From assembly GCA_020137815.1 (NCBI GenBank), contig CM035356.1:5146001-5210000 (forward strand): a stretch of 64,000 nt of DNA, given 5' to 3'. This stretch comes from Hormiphora californensis (Eukaryota > Animalia > Ctenophora). Of the stretch, positions 1 to 64,000 are shown piece by piece (within the stretch, counting starts at the first letter, position 1; every line of letters begins with the position of its first letter). The notes beneath the pieces were generated by a model. That model was given only the letters and a program-made list of their open reading frames with translations. It ran no database searches and was not told the origin of the DNA. Made by a program: the position numbers and the translations under genes.

Positions 1-507
<507 letters not shown>

Positions 508-927
508 TCAAATGTTTCTAATTGAGGGGACAATTATTTGCAGGTCCAGGGATTGCTTGCCAAGACTCTCTGAGCTGCACAGATGCCACGGAGAGTAACA
601 CATGACGTGATGGTGGAATCAGGATACTTATTGATGAATGATGATGGACCATATAGTTATTTCCGCACAAGGTTTTCGAAACACAAAATGTTGTAAACAT
701 CATGATCAAACATCGCTTTATTTCTTCCGAGGAATGGATCTTTTTTGCCTTTTTATCAAAACATATACGTGGATTGCACGAAGTTTCTCTCGACTCCCTT
801 CAACAATTGACTTGAGAAGATTTCTCTTGCACGTGACATGCACCAGAACAGGGAAGCAGATAATCCTTTACCCTGGACATGATTCCTGGGCATGAGTAGA
901 AACCCCCCCCCCCCCACCTGGCGGAGG

Positions 928-934
928 TATAAAA
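928..934 (+). promoter_or_regulatory. TATA box of the Cys-rich peptide gene
   Basis: TATAAAA about 90 nt upstream of the ATG at 1024. Confidence 0.5.
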
Positions 935-1023
935 TACACTGAGCTTCCCACTGCAGCTTACCCAGAATCAGCTACAGCTCACAATCCCTTTCTCTGATCT
1001 CTCTGATCCTTATTGTTGCCACT

Positions 1024-2834
1024 ATGAAAGTGTTCCTGTTCCTCATTGTTGCCGTGGTTACAACCTACACTTCTCCTGTTCACGACATGAAATGCTGTAA
1101 ACAGGTGAGTGTCAACTTCCATCTCTAACTTCGCTTTCCCTGGTTTACTAACCCCTTACCTCCCTCCCTGACCCCTTCACCAGATCTCTAACCCCTTACC
1201 TCCCTCCCTGACCCCTTCACCAGATCTCTAACACCCTCCCTCCCTGACCCCTTCACCAGATCTCTAACCCCTTACCTCCCTCCCTGACCCCTTCACCAGA
1301 TCTCTAACACCCTCCCTCCCTGACCCCCTCACCAGATCTCTAACCCCTTACCTCCCTGACCCCTTCACCAGATCTCTAACCCCTTACCTCCCTCCCTGAC
1401 CCCTTCACCAGATCTCTAACACCCTCCCTCCCTGACCCCCTCACCAGATCTCTAACCCCTTACCTCCCTCCCTGACCCCTTCACCAGATCTCTAACCCCT
1501 CCCTCCCTGACCCCTTCACCAGATCTCTAACCCCCTAACTCCCTGACCCCCTCACCAGATCCCTAACCCCCTCCCTCCCTGACCCCTTCACCAGATCTCT
1601 AACCCCTAACCTCCCTCCCTGACCCCTTCACCAGATCTCTAACCCACTCCCTCCTCCCTGACCCCTTCACCAGATCTCTAACCCCCTAACTCCCTGACCC
1701 CCTCACCAGATCCCTAACCCCCTCCCTCCCTGATCCCCTCACCAGATCTCTAACCCCCTCACTCCTCCCTGACCCCCTCACCAGATCTCTAACCCCCTCC
1801 CTCCCTGACCCCCTCACCAGATCTCTAACACCCTCCCTCCCTGACCCCCTCACCAGATCTCTAACCCCCTCCCTCCCTGACCCTCTCACCAGATCTCTAA
1901 CCCCATCCCTCCCTAACCCCCTCACCAGATCTCTAACCCCCTCCCTGACCCCCTCACCAGATCTCCAACCCCCTCCCTCCCTGACCCTCTCACCAGATCT
2001 CTAACCCCCCTCCCTGACCCCTTCACCAGATCTCTAACCCCCTCCCTCCTCCCTGACCCCCTCACCAGATCTCTAACCCCCTCCCTCCCTGACCCCCTCA
2101 CCAGATCTCTAACCCACTCCCACCTCCCTGACCCCCTCACCAGATCTCTAACCCCCTTCCTCCCTGACCCCCTCACCAGATCTCTAACCCCCTCCCTCCC
2201 TGACCCCTTCACCAGATCTCTAACCCCCTCCCTCCCTGACCCCTCCCTCTCTCCCTGGTGTAGCGACTATCTCCCTCGGCCTCCCTCTCTCGGCTCTCCC
2301 TTCCCCTCCCTCCCTGGTGTAACTAGTAACTACTAACCCACTCCCCCTCCCTCCCTCCCCCTCTCTCCCTCCCTAGTCCCTGGTGTAACGACTTAACCCC
2401 CTCCCCCCCCCTCTAAACCCCCTCCCTCTCTCTCCTCACCAGGATCCCGACTCCCTGGAGTGTGCCTGGTGAGGGGTGTAACGATTTCTGCTGTGGGTGC
2501 AACTCATGTGGAGAAAGTGATCCTGAAGTGTGATTGGATTGAGTGTGCTATTGCAATTGCTAAGTGTGTTGACGCTTGCTGTGAGGGATCCTGCCTCAGC
2601 TCCGCTTCCTGTATCGGTAGGGGTTTACGTTTCTACTTTTAAGTGCTTTCATACATGCCCAAAGCTTTCTAAAGTTGCTTATTTAGGCAGATTATATCAG
2701 CTTGTAATCCTTCCCCTCTTTGCACAGGTTGCCTTGGTTCCAGCTACGAGACCTGCAAGGACTGTTGGTCTGAATCTGAGGGTGACCGATTCAGGAACCT
2801 GGTTATGAAGGGAGTCAGGAGCATCACCGCCTAG
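1024..2834 (+). CDS. Small secreted cysteine-rich peptide precursor, 3 exons, apparent frameshifts in exon 2
   Basis: Exon 1 (1024-1104) MKVFLFLIVAVVTTYTSPVHDMKCCKQ has a signal peptide and GTGAGT donor. Exon 2 (2443-2616) reads DPDSLECA / GEGCNDFCCGCNSCGESD / LKCDWIECAIAIAKCVDACCEGSCLSSASCI across three frames. Exon 3 (2728-2834) GCLGSSYETCKDCWSESEGDRFRNLVMKGVRSITA* joins exon 2 in the correct phase. Confidence 0.7.
1145..2245. repeat. Intronic minisatellite, ~30-37 bp unit (ccctgacccc(t/c)tcaccagatctctaaccccctccct)
   Basis: About 30 tandem copies. They explain the repetitive ORFs at 1686-2212. Confidence 0.95.
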
Positions 2835-2938
2835 TTATGAAGGGAGTCAGGAGCATCACCGCCTAGTTATGAAGGGAGTCAGGAGCATCACCGCCTAGTT
2901 ATGAAGGGAGTCAGGACTCATGAGCATCACCGCCTAGT
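2802..2938 (+). repeat. 32-bp tandem repeat x4 spanning the stop codon
   Basis: gttatgaagggagtcaggagcatcaccgccta at 2802, 2834, 2866 and 2898 (the last copy has a small insertion). Confidence 0.95.
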
Positions 2939-3029
2939 TCAAACTGAAGACTTCATATCAGTGAAGTCAGCCTGATATTGGTCCGACCACTGATATTTAC
3001 TTTGAGAACTGTTGATGAGTCAGAATTTG

Positions 3030-3407
3030 GGTAGGCGGTAAATGTTAACCAGATCTGAGAGTGAGAGAAAACGTACGTGCAAAACCACGTTTTTGTCCAT
3101 AACTCAGTCATTTCTTGACCAATTTGCAAAATCTTGGGTGCGTTGGAAAGAGGACATTAAGCTCTTTTAAATGAGCCCAATAAAACTAAAATTGGCGCAA
3201 ATTGCGCGGCGTCATGGCGAAAAATGCGCGTTTTCGCCACCGCGCCGCGCAATTTACGCCAATTTTCATTTTCTTGAGCTCATTTGAGAGATCTCAATAT
3301 CCTCTTTCCAATGAGCCAAAGATTTTGCAAATTGGTCAAGAAATGGCTGAGTTATGGGCAAAAACGTGCGAAATTCTCACAGATCTGGTTAACATTTACC
3401 GCCTACC
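3030..3407. mobile_element. Palindromic MITE with 9-bp TSD (Mutator-like)
   Basis: TIR ggtaggcggtaaatgttaaccagatctg. TSD cagaatttg at 3021-3029 and 3408-3416. Confidence 0.85.
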
Positions 3408-3646
3408 CAGAATTTGTGTCGATACTTTGCTGTGTTGTTGTTAAAATTTTTCATAAGTATGGGATTTTCGATTTTTTGTAGATTAATTGTTTAAAATGAT
3501 AAATTTAATATTTTTCGCATATAATTAAAGCGTCTAATTAATTCTATGTTGTGACACGCGAAGTTTTTCTTAAATCCATGCGTAAAGGAGCCGCGCGTAA
3601 AAGTCAAGATTGGTTCGCGCGGCGCAAATTTCAAGTTGGCAAACCT

Positions 3647-3866
3647 AGTGGAAGCTCTTACGGTAATTCCCACGCCCCGTGGGAAAGTTTTTGACCGTGG
3701 GAAAGGTTTCAAAGCGTGGGAAAAGAGAGATACATACAATAACTTTTAAAAAATAATTATTTTTTTAATGTTATTGTATGTATCTCTCTTTTCCCACGCT
3801 TTGAAAACTTTCCCACGGTCGAAAACTTTCCCACGGGGCGTGGGAATTACCGTAAGAGCTTCCACT
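3647..3866. mobile_element. Palindromic MITE
   Basis: Long near-perfect inverted repeat agtggaagctcttacggtaattcccacgcc. Flanked by aacct on both sides (5-bp TSD); a TA TSD reading is also possible. Confidence 0.8.
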
Positions 3867-3872
3867 AACCTC

Positions 3873-4097
3873 TAAAGTCGGATTTTTTGAAACTGTCACC
3901 CCCTGGGTATTTTCAAATTTCGTAAATGACCATAAATCCGGTTCCTGACGAGATAGAGACTTGAAATTTGGAGGTTACCATGATCTTGCTAAGTTCTTCC
4001 GAACCTCCAAATTTCAAGTCTCTATCTTATCAGGAACCGGAGATATGGCAAATTTTGTTATTTTAGGGGGGTGACAGTTTCAAAAAATCCGACTTTA
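3873..4097. mobile_element. Palindromic repeat (taaagtcggattttttgaaactgtcacccc family)
   Basis: Terminal IR of ~30 bp plus an internal hairpin. A related copy lies at 48803-48958. Confidence 0.75.
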
Positions 4098-4261
4098 TAA
4101 TTTGAAGATGTTTTCGGGCCAGCGTTGGAATGCGCTGCAGCCCCCTCATGCGCGCACCCCCGCAACGAGGGGACTGAAGGGAATGCCGCGCGCGCGTTTG
4201 GCCTGAGCCCGGCTGGGTCGAAGATAACTTTGCGGTCGAAAAAACGGCGGTGCTTATAACT

Positions 4262-4302
4262 TTTCAAACTTTTCAACACTACTTTAAACAAATTAATTTG
4301 AG
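4262..4302 (+). other. Genomic copy of the ctenophore spliced-leader exon at a LINE 5' end
   Basis: tttcaaacttttcaacactactttaaacaaattaatttgag is identical to the reverse complement of 48695-48735. It matches the Pleurobrachia SL as I recall it (not checked). Confidence 0.85.
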
Positions 4303-4306
4303 GTTT

Positions 4307-5554
4307 ATGGAACCGCCCCTCATGGGCAGTCCGACGCTAATGGACGGGGCAGCCGTTTCTTCCTCCCATGTCCCTGATCCCACACACCAACTCCAACAAG
4401 CGCTGATCAACGAGAACCTTCTTCACCTGTTGGACGAGGATTCTGAACTTCCTCCGAGAAACCCAGACCGAAAATCATTGTGGGCACTGCTAAAACAGTC
4501 ATACCAGGCGGTATGTGCACTTACTGATGCTCTAGCTCTCAACACTCGTCAAACTCCTTCGTCCAATGAAAATGACCCTCTCGATAATCTCAATGTTATA
4601 GAAGACATGAACAATCATCTAGAAAAATTCAAGGAAGATATACTATCTGCAGTAACCGACAGAATTACTGCTGCGATGAAACCTCTGAACCAGGCAGCGC
4701 CATATGCTCATGCTACTGCTGCTGCTGCTGCTGCAACCCTTACGCCAGTCCGCACTCCTACCCTACCACCTAAACCGTCTTTCAGTGATATTCCCAAACC
4801 AGCACTTCCGTGGCGAAAAATCTACATTGACTGCGAAGAGATTGATATCGACGAGGTCCAGAAGTTAAGTGAAAATGCTCTCTCCAAGACGAAAGTGTCA
4901 AGAATGGACAAAAAGAAAAACTTGGTCATCGTGACCGTACCAGAGAGTGAGGGTCAGAAAGCAGCTGACGCCCTTAGCACGGGTCTACGTACCAAGACAG
5001 TAAGAGTGAGATCAGATCCAACAAGCAAACTCACGGTCCTAAATTTTCCCATCTCTGATTCTATTAATCAAGAAGACGATAGACGAAAACGAAGTGAAAT
5101 CATCATAGAAGTCCTACAGGAGAAGAATCCGGAACTACAGGGCATTGCTGTGGATGTTGTGTCTTACAGAAAAAACTATCGGAATCCTGAACTCGCTACC
5201 ATCGGTCTACGCCTACCCACTCAAACAAAGAGACAACTCCTTCGCCAGAGGGTAGTCTTCGTTGGATACACTGCGTGTAACGTTGTCGACAGAATACACG
5301 TGTTACAGTGCTACAAATGCCAAGGCTTCCATCACTCAGCAGCAGGCTGTGATCGAGACTCAGTGTGTGCACACTGCTCAAAAAACCACGAATCAAAGGA
5401 CTGTCCAGAAAAATCGAACACAGACTTTCTTCCTTCATGTGTAAACTGTTCCCTGAATGGAAAGTCAAAGGACGATGTCTCCCACCGGGCAAACAGTACT
5501 GAGTGTCCGGCATACAAAGCTATATATGAAGCTACAAGGTCAAAAAACGAGTAG
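4307..5554 (+). CDS. LINE ORF1, gag-like nucleic-acid-binding protein with three Cys/His knuckles
   Basis: First ATG after the SL is at 4307. Motifs CYKCQGFHHSAAGC, CAHCSKNHESKDC, CVNC...HRANSTEC; ends SKNE*. Confidence 0.9.
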   Translation: MEPPLMGSPTLMDGAAVSSSHVPDPTHQLQQALINENLLHLLDEDSELPPRNPDRKSLWALLKQSYQAVCALTDALALNTRQTPSSNENDPLDNLNVIEDMNNHLEKFKEDILSAVTDRITAAMKPLNQAAPYAHATAAAAAATLTPVRTPTLPPKPSFSDIPKPALPWRKIYIDCEEIDIDEVQKLSENALSKTKVSRMDKKKNLVIVTVPESEGQKAADALSTGLRTKTVRVRSDPTSKLTVLNFPISDSINQEDDRRKRSEIIIEVLQEKNPELQGIAVDVVSYRKNYRNPELATIGLRLPTQTKRQLLRQRVVFVGYTACNVVDRIHVLQCYKCQGFHHSAAGCDRDSVCAHCSKNHESKDCPEKSNTDFLPSCVNCSLNGKSKDDVSHRANSTECPAYKAIYEATRSKNE

Positions 5555-5562
5555 AGGTAAAG

Positions 5563-8466
5563 TTGGCCACTCTGAACTGTTTTTCTCTGAGAAACAAGGT
5601 TGATGATATTTTACTGACTATCATAGACAATGATATTGATGCTGTTTGTTTGACCGAAACTTGGTTACATGCTATTGAGAGTGCTATTGAGAGTCAAATT
5701 AGTGAGCTTGGGTATAGGTTAGTTAGTGTTGCACGTGGTTCTAGAGGGGGTGGTGTAGCTATTCTCATGAAAAACTCCTTTCATTTCACTCAGTTCAATC
5801 ACTCTTTCTCATCAATGGAATGTATTGAATTATTGCTGACTCATTCAAACTGCATGCCGCTTCGATTACTTGGTGTATACCGCTCCCCATCCCAATCCCA
5901 TTCGGTTTTCTTGGAGGAGTTCGAGACACTACTTCATGGTCTGGCTGAAAGGTCGGGAGAGGTCGTCATAACTGGTGATTTCAACATACATGTACAGAAC
6001 ATACATGATAGTTTTGCCAAATCCTTCTGTGGACTCCTTGATGATCACTACTTTCACCAGTCGGTAAACACCGCCACTCATGTCTCAGGTGGAATACTCG
6101 ATCTAGTTCTCACGAAGAATCTCCCTGATGCTCTTCCAATATCAAATCTTGCTGTAGAGATGACTCCTGCAGCTCCTGACCACGCACTAGTTTCGTTTAA
6201 CCTTCCAATCGGGGCTCCAATTCAGCGGAAGGACTTCATCTCCATTCAACGACGGGATATCAAGAATTTGGATGTGGATGAACTTCGATGCACCATACTG
6301 AAATCCCCACTCTGCGACACAGAAGAATTCCCTAGTGAACTGGTTGAGATCATTAAACTCTATGATGACCTTCTGTCCGAGTTTTTGGACGAACTTGCCC
6401 CGATTGAGAATAAGGTTGTTCCAGAAAATCCTAGCCCTCCCTGGTTTAATAGTGACTGTCAGGCGGCAAAACGGCGACGTAGGAAAGCCGAGCGTGATTT
6501 CAAGGCGTTACTGAAGAGAGATGTTCCCTCGCAGATACTGGTTGAATCTCTGAGGAATCTCAGACGCGAGGCGAAAGAGGCATCACGGTTCATCACTTCA
6601 ACCAGAGACGACTACTATCGGAGGAAACTGGAAGAGGCTGGGAATGACCAATCGGTAATATATCGAATTACGAATGGATTGCTTGGCAAGGAGAAGAATC
6701 CGAGCACACTACCGGAACATGATGACCCAGTTGATCTCTGTCAAAAATTCGTTCAGTATTTCAAGGAAAAAGTGGACAAAATATATTTGGACATCAAGAA
6801 ACTACGGACAGAAGACGTCACCGGAGGACCCGAAACTCCCAGCCCACCACAACTCGATTCCTTTCGTGCATTATCTAGTGAGGAGCTAGTTAAAATTGTT
6901 CGATCAATGAACTACAAACAATGTGACCTTGACCCTCTACCATCAAAATTGGTCGGAGAATGCATCCACGAACTGATGCCGATAATATTGGCTATTGTCA
7001 ACGGTAGCCTTACTAGTGGAGTGTTTCCCTCTACATTGAAAAAGGCCATGATACGACCGGTTTACAAAGGGAAAGGACTCGACTCGAACAGCATGTCAAG
7101 TTATCGACCGATTTCTAATCTGAGTTTTATCTCAAAGATTATTGAAAAGTGCGTTGCTCTACAGATTACAGAACATCTGGAAAGCCATGGACTTCTTGCC
7201 TCAGTTCAATCGGCATACAGACAGAAGCACTCCTGTGAAACAGCAACACTACGTATATTCAATGATCTGCTAGTTCTCACTGATAAACGGAATAAGGCCG
7301 TTCTTCTCCTCTTGGATCTATCCGCTGCTTTCGACACAGTCCCTCACAACATTCTCATTAGCCGATTGGACAAGATGTATGGAATCAAAGGGGTGGCTCT
7401 TGAGTGGTTCCAGTCATATCTGAAAGACCGGGTAGCAGTTGTCAAAATTGGCAAAAGTCAATCACTTCCTGTTAACATCGAAATAGGTGTACCGCAGGGA
7501 TCCATCCTCGGTCCGTTACTTTTTATTCTGTTCACTAAGGACTTGGAAGCTATAGCGGCACGACACAAAACCAAGATTCACCTATACGCTGACGATTCTC
7601 AGCTGTATGTCAGCTTCACAAATGATGCCTGGAACGAATGTGAGTCTCAACTCAAAAAATGTTTCTTGGAAATTAAAGCATGGATGGCATCCAGTTACCT
7701 GAAACTAAACCCGGCAAAAACTGAGTTGATGTTCATTTCCTCTCGAACTGATAATAGTCCAAACCCACTGGACTATTCAGATCCTCTAACATTGTGTGAT
7801 GAGGAAGGACCCCTCTCGGCGACCATCTTTCCCTCCCAGAGTGCCAAGAATCTGGGTGTTGTCTTTGATGAAAAACTTACCATGAAAGAACATGTTTCAA
7901 AAGTTGTGAAGGAATGTAACTATAACCTTGTCAACCTCCGTAGAATTGGAAACAAGCTACAGAGAAGACACAAGGTTCAGCTGGTCCATTCGCTCATCCA
8001 CTCTCGTCTGGACTACTGTAACGGCTTACTAATTGGTGCCGATAAATGTGACATTGCCAGATTGCAAAAAGTGCAGAACGCAGCGACTCGCTTTGTGTTT
8101 GGAAGGTGGCAGTGGAGGGGAGTTACAGACCTCAGGCGGCAATTACACTTTCTTCCAGTTGATGCTAGAATTGAATTTAAAATCTGTCTCATGGTTTTCA
8201 AGTGTCTAAACAATCAAGCACCACAATATCTTCAAAATCTAATAAACAAACGTCAGAGGAAAGGAAAATCACTACGTCACGACGGTGATCTGACCCTTTT
8301 GGAAAGGGATTTTTCAACCAAGTACAAAACCACACAGCGTGCATTTCAAGTTTCAGGCCCGAGGATCTGGAATCAACTTCCCATTGACATTCGCAACTGT
8401 TCAGACGAGGAAACTTTCAAATCCAGACTCAAAACCCACCTGTTTGAAAAGTCGTATGGTGTTTAG
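5563..8466 (+). CDS. LINE ORF2: apurinic-like endonuclease + reverse transcriptase
   Basis: Endonuclease motifs LTETW, GDFN, LDLV, PDH. RT motifs YRPISNL, DLSAAFDTV, GVPQGSILGP, YADD. L2-type C-terminus FKSRLKTHLF. No ATG at the start; the frame is open from 5530. Confidence 0.95.
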   Translation: MATLNCFSLRNKVDDILLTIIDNDIDAVCLTETWLHAIESAIESQISELGYRLVSVARGSRGGGVAILMKNSFHFTQFNHSFSSMECIELLLTHSNCMPLRLLGVYRSPSQSHSVFLEEFETLLHGLAERSGEVVITGDFNIHVQNIHDSFAKSFCGLLDDHYFHQSVNTATHVSGGILDLVLTKNLPDALPISNLAVEMTPAAPDHALVSFNLPIGAPIQRKDFISIQRRDIKNLDVDELRCTILKSPLCDTEEFPSELVEIIKLYDDLLSEFLDELAPIENKVVPENPSPPWFNSDCQAAKRRRRKAERDFKALLKRDVPSQILVESLRNLRREAKEASRFITSTRDDYYRRKLEEAGNDQSVIYRITNGLLGKEKNPSTLPEHDDPVDLCQKFVQYFKEKVDKIYLDIKKLRTEDVTGGPETPSPPQLDSFRALSSEELVKIVRSMNYKQCDLDPLPSKLVGECIHELMPIILAIVNGSLTSGVFPSTLKKAMIRPVYKGKGLDSNSMSSYRPISNLSFISKIIEKCVALQITEHLESHGLLASVQSAYRQKHSCETATLRIFNDLLVLTDKRNKAVLLLLDLSAAFDTVPHNILISRLDKMYGIKGVALEWFQSYLKDRVAVVKIGKSQSLPVNIEIGVPQGSILGPLLFILFTKDLEAIAARHKTKIHLYADDSQLYVSFTNDAWNECESQLKKCFLEIKAWMASSYLKLNPAKTELMFISSRTDNSPNPLDYSDPLTLCDEEGPLSATIFPSQSAKNLGVVFDEKLTMKEHVSKVVKECNYNLVNLRRIGNKLQRRHKVQLVHSLIHSRLDYCNGLLIGADKCDIARLQKVQNAATRFVFGRWQWRGVTDLRRQLHFLPVDARIEFKICLMVFKCLNNQAPQYLQNLINKRQRKGKSLRHDGDLTLLERDFSTKYKTTQRAFQVSGPRIWNQLPIDIRNCSDEETFKSRLKTHLFEKSYGV

Positions 8467-9341
8467 GATGGACTGTCCCATTAATTTATGTGTACATCTA
8501 TACGTCCGCTGCATGCATTGAGCTTCAGAATTATGGAGCAGTGATTCGCTCCACTCTTTTATTTCGTGATTAATCTCTTTTCTATGTAACTTATTACATT
8601 GATTTAACATATATTTTCATACATATAATTATTTCTTACTTAATCAAAAACATTAATTTATTATCTACTTATTATCATCATATCTGGGCTATTAATACCA
8701 CTCATATCATCTTTCTTTTCCACTTTGGGTTCACCGCTTTAGAAGGCTGGTAGGAGTGCTCTGGCGCTCATCGAGTAACTTTGTATGACGTTTATCACTC
8801 TTACTATTATTAGTCAAAAAGCGGGATGTTAAATGTACATTTTGATTGATTGATTGATTGAACTTTGGCTCCTGTAGTCCGTTTGACTTGATTCTTTCAC
8901 CAGTTGTTAGATCTGACGATTATCTACCTTGCTGTTTTTGAGAGAAGTTAATTAGACTTAAGGAGGCTGAGCAATAGCCGTTGAAAGATGGGTTGTTTTC
9001 AAAAAGTGACGTCACAGATTCCTGCAGGGACACCTTTTTTTAAATTTCATTCAAATTTCGATTTTACGGCACTCGATTTTGCGGAGTTTGGTTCATATCT
9101 CCTGTTCCTGATAAGATAGAGACCTGAAACCGGTTGCATTTAAAAGCTCTTATCTTCCTCTTTCCAACGCTACCAAAACGATTTCTGTACCTTATCTGGA
9201 ACCGGAGATATGATTGATTATGTATTCTCCCCCAGCGCGGTATTCCCTCCAGGCCCCTTATATTATATTATAAGGGGCCTGCAACGTATGCCAAGGCCAG
9301 CGTTAAAACCTGGGTGTTTCGTGAGTGCTGACAAACGGTTT

Positions 9342-9430
9342 TTAGGGTTAGGGCTAAAGTAGGGACTAGGGTTAGGGTTAGGGTTAGGGTTAGGGTTAGG
9401 GTTAGGGTTGGGGTTTGGGTTGGGGTTAGG
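9342..9430 (+). repeat. Interstitial telomere-like (TTAGGG)n
   Basis: About six perfect TTAGGG units with degenerate flanking units. Confidence 0.85.
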
Positions 9431-9826
9431 CCTTGACATTTCCTACCAGATAAACTTTGAATTAGCTAAAACAGTTGAGAGGTTCGGCGGTTAGAGCCGT
9501 TTTAGTGAATCAACTTTTGTCTTTTTTGGCAGCGCACACCTGTAAACAGGCCACCAAACACCCAGATCGTAACGGCGCCCATGTTTTCGGTGTGTGTGTG
9601 TGTGTGTGTTCTTCGCTCACTTAACGCAGGATAAACGGAGAACGGTTGTATTTTAGTTTAGGTAGCAAATCACTGATCACTCCCTAAGAAATGCATAAAT
9701 TGCTTGACAAAAAATGATTGAACAGTTTCCTCTGCAGTCTGCTCTATCAAATTGTGATGTGAAAGCTATTTCATTGTTAAGTTGATGTGATGTGAAAAGT
9801 GCCTTTCATTGTTTAGTTGATGGGAA

Positions 9827-12800
9827 ATGTCTGATGGTGAAGAGAGCGAGTATGAGCTTAACACGTTGTGTGAGAAGATAACCGCAGTGTTAACTGAGCA
9901 AGAATGGTACAGCAAAAACAGATCTGTCAGTAAGGTAACTACTTCTTTGGTTAAACTTATTGCACCAGGTCCCACTACTAGTAGTGAGTGTTAACTGTTA
10001 GATAGAAGACAAATATTAGAGTGATTGAAATTAAAATTCTGGGAGAAAAGAAGGCCAACATATACCCTCGCTTTTTATTGGGTCACGCGGTAGATAGAAG
10101 AAAAACACAAACCAATATTTTCAGGCATTTTCCTCAATAATAAAGAAGGTCAAGGTGAACCAATATCTCTCATTTGATCTATTCTCTCTGATGTAAAGAG
10201 CATCTTCACCGTTCTGCGACAAGATGCAAACCACTCTACAGCTCTTGATGTGTGTGAACAGGCGATAGCTAAGGAGTTACATTCCCTCATAAAGATGGAC
10301 TACTTTGCAGCAGGGGCTGAGAGTGATACCTCTGCCAACTCGTCAGTTCCAGTAGTGCCAGTAGAGGAGAAGAAGGTTGAAAAGGTAAAACAGATAATTT
10401 AGGTTAATAATAATGAAGCAATATATAATCTCCTCTCACCAATTCTAACAAGTGTAGCATATATTAATAATTAATAATTAACCAAATTAATAATTAATAA
10501 TATCTTGTTCACAGGAAACTCCATCACCCACTAAGTCCAGGAAAAAGCGTTCCTCAGCCGTGGCGGGGAAGACAGGGAAGGCAGAGACAGGAAAAGTAGA
10601 GTCACCCAATGCCAAGACACCTGTTAAGCAGAGTCCTGCTAAGGAGAAAATTAAAATCTCACTGAAGCCAGCAGTGCAGAAGGAATCAGCCGCTTTTGAT
10701 TTCGATCAGACATCCACTAGGTAACTTGTTATGTTCTAACCCTCCTCCACGTTGTGTGTGCGGGGCGTGGTGAATCAGGGTCGAGCAAGACAGCTAGGTA
10801 ACACATGTCTTCTACCTAGAATTGGATATTGTCGTGAATTAGATGAGTTCTATCTTTCCAAGAAACCGTGTGAATTGTGAAATTCTCTGCATTCAGAGTC
10901 AGGCGACTCAACAAACTCCCTCTGAATTCAGACACAACAACCTCCCCCGGCCACTCACTTCCCCTCTGATTTCAGGGTTCAGCAGATTTGTACGAACTTT
11001 GTTAAGAAGATAAGAGGGAAACCATCAGTTGCTGTTATCTTTAGTAAACTCCCTACAAAGGCAGATCTACCTGATTACTATGAGGTAATTGATGTGCTTT
11101 ACACAAACCCCCCTCAGGGCCATGACACAAACCCCCCTCAGGGCCGTGACACAAACCCCCCTCAGGGTCATGACACAAACCCCCCTCAGGGTCATGACAC
11201 AAACCCCCCTCAGGGCCGTGACACAAACCCCCCTCAGGGCCGTGACACAAACCCCCCTCAGGGTCATGACACAAACCCCCCTCAGGGCCGTGACACAAAC
11301 CCCCTCAGGGCCGTGACACAAACCCCCCTCAGGGCCATGACACAAACCCCCTCAGGGCCGTGACACAAACCCCCTCAGGGCCGTGACACAAACCCCCCTC
11401 AGGGTCATGACACAAACCCCCCTCAGGGCCATGACACAAACCCCCTCAGGGCCGTGACACAAACCCCCTCAGGGCCGTGACACAAACCCCCCTCAGGGCC
11501 GTGACACAAACCCCCCTCAGGGCCGTGACACAAACCCCCTCAGGGCCGTGACACAAACCCCCCTCAGGGCCGTGACACAAACCCCCCTCAGGGTCATGAC
11601 ACAAACCCCCTCAGGGCCGTGACACAAACCCCCTCAGGGCCGTGACACAAACCCCCCTCAGGGCCGTGACACAAACCCCCTCAGGGCCGTGACACAAACC
11701 CCCCTCAGGGTCATGACACAAACCCCCCTCAGGGCCATGACACAAACCCCCTCAGGGCCGTGACACAAACCCCCTCAGGGCCGTGACACAAACCCCCCTC
11801 AGGGTCCGTGACACAAACCCCCCTCAGGGCCGTGACACAAACCCCCCTCAGGGCCGTGACACAAACCCCCCTCAGGGCCGTGACACAAACCCCCCTCAGG
11901 GTCATGACACAAACCCCCTCAGGGTCCGTGACACAAACCCCCCTCAGGGCCGTGACACAAACCCCCCTCAGGGCCGTGACACAAACCCCCTCAGGGCCGT
12001 GACACAAACCCCCCTCAGGGCCGTGACACAAACCCCCCTCAGGGTCATGACACAAACCCCCCTCAGGGTCATGACACAAACCCCCCTCAGGGCCGTGACA
12101 CAAACCCCCCTCAGGGTCGTGACACAAACCCCCCTCAGGGTCGTGACACAAACCCCCCTCAGGGCCGTGACACAAACCCCCCTCAGGGTCATGACACAAA
12201 CCCCCCTCAGGGTCATGACACAAACCCCCCTCAGGGTCATGACACAAACCCCCCTCAGGGTCATGACACAAACCCCCCTCAGGGTCATGACACAAACCCC
12301 CCTCAGGGCCGTGACACAAACCCCCCTCAGGGCCGTGACACAAACCCCCTCAGGGTCATGACACAAACCCCCCTCAGGGCCGTGACACAAACCCCCCTCA
12401 GGGTCATGACACAAACCCCCTCAGGGTCATGACACAAACCCCCTCAGGGCCGTGACACAAACCCCCTCAGGGCCGTGACACAAACCCCCCTCAGGGCCGT
12501 GACACAAACCCCCCTCAGGGTCATGACACAAACCCCCTCAGGGCCGTGACACAAACCCCCCTCAGGGCCGTGACACAAACCCCCCTCAGGGCCATGACAC
12601 AAACCCCCCTCAGGGCCGTGACACAAACCCCCTCACGGTCATGACACAAACCCCCCTCAGGGCTAATGTAATCAATTACATGATACATCAGCCCTCACTG
12701 TTCTCATACTATACTCTTTCCTCCAGGCTGTCCAGATGCCTGTCTGCCTGGATGGTGTGAAGTGGATAATAGGACGGGGAGGATATACCTCCCTCTTCCA

Positions 12801-15800
12801 TTGTGCTAGTGACCTGATAATAATGGGAATGAATGCCAGCACTTATAACGAACCAGGCAGCGAATATAATCTTCTCGGTGAGTTGTGACCCTTTGTAACC
12901 CCTTTGTTAACCTTAACCCTTTGTAATTACATTTAGAGATTCTGTCCATGCTTCATATCATGCTTCTATCATAACTTCCTGATATATTATCTCTAACGCT
13001 ACCAGGCAAGAACACTGCAGCACACGCACACGAGGTACTAAAGACGGTCAAATCAGCGGACAAAGCATTGACAACTAAAATAATAGCAAACACGGAGTTA
13101 CTGGATTTCTCTGGAACACCGGGGGATGGTGATCCTGAGACTCCTTTTGTTGATCTGTGGGGGATCTTTAATCAGGTATAGTCACGATCTGTGGGGGATC
13201 TTTAATCAGGTATAATCATGATATGTGGGGGATCTTTAATCAGGTATAGTCACGATCTATGGGGGATCTTTAATCAGGTATAAACATGATATGTGGGGGA
13301 TCTTTAATCAGGTATAGACACGATATGTGGGGGTTGGTTACGAAGTCACCCCTATTATTGCATATAGGGGTGACAATACCGCCTACCTAAAAATGAAAAT
13401 TTACGGGACCTTCTCATAAAAAGTTATCGAAAACTTGTCTAAAACCTATCTAAAACGTATGGTACTAGTTTGTATAGTAACCAGGACCTGAATTCTACAG
13501 AAAGTAACGACCGGTAGCGATTACACCGCATGTTTAACAACAGAGGTGTGTCGCATAACTCCTTATATGGGCATAAAATTCCAATCTTGTGGAATTTTTT
13601 CTGACTCGACTATAGCTTAGTTATCAATGAATCCACCTCTAATACCTTTGGAATGGCATTTTGCACATTTCTGAAGGTTTTTGTAGCCAAATTCCAGCAT
13701 CTTCATAGTTTTCCAAAAACAAAAACAGTGTTAATGGCCAAAATATCGAAAAATTCCGGTATGTAATGGTAGCTCAGACAATTTCCTCGGTATGTTCAAA
13801 AAATTAGAACTTTCTGTTTTGTAGTTTGGACACAGGAATTTTTTTCCCGCCGTACAAGCGATATTATTACCCCTCCGTGAGCTAGCGCAGAGGGGGAATT
13901 TCATTACCAAATGTGGGGGATATTTAATCAGGTATCAGACCTTCGAAATGACTACCACACAAGGGAATTTTGCATCCTAAACCTGTTTTATTTGTTGTAT
14001 CTCCCAAACACCACATCCCACCCCCCTCCCACTCTCAGGTGTTACTACTTTTCCCCTCCCACTCTCAAGTCTCAGGTGTTACTACACCCTCCTCCCACTC
14101 TCAAGTCTCAGGTGTTACTACTTTTCCCCTCCCACTCTCAAGTCTCAGGTGTTACTACTTTTTCCCTCCCACTCTCAAGTCTCAGGTGTTACTACTTTTC
14201 CCCTCCCACTCTCAAGTCTCAGGTGTTACTACACCCTCCTCCCAGTCTCAAGTCTCAGGTGTTACTACTTTTCCCCTCCCACTCTCAATCAGGTGTTACT
14301 ACTTCCCCTCCCACTGTCAATCAGGTGTTGCTACTTCCCACTCTCCCAGGTGTTACTATAATAGTGGTGACCACCACATCCCCCACTCTCCCAGGTGTTG
14401 CTAGCGACCACTGCTAAAGGAAAGCCTGTAGCTACTACCTTTATGCGTCTACCTGATGAGAAGCGACTAGCTGACTACTACAAGAAAACCAAGACACCTC
14501 TCTCACTCTGCGGTAGGTGATCGTCAAAAATACCTCTCTCACTCTACGGTGAGATTTTGTTAGGAACTTGTAATGTAATGGTCAATGGAGCAAGGGAAAT
14601 GGTTAAAGTTGTAGTGTTGTTCACGTGAGTTTGATCAGACAAACTCAAGTCCAACCACATAACACTACAACCATGGACGGAACGGAAGTGGCCATCACCA
14701 ACCTAACCTGCTAATCTCTCTCCCTCTCAGGTATCCGTAGCAAGATCATATCCTCCATGTACAGCACAGTTGAAGAGTTGTTTGCAGATCTGGAACTGTT
14801 ATGTGATAACTCGACATCTTATTACAAGAAGACATCACCCTTCCATAAGGTATTTGGAGCCTACTGGGGGATTTAGTTTTAGTAATATTACGATTCATTC
14901 TCTCCCCATGCCATCTACTTTCACTATCTCTTCTCCACCTCTACTCCAATTCCTTCTTCCCAGGATGCAGTTTCGTTGAAAGAAGTCATAATTTCAATCG
15001 AGAAGAACTTCAAACCGGCCCCGAAACTTGAACCACCTCCCCCTAAGGTGGGGGAGAAAAGGAAGGCGGGGGCACGGGTACCCACACCCTCAGGGGGCGA
15101 GAAAGAAGGAAAGAAAAGCAAACAGACAGATGAGAATCGTGTAAAGAAAGCAGTACTAAAGGAATGGCACAATCTGCTAAGTTGTGGTGGAAATATCTCC
15201 GAGGCGATTATCCCAACTTATAACGAGTTCTTTACCGATGTCAACAGTTTCCCTGAGCTCCAAGCCGTCCTAGAATCCTCTGAAGACCGCCGGAACATTC
15301 TCCTAAAAGTGATTGCTGCTCTAAGCAGCAGGCTAGATGTAGCAGGTCCACTGAGCGATGTGGGGGGTGCACTTGTGAAGATAAACCCTGACACACAAAC
15401 ATTATTTGAGGCAGTACCACAATATACAGTGGGTGCGGAGTACTACATGGAGAGGACAGAGTTGTTATCAGTCTTCAAACACACCGCCTACTGCACCATT
15501 CTAACCACTAACACTAGTATTGAGAGGTTGGAGAGAGATGAAGGATTCATAGAGAGTATACCTGGTCCCGTGGTTCTGATGGCTGCTGAGAGTGTTCAGC
15601 AGTGTATTAGAGGTCCCATATTGGACAAACTAAAACTACCCAAATCATCCTCCAAAACTCCCAAAAAGGAAAGCATTAAAAAGGAGACCCCTAAAACTGT
15701 CCAGGCATCGACAACTGCTGTAATTCCCAAAGGAAGTGTGATAGACACAAAGCCCACCCCAAAATCAGCTACTCCTAAAACCCCAAAAGTTGCTACATCT

Positions 15801-18800
15801 GCTTCAAAGGGCGGAACTCCAAAGTCCAATTCGACACCAAAGAGAAAGCGAGTGAAAGCAGAAATCATGACAGAGGATATAAAATCTGATTCTGTAGTTA
15901 CCCCACCAGCTGCACTAGAAGATGCCAAGATCTTTCTAAAGAGGATCAGGAACATGAAAGATGAACAGGGTAGGCTGATGTTCATAGAGTTTTTTGGGAT
16001 CCCCCTGGAGTCAAGTTACCATCGTGTGATCAAGTATCCTATGAGCCTTGACGTGATAGAACAGCAGCTAGAGGAGGGGGTGATGAGGTGTATCGATGAC
16101 GTAATCAGTGCTCTGCTGTTGATCATTGAGAATGCCCGGGAGTATAATGAGGAGGGATCCCCTCTGTATAAGAAGGCTTTGAAACTGCAGAAGGAGTTGT
16201 TATGTGCCGCACCACAGGAGACTGTTGAACCAATGGTTCATACACACAGGTAGGGAATGGGTATTATGATTATAGGTAGGGTATTATGATTATAGGTAGG
16301 GTATAAGGGGAAACTCTAACTGAATGGCATCCCATTAATGGGATGCCATTCAGTTAGAGTTTCCCCTAACACAAGGAGGGGTTTAGAAGGGCCTTAGATT
16401 TGGATAGGGTATCGGAAGCTCACTAATTGCAACCCCTTCTCTCACTAATCAACCCCTTCTCTCAATAATGATAATAATCAGCCCCTTCTCAGGATTCTGC
16501 TGGGTATAACACGGGAACTTAACCAAAGTGGATTCCAGGAGACCATGGATGGGAATAATCTTGCTAAATACCGGTTAGTGGTATTCTATTTTTGATTAGT
16601 AATCTTGCTAAATACCGGTTAGTGGTATTCTAGTGTTGATTAGTAATCTTGCTAAATACCGGTTAGTGGTATTCTATTGTTGATTAGTAATGACAGTCAG
16701 CTTGAACAAAGAAGGATCTATTCCCATAGAATCTAGTTGAATATCAGTTGACTGAACTTCCATAAGTTACTTCACAACTTCAAATCTAACTTCCACACTC
16801 CACACTTCCAGAGAGTTCATAGAGAATGTAGAGTGTGGGTATTACTGGAGGTTGGATCAGTTCCAGGATGATCTAATGTACATCTTCTTCTCTGTACTAT
16901 CTGTTAGTCAGTTCTCAGAAAACTACAGCAAAATACTGGAACATGTGAGTGGTGTGACTTGGACCGCTTCTTTTTTTCTAAAACAGTATTTTGACACTAT
17001 AAACAACGATACATAGTTGAACTAAATGAATTGACGGCGTTCTGTCAAATTCCTACCTCTCTATTACAGATGAAGACGTTTATGAGTCTGCGGGTAAAGT
17101 TTGGAACGATAAGAAGTACAGCATATGAGTTAACCAGCAAAATCATCAACACATACTACTCCGAAAAGTAATTATCTCCAAATAACTTTCCCCGATTTTT
17201 CAGCAAATATGATATTGGTTCCAAATTTAACCCCCCCCCCCTTCCCAATAGGGTTCAATTCAACCTGACTGGCAGTCTCACAACAACCCAACTAATCCTG
17301 CCATCCGGTGAAGTGTGTGCTACTGGAGACAAATGGCTTGTCAGCTTCACAATCAAGGATTCAATGGTTTTACTAATTGATGTTATAGCCCAGCCTCACT
17401 GGGTCTCCGGTCGAATATATCTCATCCCCTCGTCCAAGGAGAAGATACCTTACTTGTATGGAATTGGAATGAGCGATGTCGTTCATGTGAAATATTTGAA
17501 GCAGAAATTGGAGGCGAAGTATAAGGTTGTGAATTGCGGGAAGACTTCAACCTACCCTAAACCTCCTAGACCCTCTCTTTATCAATACATGCGACTAGCA
17601 AGGTAAGTTACCTTAGGTAACTACATATTTTATAGGCAGGGCCGGGTTAATGTTCCTATTTCTTTCTTGAGTTAAACAGGCGAGTTCCTCCAATAGGGGA
17701 CAAAGAGAGAGGGTCGAACAGGACAACCCGTCCTCCAATACCAGTGTTCGGGTGTGTCTAGGTAATAGAGAATTCAGAACGCTACATAACGTAGCGCGCG
17801 GGTATTCGTTTGCTGAATGGTGCGCGCGAGAAGGCGCCAATATTCTGTTCTCCCCCCGGCCGAACACACAGATGTACAGTTCTGAACATCCATTTCCATC
17901 ACTTCACTGCCAGTGCCAATGTATACTGGTTCACAGGACCAAAATATTAATATGAAGAATAAAGATCTCCGACAATGGTTTCCGCATACGGGGGAATGGT
18001 GACCCGCTCAGACCCACGCTTGCCTTGCTCGACCCTGTCTCACCGCGCCCCGCACGGCCGCACATATTATGTTAATAAGGAGGGTAGTTAGAACATGAGT
18101 GTGTTTTATCATGGTAGAGGATGTCTTGTTCAACCCTCTCTCGCCTAATTTTGTAAGCATGGCTATCTCTCTATCCATGTGAGGTGTCTGGTGAGTGGTG
18201 CCAGCTCAGAACTCAGAGTGCAGAGACACAATATGCCTGGAGAAATCTCTTAATTTCAAACCACCCTTTTTAACAGGTATTCCTCTGATTCAATGGTCCA
18301 GAGCAGTGACGACAAGAGTATGACAACCTATCTACAATACGAGAGGGACAACGGCGATGTCTTCAAGATTGGGGATTTTGTTTATCTAAAGTCGGAAAGT
18401 GAGCTTCCATTCATTGCTCGGATAGACTCAATTCAGAAGGTACGTCCCCATTCCCCAAATAGACTCAATTCAAAAGCAAAAGGTATAAAGTCATCCCCAC
18501 TCTCCAAACTACCGGTTTTATTGTACTCCCTTCAACCAATTTATTTCAGGACAAAAAGGGTGTTTGGGTCTATGGGCCATGGTTTATCAGACCCGCCGAA
18601 ACTAAATTCTTCGATACTCGACCTTTTTATCCCAATGAGGTTCTAATGAGTAACATCCAGGACCGGAACCATTTAAACAGGTCAGAAATATATATGAGCT
18701 ACAAAATATAATAGTGGTGATTGCGCTTTTTAGAAAATGGAGAACCCCGTGAGATTTTTACCCCTACTTTATCTGGTTTTATTCATTCTTGTCCCTCTCT

Positions 18801-19270
18801 CCTAACTCTCTCTCCCCTTCTCCAGTCTCTAATACTACCCCCTCTCTCTCCAGTCTCTAACTCTCTCTCCCCTTCTCCACCTCTCTTATACTACCTCTAC
18901 CTCTAATACTACCTCTCTAATACTACCTCCCCCATCTCCAGTGTGGAGGGTCGTTGTGAAGTGCTCACTCCCAAGGACTACACAACAAAAGCACCTCTTG
19001 GGTTCCTATCTAAGGACATCTATGTGTGTGAACATAAATACGACGAAGGAGAGCATCGCTTCTCAAAGTTGTTCGAGAAAAATCTTTACACGCGGGTAAC
19101 CTAAGATTATATTTAATTCAATTAATTAATCTAATCAATTAATTTATTAGTTTCTTGTAGTAGCTGGTTTATTTATTGTAACGACTGGTTCATTCATGTA
19201 ATGTTTCATGTTCATTGTTCAGCCTGAGAAAAGGATTGCAGCAGTTGAGGATCAAATAGAACCATTGAAT
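9827..19270 (+). CDS. PBRM1: Polybromo-1-like (several bromodomains + BAH domains), ~17 exons, 3' end lost in low-quality sequence
   Basis: Approximate exons 9827-9934, 10125-10384, 10515-10720, 10976-11084, 12727-12877, 13006-13174, 14395-14512, 14731-14848, 14963-16249, 16493-16573, 16812-16944, 17070-17168, 17252-17602, 18277-18439, 18550-18679, 18942-19095, 19223-. Bromodomain motifs FSKLPTKADLPDYYE, FMRLPDEKRLADYYK, YHRVIKYPMSL..NAREYNEEGS, YWRLDQFQDD. BAH motif FKIGDFVYL..PFIARI. One apparent frameshift near 10185. Confidence 0.85.
11100..12662. repeat. Intronic minisatellite, 23-24 bp unit (gacacaaacccccctcaggg[cc/tc][g/a]t)
   Basis: About 65 tandem copies filling one PBRM1 intron. 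Confidence 0.97.
13152..13333 (+). repeat. Tandem copies of an exon end plus 5' splice site
   Basis: gat(c/a)tgtgggggatctttaatcag|gtata..., ~34 bp, x5. A further copy follows the insertion at 13911. Confidence 0.9.
13334..13910. mobile_element. Non-autonomous DNA element with 9-bp TSD
   Basis: TSD atgtggggg at 13325-13333 and 13911-13919. Imperfect ~20-bp TIR (ttggttacgaagtcacccct vs ttggtaatgaaattccccct). Confidence 0.65.
14024..14402 (+). repeat. Tandem copies of a 3' splice site plus exon start
   Basis: cctcccactctcaagtctcag|gtgttacta units end at the real acceptor ctctcccag|gtgttgcta (14395). Confidence 0.9.
16307..16366. mobile_element. 60-bp perfect palindrome with TAA TSD (PIF/Harbinger-like miniature)
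   Basis: ggggaaactctaactgaatggcatcccatt|aatgggatgccattcagttagagtttcccc flanked by taa on both sides. Confidence 0.7.
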
Positions 19271-19995
19271 GGTGGGGGGGGAAACCCCGGGGGGGGGCCC
19301 CAAAAGGAGGGGAAAAAGGAAGGGGAAGGGGAAAAAAAAATTTTTTTTTGGGGGGGGGAGGTTTTTTTAAAAAAAAGGGGGAGGGGGGGGGGGGGGGGAT
19401 ATTTTTAATTCGGGGGGGGGGGGGGAAAAAACCCCAAGGTTTTGTAATGGGGAAGGGTTTTTTTTGGGGGGAAGTTGGGGGGGAAAAAAAAAACCCCCGG
19501 GGTTGAACCCAAAAAAAAATTCCGTTACCCCGGGGGCCTTATTAAAGAAAGAGGGGGGGCCCTTGGGGGGGGGGGGGGGGGCCCTAATGGGTTGGTGATT
19601 GGGGTTTTTTGGAAAAAAGGGGGAAAAGGGGGGGGGGGAGTTTTTGGGGGGGTAAAAAAAAAAAAGGGGGGGGGGTAAAAAAAAAAAAAAAAATTTTTTT
19701 TAAAAAAAAAAAAACCCCCCCAAAACCCCCCCCAAACCCACCCCCCAAAAAGAAAAAGGGGGGTTTTCCGGTTTAAAATTTTCCCCCCAAAAAATTTAAA
19801 AAACCCCCCCCTTTTTTTTTTTTTTAAATTTTACAATCTTCCCCAAAAAACAAACTTCCTCCCCCTCCCCCCTCCTCTCCCCCTTCCCCCCCTTTTTCTC
19901 TCTTTTCTTCTCCTCCTCCTTTTTTTTAATTTTTTCTTCCCCCCTCCCAACCCAAAATCCAAACCAAAATAAATTTCCCCTTTTTTTCCAACAAG

Positions 19996-20053
<58 letters not shown>

Positions 20054-20340
20054 TTTAACCCCAATTAAATTTAAATTTTAAACTCCATTTTTAAAACCCA
20101 TCCCCCCCCCTCCCCCCACTTTTAAAACATATATTTTGGGACCTAACAACAAAACCCTTTTATACACACGGGGGGAATAAAATACCCCCTAAAAAAAAAT
20201 TTTTTTTTGAAAAAACTCATTTTTTCCCTAAGACCAGGTTTTTTAATTTTAAAAGGTTCGGGAAATTAAAAAACTTTTTAACCCTTAATAACTTGAAAAA
20301 GATTTAATTTTAATACAAAAAACCATTTTAATTTAAAGCC
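19270..20340. other. Low-quality homopolymer-rich consensus (assembly artefact)
   Basis: Abrupt switch within an exon to runs of G/A/T/C with no coding structure. Confidence 0.85.
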
Positions 20341-20955
20341 CAAAATATCCCGAGTTATTATCTTTTCCACCGAGATACACTAAGAAGTAGAAGTGATACT
20401 GATACAGCCGGGCCTCAGGAACAGTGAGGGGTCAGGTTAAATGAATAATGGATAAGTGCAAGAAGGGAGAGAATAGGAATTCCATTGAATTTGGTATGAA
20501 GTGGACTGGGAGGGTGTGGAATGGGTTTGTTTATACAGCAGCCATCCCGAACCAATTAGGCCCTGGAATCCAGAAATATCACCTACACTGGGACCCAGGG
20601 GAGGAAACTGGGGGGGGGGGGGTGTTCACCGGTAGGGGTGGACTGGGGACTGGGAGGGGGTTGTTAACCGGTAGGGGTGGACTGGTGACTGGGGACTGGA
20701 CTGGGAGGGGGGTTGTTCACCGGTAGGGGTGGACTGGGGACGGGAGGGTTGTTAACCGGTAGCCACCACCATCCTTTCCATGGACAAATTAAAAACAAAC
20801 TGTTTTTTACAAAGTTTCTCTCTTCAGGTATCATTAAAAATGTACAAGCTCTCATGATGTAGCATTATATGTAAAATGTTCATTATTACGACAAGCAAAT
20901 AAAAATAGCGAGGTGCAAAAGTGTCCCATCCCAGTGTGAAGAATAGGGGTCATCT

Positions 20956-21196
20956 TTACTCTGCTGTAGCAGCCTCTTTCTCGGCGGCGATATCCTCCGG
21001 AGAGGGCAACACGCTCTTTTCCACGGTCTCGACCTAGCGGGGAGGGGAGGGTTAGGTTAGTTTAACTGTAAATTAAATACCAGAATACTAGAATGAGATA
21101 AACAAGGATATCCTTAAAAAGAAACTGTTTTCTTACCTTTTTCAACTTGGTGGCATCGAAGGAGTTGATTTCAGAGAGATCGGATTTGTCGGCCAT
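20956..21196 (-). CDS. TMSB: Beta-thymosin (45 aa, single WH2 repeat)
   Basis: Exon 21196-21137 MADKSDLSEINSFDATKLKK and exon 21033-20956 VETVEKSVLPSPEDIAAEKEAATAE*. LKKVET actin-binding motif; GT-AG intron. Confidence 0.95.
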
Positions 21197-22113
21197 GGTA
21201 AAAGAGGAGAACTTGCTAAAAAAGGGGAGGTGTGTTGAAAATATTTTAAAAGAGCACACAAAGAATTGGAAACAAAGGGAGTAGTAGCCTATCCGGGGAC
21301 AGCACAATTAAAATTGCTAAAAGAGAGTTTAAGTGATAGCGAGGGAAAGAGAGAGAGAGAGATAATTAGAGAAAGGAGTTTAGATACGGCGGTCATCTGA
21401 CCGGATCACTTGACTGAAGGTTTCAGTCATTTGGCCGTTGAGGGAGAGAGCACGTAAGTGAGGGGATTGGGTAAGAAGTGAGGTTGGCCCCGACGTCTTG
21501 CTAGGAAATTATATCGCTCGCGTGAGCTGCTCGTCTGACGTTGCGTGATTGGTCATCCAACGCGACCTTCCTTTTGTCACTTGTTTTGAGCCGCGCTCAT
21601 GTCAAATATGCGCTGCAATTTAGCGCCGCGCACAATTCTTCGAAATAAGTAAATTATGAACTTCCACACACCAACAAACGTTTTTTCAAACTTTTTTACT
21701 TGGCGACTGGCGTTTCACGAGAAAAGCGCCGCACTGCCTTACGAGAGCGGAGACGGGACTGTAGCGTTTCACCTGTTATGCCCATTCCTTCATAGTTAAA
21801 ATTTTAAAGAGCTTTTGTTCATGTAAAAGGACTTCAGCTGCTGGCAGAGCTGGGATTCAAAATTATAACCACTCAGAACCACTTCTTAGTGATGCTTGTA
21901 CAGATACTACACATATCTGCCAGTTCTTCATTATGCCCTCCCTTGGAATCTTTTCCCTTTTCATGCTCAGTGTACCTTAGTCTCGCCAAAAGGACTACGA
22001 TGCTGCAATTCCGTAACTTATTTGCTAGATCTCTGTTGACATTTTCAAAAAGGTTCCCCTGAAGTAAACCCCAACATTTCCAATCAGCATGTCAGCATAA
22101 AATAGTTTGAAAC

Positions 22114-25100
22114 ATGGACCAAGACCAGATAGATCAGGAGTCTCTTGTGGTCCAACTACGGACTGCATTCCTAAAACAGAACTTAGGTAAAAACCAGGAA
22201 CCGACCGAATCAGGAAATACTGGTCCCTGATTGGCTGATAACCAGTCACGTGATCTAAATAACGAGTTCTGATTGGTTGTTTACTTGTTTCGGTCGGTTC
22301 CTGGTAAAAACTAAGACCCCTCAAATATAATACTTCAAGTAACTACTGAAATGCTGATCATATCTCCTCCTTACAGAACCGTTTGATAGCAGGGATATTT
22401 CGAGAGTACGGAACGATGATAGAGTGGTATTGGCATATCTTAAAAACTGTCGATTCAACAGAGAGAAGGCTTTCAATATGATGGTACTAATTTATTAGTG
22501 ATTTATTGACCTGTGAAATATAGTTTGTAACACACTGGAACACAACTATAATTCCCTCAGTGTGAGAGCCTCAAGTGGAGGAAAAGTTTTGCAGTTAATG
22601 ATATTAGTAAGGAATCGTTCAGCGCTGAGGTCCTTGATGATCCCTATCTCTACTTCAAAGGATACGATAAACAGGGCGGACCTTTACGTAAGTTGCGGGT
22701 ATATCAGGATGTTTTTTAGAAGGAGTTTAGACGGAGTTCAGAAGGAGTTTAGACGGAGTTTAGAGGGAGTTTAGAGGGAGTTTAGAGAGTCGTAAAAAAT
22801 AGAGTTTAGGCCGGCTCCTAGGATGTGAGGTTGAGTGTAGAAAAGAGTAATTGGGGAATTTAGAAAGGCCATAAGTGTAGACTGTAGTGTACACTAATTA
22901 CAAGATGATAATAATTACATGATTTCAGAGTAAGAAATCACAACCTAGATAATTATTTAATTAGTTTATTCTAGAGTTGTACTGCACTGTTTAGTTAATT
23001 AGCTAATTAATTCAGTTGTATTGCAACTGGAGCGCCATATTAAGGAGTCTGAGAGATTACCAGACCTCAAGAAATATGTGGCCTATCTACTGGAGACTAG
23101 GGTAACACTGCTAACACACAATGCTAACATGCTAACACAATGCTAACACAATGCTAACACACTAGTGGTTTGGGATGTAAAACGGCACAGAAAAAGCAAC
23201 ACTGCCATTAACGCTGAACTGAAAAAGCTGTTAGCATTACTGCTTGATCGAAGGGTAGGAGTTTGCATGTTTGCACTTACTGTTCTTGTTGTGTGTCACG
23301 TGACCCACAAACCATATTTGGGCATCACGTGACACACACCATATTTTGTTACTGTATCTTTCTATACTTGTTCGATTTGTTGTCCCTAGTCCCTAGTCTC
23401 TACTCAGTACTTGTTTGTCACTACTTTGATTTGTTTGTCACTTTGTTCGAGTGTGCAAGTGTTATCCCTCATGTTACGTTGTCAGTTTAGTTTATATTGT
23501 ACTGTCTATCAGCCTACAGACTTTTGATTGATAGTGTGTGAAAGAGAATGATGGAGAGAGTTTGTGTAATCCTCGCCCTCTGAATGATGAAAGTGTTCTA
23601 ACATGATGTCCAAGAGTGTTACCTGTAGCCGCTACAGCCGCTATACAGCATTGCGATACATAGGAATGCGTGTCAGTCATTGTACATTGACACAAGCTTG
23701 TGTGTTTGTGTGTCGCCACCCTAAACTTACCTCAACTCAACCTCACTTTTCAAGTTCGTGCATGTGCCTGTTCTTCTCCCCCTACCCAAGTACCAGGAAC
23801 CGACCGAAACAAGTAAACAACCAATCAGAACTTGTTATTTAGGTCACGTGACTGGTTATCAGCCAATCAGGGACCAGTATTTCCTGATTCGGTCGGTTCC
23901 TGCCAAGTACCCCACTGCTCCCAGCTAGCTACTGTTCTGGTACCATAGTCCCCCTATAATAGATAACACTCTCCCGCTTATATATCCCACTTTCTCAGGA
24001 GGGGGCCATCGGAAANNNNNNNNNNNNNNNNNNNNNNNNNNNNNNNNNNNNNNNNNNNNNNNNNNNNNNNNNNNNNNNNNNNNNNNNNNNNNNNNNNNNN
24101 NNNNNNNNNNNNNNNAATCTAAAGTAAGGGGATGAAAAAATTAGGAAAAACTTCAGAGGAAAGGCGAGAGAGAGACACAGAGAGATAGAGCTCGCTCACG
24201 AACCGCCAGTGCGGCTGAGAGGAGATCGATAGCTCTCTAGATGCTGCTGCTTCTATATCGCTCGTATCATCTCCATTCTCGCTATATCTCTCTATCTGCT
24301 ATCTCTCTTCTCTCTATAATCGCTCGCTCTCAATTCATCGTGCCTTCTTTAATCGCTGTAGTAGTGCTGAGTTGTATGTGGTGGCGTTATGTAGTTGACC
24401 GATTGCGATTATTGTACCGTGTACTTGTTGAGAATCTACTTCGTCTACTGCAGCTGTTTCTTTCTAGTTTCTTTTCAGTACCATGCGGCACTGAGCCTGG
24501 CAGAAGTGTGTTTTGGTTATCCAATGGGAGACTGAGAGGGTTTCCTCCAGGTGGGGTACTGTAACGCCTGGAGGTTGAGAATACCCCAGCTCAGTTTCTC
24601 TCAAATCTCAGTCTCTAATTCATGTAATTAGAGATCTCCAAAACACACTTTAGTACCATGATAAAAAACTCTACATTAATTTCATCCATTTTATAGGAAG
24701 TGTGTGTGTAGGTCTGTAGGTTAGTGTAGGTTTTAGTGTCGTGAATTGTGTGTAATTTTAATAGGTTTTGTTTTGGGTCTGTGTGTGAACTATAATTGTG
24801 TGAACTGTGTGTGAACTGTGTGAGGTGTGAACTGTGTGTGTGTTAGTTGACTGTATGTCGTTACCGGATGTACTATAAGGACGCCGAAAAAACACGTCCC
24901 AGAAGTCGATCACCGTGAGTGTGCGTGTTATAGTTTAGTGTGCATGGATTAGTTTTTAATTAGCTATTAGTTTTTAATTGGTAATTAGTGTCATTACTGT
25001 CATGCATGATTACTGTTTAGGTAATTAGTTTGCATGTCACATAGGATGAGTGATATAAGGTTTTGAATGCGAATGTTTATGCGAATGAAGGATTACTGTA

Positions 25101-26810
25101 TTATTATACAGCTCTGCATCTTGATGAAATTGTGTGTGACACGGTTTGACACAGCGTCAGTTGATCACTAACCGTGGGAGAATGTTCGGGAGAACATATG
25201 TGTGTATCGTGTGTGATTGTGTGTAATTATCACCGAACACGGAATAATTTGAAAGATTAGCAGCTTCAAATCGAGGAGGTAGATTTGGTAGAGAGGAGAT
25301 ATCAGAGAGAGTGTGTGAGAGAGAGAACGAGACTATAGCTAGATGAGAAGGGCTCAAGTGATAGCTTGAGAAAAAGAGAAATAGGGAGAAAGGGAGATAG
25401 AGAGAAGAGATATCTGATTCTCGAGAGTTAGAGGGAGAGAGATGAGACGGGTTGAAAGCTTGAGGAGAGAGTGCAGTGTAAGGGAAAATGTGGGTGTGCT
25501 AGACAGAGCATAATTAGCTGAATATATATGTGTGAGAGGGGAAGGGGGTTGAGGACAATAGAATGAGAAAGGGAGATCAGAGAATGCATGAGAGTATATA
25601 GGGAGATCAGAGAGAATGCACATGGATAAAAGTGGCGGTAAGGGCATCCTCTATAGAGGTACATCATACCTTATTATTTATTCACGAGGCACTGTAAAGA
25701 AGCGAGTTACTAAGAAGAATGGGGCCTAATTATAAGCCATGGAGTCTGTACACCCTGTATTCCAAATCACCCGACACAACAATGCTAGAATAGAACTTGT
25801 CAAGGATATAACGGTTGCTTGCTAAGATGCAACTAGGGGAGGCTATATGACAGGGTCAATATTCACTATCCAGTCCCCCTCTCTCCTTAGTGATGTAGTG
25901 GTCTGATTAATTGACCACATGATTGTATTACTTTCATAGTTAGTTGTATTACTGGACCTTCATAAATAGTTCACTGGAATATTTGAGAGAGAGAAAGAGA
26001 GAGAGGGTTGGTTGTTCTATAAAATACTCCATATCTCTCTTCTTCTCTATCTCTTTGAGCGCTCGTACTGACCATTCTCCCACCAGATGTCTAGATACCG
26101 CACGTACTGAGCATATTCCCCCACTACATTTCCAGATTTCTAGATCGTACTGTGTTTACATTTAGTACATGTCTCTGATTTTAGTTGCTTTGCTTTACCT
26201 TCTAGGTACTATTTTGTACACATGTTTTATATGAATCATGACTGGGCTGAGCTGTCTGATTCTAGTTGTATTTCATCTCTTAGAAAGTTGTACAGAAAGT
26301 TATTGAAATGTGAAGTCATGTCTTGAGTGGACTGGTGGTGTGACAGGAAGTGGTGAAGTGAGAAGGAAGCTGAGAACAAAGACAGAATAGGAATAGAGAC
26401 AAGATCGAGAAAGAGAGTGAGAAATTTTGAGAGAGAAGGAGTGAGAGAGGAAGAGAGAGAGAGAGAGGAAGAGAGAGAGAGAGCGAGAGAGAGTGAAAGT
26501 CGAGAGAAAGATTTGCAGGTTGAGATAAAGATATTTTCAGCTTCGATAGTAATTGCTTCTACCAAGGAGTGATCCAGGTGTGCGGGTTTTACTCCAAGGG
26601 AGAGAGAGGGGGGAGACGAGGGGAGAAGAGGGAGGAGAGAGAGCGGGGAGAGAGGAGATAGAATAGAGGAGGAGAAATACGAAAGGGGAGAAGGGAGATC
26701 TCTCCCCCCCTCTTTTAAGCTTCTCTCTCTCTCTCTTCCTCTCTCCATCTCTCTCTCTCTTCTTCCTCTCTCCTCTCTCTCTCTCTCTCTCCCCTCTCTC
26801 CCTCTCTCCT

Positions 26811-26845
<35 letters not shown>

Positions 26846-29800
26846 TATCTCCATGTGACTGCATTGCGGGTTTCTGTTTGGTTCGGTGAAGCAACAATTA
26901 CTTGCTCTCCTTCTCTCTCCCCTTCTCTCTCTTTCTATCCCTCTATCTTTCTCGGACTATAATGAGATAAAGAGCTATACATGTAGTACACAGGCATGTC
27001 TCAGAGAGGTCGAGGAGGTAGGGGTCGGAGAGGATTTAGTAGGCAAGGGTCTGTTGATAGTGGCGGGGCTCCTGAGAGGTAGTGCAATTAGTAGCCCCTT
27101 CGTAGCACTAGGGGGTACCTGAGAGGTAGTGCAATTAGTAGCCCCCTTCGTAGCACCGGGGGGGGGGGGGGGGGAGGGGGGCTCCTGAGAGGTAGAGCAA
27201 TTAGTAGCCCCCTTCGTAGCACGGGGGGGGGGGGGGGAGGGGGGCTCCTGAGAGGTAGTTCAATTAGTAGCCCCCTTCGTAGCACCCGGGGGGGGGAGGG
27301 GGGCTCCTGAGAGGTAGAGCAATTAGTAGCCCCCTTCGTAGCACTAGGGGTGGGGGGGGGAGGGGGGCTCCTGAGAGGTAGAGCAATTAGTAGCCCCCTT
27401 CGTAGCACTAGGGGTGGGGGGGGGAGGGGGGCTCCTGAGAGGTAGTTCAATTAGTAGCCCCCTTCGTAGCACCGGGGGGGGGGGGCATCTGAGAGGTAGT
27501 GCAATTAGTAGCCCCCTTCGTAGCACCGGGGGGGGGGGGCATCTGAGAGGTAGTGCAATTAGTAGCCCCCTTCGTAGCAAAAGGGGGCGGTATTGGCATT
27601 GGGTTTAAAGGGGTTTATAGGGTATTATAGGGAATTATTAGTACAGTCGGACCCCGATTTAACGGCCCCCGATTTAGCGGCACCCCGATTTAACGGCAGC
27701 ATAATCTTCCCCCGGTATAGAAAATCAACCATATTTGACCCCGATTTAGCGGACACCCCGATTTAACGGACAAAACCCTTTCCCCCGAGGGTGCCGTTAA
27801 ATCGGGGTCCGACTGTACAAGCAATGCCTTTTTAGTGGGCCCTTTTAGCTGTGTCAATAGCACTCCCTCTCCAGTGGCATGTTGTAGACCATTATGATAT
27901 CATTCTGTGCATGATCTCTGATCTCATCCCCTTTTTTTAAAAACTCACCTACTTGGACTATACTCAACTATGTGTTATGATAAAACCTCCAATAGGTTTG
28001 TCAGCAAAGCAGAGGTCACTGACTACGTGGATAAAGACCAACTGCCGGTGTCACTAGGAGGAAATGTAAGTTCCCATACCCATATTATATTATCATGTAG
28101 TAGTGCATTTCTCTTATCTCACCCACCAACACATCGCCTGACACATCCCTTACCTTTTCAGAACGAAGCCGCTGCTACGAAGTAAGTAGGGCGCGAAACC
28201 ACACGACATGACAGTGGGAGTCTTCGCGCGAGCGGCTGCGTTTTATCTCGCGCGCGCAGTTTAGATTCAGATGTCGTGGGAAATTTTGAGTTTCTGGCGC
28301 TGACAAGCCGTACAGTGGTCAGTGACCTGCCAACTAACCACCTCTCTTTTGCAGTGTTATGGAAAATGATTTAACGGGAGGAGTCGATAAAAAGGTTAGC
28401 TTACTAATCAAGCTCTCTCATTTAATTCTATTGGATGATTTTTAAATTTATGTCCCCCGTATTTGAAAATAATTCAGTTCTTTGTTTCAGCAAGTTACAT
28501 TTAACGCCTCAAATCCTTCACCAACCGCGGGAAAATCAGTTACCGACAAAATGGGAATTCTTCAGATCAGGTCAGTCACCATGTTTAGTGTGCTGAGAAA
28601 TAAAAAGGGACTACAGGTACAAAATTCTGACGTTCTATAATATTTCAGCCCTGCTGATACTCTGACGTTCTCTGTGGTTCAGAGTAACAGTGAATCACTG
28701 CCTCAATCAATCAAGATGACCAACATCAAGGAAACACAGGTGAAATTGTAGCTAGTGACACACTTTGTAGCTAGTTTTATATCTCTAGGTAGACCCCCTT
28801 TCGCGTTTGAACAAAACAAGCTAGTGTTAGGGTGAGAACCGGTGTAGAAATAGGACTATCTAGAGATAACAGTGTTAGTAGTCGTATCTCAACACCGGTT
28901 TCCGCCCTAAATTTTGTTGCCTATCTCTTTTCCCCTCTCAAGTTTGAATCCAGCCCTTCTTTGTTTTCACGCTGAGAGACATACAAACTATAGTCTCCCT
29001 GTTCCATCCTCCCTGTGTAACAAGACCTGTTCCCATCCTCTCTGTAACAAGACCTGTTCCAATCCATCCCCTCCCTGTAACAAGACCTGTTCCAATCCAT
29101 CCTCTCTGTGTAACAAGACCTGTTCCAATCCATCCTCTCTGTGTAACACGACCTGTTCCAATCCATCCTCTCCCTGTGTAACAAGACCTGTTCCAATCCA
29201 TCCTCTCTGTGTAACAAGACACCTAACAGATATCCTATCCACCAGGTTGCATACAAAGTGAAAACTACAGCACCTGAACACTATCGAGTTAAACCAACAG
29301 TGGGGGTCATAGAACCAGGTCAAACAGTGGAGGTTTCAGTACAGCTAACACCAGGTAGAGAGAGAGATCCGGGCTCGGGGGATTTAACCCTGCTCACGTG
29401 GTGCGTGTAGTGGACCGAGAGAGAGAGAGAGAGAGAGTGAGAGAGAGAGAGAGTGAGAGAGAGAGAGAGAGAGTAAGAGATAGAGATGTGTTCCTATTTA
29501 CTAACTCCCCAACTAGAGTTTATCTGTGTTCCAGGTAGCGCTGTGACCGCCAGTAGGGACCGATTCCTGGTTCAGAGCACCCTTATTACTACCACACTGA
29601 AGGGTGATGTGTCTGAGTTTTGGAGGACTGTCGAACCAGGTATATACATTAGCTCATTTGGGATTGGGTAGCTTTAACTTTAGGGTGTCTAATAATGATA
29701 ATGGTGGAACCCATTGTGAATTCTACAATAGTGTGCTGAGTGCTCATAACTCCACTGTTATTCCAAATCTCTCAGGGAAAGTTAGCGAGCACAGATTGCG

Positions 29801-30358
29801 CTGAGTGCTCATAACACCACTTTATCTCCAAATCTCTCAGGGAAAGTCAGCGAGCACAGACTGCGCTGTAAGGTGACTATGAACGGTAGTCCGATTGAGG
29901 ACAAGGTTGAGATGTTGAACAGCACACTTCACTCAATGCCCACCATGTCCGGAGGAGAGGATCGGTTAACAGCCATTGAAAACAGGCTAAAGGTCATCCA
30001 GGAATCAACCGATAAAACACAAAAACAAGTCAGGACAATCCTCACTATAATCCAGGTATTACACAGCACGGATCTTCTCAGCCCTATTTAGTCATAAACG
30101 ATCCATAACCAATAGATCCATAACCTTTCTGTATAGAACAGATAGGACCTAGAGGGGTGACCGAACTCCCCTGTTAATACTCTCTCTCTTTGTTGAGTAA
30201 CAACTCTCTCTCTAATCCCCTCTTCTCTCTCACAGCTGTTCCTAATCGTCATCATGATCTACATCTCCTACCTCCTCTACCAAGAATACTCTCTCCTCTC
30301 TGAATCCACCAGTACAGCATCAACACCCTCCCCTCCATCAACACGACCTGAGCTCTAA
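22114..30358 (+). CDS. MOSPD2: Motile sperm domain-containing protein 2 (CRAL-TRIO + MSP + C-terminal TM); middle exons not found, probably in the gap
   Basis: MDQDQ..LKQNL|EPFDSRDISRVRNDD..|CESLKWRKSFAVND..YFKGYDKQG|..KKYVAYLLETR before the gap. FVSKAEVTDYVDKDQLPVSLGG at ~27996, MSP signature VAYKVKTTAPEHYRVKP at ~29247, TM exon 30236-30358. Confidence 0.85.
22195..22303. mobile_element. 109-bp hAT-like MITE, copy 1
   Basis: TIR caggaaccgaccgaa; 8-bp TSD gtaaaaac. Confidence 0.9.
23794..23902. mobile_element. 109-bp hAT-like MITE, copy 2
   Basis: Same family in opposite orientation; 8-bp TSD ccaagtac. Confidence 0.9.
24016..24115. other. Assembly gap (100 N)
   Basis: The N run interrupts a MOSPD2 exon that begins near 23999. 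Confidence 1.
27066..27579. repeat. Minisatellite, ~45-65 bp unit with variable poly-G
   Basis: ctgagaggtagtgcaattagtagcccccttcgtagca x9. Confidence 0.95.
27644..27815. mobile_element. Tc1/mariner (pogo-like) MITE
   Basis: TIR cagtcggaccccgatttaacggc; TA TSD; internal ccccgattta repeats. Confidence 0.85.
29000..29220. repeat. Intronic minisatellite, ~33 bp
   Basis: tgtaacaagacctgttccaatccatcctctctg, about 7 copies. Confidence 0.9.
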
Positions 30359-31153
30359 TAACTTGGGGTGTGAGTTGTGACACTAATTTATTGGTACTGT
30401 GTAGGAAGGGCATCACCCAACTACTAGGAACTGTGTTTTAATGAATGTTATGTGTTATTAAAATCAATGGGCCGGAGAGATCAATTAATTGCCCCTCCAA
30501 TTGTGTAATGAGGACTAGCAGCTAAATGTTGGGAAAAGGATTGTTCTGTCAGGCCAATGCTCGATAACAGGGATTCTTTGATTACGTATCATGTGAAGTT
30601 TCTCAGTTGAAAATCTGTATCGTTTAAGGAAAATAATGTTTGTGAAAAAGTTGTGGTTCAATCATGTGTGTTTTAAATTGATATAATTGTAATTAGTAGA
30701 GACACTTATGCAACTAATTATGTAATCAGGTGTTATTATAATTACATTATCACATGGACAATTATGTTTTTTGTTGCACGTGTGTTTGAGAAATTAAACT
30801 GAGTGTCACACAATCTGTGTGAAATAACGCGTGAGATGTAATGATCACGCGTGAGATGTAATGATCACGCGTTAGAGGATGATAACAACGTGTGAGTTAT
30901 CGTGATAACGTTATGTTAGAGAAAGAGAGAGAAAGAGGATTGAAAGAGAATGTTTGACCAAATCACCAATTGTTGTGCTGCCGTATTAGAGTTGACAATT
31001 TTTAAAAACTGCCCTTTCATTTTGTACCCACGACGATGGGCTATGCAGTTGCAAGGTTATGGTCAGATCGGGGCTGTATGGCGGCGCCAATACCCCAATT
31101 TGATTCTCAAATGACAGTGCGCTCAGATGGGGTCGGCGGCGCCAGACAGGATC

Positions 31154-31524
31154 GGTAAGCGGTAAAGGTTGACCCGTCTCCTGAGAATTTAAAACTGTTT
31201 TGGCCATAACTCAGCCATTTCTTGACCAATTTGCAAAATCTTGGGCTCATTGGAAAGAAGACATTAAGATCTTTAAAATGAGCTCAATAAAATGAAAATT
31301 GGCGCAAATTGCGCGGCGTAGTGGCGAAAACGCGCATTTTGCGCCATTGCGCCGCGCAAAGCCACGCAATTTGCGCCGATTTTGATTTTCTTGGGCTCAT
31401 CTGAAAGAGCTCAATGTCCTCTTTCCAACGAGCCCAATATTTTGCAAATTGGTCAAGAAATGGCTGAGTTATGGCCAAATAAAAATATAATTCTCAGGAG
31501 ACGGGTCAACCTTTACCGCTTACC
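31154..31524. mobile_element. Palindromic MITE with 9-bp TSD (Mutator-like), relative of 3030-3407
   Basis: TIR ggtaagcggtaaaggttgacccgtctcctgagaatt. TSD gacaggatc at 31145-31153 and 31525-31533. Shares an internal core with 3030-3407. Confidence 0.85.
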
Positions 31525-32431
31525 GACAGGATCGGGGTAGGCGCCAGAAAGTTTCTGGCGCCTACCCCGATCTGAGCGCATCACAGCCCATCGTCCTAAT
31601 AGTAATAATAAAATGACAGCAATTGTTTTCAAGCAGTGAACGAAATCAACATTATACATTAGCAAAACACACACAGACACACAAAGAATAAAGTTATTTA
31701 TATATCTCTCACCAGGGCCTTCTGAGAAGGGCCTTCTCCTCAGCTCCTGCCTGGCGGCGACCACCTGATCTGAGGGGGTGGGCCCTGTCAGACAGACCTT
31801 TCTAAACATCATACTAACCTTATCAATAGTCAATACAATATAGTGTAACTGTAAAACAATATTAACTCTTATTCAACATATCACACTGCTCAACAGTTTA
31901 CAAGGGCTCTCTTTTCCGTCCGTCAATTGGTATGACTGTCAGTACTCAGTAATTAAGTTCGTAGTCTGTCCGTCATCTATTACCAAGTCCGTAGCCTGTC
32001 ATGTCATCTATTACCATGTTCGTAGTTTGTCTGTCAGTCTGTCCGCTAAACTCCCTGGGTTACATACCACTTTTCATGTTCAGAATCGTAAAAATATTAT
32101 TCACTGAAATCAAAAATAGAACTATAAGGTGTGGCTAGCGTGTGTAGTACCCCAACTTTATAATTCTGGGAGAAGGGATACTGCACACTTGACACACAAG
32201 GGGAGAGAAAAGGGTTTCTGGCCTTTGTCTGGCGACACTGAGAACTAGAATCAAAACAGGGTCTGGCACCGCCAGACAGCTGGCCCAGGGGTTGTTAAAT
32301 CGGAGAATAGTTTCTCTCTCGGCTTTCTCTAAAACCTCTTATCTCACTCTCAGTATAACTATATCAGTTTCGAGATGTTCTTTTCTCAGTTTCAACTTGT
32401 TATTCAAGAGTCTCAATATATTCTCAGTGTT

Positions 32432-34179
32432 CTAGAGTTTCTTGAAGGAGGGCAGTGAGATATTTTGAAGGTCAGCTAGTTTTGGGAGGTTAACATTTGG
32501 CGCCATGCTCTTTGCAGCACTGAGGGCCCTTGCTGGTGCACCGCCCATACCTGCAGCAGGGGTTTGTGTTAGAACATGTCAGTGTTATGTTAGCATGTTA
32601 GGGTGGCACTAGACCCTCTCGAGAGGAAGGTTTAGGAGGGAAAGGGGGGAGCAGCAATTACTGGAGATCTATACCACGCATTGAATGGAAGGAGTTAAAC
32701 GTATAATTGGGTTGGGGAGATGGGACACATGCACACCATAATTCCACAAAACAAATTAATTCAACCACTTATCTATCACAACAAAAAGAAGGGATTCGTA
32801 CAATTAAACGGTGGTACTACCATGTCTGGCGGCACCAGTTTTGATTCTCAGATCGGGACGGGGTCGCCAGACAGGGTAGTACTTGTCTAATTTGCTCCAT
32901 ACACTTCCTCTTACTGAGTCAGAAAATGAAGCGTGTGTTGCCAAACTACAACAACTATTGAACGGCGAATTAGATGCCATGAACCCCACGTGTACTAGAC
33001 TGTGTTTCATGCGATAAATGATTCAGTAACCATGCGATACATGATGGGTACATGATTCAGTAACGAGATTACTAGATAGTGGATGATGCTCAGTGGGGTT
33101 GCTAATGGCCGCCAATCGAAGTAGCGTACTGCCTATAGGTAAAAGAGAGTGATATTGGGGATGCTAATTAGTTAATTATCAGATGCTAATTAATTAATTA
33201 TCAGATACTAATTAGATAATTAGGGATGCTAACATCACGTTGTTGCAGTTACAAAGCTAGTTACACAATTCACACACATGTTAACACGTACACCCAGATA
33301 TATAGAGATGAGAAGAAAGATTAGAACTTGTAATGACCACGGAGTCGAGTAGGGAAATCTGCAGAATCAAGGAATAATTAGGGAAATAATTAGAAATAAT
33401 TAGTCGGGGGCCTCTTCTAGTTCCACTTTACGGGAAATAATCAGTTGGGAGGGGGAATTATATTTTTGACCAGGAATGATATTTGACCAAGATTAGATTA
33501 AACAACACGAGAAATCACTGGGACACTGATACAGAATCACGGGTGACAAACTCTGAAATCTATCTCCCATCAACAACAAGTAATGATCAGCGTTTGGAAA
33601 CACGCTCAATAGTGACAGAGATCACGATCACGCAATATCAGTATAGTGACAGAGATCACGCGATATCAGTACAGTGGTCAGTAACACAGATCACGATCAG
33701 TATATCAGTATAGTGACAGAAATCACGCAATATAAACATACTTATATTCTTAGGGCCCATAGACCCAAAAACACCTAATTTAGGAATGTTAAGGATGGGG
33801 AGGTTTCTATATCAATTGTAATACCTCACTCAGCCTCACGTCAGATCAGGAATGAACAAGAACTGAGATAAAAAGAGAAGTAACTAGCCATGCAAAGAGT
33901 AGCTTCTGTAGATTTGTTTTGTTCAAACCCTTTATTTGAGTCAGGGTCGAGCAAAGCAAATCTAGATCTGATAATAGTTGGATAGTATTATTTTACCTGC
34001 TTCTTTCTTCTCTATTTGCTGTTGAGCCTCAATGTGCGTTAGGATCTCTGTCTGGTTAGTTTCAACTACCATTCCTCCCATCACAATCTCCTGAGAGAGA
34101 GAGAGAGGGAGGTTAACAAACAGACAGACAGACATACAGACAGATAGACAGACAAACAGACAGACAGGCAGACAGACAT

Positions 34180-34218
<39 letters not shown>

Positions 34219-35125
34219 TATACTAGACAGACAGACATATACTATACAGACACTATACAGACAGACAGACAGACAGACACAGAGCCAGCAAGACAGACAC
34301 TAGACAGACAGGCAGACACTAAACAGGCAGACACTAACCTGTAGAATGTAGTGAACCTTGTCCATGTGGAAGATAAGATCTAACTCGCAAACATTCTCAA
34401 AACACCGGTCCAGTGTCTCTACTAGAACCTGCAAGGAACAAAACTTGTTTAAAAACAGGGTCAATAGAGGGTCAAATTTGGTTCCATATAATTTTGGAGC
34501 CAAAGCCAACGGACTTTTTAAAAGATCCCTGTCATGATATACCGATGGCTGGGGGTTAGTGGGGGCGAGGGAGAGATGTTGGGTGATTTACCTGGGGGAG
34601 GGGTATCTGTTCTAGGGTGTGGCTAGGTTGGGAGGTTTACCTGGATTAGATCAAGAATTCCCAGCTCACTCTCGCTGCTATCAACACAAAATACAAAGTA
34701 GAGGGTAGCGTAGTGCCGGTAGACCAGTCGGAAATCACTTCCCCCAATTAGGGTGCCTCCCTCTAGAAAGTTACACACTGAGTCTTCACGTTTCGAAAGG
34801 AGCAGGAAGGTCTCCCTTATTATCTGAAATAGGGAATGGAGATAAAAGATGGGTGCGAGGGGCCGGGGGTGGGAAACACCATGAAAAGTAGTTACTGAAT
34901 GAGTCCCACTGGGGCTATAAACACCACCCTGCATCCCCTCCCTCATTTCCCAGTTCTACAACTACAAGTTACAACCCAGTTGACCCACCAGCTGGTGCAA
35001 TTACTTCTAAATAATTACAACTTCTATCAACTCACCTGTTGTTGCATTTCCTCTGTGTAATAAGTAAAGAATTTAGTGAGCCTTGGTTTCCCATGGTTAT
35101 TGAATATCAGTGCTGCCTTGATCAT
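32432..35125 (-). CDS. AP3S1: AP-3 complex subunit sigma, 5 exons
   Basis: MIKAALIFNNHGKPRLTKF..|IIRETF..LVYRHYATLYFVFCVDSSESELGILDLIQ|VLVETLDRCFENVCELDLIFH..|EIVMGGMVVETN..|GMGGAPARALSA..FKKL*. Confidence 0.95.
34118..34335. repeat. (CAGA)n intronic microsatellite
   Basis: Degenerate cagacaga run. Confidence 0.9.
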
Positions 35126-35316
35126 AGCTAGACTGCAGGATATATCACAAAATTAGTAATGGGGACTAGTCACTAGGACAATGAGGAAATTGGGTCATAT
35201 TTGATGAGGGGAGGGGCTTTGAAGAAATCACGAACTGTGCATAGATAAATCACAAGCTAATAAAAATTTACAAAAACTATGACAAACAATCTGAATAAAT
35301 TAAGGGAATTTCACTT

Positions 35317-36214
35317 TCAGCCTCCGTCACCACCACCTCCTCCACCACTGTTTGTCAGTTCACCTAACTTTGTATGCAATACACCCAACTGTCGTTCCAA
35401 TCCTCTGAAACAGTATTATTAGTAGCTGGTAATCAATTTTAAAAAGCAATACATGTTACATACAAGACATCTTTAAAAGTCTAATTAAAGAACCTGATTT
35501 CAGCTGCCTGTCGATCAACTGTGAACTCTGCGTCGAATGCTGATCTTTTCAAACTATCGATATCTGTTCTAAGACCCTCCAGTTCATTCTTTCTAGCTTC
35601 CTCCTTCGCTTCTTCCTGCAGTAGTAATAACACAGTTAGTTTATCAGACCCCGATTTACCTTGTTTTGTTCTAACCCTCCTTTACATTTGTAAATAAGGG
35701 GGTCGAGCTAGGCAAGATTTACCGGAATGATCGGGGGAAGGCCGGGGAACAGAGGGTGTATTCATAATTACCTTATTGCTACTCCTCGTGTATTCCCACA
35801 GTAACAAACCAGCTCCCAGACTGTAGAGAAAGAACTCTGAAATGAACTCAGCTCCTGACTCTAGTGCTACCTGAAAACAGAGAGAAATAATTAACTTTAA
35901 CTTGGTCGAGTATTAACAACTGATTAACAACTCCCTATTCACATTATGCTTGTTTATTCTGCAATCACGAATAATAAACAGAACCCCCCTACCATTACCT
36001 GCTCATTTAGTTTGTAGACCTTAGCATTCCTAGCGCCCATTAACCTCGTCTGCACAGTTACATCGACCCAATGAACGCCCTGAGCCACTGGGAGGATCAA
36101 ATAGTTCTTCACTATTTTAGAGTTGATAGCGCCCCTTTTCAGTCCCTTGGCGATAGGTTTAGCGACTTGCTTTATGGCAAGAATGCCGAGCTTAGCTACT
36201 GGCAGACCCGGCAT
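35317..36214 (-). CDS. OPA3: OPA3-like mitochondrial protein, 4 exons
   Basis: MPGLPVAKLGILAIKQVAKPIAKGLK..LNEQ|VALESGAEFISEFFLYSLGAGLLLWEY..|coiled coil..|..GGGGGDGG*. Confidence 0.92.
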
Positions 36215-36492
36215 ATTACATGTGTAGTTGGGAGCGCTAAAGAGTAGAGGGGATTGTTTCGTGTTATAGTTGGGAGAGCTATAGTGAGGGTTGATCTTGT
36301 TTTAGATTGAGAAGGAGGGGAACAGAGGTGGGGGAATAGGGCGTCGCTATACTATTAGGGAGCTAGTGGGATCGATAGATACACATCAAGTTCACTTTGA
36401 CCTTTTCAAATAAAACCTAAAAATACAAATTAAAAGAGAAGTGAGATGTGTTGCTCCATCGTGCCACCACCACCGTTCCATCACTATGATGT

Positions 36493-41248
<4,756 letters not shown>

Positions 41249-41766
41249 ACTGAAGAAGCGTCGCAGTAAAGCAATAGTGTTGCCCTCCTAACGGAAAGTA
41301 ATGATATTATTTCGAGGTGGAAGATAATGTGTAATATATGTGTCTCCTGATCCTGCAGTGGGATCTGACTCATGTTTTGGTGAGTCTCGGGTCCCTATTT
41401 TAAGGCCGCGGTCGCCGTTACGGTCTGGGTATACTGCACTTAAACGGTTCTAACCATCAGACAACTGAACCGTTTTAGCTAATTCAAAGTTAACCTTTCA
41501 AGAAATCTCATGAACCAAACCGAAAATTCTGACAGTATCACAAGGCGGTCACCTCATCACTCTTGTTGATAAATGGGGGCAGAACCAAGGGGCAGTTTAG
41601 CATGTTTTTGGGAAGATAGAACAAAGGGCCAAGAAACAATAACCAAAACTTATGTATTAAAAAGGTCAAATTGTAAACCATAACATTATAAGTCAATATA
41701 TATTTCGATAAATTATTATGTATACCTGATCTAATACGGTCCTAACAAAATAAGTTTAGCTAAGTT

Positions 41767-41881
41767 CAGGAACCGACCGACACAAGTAAACGACCAATTA
41801 GAACTCGTTATTTAGGTCACGTGACTGGTTATCAGCCAATCAGGGCCAGGGACCAGTATTTCTTTATTCCATCGGTTCCTC
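41767..41881. mobile_element. hAT-like MITE, copy 4 (diverged), overlapping the 3' end of the BTB ORF
   Basis: Family match; 8-bp TSD gctaagtt at 41759-41766 and 41882-41889. Confidence 0.85.
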
Positions 41882-43486
41882 GCTAAGTTCCACTTTTGGC
41901 CAGTTTGTGCAAAACTCTATCTTACCATTACGTTTCCAGTACATGTAAAGTCGACCAAGAGAACCAGTTACAGTATTTAGATCACTGCACAATGTGAAAT
42001 GAGTAGAGTGATCGTGAATAGAGTCAACGATAATATGTTGTAGAAAATCAGGGTCTTGGTGAAAGTGAGCATCTGTTTTAGCCGCCAAAATTGCTCGATC
42101 CTCCACCAATTTAATGGTAACAACTGGCCATGATTTTTCGTCTTTTACATCCAATAAAACCTCAATCGCAACTTTGCATTCTTTGCCGGACTCTCGTGGG
42201 TTTTCATCACAGTAACTATCTCCATCGTCCATATGGAGGTCGAGGAATTGCACTTCAGAGTGGTGAAATGGCAAGCTCAATCGGGCAAGAGAAATTCTAC
42301 TATAACTCAATTGGCATGACCAGCCCTTAACTGCCTTCATGTACTGACTTAAAACACCTTTTATTTTAGGGTTATGTTCTGGGTAGCTAAAGAAATGTAG
42401 TTCACACACTCCTAAAGAAGCCCAGGATTTCCTCTTATCCAGTGCCACTGTTATCGCCTTAACTACTTCCGGTAAAGATGAGTCACCAAACACGTCACAG
42501 CAGTATTCAAGGGAAGATACAAACTGGATAAATGATTTGATCCTCGGATCCTTATCAAGCACTTTAACAGCATCCAAGAATGAGGTACATCGACCAAGAG
42601 CGGGTATTTCGATCGGGTAAACAATCACATTTTGCAGATTGGTGCTATTGCTACTAGGATTATTTTGGAGACTAGTAACATTAGAGACGGGAACCCTTGC
42701 AAAAATCTTAAAGAGGGACATCAGATCTTCCTTAGAAAGACATAGTTCCATAGTTTCCAATAGTCGCTCATACACATTTTGGTCCGAGTGGAAGCAAAGT
42801 GTCAGAGGTGCACTCCTTAGGAACCTCTTTTCAACATCAGATAGTTTCACAGGATGGGGGTTACCTTTAAAATTCTCGATTAGCCACTCGTATAGAACAG
42901 ATCCTTCCTTGCTACTAGCCAGGGATAGACACAGGTCTGTGTTCACGAACTCCTGTTGGTTAGGATCACGGGAGATGAAATCTTTAACCAGCGCCAATCG
43001 AAGAGGAGGTACAACTTGTAGCCCGGTACTAAGAGCATCTTGTAAGTCTCTGTTATTCCTCTCCTTGAGGATGTAGGCTGCTTCTTCGAATAGGAACAAC
43101 GCCAGCTCCAGAGATTCAGAAGTCAGTCCGGAGCAGAGGCCGGTATAGAACTTCAGACACTCTTCAGCCATCCATTCGACTTTGAACACTGCACTCAGCT
43201 TGTTGACCTCTCGAAAGTTTTCCCTGGTCAGAACTGCTGTAGTGCCAGTGTAACAGCAATCCACAAAACTTGCAACTGACGAGTGGGAAAACTCCTCCAC
43301 GTCGAGTTCCTTCATCTGCTGCTTTCCCACTAAGTCACAAATCACTAAACTGTTCATGGCCAATGGGAATGAACTTGTCCGGACCACGTCACCTCCCCTG
43401 CACATCAGTTGCAGATCGTTTAGACCATTCAACTCCAGGTAGTGTCTACCAAAGTTCATTGGCATCGTGCAGGTCTTTACAGCCAT
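41864..43486 (-). CDS. Intronless 540-aa protein with an N-terminal BTB/POZ-like domain
   Basis: Long open ORF. DLQLMCRGG..LAMNS..ELDVEEFSHSSVASFVDCCYTG resembles BTB. Acceptor-like ctctcctgtag ends 7 nt before the ATG. Confidence 0.7.
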   Translation of the reverse strand: MAVKTCTMPMNFGRHYLELNGLNDLQLMCRGGDVVRTSSFPLAMNSLVICDLVGKQQMKELDVEEFSHSSVASFVDCCYTGTTAVLTRENFREVNKLSAVFKVEWMAEECLKFYTGLCSGLTSESLELALFLFEEAAYILKERNNRDLQDALSTGLQVVPPLRLALVKDFISRDPNQQEFVNTDLCLSLASSKEGSVLYEWLIENFKGNPHPVKLSDVEKRFLRSAPLTLCFHSDQNVYERLLETMELCLSKEDLMSLFKIFARVPVSNVTSLQNNPSSNSTNLQNVIVYPIEIPALGRCTSFLDAVKVLDKDPRIKSFIQFVSSLEYCCDVFGDSSLPEVVKAITVALDKRKSWASLGVCELHFFSYPEHNPKIKGVLSQYMKAVKGWSCQLSYSRISLARLSLPFHHSEVQFLDLHMDDGDSYCDENPRESGKECKVAIEVLLDVKDEKSWPVVTIKLVEDRAILAAKTDAHFHQDPDFLQHIIVDSIHDHSTHFTLCSDLNTVTGSLGRLYMYWKRNGKIEFCTNWPKVELSEEPME

Positions 43487-43674
43487 GTGATCTCTACAGG
43501 AGAGTGGATGTGTTAATGGGAGAGGAAGAGAGGTAGGGATATATAACAGGTTTACAGGAATAATATAGATAACCAGAGTTTTACAAGTTTACAAATAAAG
43601 TTATGACAACAGATCTTCCCTTTATGGGTCCACCTAAATAAAAATCAAAATAATCGTCTCCTCACGCCCTATCT

Positions 43675-45750
43675 CTAGACACATACAGCACATTGAGGGG
43701 AAATATCGTTGGGAACTGACGGATAACCTCTGACAGGGGGACGGTCATAAAAGCCTGTCAGGTAATTGCCCAGGGATGATTTGAATTGACCTAAGCTTCC
43801 GCAAGAGTTAACAGCCGCTGGCAACCTGTTCCACAGGTGAGCAGCTCTCGGTCCGAAGGAAGAATGGAACTGATTCGCTCTCCAGGTCTCAGCCCGATAT
43901 GGAAACGGTGGTGGGACTAACCTCATACCCAACCTTGCACTGTGTTGGAACACAAGGTTTGCTGAATTCGGAACAAACCCATGGATCGTCTTCCACACAT
44001 GTATCAACATATAACGTTGTCTTCTGCGTTGAAGAGACATCAGGTTGAGAACCTTCAATCTTCCCCAATAATCATGATTCTGCATTCCCTCGAGACGTCT
44101 TGTAAAACACCTTTGAACGTTCTCAATTGACTTGATGTCACCAGCCTTTGTTGGGTTCCAGACCAGGCAACAATACTCCAAAATTGGTCTGACCAGTGAT
44201 TTGAAGAGTTGTAACATTACCTCTGGTGACCGGTCTCTAAAAACACTGAAAATCCATCCAGATAAAAGAGAAGCTTTCCGCACAATGATGGAAATGTGCT
44301 TGGACCACGAGCCATCTGAAGACATCTGAACACCCAAGTCACGGACATCGGGTTCGGGAATCAGTTGAACTCCAGAGTCTGTAGTGTACGAACTCATTTC
44401 AGTTGAAAAAGGAAGTTCCTTGAAGATTGCTGATTTGTTCAGTCTATAACTCAAGAGCTGAAACTTTTGATCATGGAGGACCATATTATTCACTTTGGCC
44501 CATTCCGTGACCCTCAGAAGATCTGCCTGCAAGCCAGCCTGATCGACCATATCTGAAATAGCTTTCATTAACTTAGTATCATCAGCAAAGGTGAGACACA
44601 TACTGCCATCCAGTACAGACTCCAGATCCAGTATGTAAATAAGGAAGAGAAGAGGACCCAGGACACTGCCCTGCGCCACCCCGCTGAGCACCTCCACCCA
44701 TGATGTCCTCACCCCGTCCACCATAACACACTGTTGCCTACCCAGGATCCACGCACTGATCCACTGAAGTAGTTTTCCTCCGATCCCGTACCTTTTCAAC
44801 TTGGCCAGCAGCACATAGATATCCACTGAATCGAACGCTTTCGAAAAATCTAAGTAGATCACGTCTACTTCACGGTCCCCACAGAGCTCTGTCAGGATGA
44901 AATCAACATGGGATAACAGTTGGGACATAGTACTACGACCTTTCCGAAGTCCATGTTGTGTTTCACTCTGTAATTCCATATCGTCCAGATAATCAGCTAT
45001 CCTCTGTCTAACAAGCCGCTCAAACACCTTCGACAAGTGACTGGTGATAGACACCGGCCGATAATTCTCTGTTCTGGATTTAGACCCCTTTTTAAATATG
45101 GGTGTTATGAACTGTTGTTTAAGACAATTTGGAACAGTTCCGTTTGCAAATGACTTGTTCCATAACATCCATATAGGATAAGACAAGCTGCTGTTACATC
45201 GTTTCAGAATACATGAAGGAATACAGTCCGGAGGTGAGGCCGAAAAAAGTTTCAGTTCCTCCAATGCACTCTGGATACAATTCTGTGAAAACTCCATGCT
45301 GGTCAGGATCTCACCAAGGTCCTCAATGTTACCCGCTGCCACAGAGGGATCAATTGCCGCAGGATCGCTGAAAACGCTAGCAAACTGATGTTGTAGTAAG
45401 TTAGCCTTCTCCAGGGGGTCCACAGTTAAGGAACCATCCGCACGCTCAAGGGGGGCAACTGATGATTTAACCTTGGAGTTCTTTTTAACGTGAGTATAAA
45501 AGTACTTGGGGTTCACCTTGATAGCACCCACAGCCTTCCTCTCCACTTTCTTGTCCCTTGATATCAGATGGGATTTGATTTTCTGAATTAAGCATTCCAT
45601 CTCCGATTTCCACTTTACCGAATCGTTCTCACGTTTATCAAGTTTACGCCTCCTGCTAGTCAGATGCCTGAGTTCTTTGTCTACAAGGTCCTTCCGCATT
45701 TTCTTCACTCGACAATGAGCCCGGTGTCCCGATTTTTTTTTCACGCCTGG
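43675..45750 (-). pseudogene. ORF2 3' part: reverse transcriptase
   Basis: NYRPVSIT, YLDFSKAFDSV, SGVAQGSVLGPLLF, FADD, VRDLGV, LVRPILEY. Confidence 0.92.
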
Positions 45751-46508
45751 AATTTTCATTTTGGGAGCTCGTTTTGCTGCAGGAATTTTACTATTTGCTG
45801 CAGTCATGGATAGGGATTTTGCCGTCCTAAAATACCCCGGCAGTCCCAGTACCCCTAACATTGGAATATTTCCCTACTGCAGTCCCTATAAGGTTGGAAT
45901 ATTCCTTGGAATATTCCATCTTTGCAGTGCCTGCTGCAGTGCTGCTGCAGTAGTGGAAATTCCTTGGAATATTCCATCTCTGCAGTGCCTGCTGCAGTGC
46001 TGCTGCAGCAGTGGAAATGTCTTGGAATATTCCACTCAGGGACTGCAACAGTGACTATAACGATCTCACCCCTTTGTAAAGCTATGGGGGAAAAAGAGAG
46101 CTATGTTAAAGTATGAATCTCTCTTTTCTTCCCCTTCCCTGCTGCAGTGCTGCAGCCACTGCAGAGATGGAAAATTCCGAGAAAATTCCACTCAGGTACT
46201 GCAACAGTGACTATAACGATCTCACCCCTTTGTAAAGCTATGGGGAAAAAAGAGATCTTTGTTAAAGTATGAATCTCTCTTTTCTTTCCCCCTCCCCCTT
46301 ACTCGACTGTTGTCGGTGCATTACGCACAACTGGGGCATGCCCCAACATATTCTATCTCTCTGTTACACACTGTTAACACTGCAGCACTGCTGCAGCTGT
46401 ATCTCTGTGTGTAAGTATGGGAAATATCTTCCCCAATATTTTTTCATTTTGCTGCAAGGATTTTGTTTTGCTGCAGAATTTTTGCATTTATCTTTCCTTC
46501 ATATTCCA
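45748..46508. mobile_element. ~760-bp insertion splitting LINE ORF2, with internal duplications
   Basis: Removing it rejoins ..VPISG and GVKKK... Short inverted ends ctggaat/attccag; internal repeats of tgcagtgctgc/ggaatattcc and a ~100-bp duplication. Boundaries approximate. Confidence 0.65.
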
Positions 46509-47464
46509 GAGATCGGGACACTGGGACAATGAGACTTGACAACCTTGAAAACTCTGTCTCGAATAGCTTCCACAAACAGTGACCCATCCTCATCACCCAG
46601 GGCCTCGCATTCAACTAGCAGTTGGTCCCAATCAGTAGCTGCGAGGTCAGCATCGATACTCGTAAAGTCGGCTGAATGGAGATCCAGTTGCCGATAACCT
46701 TCAAGTTTACTAGGCAGAAATAGACTTGCTGGACCGAGAGGGTTGAAAGTGAGGTGGCATGACACCCACAAATGATCTGATACACCCTCATCAGTAATGG
46801 AAATGTTGCTGAAGTAGTCCGGTCGGTTGGTGAACACTAGATCTAACGTATTGTTGCCCCTGGTAGGGCCCTCTACAACCTGGGATAGAAAGTTCGTGTC
46901 CATAAAGTCCGATACTACATTGTAGTTGGGCTGATCAACCGGAACCGATGACCCGTCAACCCAATTGAAGAGAGGGAGATTGAAATCCCCTAATACTACC
47001 ACTTCTGGTAACCCACTCTCACTGTACTTATCTATAAATGACTGTAATGTGTTCATGAGTCTTTGGAAGTCCAACACACTTGACTCTGATCGATACACAG
47101 CTGCAAATATAGTATTTATTTGGCTAACATAGACAGCTTTTAAATTGTTATACAAACTAGCAAAACATATACTATCAGAAACAGCCAGCGACGAGTGAAC
47201 ATACAAAGCACAGCCTCCACCAACTCTGCTCACTCTGTCACTCCTATAAACGTTATATCCTGGTATCTCAACCTGAGCATCTGAGTGATACCCTTTAAAC
47301 CAGGTTTCAGTTACTGCAATGGCTACTGTCGGAGTTTTCTCATTTCTTATACAATCTCTAATAAGACCGAGTTTCCAGCACGTATCACCTGCCGGACTTA
47401 AACTCCTTGCATTAAGCAGTAGTAGTTTACTTGTAGTCGAAACAGTCCCTAACGATCTCTCCAA
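46509..47464 (-). pseudogene. ORF2 5' part: APE endonuclease
   Basis: LNARSL, VTETWF, GGGCALYV, GDFN, PTRGNNTLDLVF, SDH. Confidence 0.92.
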
Positions 47465-48657
47465 TAACTTTGATTCGGGCGTATCTTCTCTATATCCTCG
47501 AACCTCTGGTCCAGCATCTGTTTCATTCTCACTTCCATTCTCCCTAACAGTCTCTCTAAAAAAGCATCATCGTCGAATCGGGATGGTTCACGGGTGCCAT
47601 TGGAGCTACCACTCGGATTTTGGGATCGTGGTATCTCCGTATCTCTAGCGTAGGTCGGCTCCGCCCTTCCGACACCAGAAGACATGTTTCTGCTAGGATT
47701 GGAATTCTCGTCCACTGCAACTCGACGGGTGTTCTTGAGATGCTGAAAACGACAGTCCTTCTTGAGGCATTCGTGCCTGAACTGGGAAGAGCGGCAGATA
47801 GGTGGATGGTAATATCGACACTCTTTCCCCAGCTGACAGCCGTATTTCTTCATGGACCCATGGGCACAGTATCTCCGGCACATTGGGGGGTGTGACTTCT
47901 GGCATGAAACTCCGTCGATCTTCTTCGTTCCGTAGCGGCCGTACTTGCACCGATTTTGTAGGTAGTGTTGGCACACCGGGATCGGCTTATCGTCTTTCTT
48001 CTTGCTCTCATCAGCCTCCTCCACACTGTTGATTTTCTGACCGGGTGGCTTCTGCTGGTGTTCTGGTTTGGTGTCTCCAACCTCTGACATGAAGCTGAAC
48101 CTCCTCCTTAGGGCGTCGTCCGAAGCCTCACTTGCAGCACTCTTGGGAGGGCTTGCAAACTCCCCACTGGAACCCACAAATTTTTCCAGTGTGTGTTTCT
48201 TGCAACACATGTGACAAATCCACTTGAAACCTGGAATAGAGCACAGCGGTTGCTCCTGGATTAAGGTGCAATTATGGCTCCCTGCCCCACAACTTCCACA
48301 ATTGAACCTGGATTTCTCACACCTTTTTATCACATAGTCTTTCTCGCATGCCTCACAAAATTGCGGAAATAGACTCTCAATAGCCATGATCAGCCAATCA
48401 ATGAGACTGGCCTTGTCACGGTACCGTTTTTCCTTTCCGTCCTCAGTGCGGGGTTTCCCCCCAAAGAATAGCGCAGCCTCCTCCAAAACAATGTCCGTAA
48501 AACGATCAAGTGCCTTGAGATTGGTCTGGTACCTTTTAGCTGTAGGACTGTAGGCCTTCACGATCCGTTTCACCTCATCACTACAGTCGGGGTCATCACA
48601 TAGCTCCGACAGCACTGCTTTCTGTTTCACTAGTATCTCGTTTGACATATCCGGCAT
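47449..48657 (-). CDS. LINE ORF1 with PHD finger and CCCH-like repeats
   Basis: CEAC..CGSC...HNC..WICHMC (PHD), then CQHYLQNRC..C..H, CRRY..C..C.YYH, CRSS..C..C..H. Confidence 0.85.
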   Translation of the reverse strand: MPDMSNEILVKQKAVLSELCDDPDCSDEVKRIVKAYSPTAKRYQTNLKALDRFTDIVLEEAALFFGGKPRTEDGKEKRYRDKASLIDWLIMAIESLFPQFCEACEKDYVIKRCEKSRFNCGSCGAGSHNCTLIQEQPLCSIPGFKWICHMCCKKHTLEKFVGSSGEFASPPKSAASEASDDALRRRFSFMSEVGDTKPEHQQKPPGQKINSVEEADESKKKDDKPIPVCQHYLQNRCKYGRYGTKKIDGVSCQKSHPPMCRRYCAHGSMKKYGCQLGKECRYYHPPICRSSQFRHECLKKDCRFQHLKNTRRVAVDENSNPSRNMSSGVGRAEPTYARDTEIPRSQNPSGSSNGTREPSRFDDDAFLERLLGRMEVRMKQMLDQRFEDIEKIRPNQSYWRDR

Positions 48658-48694
48658 CGTCTTCCGGGGTGGTCAGGCAGACATTTGGCTGAAA

Positions 48695-48736
48695 CTCAAA
48701 TTAATTTGTTTAAAGTAGTGTTGAAAAGTTTGAAAC
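48695..48736 (-). other. Second genomic spliced-leader copy at a LINE 5' end
   Basis: Reverse complement is gtttcaaacttttcaacactactttaaacaaattaatttgag, ending 37 nt before the ORF1 ATG. Confidence 0.85.
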
Positions 48737-48802
48737 CATATCCATATCCCAGGCCCCAGTTTTTGCCACCACTCCTGCTGAATGTAATAAAATCATTTAT
48801 AC

Positions 48803-48958
48803 ATAAAGTCGGATTTTTTGAAGTTGTCACCCCCCTTTTCGTGCGCGGAATGTTTTTGCGCGTCACATCACATGTTAACGTGTGGTGTGCGCGTCAAATT
48901 TGATAAATTTCATATGCGCGGTCATTTGGGGGTGACAACTTCAAAAAATCCGACTTTA
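48803..48958. mobile_element. Palindromic repeat related to 3873-4097
   Basis: IR taaagtcggattttttgaagttgtcacccc. Confidence 0.75.
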
Positions 48959-49669
48959 CCACTTTATGGAGGCGAGACACTGTGTTGAGACGCGCACAAT
49001 GCGACGCGCATGCGACGCGCATTTTGGCATTGCGACGCGCACCCTGTTTTGAATTTCGAGTAAAACTGCCAAAAAAAGTTGAAAAAATTTTGTCTCCAAA
49101 AGTTTCAAAATCTTTTTTGTTTGACTTACGGCATGCTTGCGGACGAAAATAAGTTGGATAACGGTGGAGTAAAATCCCTTTTATGGTCAAATTTTGACTT
49201 TTTTGGCAATAACTCTGTCATTTCTTGTCCACATCGCACAATCTTAGGCTCGTTGGGAAGAGAGTATCGAGGACTTTCCAATGATTAAACGGTCAATAAA
49301 GTCAGGGCTAAATCTCTGAGGCTGTTTAAAAAAGGCGTGTTTTGAAGCTTTCTGTGTAATTTCTTCGCCATTGTAGCGCTGATTTTGATGTCCTGAGCTG
49401 TAGTCAAGCTTTCAATTTGAAGGAGCTCAATGCAAAATTTTCAAAAACGTCTCTACCAAACCTATTTCGTAGCAGATAGACAACCATATGCTTTCAAGTT
49501 AATTAGATATGTTAAAGTCGAACGCTGATTTACCAGCGTGATTATCAGCGTGATTATCGGCGGATTATCATGTATCTCTCGCGTCTCCGTTGAAGAGATA
49601 AAATTCCCAGCTGTGTCAGCCTTTCCCTTGTGCTGTTGCACCTCCCCCCCCGTAGTATGAACAATACAA

Positions 49670-50790
49670 CCTTTCCCAGTAGTTAAGGCCTTGACATTCC
49701 GCAATTCTCCTGGTAAAGAATCTCTGTATAGTTTCGATCTTGATAACATCTCCGATCTTGGTTGGAGACCATAAGGGAGAACAGTATTCAAGTTTGGGTC
49801 TTAGCAGTGACTTGAGGAGAGTTACCATAGTCTTCTCGGAGCGGTCTCTGAACAGTGAACACCCCAAGAATCCATCCTGCTAGACGTTTTGCTTCACCGG
49901 TGATGGTGTTAATGTGGGTAGACCATGATCCATCGTTTGTCATGTTGACTCCAAGATCTCTCACACAAGTAGTAGGTTCGATAGCTTCGCCTGATGGGGT
50001 GTAATACCTGTAATACTCCGAGTTGAAGGGCATCTCCCGGAGTTCTCTGGTCTTGTTAAGGGTGTAGTTTAGGACTTCAAACTTCTGCTCATGCAGCAGC
50101 ATATTGTTTCTTCCCGACCATTCCGCTATCTGTTCCAGATTTTCTTGTAGGGCATCCCTGTCTTCCAATCCAGTAATTGCTTGGCGGCTTTTGGTGACGT
50201 CCGCGAAGGTAAGCGTACCTCCCGTCGTCCGGGATACCAAGTCACACACATATATGATGAATAGAAGGGGTACAAGCACAGATCCCTGGATGACACTACT
50301 GGTGACACTATCGGCCCTGGAGCATGCTCCGTCTATCACCACAGTCTGACCTGCCAGTGAGGAAGGCTCTGATCTACTGAAGTAGTCTTCCTCTGATACC
50401 ATATCTTTTCAGTTTATGAAGAAGGATACTGATATCAACCTTATCAAAGGCTTTACTGAAGTCGATGTAGGCCACATCTACTTCACTCCCTTGGTTGAGG
50501 TCCTCCAGGATTACATCGAGTAAGGCAGCTACGTCCTGATCTGAATCCGTGTTGTTCGTTGTTTAGAATACCTTGCCACTCAACAAATTCAGTTATCTCC
50601 TTGCACACCACTCGTTCGAAGGTTTTGGTCACGTGGCTGGTCAGTGCTACCGGTCGGTAGTTCTCAGCTATACTTTTGTTTCCTTTCTTGAAGATAGGGG
50701 CTATCTGCTGTCTCTTCAACTCCTCCGGAATATTTCCCTCAGCAAAGGATTCTGTCCACAGTCTCCACAGGGGGTAGGCTGGGATGGAAT
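49670..50790 (-). pseudogene. Degenerate CR1-group reverse transcriptase fragment
   Basis: NYRPVALT, IDFSKAFDKVD, QGSVLVPLLF, FADV (catalytic D lost), VRDLGV, LRPKLEYC, spread across frameshifts. Confidence 0.9.
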
Positions 50791-50797
50791 GGTAGTG

Positions 50798-50867
50798 ATG
50801 TGGTGCTGAACTGAGCTTCGCTCTTCTCGGCGCGCCAAGAAGAGCGAAGCTCAGTTCAGCACCACAT
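50798..50867. repeat. 70-bp near-perfect hairpin
   Basis: atgtggtgctgaactgagcttcgctcttct..ggcgcgcc..agaagagcgaagctcagttcagcaccacat. Confidence 0.85.
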
Positions 50868-51375
50868 GGCGCGCCATACCACTGCAAGCCCGATCAGTCA
50901 ACCTCCGCGTCGGTCCATCCTGGAAACGTACTCCGCGTGTGTGGTCCGGTTTTTCGCTCGGGGGTTGGGTGGTCTTGGGCCTTGTTATGGGTTTTTCATA
51001 TCATTCTGTAAAAAGTTAGGGGTATCTCTCTTTCTCCATGTTTCTCTTTCTTCCTTCGAGAAAGTGAGAGAGAAAGAGGGAGATAGAGAAAGAAAGAGAA
51101 AGAAAGAGAGACACAGAGATGTGGATAGGGTCATAGAGTTTGAATAACAGAAATGTATCAGGATTTAATGCAGATTAGTTTGTAGGTATGTTAACTTTAT
51201 TGAAGGCGTTGCCATGGTTAATTAGTAAGCAGGGATTGCTAACTGCTAAGTTATCTTCTTTTGTTATTCTGGTACGGAACCTGTGACAGGTAATGTGATA
51301 TTTCAAACTTATCTATCTGTTGTATGCTTGGTAACGCAACTACCCATAATTGCGGGCACGCTGAAACGTGCCTTA

Positions 51376-51734
51376 CTATCGCAATATACTGTAGAGGGGT
51401 AACTGAACGATGATGTAGTCAGTTAGTGTAGTGTGGTTCTGGTACCGTTTAGTTTTATCTGCATTTGAGCCGGGGGATGCACCGAAAAATGGTGCAGCGG
51501 CTTCCAGGTGAGCACATTTGAATGTGCGGATGATGTCTAGATTCTTGGTGTAATCCAAATCATGGCGGTAGGCATACAGGACCTTTTTGGTGATATGATT
51601 TCCAACGGCAAGGGCATTGCCATCACTTTTGTCATCAGTAGGTGTAGCCATATTCGTCATATCTGGCATGGCTAGAGCCTACAAAGAGGTATTCGAAAAC
51701 GCACGGGCGTGCGCCTCAAATTAATGTTGAAAAG
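51376..51734 (-). pseudogene. 5' fragment of a third LINE: internally deleted SL plus ORF1 start
   Basis: cttttcaaca-ttaatttgag at 51734-51715. The ORF MPDMTN..LEAAAPFFG..KRYQN..L.DYII aligns with MPDMSN..LEEAALFFG..KRYRD..L.DWLI of 47449-48657. Confidence 0.8.
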
Positions 51735-51959
51735 CCTAGGGGTCCAATTCAGCCAGTGCAGCTTCAATACAACAAGGGGTGAAGTCAAGTTCATCTAGCG
51801 TGCAGGTCGTTGAAGGAATGTCCTTGATAGCCCCCCCCCATCCGGAGCAAACCCAAATTGCTGAATATTTTATTTTTGAGATATATTTTCCAGAGGGTCC
51901 CATCCGTTTGTTTTCGGGCGGTCCAAAGAAAAACGGGTGTTGTTGCAAAGGCCAAAACC

Positions 51960-53640
51960 TTTTCTTCTTTTTTCCTCCTTCCCTTTTTCCTTCCTTCCTT
52001 CCTTCTCCTTTCCCTTTCCCTTTTTCCTTCCCTTCCTTCCTTCCTTCTCCTTCCTTCCTTCCTTCCTTCCTTCTTCCTTCCTTCCTTCCTTCCTTCTTCC
52101 TTCCTTCCTTCCCTTCCTTTCCTTCTTTCCTTCCTTCCTTCCTTCCTTCCCTTTCCTTTCCTTCCTTCCTTCCTTCCTTCCTTCCTTTCCTTGTCTTCCT
52201 TCCCCCTTCCTTCCTTCCTTTCCTCCTTTCCTTCCTTCCCTTCCTTCCTTCCTTTCTTTCTTTCCCCTTCCTTCCTGTCCTTCCTCCTTTTCCGGGTCTT
52301 CCTTCCTTCCCCTTCCTTCCTTCCCTCCTTCCTTCCTTTTCCTTTCCTTTTCCTTTTCCTTCCTTGTCCTTCCTTCCTTCCTTTTCCGTTCCCTTCCCTT
52401 TCCTCCTTCCTTTCCCTTTCCCTTCCTTCCTTCCTTTCCTTCCTTCCTTCCTTCCTTCCGTTCCTTTCCTTCCTTCCTTCCTTTCCTCCTTCCCCTTCCT
52501 TTCCTTCCTTTTCCCCTTTCCCTTCCCTTTCCTTCCTCTCCTCTTCCTTCCTTCCTAGTTTCCTTCCTCTCCTTCTTGTTCGCTTCCCCTTTTCCTTTCT
52601 CTTCCTTCCTGTCCCTTCCTCTGCCTTCCCGTTCCTTCTTCCCTTTTCCTTCCTGTCCTTCCTTTCCCCCTTCTCCTTCCTGGCCTTCCTTCCTTCCGTA
52701 CTTTTTTGGTTTTTCCTTCCCCTTCCACCTCGTTTCCTTTCCTTCCTCTTCCTTCCGGTCCTTCCTTCCTTCCTCCTCCTTTCCTTCCCTCTTCCTTCCT
52801 GTCCTTCCTTTTTCCTGTCCTTCCTTTTCCTCTTTCCCCCTTTTCCCTTCCTTCCTTCCTTCCTTTGCCTCGTTCCTTCCTTCCTTTCCTTCGTTCCTGG
52901 CCTTCCTTTCCTTCCTTCCTTCTACCCTTCCTTCCTTCCTTCTTCCTTCCCGTTTCCCTTTCCCTTTCCCGTTTCCCTTCTTCCTTCCTTCCGCGTTCCT
53001 TCCTTCCTGTCCTTCCTTCCCTCCCTCCTTCCTTCCCGTCCGTTCCTCCTTCCTCTTTCCTTCCTTCCTGTCCTTCCTCCTTCCTTCCTCCTTCCTTCCT
53101 TTTCCTTTCCCCTTTCCCTTTCCCCCTTCCTGTCCTTTCCTTCCTTCCTCCTTCCTTCCTCTTCCTTCCTTTTCCTTCCTTCCTTTGGTCCTTTTACCTG
53201 TTTTCTCCTTCCTTCCTTTCCCTTTCCTTTCCCTTTTTCCTATTTCCTTCCTTTCCTTCCTTCTTCGTCCTTTCCTTTTTTCCCTTTTCCTTCCTTCATC
53301 CTTCGGGGTTTCCTTCCTCCTTCCTTTTTCCCTCCTTTTTCCCTTCCTCCCCTTCTCCGCCCCCTCTTAAAACCAATCTTGTCAAATCTTTTTTTTACCC
53401 CGGGAAACCAGGGGGTGCATACATTTGGGTTTTTTTGCAAGCCTAGGTTTTTTTCATCATCCGTCCCCCTTCCCCAAATTTACCATTCTTTCACTTCAAC
53501 TTCATTATTCCTCCTTCTTTACATCCTTCCCATTTTTTATTTGTTTTCCATTCCCTTCTTCTTAAACTTTAATATCCCTCCTCCTCCTTTTTTATATAAA
53601 TCCTCCTAGTTCTTGGGTTTGAACCCCTTGGAATTTCTTT
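51960..53640. repeat. Degenerate (CCTT)n pyrimidine tract, probably noisy consensus
   Basis: Low complexity; generates spurious F/L/P/S ORFs. Confidence 0.9.
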
Positions 53641-54764
53641 TGGGGAAATGGTAGATTCCTTTCTTCATTAAAGAAACTGTCATCGATAAGTAAAATGATA
53701 CTTATCTTTAAATATTAATTTTAAAGCGTTACCGTCTGGTCGTAAACTGTGTTTTCTTCTGTTTTGCTCTTTCTTTTTTTCATGTCATTTAACTATAATA
53801 TGGTGTTTGCATTTGCAATTTTGCAAAATTTTTTTTTCCTTTCCTTTTAGCTTTTCCTTTTTCCTTAATTCCCAACTAACAACGTCATCATGCACACAAA
53901 ACAAAGTAAATCAATGTTTTAAATGTACCTGAACATTTTGACAAAATGTGTTTTTTTCCCACAATTTTGTTAAAGAAAAAGAAACTTTTCTCCAAATGGA
54001 AATTTCAAAATCAATGTTGTTTATCTTTTTAAAACATTCCTCAAAATGATTGTCATTTAAACTTTCTCATCCATTATTACTTCCAATCCCAAAAATGTGT
54101 TGAAAATGAATTTTAACACCGAGAAGAAAATTTTAGGGTAAATACTCCTACTTGGCGGTGAGCCTTCTTCACATTTCGGTCTCTTGGAAGCTGGTTTGAA
54201 TGAAGTCTTTTCGATCTGGACTTTAGGTTTAGATTATGCCACCTCATCTTCAAACGCCGGGGGGCCCCTCTTAATTTTAAAAGCTTTTCACTTTTTGAAT
54301 TTACCAATTGGTGCGGCGTGCATTGGGTTCTGCCGTTCCCTTGCGAAACATCGGGGTTCAGTTAAAAATGACGACCACAAAAGCTGACAACTCTATTAAA
54401 GTTATGTCCCAGCTAAAACACTGAGGAAATCACCTCCTTTGGGGAAGGGAAGTTGAATTTAAAAGCTCTATCCCGAGGGTTTTGCATGAAAAGGGTTAAA
54501 CAAATCCAGGGGTCTGATTAGTTTCTTTCGTCTGAGGTTTTAAATGCTTTTTGGGAAAATTTCATGTTCTCGCCTACTCATTCCCGGGAAGCTGATGCCT
54601 GAAAGCAAATTGTAATAACTTTAACCGCCATTAAATTAAAGGAAATTTCCTGAACACCAGAATTGAAATTCCAAATTTGCGTTATTTTTGTTTCCGTTCC
54701 TGCTCTTGTAAGGGAAAGCCCTGGCGTCGCCTTTAGACTTGAGCTCTTATCCATTTAACCCAAA

Positions 54765-58929
<4,165 letters not shown>

Positions 58930-59940
58930 CAATGATACTATGCGTGTAACCATTGGTAACCATGGTAACCATTGGTAACCATGTGGGTAACCATGGTAAT
59001 CATGTGTGTAACCATGGGTAACCATGTGTGTAACCTACCCTCTTTTATTAGAGACGTGTTTGTCACAAGGGGAGTTGTTGAATGGTGTGTAAATATTATT
59101 GTGTATAAAATGGAGTTGTTGAATGTGAGGTTGTTATTTTCTGTTTGGAGGGCCCGTTTGATTAGCAATCAATCTGGTCTACTACAACAGTGCGATCAGA
59201 TCGATACTTGTGTTTGAGTTGGGATAGTTGAATCAGTTGAATTATTTTCAGTGTGATTTCATTGTGTGAGAGAGAAGAGGGAAGATATAATGCTAGAATC
59301 ACTTGTTGAGTGAACAAAGAATCACCGGTTATCACGGTGTTCCGTTATATTTGTACAGTTTTATTTCACCCCCCTTGTGTGTGTTTAACGCACATCAGAT
59401 AATACTGATTATATACACGCCAAATCTTTGTCGTGTTAGTAGCAGTATGTATTTGATTGGGCAAGACCACATTTTGTTCATCGAATCGTGGTTTGCTCAG
59501 CACGTGATGTTGCTTTGTAGTGCAACATGATAGTGTGACAGCTGTATAGTGAGTGTGAAAGTGTGCTTGCACTACTTCTTGTTCTACTGCACCCGAGTCT
59601 GGTTTGTGTGACAGTTTTGGAGGAATTTTGAAATTGTACATTTCCATGTGATATCATTCCTTCTAAAAAAACCAAAGATTTGGTTGTTTGAATTCTAAAA
59701 TGACGGGGTAAGGTTGTAAAACTTGAATCGGCAAACGTGATCTGGCAATGTCACGTTCTGGCAATGGCATGTCACGCAACAATAATTTCCATATATGAGC
59801 ATAATTTTGCAGATTTGTCAAAATTTGACTCAAGTGCTACATGATGAGGGGAAGCTATCTCTCAAAATGAGAAAATGTAGGGAGCGAGTCACAGTGATAC
59901 TATCACTGATAGTAATATAGAGGCAGAGAGTCACATAGTG

Positions 59941-60554
59941 CACGGTGCGGGGTGCCCCTTAAGGACGTTCCACCTCGACCGAGTCCCCCAGCAAAACGAA
60001 CGGTTGTGTGACCTAAAGGGGACCTCTGGGAACTACGCAGGACCGTGGGGGAAAAGATATGAAAGTAGCCAAAGGAGAAAATAGCATTTAGGGCAAAAAA
60101 AAACCCAAAAACGCCATTTTAACAATGTTGCCGTGGATTTAGAGTTCCAATTCTAGCGGCAATCGATTCGGCGTGTCAAAAAACCCTGGGGTGACTTGAT
60201 TTTGGTCGAAAAAAAATAGATTTGAGATTGGAAAATTTGGAATTTAGTGTGAGAAAAATGACCAAATTCTACATTCCACATTTTCCAATCTATTTTTTTT
60301 TCGACCAAAATCAAGTCACCCCAGGGTTTTTTGACACGCCGAATCGATTGCCGCTGGAATTGGAACTCTAAATCCACGGCAACATTGTTAAAATGGCGTT
60401 TTTTGGGGGATTTTTTGCCCTAAATGCGATTTTCTCCTTTGGCTACTTTTATATCCTTTCCCCCACGGTCCTGCGTAGTTCCCGGAGGTCCCCTTTAGGT
60501 CACACAACCGTTCGTTTTGCTGGGGGACTCGGTCGAGGTGGAACGGGCACCGTG
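59941..60554. mobile_element. 614-bp foldback element, CAC...GTG ends, 4-bp TSD (Chapaev-like non-autonomous)
   Basis: Arms of ~250 bp are nearly perfect inverted copies; agtg at 59937-59940 and 60555-60558. Confidence 0.75.
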
Positions 60555-61245
60555 AGTGATAGAGTCAGAGAGAGAGAGAAAGGGACAGAAGGGGGGAAGA
60601 GAGAAAGATATAGAAATAGAGATAGATAGGTAGAGACTAGAGAGAGATAGCTTTATTAAACACTCAGAAAACAATTATCTCAACAGAAAAAAGTAGAACG
60701 GGGTCACATACATCATATATTACATTTTATCGAAATATCAAAATGAAAAAGATGTGACGTCATCCCATCACGATCGCTCTTTCAATGGGCATCTCGAGTT
60801 AGAATAAAACAGGGTACAACATACGTCATACTCTGACTGTTGCAGTCCGTCGCCGTGAGATATCTCTCTGCGATGTGGATCACATTCACAGCTCACATAT
60901 AATATCTCTCACGTCATACACTGACAGCACTTCCACAATCCACATGGCACATAATATGGAAAATATGAGTTTCTTCTTTTCGCACTTTCTCTGCGTCTCT
61001 GCTAGAGTTATCTTTTGAGAAGCTTACAAAAATTACCCGTCCACCTGAGGCACGGGGTGCGTTGTCAGAGCTTTGGTACAGATCACTGCTAGCCTGTCAG
61101 GCCAATTAAAATTTAATTTAAATGCTAAATTGTGCTGACAGCCACTGGCCAACAAGGGAAGATTAAAAACTGTTAAAACAACTCAAAAAACATTTTCTTT
61201 CAGTCTAGCTGCCTCGATACAATGGGTAGTGGGTACTAAACTATA

Positions 61246-63988
<2,743 letters not shown>

Positions 63989-64000
63989 AACAGAGAGGGC

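Follow-up and report, generated by a model that had tools for sequence, protein, structure and literature searches.

How a LINE can come to begin with the spliced leader (SL) of its host is the question raised by the element at positions 4258-8866 of the window, the 64,000-nt stretch of Hormiphora californensis DNA analysed here. Taken as a whole, the locus is best explained by a LINE RNA that was SL trans-spliced and retro-inserted, within a cycle that would be promoterless and self-regenerating; the probability of this explanation is put at about 0.85. The steps of trans-splicing, nearly full copying and insertion are evidenced at the DNA level.

The element, its leader and its insertion site

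The window contains a young and apparently intact LINE of the APE/RT type, with two ORFs (Table 1). The first-pass annotation had described an intact LINE with an SL-like start of 41 nt, separated from the ORF1 ATG only by GTTT; the spacer was confirmed, as was the element itself by its ORFs, domains, tail and target-site duplication (TSD). A Pfam search of ORF2 placed a reverse transcriptase (RT) domain at aa 511-766 (RVT_1, 5.8e-31) and, N-terminal to it, endonuclease matches at aa 2-187 (Exo_endo_phos, 6.8e-11; Exo_endo_phos_2, 2.1e-07). The ORF2 frame is open from 5539, overlapping the end of ORF1, and starts without an ATG. The Pfam search with ORF1 gave no match, and its exact sequence was absent from the protein collection searched. 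The hallmarks of a LINE are present, namely an AACTTT TSD on both sides, a simple-repeat tail and family copies missing their 5' end (about 9 of 17).

Table 1. Features of the SL-headed LINE, in coordinates of the window.
Feature	Positions	Strand	Remarks
Left TSD AACTTT	4258-4263	unstranded	last 2 nt common with the SL copy
Host SL exon copy	4262-4302	+	identical to the exon of true SL RNA genes
GTTT, sole element-derived 5' UTR	4303-4306	+	AG acceptor (CCCTAG or CCGCAG) directly before it in sibling copies
ORF1, 415 aa	4307-5554	+	ATG at 4307; three Cys/His knuckle-like motifs (zinc knuckles) near the C-terminus
GC hairpin motif GCCCC-N4-GGGC-AG	4315-4329	+	small
ORF2, 967 aa	5563-8466	+	no internal stops; APE ~5566-6117, reverse transcriptase ~7093-7860
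3' UTR	8467-8841	+	3' end common to ~17 copies
(TTGA)5 microsatellite tail	8842-8861	+	
Right TSD AACTTT	8861-8866	unstranded	directly after (TTGA)5

The 41-mer has two matches in the window (chance expectation 0.00), and a search there for a third, decayed SL head, over 24 nt and with up to 3 mismatches allowed, found none. It is identified as SL because it matches exactly the leader of 44 nt that Schultz et al. 2021 gave for H. californensis and found on 56% of Iso-Seq reads (PMC8527503), and this published leader bears out the earlier claim that the motif is the host SL found on mRNA 5' ends. It corresponds to nt 4-44 of the published leader and to nt 3-43 of the exon in SL RNA genes. The copy in the window is not itself an SL RNA gene: the leader is followed by GTTT, ATG and ORF1, and both the conserved upstream block and the GTAAG intron of the true genes are missing.

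A genome search with the predicted empty site, a 36-mer across the junction, gave 212 occurrences when up to 3 mismatches were allowed, 10 of them exact, while the reversed 36-mer, used as a control, gave 0. Both flanks of the insertion are a very high-copy repeat according to the depth table, and the 212 empty sites are paralogous copies of this host repeat, with a single AACTTT and no SL; one of them, L042:474-672, is contiguous through the junction at 98.5%. Because the empty sites have this structure, the boundaries and the TSD are real and the SL belongs to the insert. The 41-nt motif had been claimed to arrive with the insertion, and this holds at the paralogous sites, none of the 212 already holding the motif. 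The repeat that served as target is dispersed and has no SL, and neither an SL intron nor an Sm site adjoins the element. Nucleotides 3-4 of the SL (gene numbering, AGTTTC...) are common to the leader and the duplicated target, so that the unambiguous SL copy begins 2-4 nt short of the SL RNA 5' end.

Leader copies in the genome and heads of the LINE family

With up to 3 mismatches allowed, the 41-mer is present at 507 sites of the genome, against 15 sites of true SL-A RNA genes. The latter have a GTAAG donor, an Sm-like site between hairpins, a conserved upstream block and linkage to 5S rRNA genes, with which they are partly interleaved; only in them does the leader continue with GTAAGCTGAG. 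A second leader, SL-B, ends in ...ACTATTTATTGAG and has 179 dispersed copies. In addition, one SL-B locus resembles a gene, having a GTAAGCTGA donor together with a hairpin and UCUUUUGG. Sorting the hits by what follows them, as the first-pass annotation had proposed, thus separated the 15 SL RNA genes from sampled copies that were element heads, belonging to at least 30 different element families (family counts were drawn from 79 loci, out of the 507 leader sites).

The join falls at the exon boundary in every sampled head, whether 61 distinct downstream sequences are clustered or 63 non-gene heads are counted by flank, and none of these 63 has an SL intron between leader and LINE. The 5' extents lie at SL nt 1-3 in 51/63 heads, with G at nt 2 in 31/51 versus about 25% expected; their clustering near the SL start fits run-off near the cap. 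Varied sequences precede the leader in DNA contigs from three samples of two studies. The published reading of the Hormiphora genome, in which 718 leader loci (>90%) were counted (PMC8527503), is corrected by these results: the hundreds of "leader loci" are mostly retroelement heads, and the actual SL RNA genes are the 15 SL-A genes plus one SL-B-like locus.

The family of the window element comprises about 17 copies, less than 1% diverged. Eight are full-length, located on seven chromosomes with differing flanks, and seven of these are SL-headed. The SL-A+0 head is common to 5/8 full-length copies, while L036 and L033 read leader+ATCTTGCCCTAG+GTTTATGG, and in L042 and L041, members of a sister family with about 68% identity, the head is leader+ATCTCACCGCAG+GTTTATGG. 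In sibling copies CCCTAG is retained directly before GTTTATGG; the two AG acceptors used by the heads of the family are separated by 12 nt. Heads of the types SL-A+0, SL-A+12 and SL-B+12 are found in the family, and all three types recur in the sister family of 68% identity. The tree of the family has only one supported split (96/95), with +0 and +12 heads on either side of it and branch lengths of at most 0.0044. This mixture of two leaders and two acceptors over the sole supported split indicates repeated trans-splicing.

Long ordinary 5' UTRs, which had been named as evidence against an SL-headed element, were found in none of the eight full-length copies. The one without SL, L032, has a rearranged head of about 26-44 nt that adjoins an unrelated dispersed repeat. 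Being full-length yet SL-less, it counts against an explanation by trans-spliced heads.

At the RNA level, 99%-identical pieces of ORF1, ORF2 and 3' UTR of the family were found in an oligo-dT environmental RNA library. The material consists of contigs only (two samples of one study, one sample of another, and the oligo-dT metatranscriptome), which break at the 41-nt repeat, and none bridges SL and ORF1. Depth was 0 over 4334-4667 in the RNA run, and the 21-mer of the SL-LINE junction had no match in the metagenome scan.

Trans-splicing and the alternatives

The SL exon is joined exactly at its 3' end and the LINE side begins right after an AG, a signature of splicing and not of template switching. 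The earlier proposal that the LINE RNA was SL trans-spliced and copied nearly to its cap is supported by these splice-site joins, together with the TSD, the empty sites and the absence of an SL intron. In this explanation the host SL was added at an AG acceptor just 5' of the ORF1 ATG. Target-primed reverse transcription then copied the capped RNA with its SL head, stopping within 2-4 nt of the 5' end, and insertion into a copy of the high-copy repeat gave the 6-bp duplication.

The family may have no promoter of its own. Read-through host transcription could express the genomic copy, from which trans-splicing would free the element RNA and add a cap and a 5' UTR. Two sites could act as acceptor in this step, the CCCTAG of the element itself and the terminal AG of the leader left there by the preceding cycle, and the 5' end would be rebuilt in every generation. 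A single feature, the 4-nt spacer, suggests the lack of an internal promoter, and it is countered by the insect LINEs jockey and I factor, which have promoters within their first tens of nucleotides. Re-splicing at the terminal AG of the leader has against it that G at -3 is disfavoured, so that the terminal GAG looks like a weak acceptor. SL-SL tandem junctions were searched for in the genome and none was found, so that re-splicing at the 5' AG of the leader itself is without trace.

Among the alternatives, the one that survives best, though improbable, is an inherited leader: a single ancestral gain of the SL, copied vertically since then and transcribed by a promoter inside the SL/ORF1 start. 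A model exists in some nematode SL RNA genes, whose promoter includes the SL exon, and a shared ancestry would agree with the SL-A+0 head of five of the eight full-length copies, with the missing SL-SL tandems and with the poor acceptor. It agrees badly with three head types that are mixed over the only supported tree split and recur in the sister family. Moreover, the same exact leader is found on at least 30 unrelated families, and the conserved block that precedes true SL genes is missing from the TE-borne copies.

Very improbable is a template switch of the RT from the 5' end of the LINE RNA onto the SL RNA, an abundant Sm snRNP, in the manner of mammalian U6/L1 chimeras. LINE RTs do jump to small nuclear RNAs (PMC11838501), but an RT that jumped onto the SL RNA would begin copying at the 3' end of that RNA and bring along the intron and the Sm site, whereas all heads end at the last G of the exon and their LINE side begins exactly after AG acceptors present in sibling copies. 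The least probable origins, a LINE inserted into a pre-existing genomic SL (gene or older retrocopy), in line with the site-specific insertion of known SL-associated LINEs, or a join made by cDNA reads in the assembly, Iso-Seq data being available for the sequenced individual, are contradicted by eight loci on seven chromosomes with different flanks, by the many different sequences that DNA contigs (three samples, two studies) put before the leader, and by empty-site paralogs without any SL, a TSD that encloses SL plus LINE, and an endonuclease of APE and not restriction-like type.

In a joint reading, held tentatively and at slightly less than even odds, many ctenophore retroelement families (APE LINEs, RT-first elements and Penelope-like heads) would be obligate, promoterless parasites of SL trans-splicing with a self-regenerating 5' end. 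Their cap and 5' end would come from host read-through and the trans-spliceosome, each retroposed leader would offer its terminal AG as acceptor for the cycle to follow, and the 5' end would be exempt from the erosion that LINEs otherwise face there. Most leader loci (718 in Hormiphora and, by extrapolation, 491 in Mnemiopsis) would then be the fossil record of this cycle.

Comparison with known systems

NeSL-1 of nematodes and SLACS, CZAR, CRE1 and CRE2 of trypanosomatids are, like the window LINE, physically joined to spliced-leader sequence. Their endonuclease is of the restriction-like type, and SL RNA genes are their specific insertion sites. The window LINE differs from them in its APE endonuclease, its non-SL target and a whole leader joined at the exon boundary; no restriction-like endonuclease was found C-terminal to the RT, the Pfam search of ORF2 giving only APE and RT. 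The distinction from this group drawn in the first-pass annotation therefore stands, on the APE-type domains and on a target repeat without SL.

Other precedents are partial, comprising SL-tagged retrogenes of dinoflagellates, SL on TE transcripts of Hydra and one sentence on flatworms. In dinoflagellates, the "recycling of processed cDNAs" (reviewed in PMC6050394, PMC5585692 and PMC12014239) similarly leaves a trans-spliced leader, reverse-transcribed with the RNA, at the 5' end of the retrocopy, which can undergo trans-splicing again. There, host genes are mobilised in trans and truncated relic leaders stand in tandem, whereas in Hormiphora the autonomous LINE itself is SL-headed; its heads are without relics or tandems because the Hormiphora SL has AG only at both ends.

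The flatworm and Hydra reports share the idea that the host SL is added to TE transcripts, which may carry it along on integration. In parasitic flatworms, SL-like loci inside LTR/LINE elements are covered in one sentence, as partial leaders dismissed as noise, without junction, TSD or family analysis (PMC12582326). In Hydra the SL is found on about 30% of TE Iso-Seq reads (PMC12220107), which is RNA evidence only; Hormiphora offers an intact full-length element, an empty site, two leaders, two acceptors and 507 leader sites versus 15 genes.

Ribozyme-bearing LINEs (R2, RTE and L1Tc), which have 5' HDV-like self-cleaving ribozymes (PMC3383444), are likewise promoter-poor, co-transcribed with the host and given their 5' end by RNA processing. 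They use their own ribozyme and have an uncapped 5' OH, whereas the cycle proposed here would use the host trans-spliceosome and a capped leader. In U6/L1 chimeric retrocopies, too, a LINE insertion has a small nuclear RNA sequence fused to it at the 5' end; these are products of RT template switching, and their joins vary (PMC11838501), in contrast to the joins at splice sites in Hormiphora.

Host trans-splicing, which can cap and define an RNA, would be another answer to how LINEs keep a functional 5' end, and the element would need just an AG. Each SL-headed copy preserves, with a time stamp, a trans-splicing site and an instance of full-length reverse transcription. Such copies are also useful in the annotation of ctenophore genomes, in which Iso-Seq leaders have been mis-mapped to the nearest leader copy (PMC8527503).

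Heads with CUGAUGA...GAAAC were considered as hammerhead ribozymes and rejected, with no Rfam hit at gathering score or E<=1. The GC hairpin motif of the window element lies 12-24 nt 3' of the SL in several LINE families, and was found in 15/53 distinct heads versus a background of 1.2%.

A LINE inserted together with the host spliced leader

The LINE at window 4258-8866 was annotated on first pass as carrying the host spliced leader (SL) at its 5' end, and this observation was confirmed, since its first 41 nt (the 41-mer) exactly match the H. californensis leader given by Schultz et al. (PMC8527503), where the 44-nt leader is reported on 56% of Iso-Seq reads. The 41-mer has two matches in the window (0.00 expected by chance), and in the LINE it is followed directly by GTTT and the ATG at 4307. 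The element is intact, as annotated, ends in (TTGA)5 and has AACTTT on either side.

Features of the leader-headed LINEs and SL RNA genes (G000, the genome; C, contigs; L, fetched loci)
Feature	Location	Strand	Remarks
SL copy (41-mer)	window 4262-4302	+	identical to nt 4-44 of published leader
ORF1	window 4307-5554	+	415 aa; C-terminal end with three Cys/His knuckles
ORF2	window 5563-8466	+	967 aa; APE and RT domains; no stops
Hairpin GCCCC-N3-5-GGGC+AG	window 4315-4329; L001, L007, L010, L016, L022, L024, L029, L030		12-24 nt past leader
Second APE/RT LINE, unrelated to the first	window 43600-48735	-	identical leader, TTTCAG, ORF1 start
SL-A RNA genes interleaved with 5S rRNA genes	G000:C13:3181600-3195400 (L073, L074)		period ~745 bp
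SL-A RNA genes, head-to-head divergent pairs	C5:6431347/6431980; C9:4528291/4528847; C11:221863/222496		~550-630 bp apart
SL-A RNA gene, single	C12:4023264
SL-B gene-like locus, single	G000:C13:2741219-2741282		exon ending ...AAAACTATTTATTGAG; GTAAGCTGA donor, 6-bp hairpin, UCUUUUGG

Both flanks (window 3870-4263 and 8867-9100) belong to a partly palindromic dispersed repeat of very high copy number, with at least 319 candidate copies, many of them 98-100% identical, and a contig depth 100- to 1000-fold higher than over the LINE. MITE and SINE are candidate natures for it. Because the flanks are so abundant, the allelic site is unreadable in contigs, and the empty site was sought among paralogous repeat copies. 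The 36-mer predicted by deleting window 4264-8866 had 212 genome matches at ≤3 mismatches, 10 of them exact, and the reversed control had none. These sites contain a single AACTTT and no leader (one copy, L042:474-672, was read directly, at 98.5%), showing that leader, LINE and tail were inserted together, duplicating 6 bp, and bearing out the claim that the leader arrived with the insertion.

Several LINE families have a conserved small hairpin followed by AG close to their 5' end (15/53 heads; background, 1.2%). Since its position is within the 5' UTR in some families and within ORF1 in others, it is a signal at the RNA or DNA level.

Head types and the origin of the SL-LINE junction

The 3' end of this family was found in ~17 copies and the 5' end in eight, all copies being <1% divergent. 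In five heads the leader of the 41-mer (SL-A) is joined directly to GTTTATGG, one of them with a 5'-truncated leader; a sixth carries SL-A + ATCTTGCCCTAG + GTTTATGG, and a seventh a different leader, as SL-B + ATCTTGCCCTAG + GTTTATGG. The last (L032) is rearranged, lacks a leader and adjoins an unrelated repeat within ~26 nt, so that it has no long 5' UTR; a long ordinary 5' UTR was thus found in 0/8 full-length copies. All three head types recur in the sister family (~68% identity), whose 12-mer is ATCTCACCGCAG.

The direct junction falls exactly behind an AG (CCCTAG/CCGCAG) that is still present in the longer heads, and is therefore a 3' splice site. The only supported split in the family tree (96/95) has heads with and without the 12-mer on both sides; leaders were thus added repeatedly, two different ones at two acceptors. 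A single ancestral head inherited by the whole family cannot explain this pattern, and RT template switching explains neither the two leaders at two acceptors nor a junction exactly at the 3' splice site. At the DNA level, the data establish that the LINE RNA was SL trans-spliced, almost completely reverse-transcribed and inserted in APE fashion with a target-site duplication, supporting the proposed interpretation as a trans-spliced, retroposed LINE RNA. Such an element would have no promoter and would depend on read-through transcription.

All extant copies with the 12-mer have, as their sole AG before ATCT, the one that ends the embedded leader. Yet two families that separated long ago both received SL-A and SL-B at this position, which is most simply read as reuse of that terminal AG as acceptor. 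Three points count against such reuse: a GAG acceptor is weak, the genome has no SL-SL tandems, and no precursor RNA was seen in assembled contigs. At low depth, the contigs of an oligo-dT environmental RNA run cover parts of ORF1, ORF2 and the 3' UTR at 99% identity, so the family is likely expressed; no contig of this run spanned the SL-LINE junction.

SL RNA genes

The leader is followed by GTAAGCTGAG at 15 genome sites, which are true SL-A RNA genes. A conserved block precedes the exon in these genes; past the exon come a hairpin, the Sm-like site CCUUUUGG and a terminal hairpin. Tandem linkage of SL and 5S genes is a classical arrangement. The exon start reads ...cagc/AGTTTCAAAC, so that the leading G of the published leader is probably derived from the cap or the cDNA adaptor. 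These loci are not described as SL RNA genes in the available text of PMC8527503.

The SL-B 18-mer has 179 dispersed copies and heads L033, of the window LINE family, and L041, of the sister family. Its gene-like locus has the same donor as the SL-A genes, and SL-B is taken to be a putative second SL RNA.

Leader copies elsewhere and in other systems

The genome contains 507 copies of the 41-mer at ≤3 mismatches, and none of the first 30 sites, unselected by type, was an SL RNA gene. In the 79 fetched loci the leader precedes at least 30 unrelated sequences, most of them with a long ORF starting within ~70 nt. Leader-headed elements include one with RT in its first ORF (L062) and one with a PHD-finger ORF1 (L004). 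In the second window LINE, ORF1 has 402 aa, and ORF2 is broken, its APE (46499-47464) and RT (43675-45861) domains falling in different ORFs; next on the minus strand comes a BTB-domain ORF (window 41864-43486). Heads start at leader nt 1-3 in 51/63 distinct cases, a count somewhat biased because the first 30 loci were picked with nt 3-43. SL-headed retroelements are a genome-wide pattern and no single oddity.

No description of SL-headed LINE copies in ctenophores was found in the literature searched; Schultz et al. (PMC8527503) counted 718 leader sequences and handled them as leader loci. The idea of SL-tagged retrocopies is already known outside ctenophores, from dinoflagellate retrogenes tagged by relic leaders (PMC6050394, PMC5585692, PMC12014239), from Hydra, with SL on ~30% of TE Iso-Seq reads (PMC12220107), and from flatworms, where 597 SL-like loci in LTR/LINE elements were discarded and one sentence proposes such an origin for them (PMC12582326). 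In contrast, NeSL, SLACS, CZAR and CRE have another endonuclease type and target SL genes, and the window LINE falls outside that group, as first proposed, having an APE endonuclease and a dispersed repeat without leader as target.

Alternative acceptors were also seen in other families (L005, L007, L016, L025, and L001 versus L010/L014/L020, where leader+GAAGATG alternates with leader+CAG+GAAGATG in NAGNAG-like fashion), and some heads of other families retain a canonical-looking TTTCAG directly 3' of the leader. In L002, L003, L009, L012, L019 and L021 (~1541, leader orientation) the leader directly precedes a hammerhead-core-like CUGAUGA/CUGAAGA-stem-GAAAC, with no Rfam match to a hammerhead; such loci resemble the termini of Penelope-like elements, and some form head-to-head inverted leader pairs (e.g. 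C3:400014/400063, C2:8210001/8210056). In L015 (~1541, minus orientation) the leader precedes a short ORF ending at a GTAAAG donor-like site, and could be embedded before an intron-containing host gene and not a TE.
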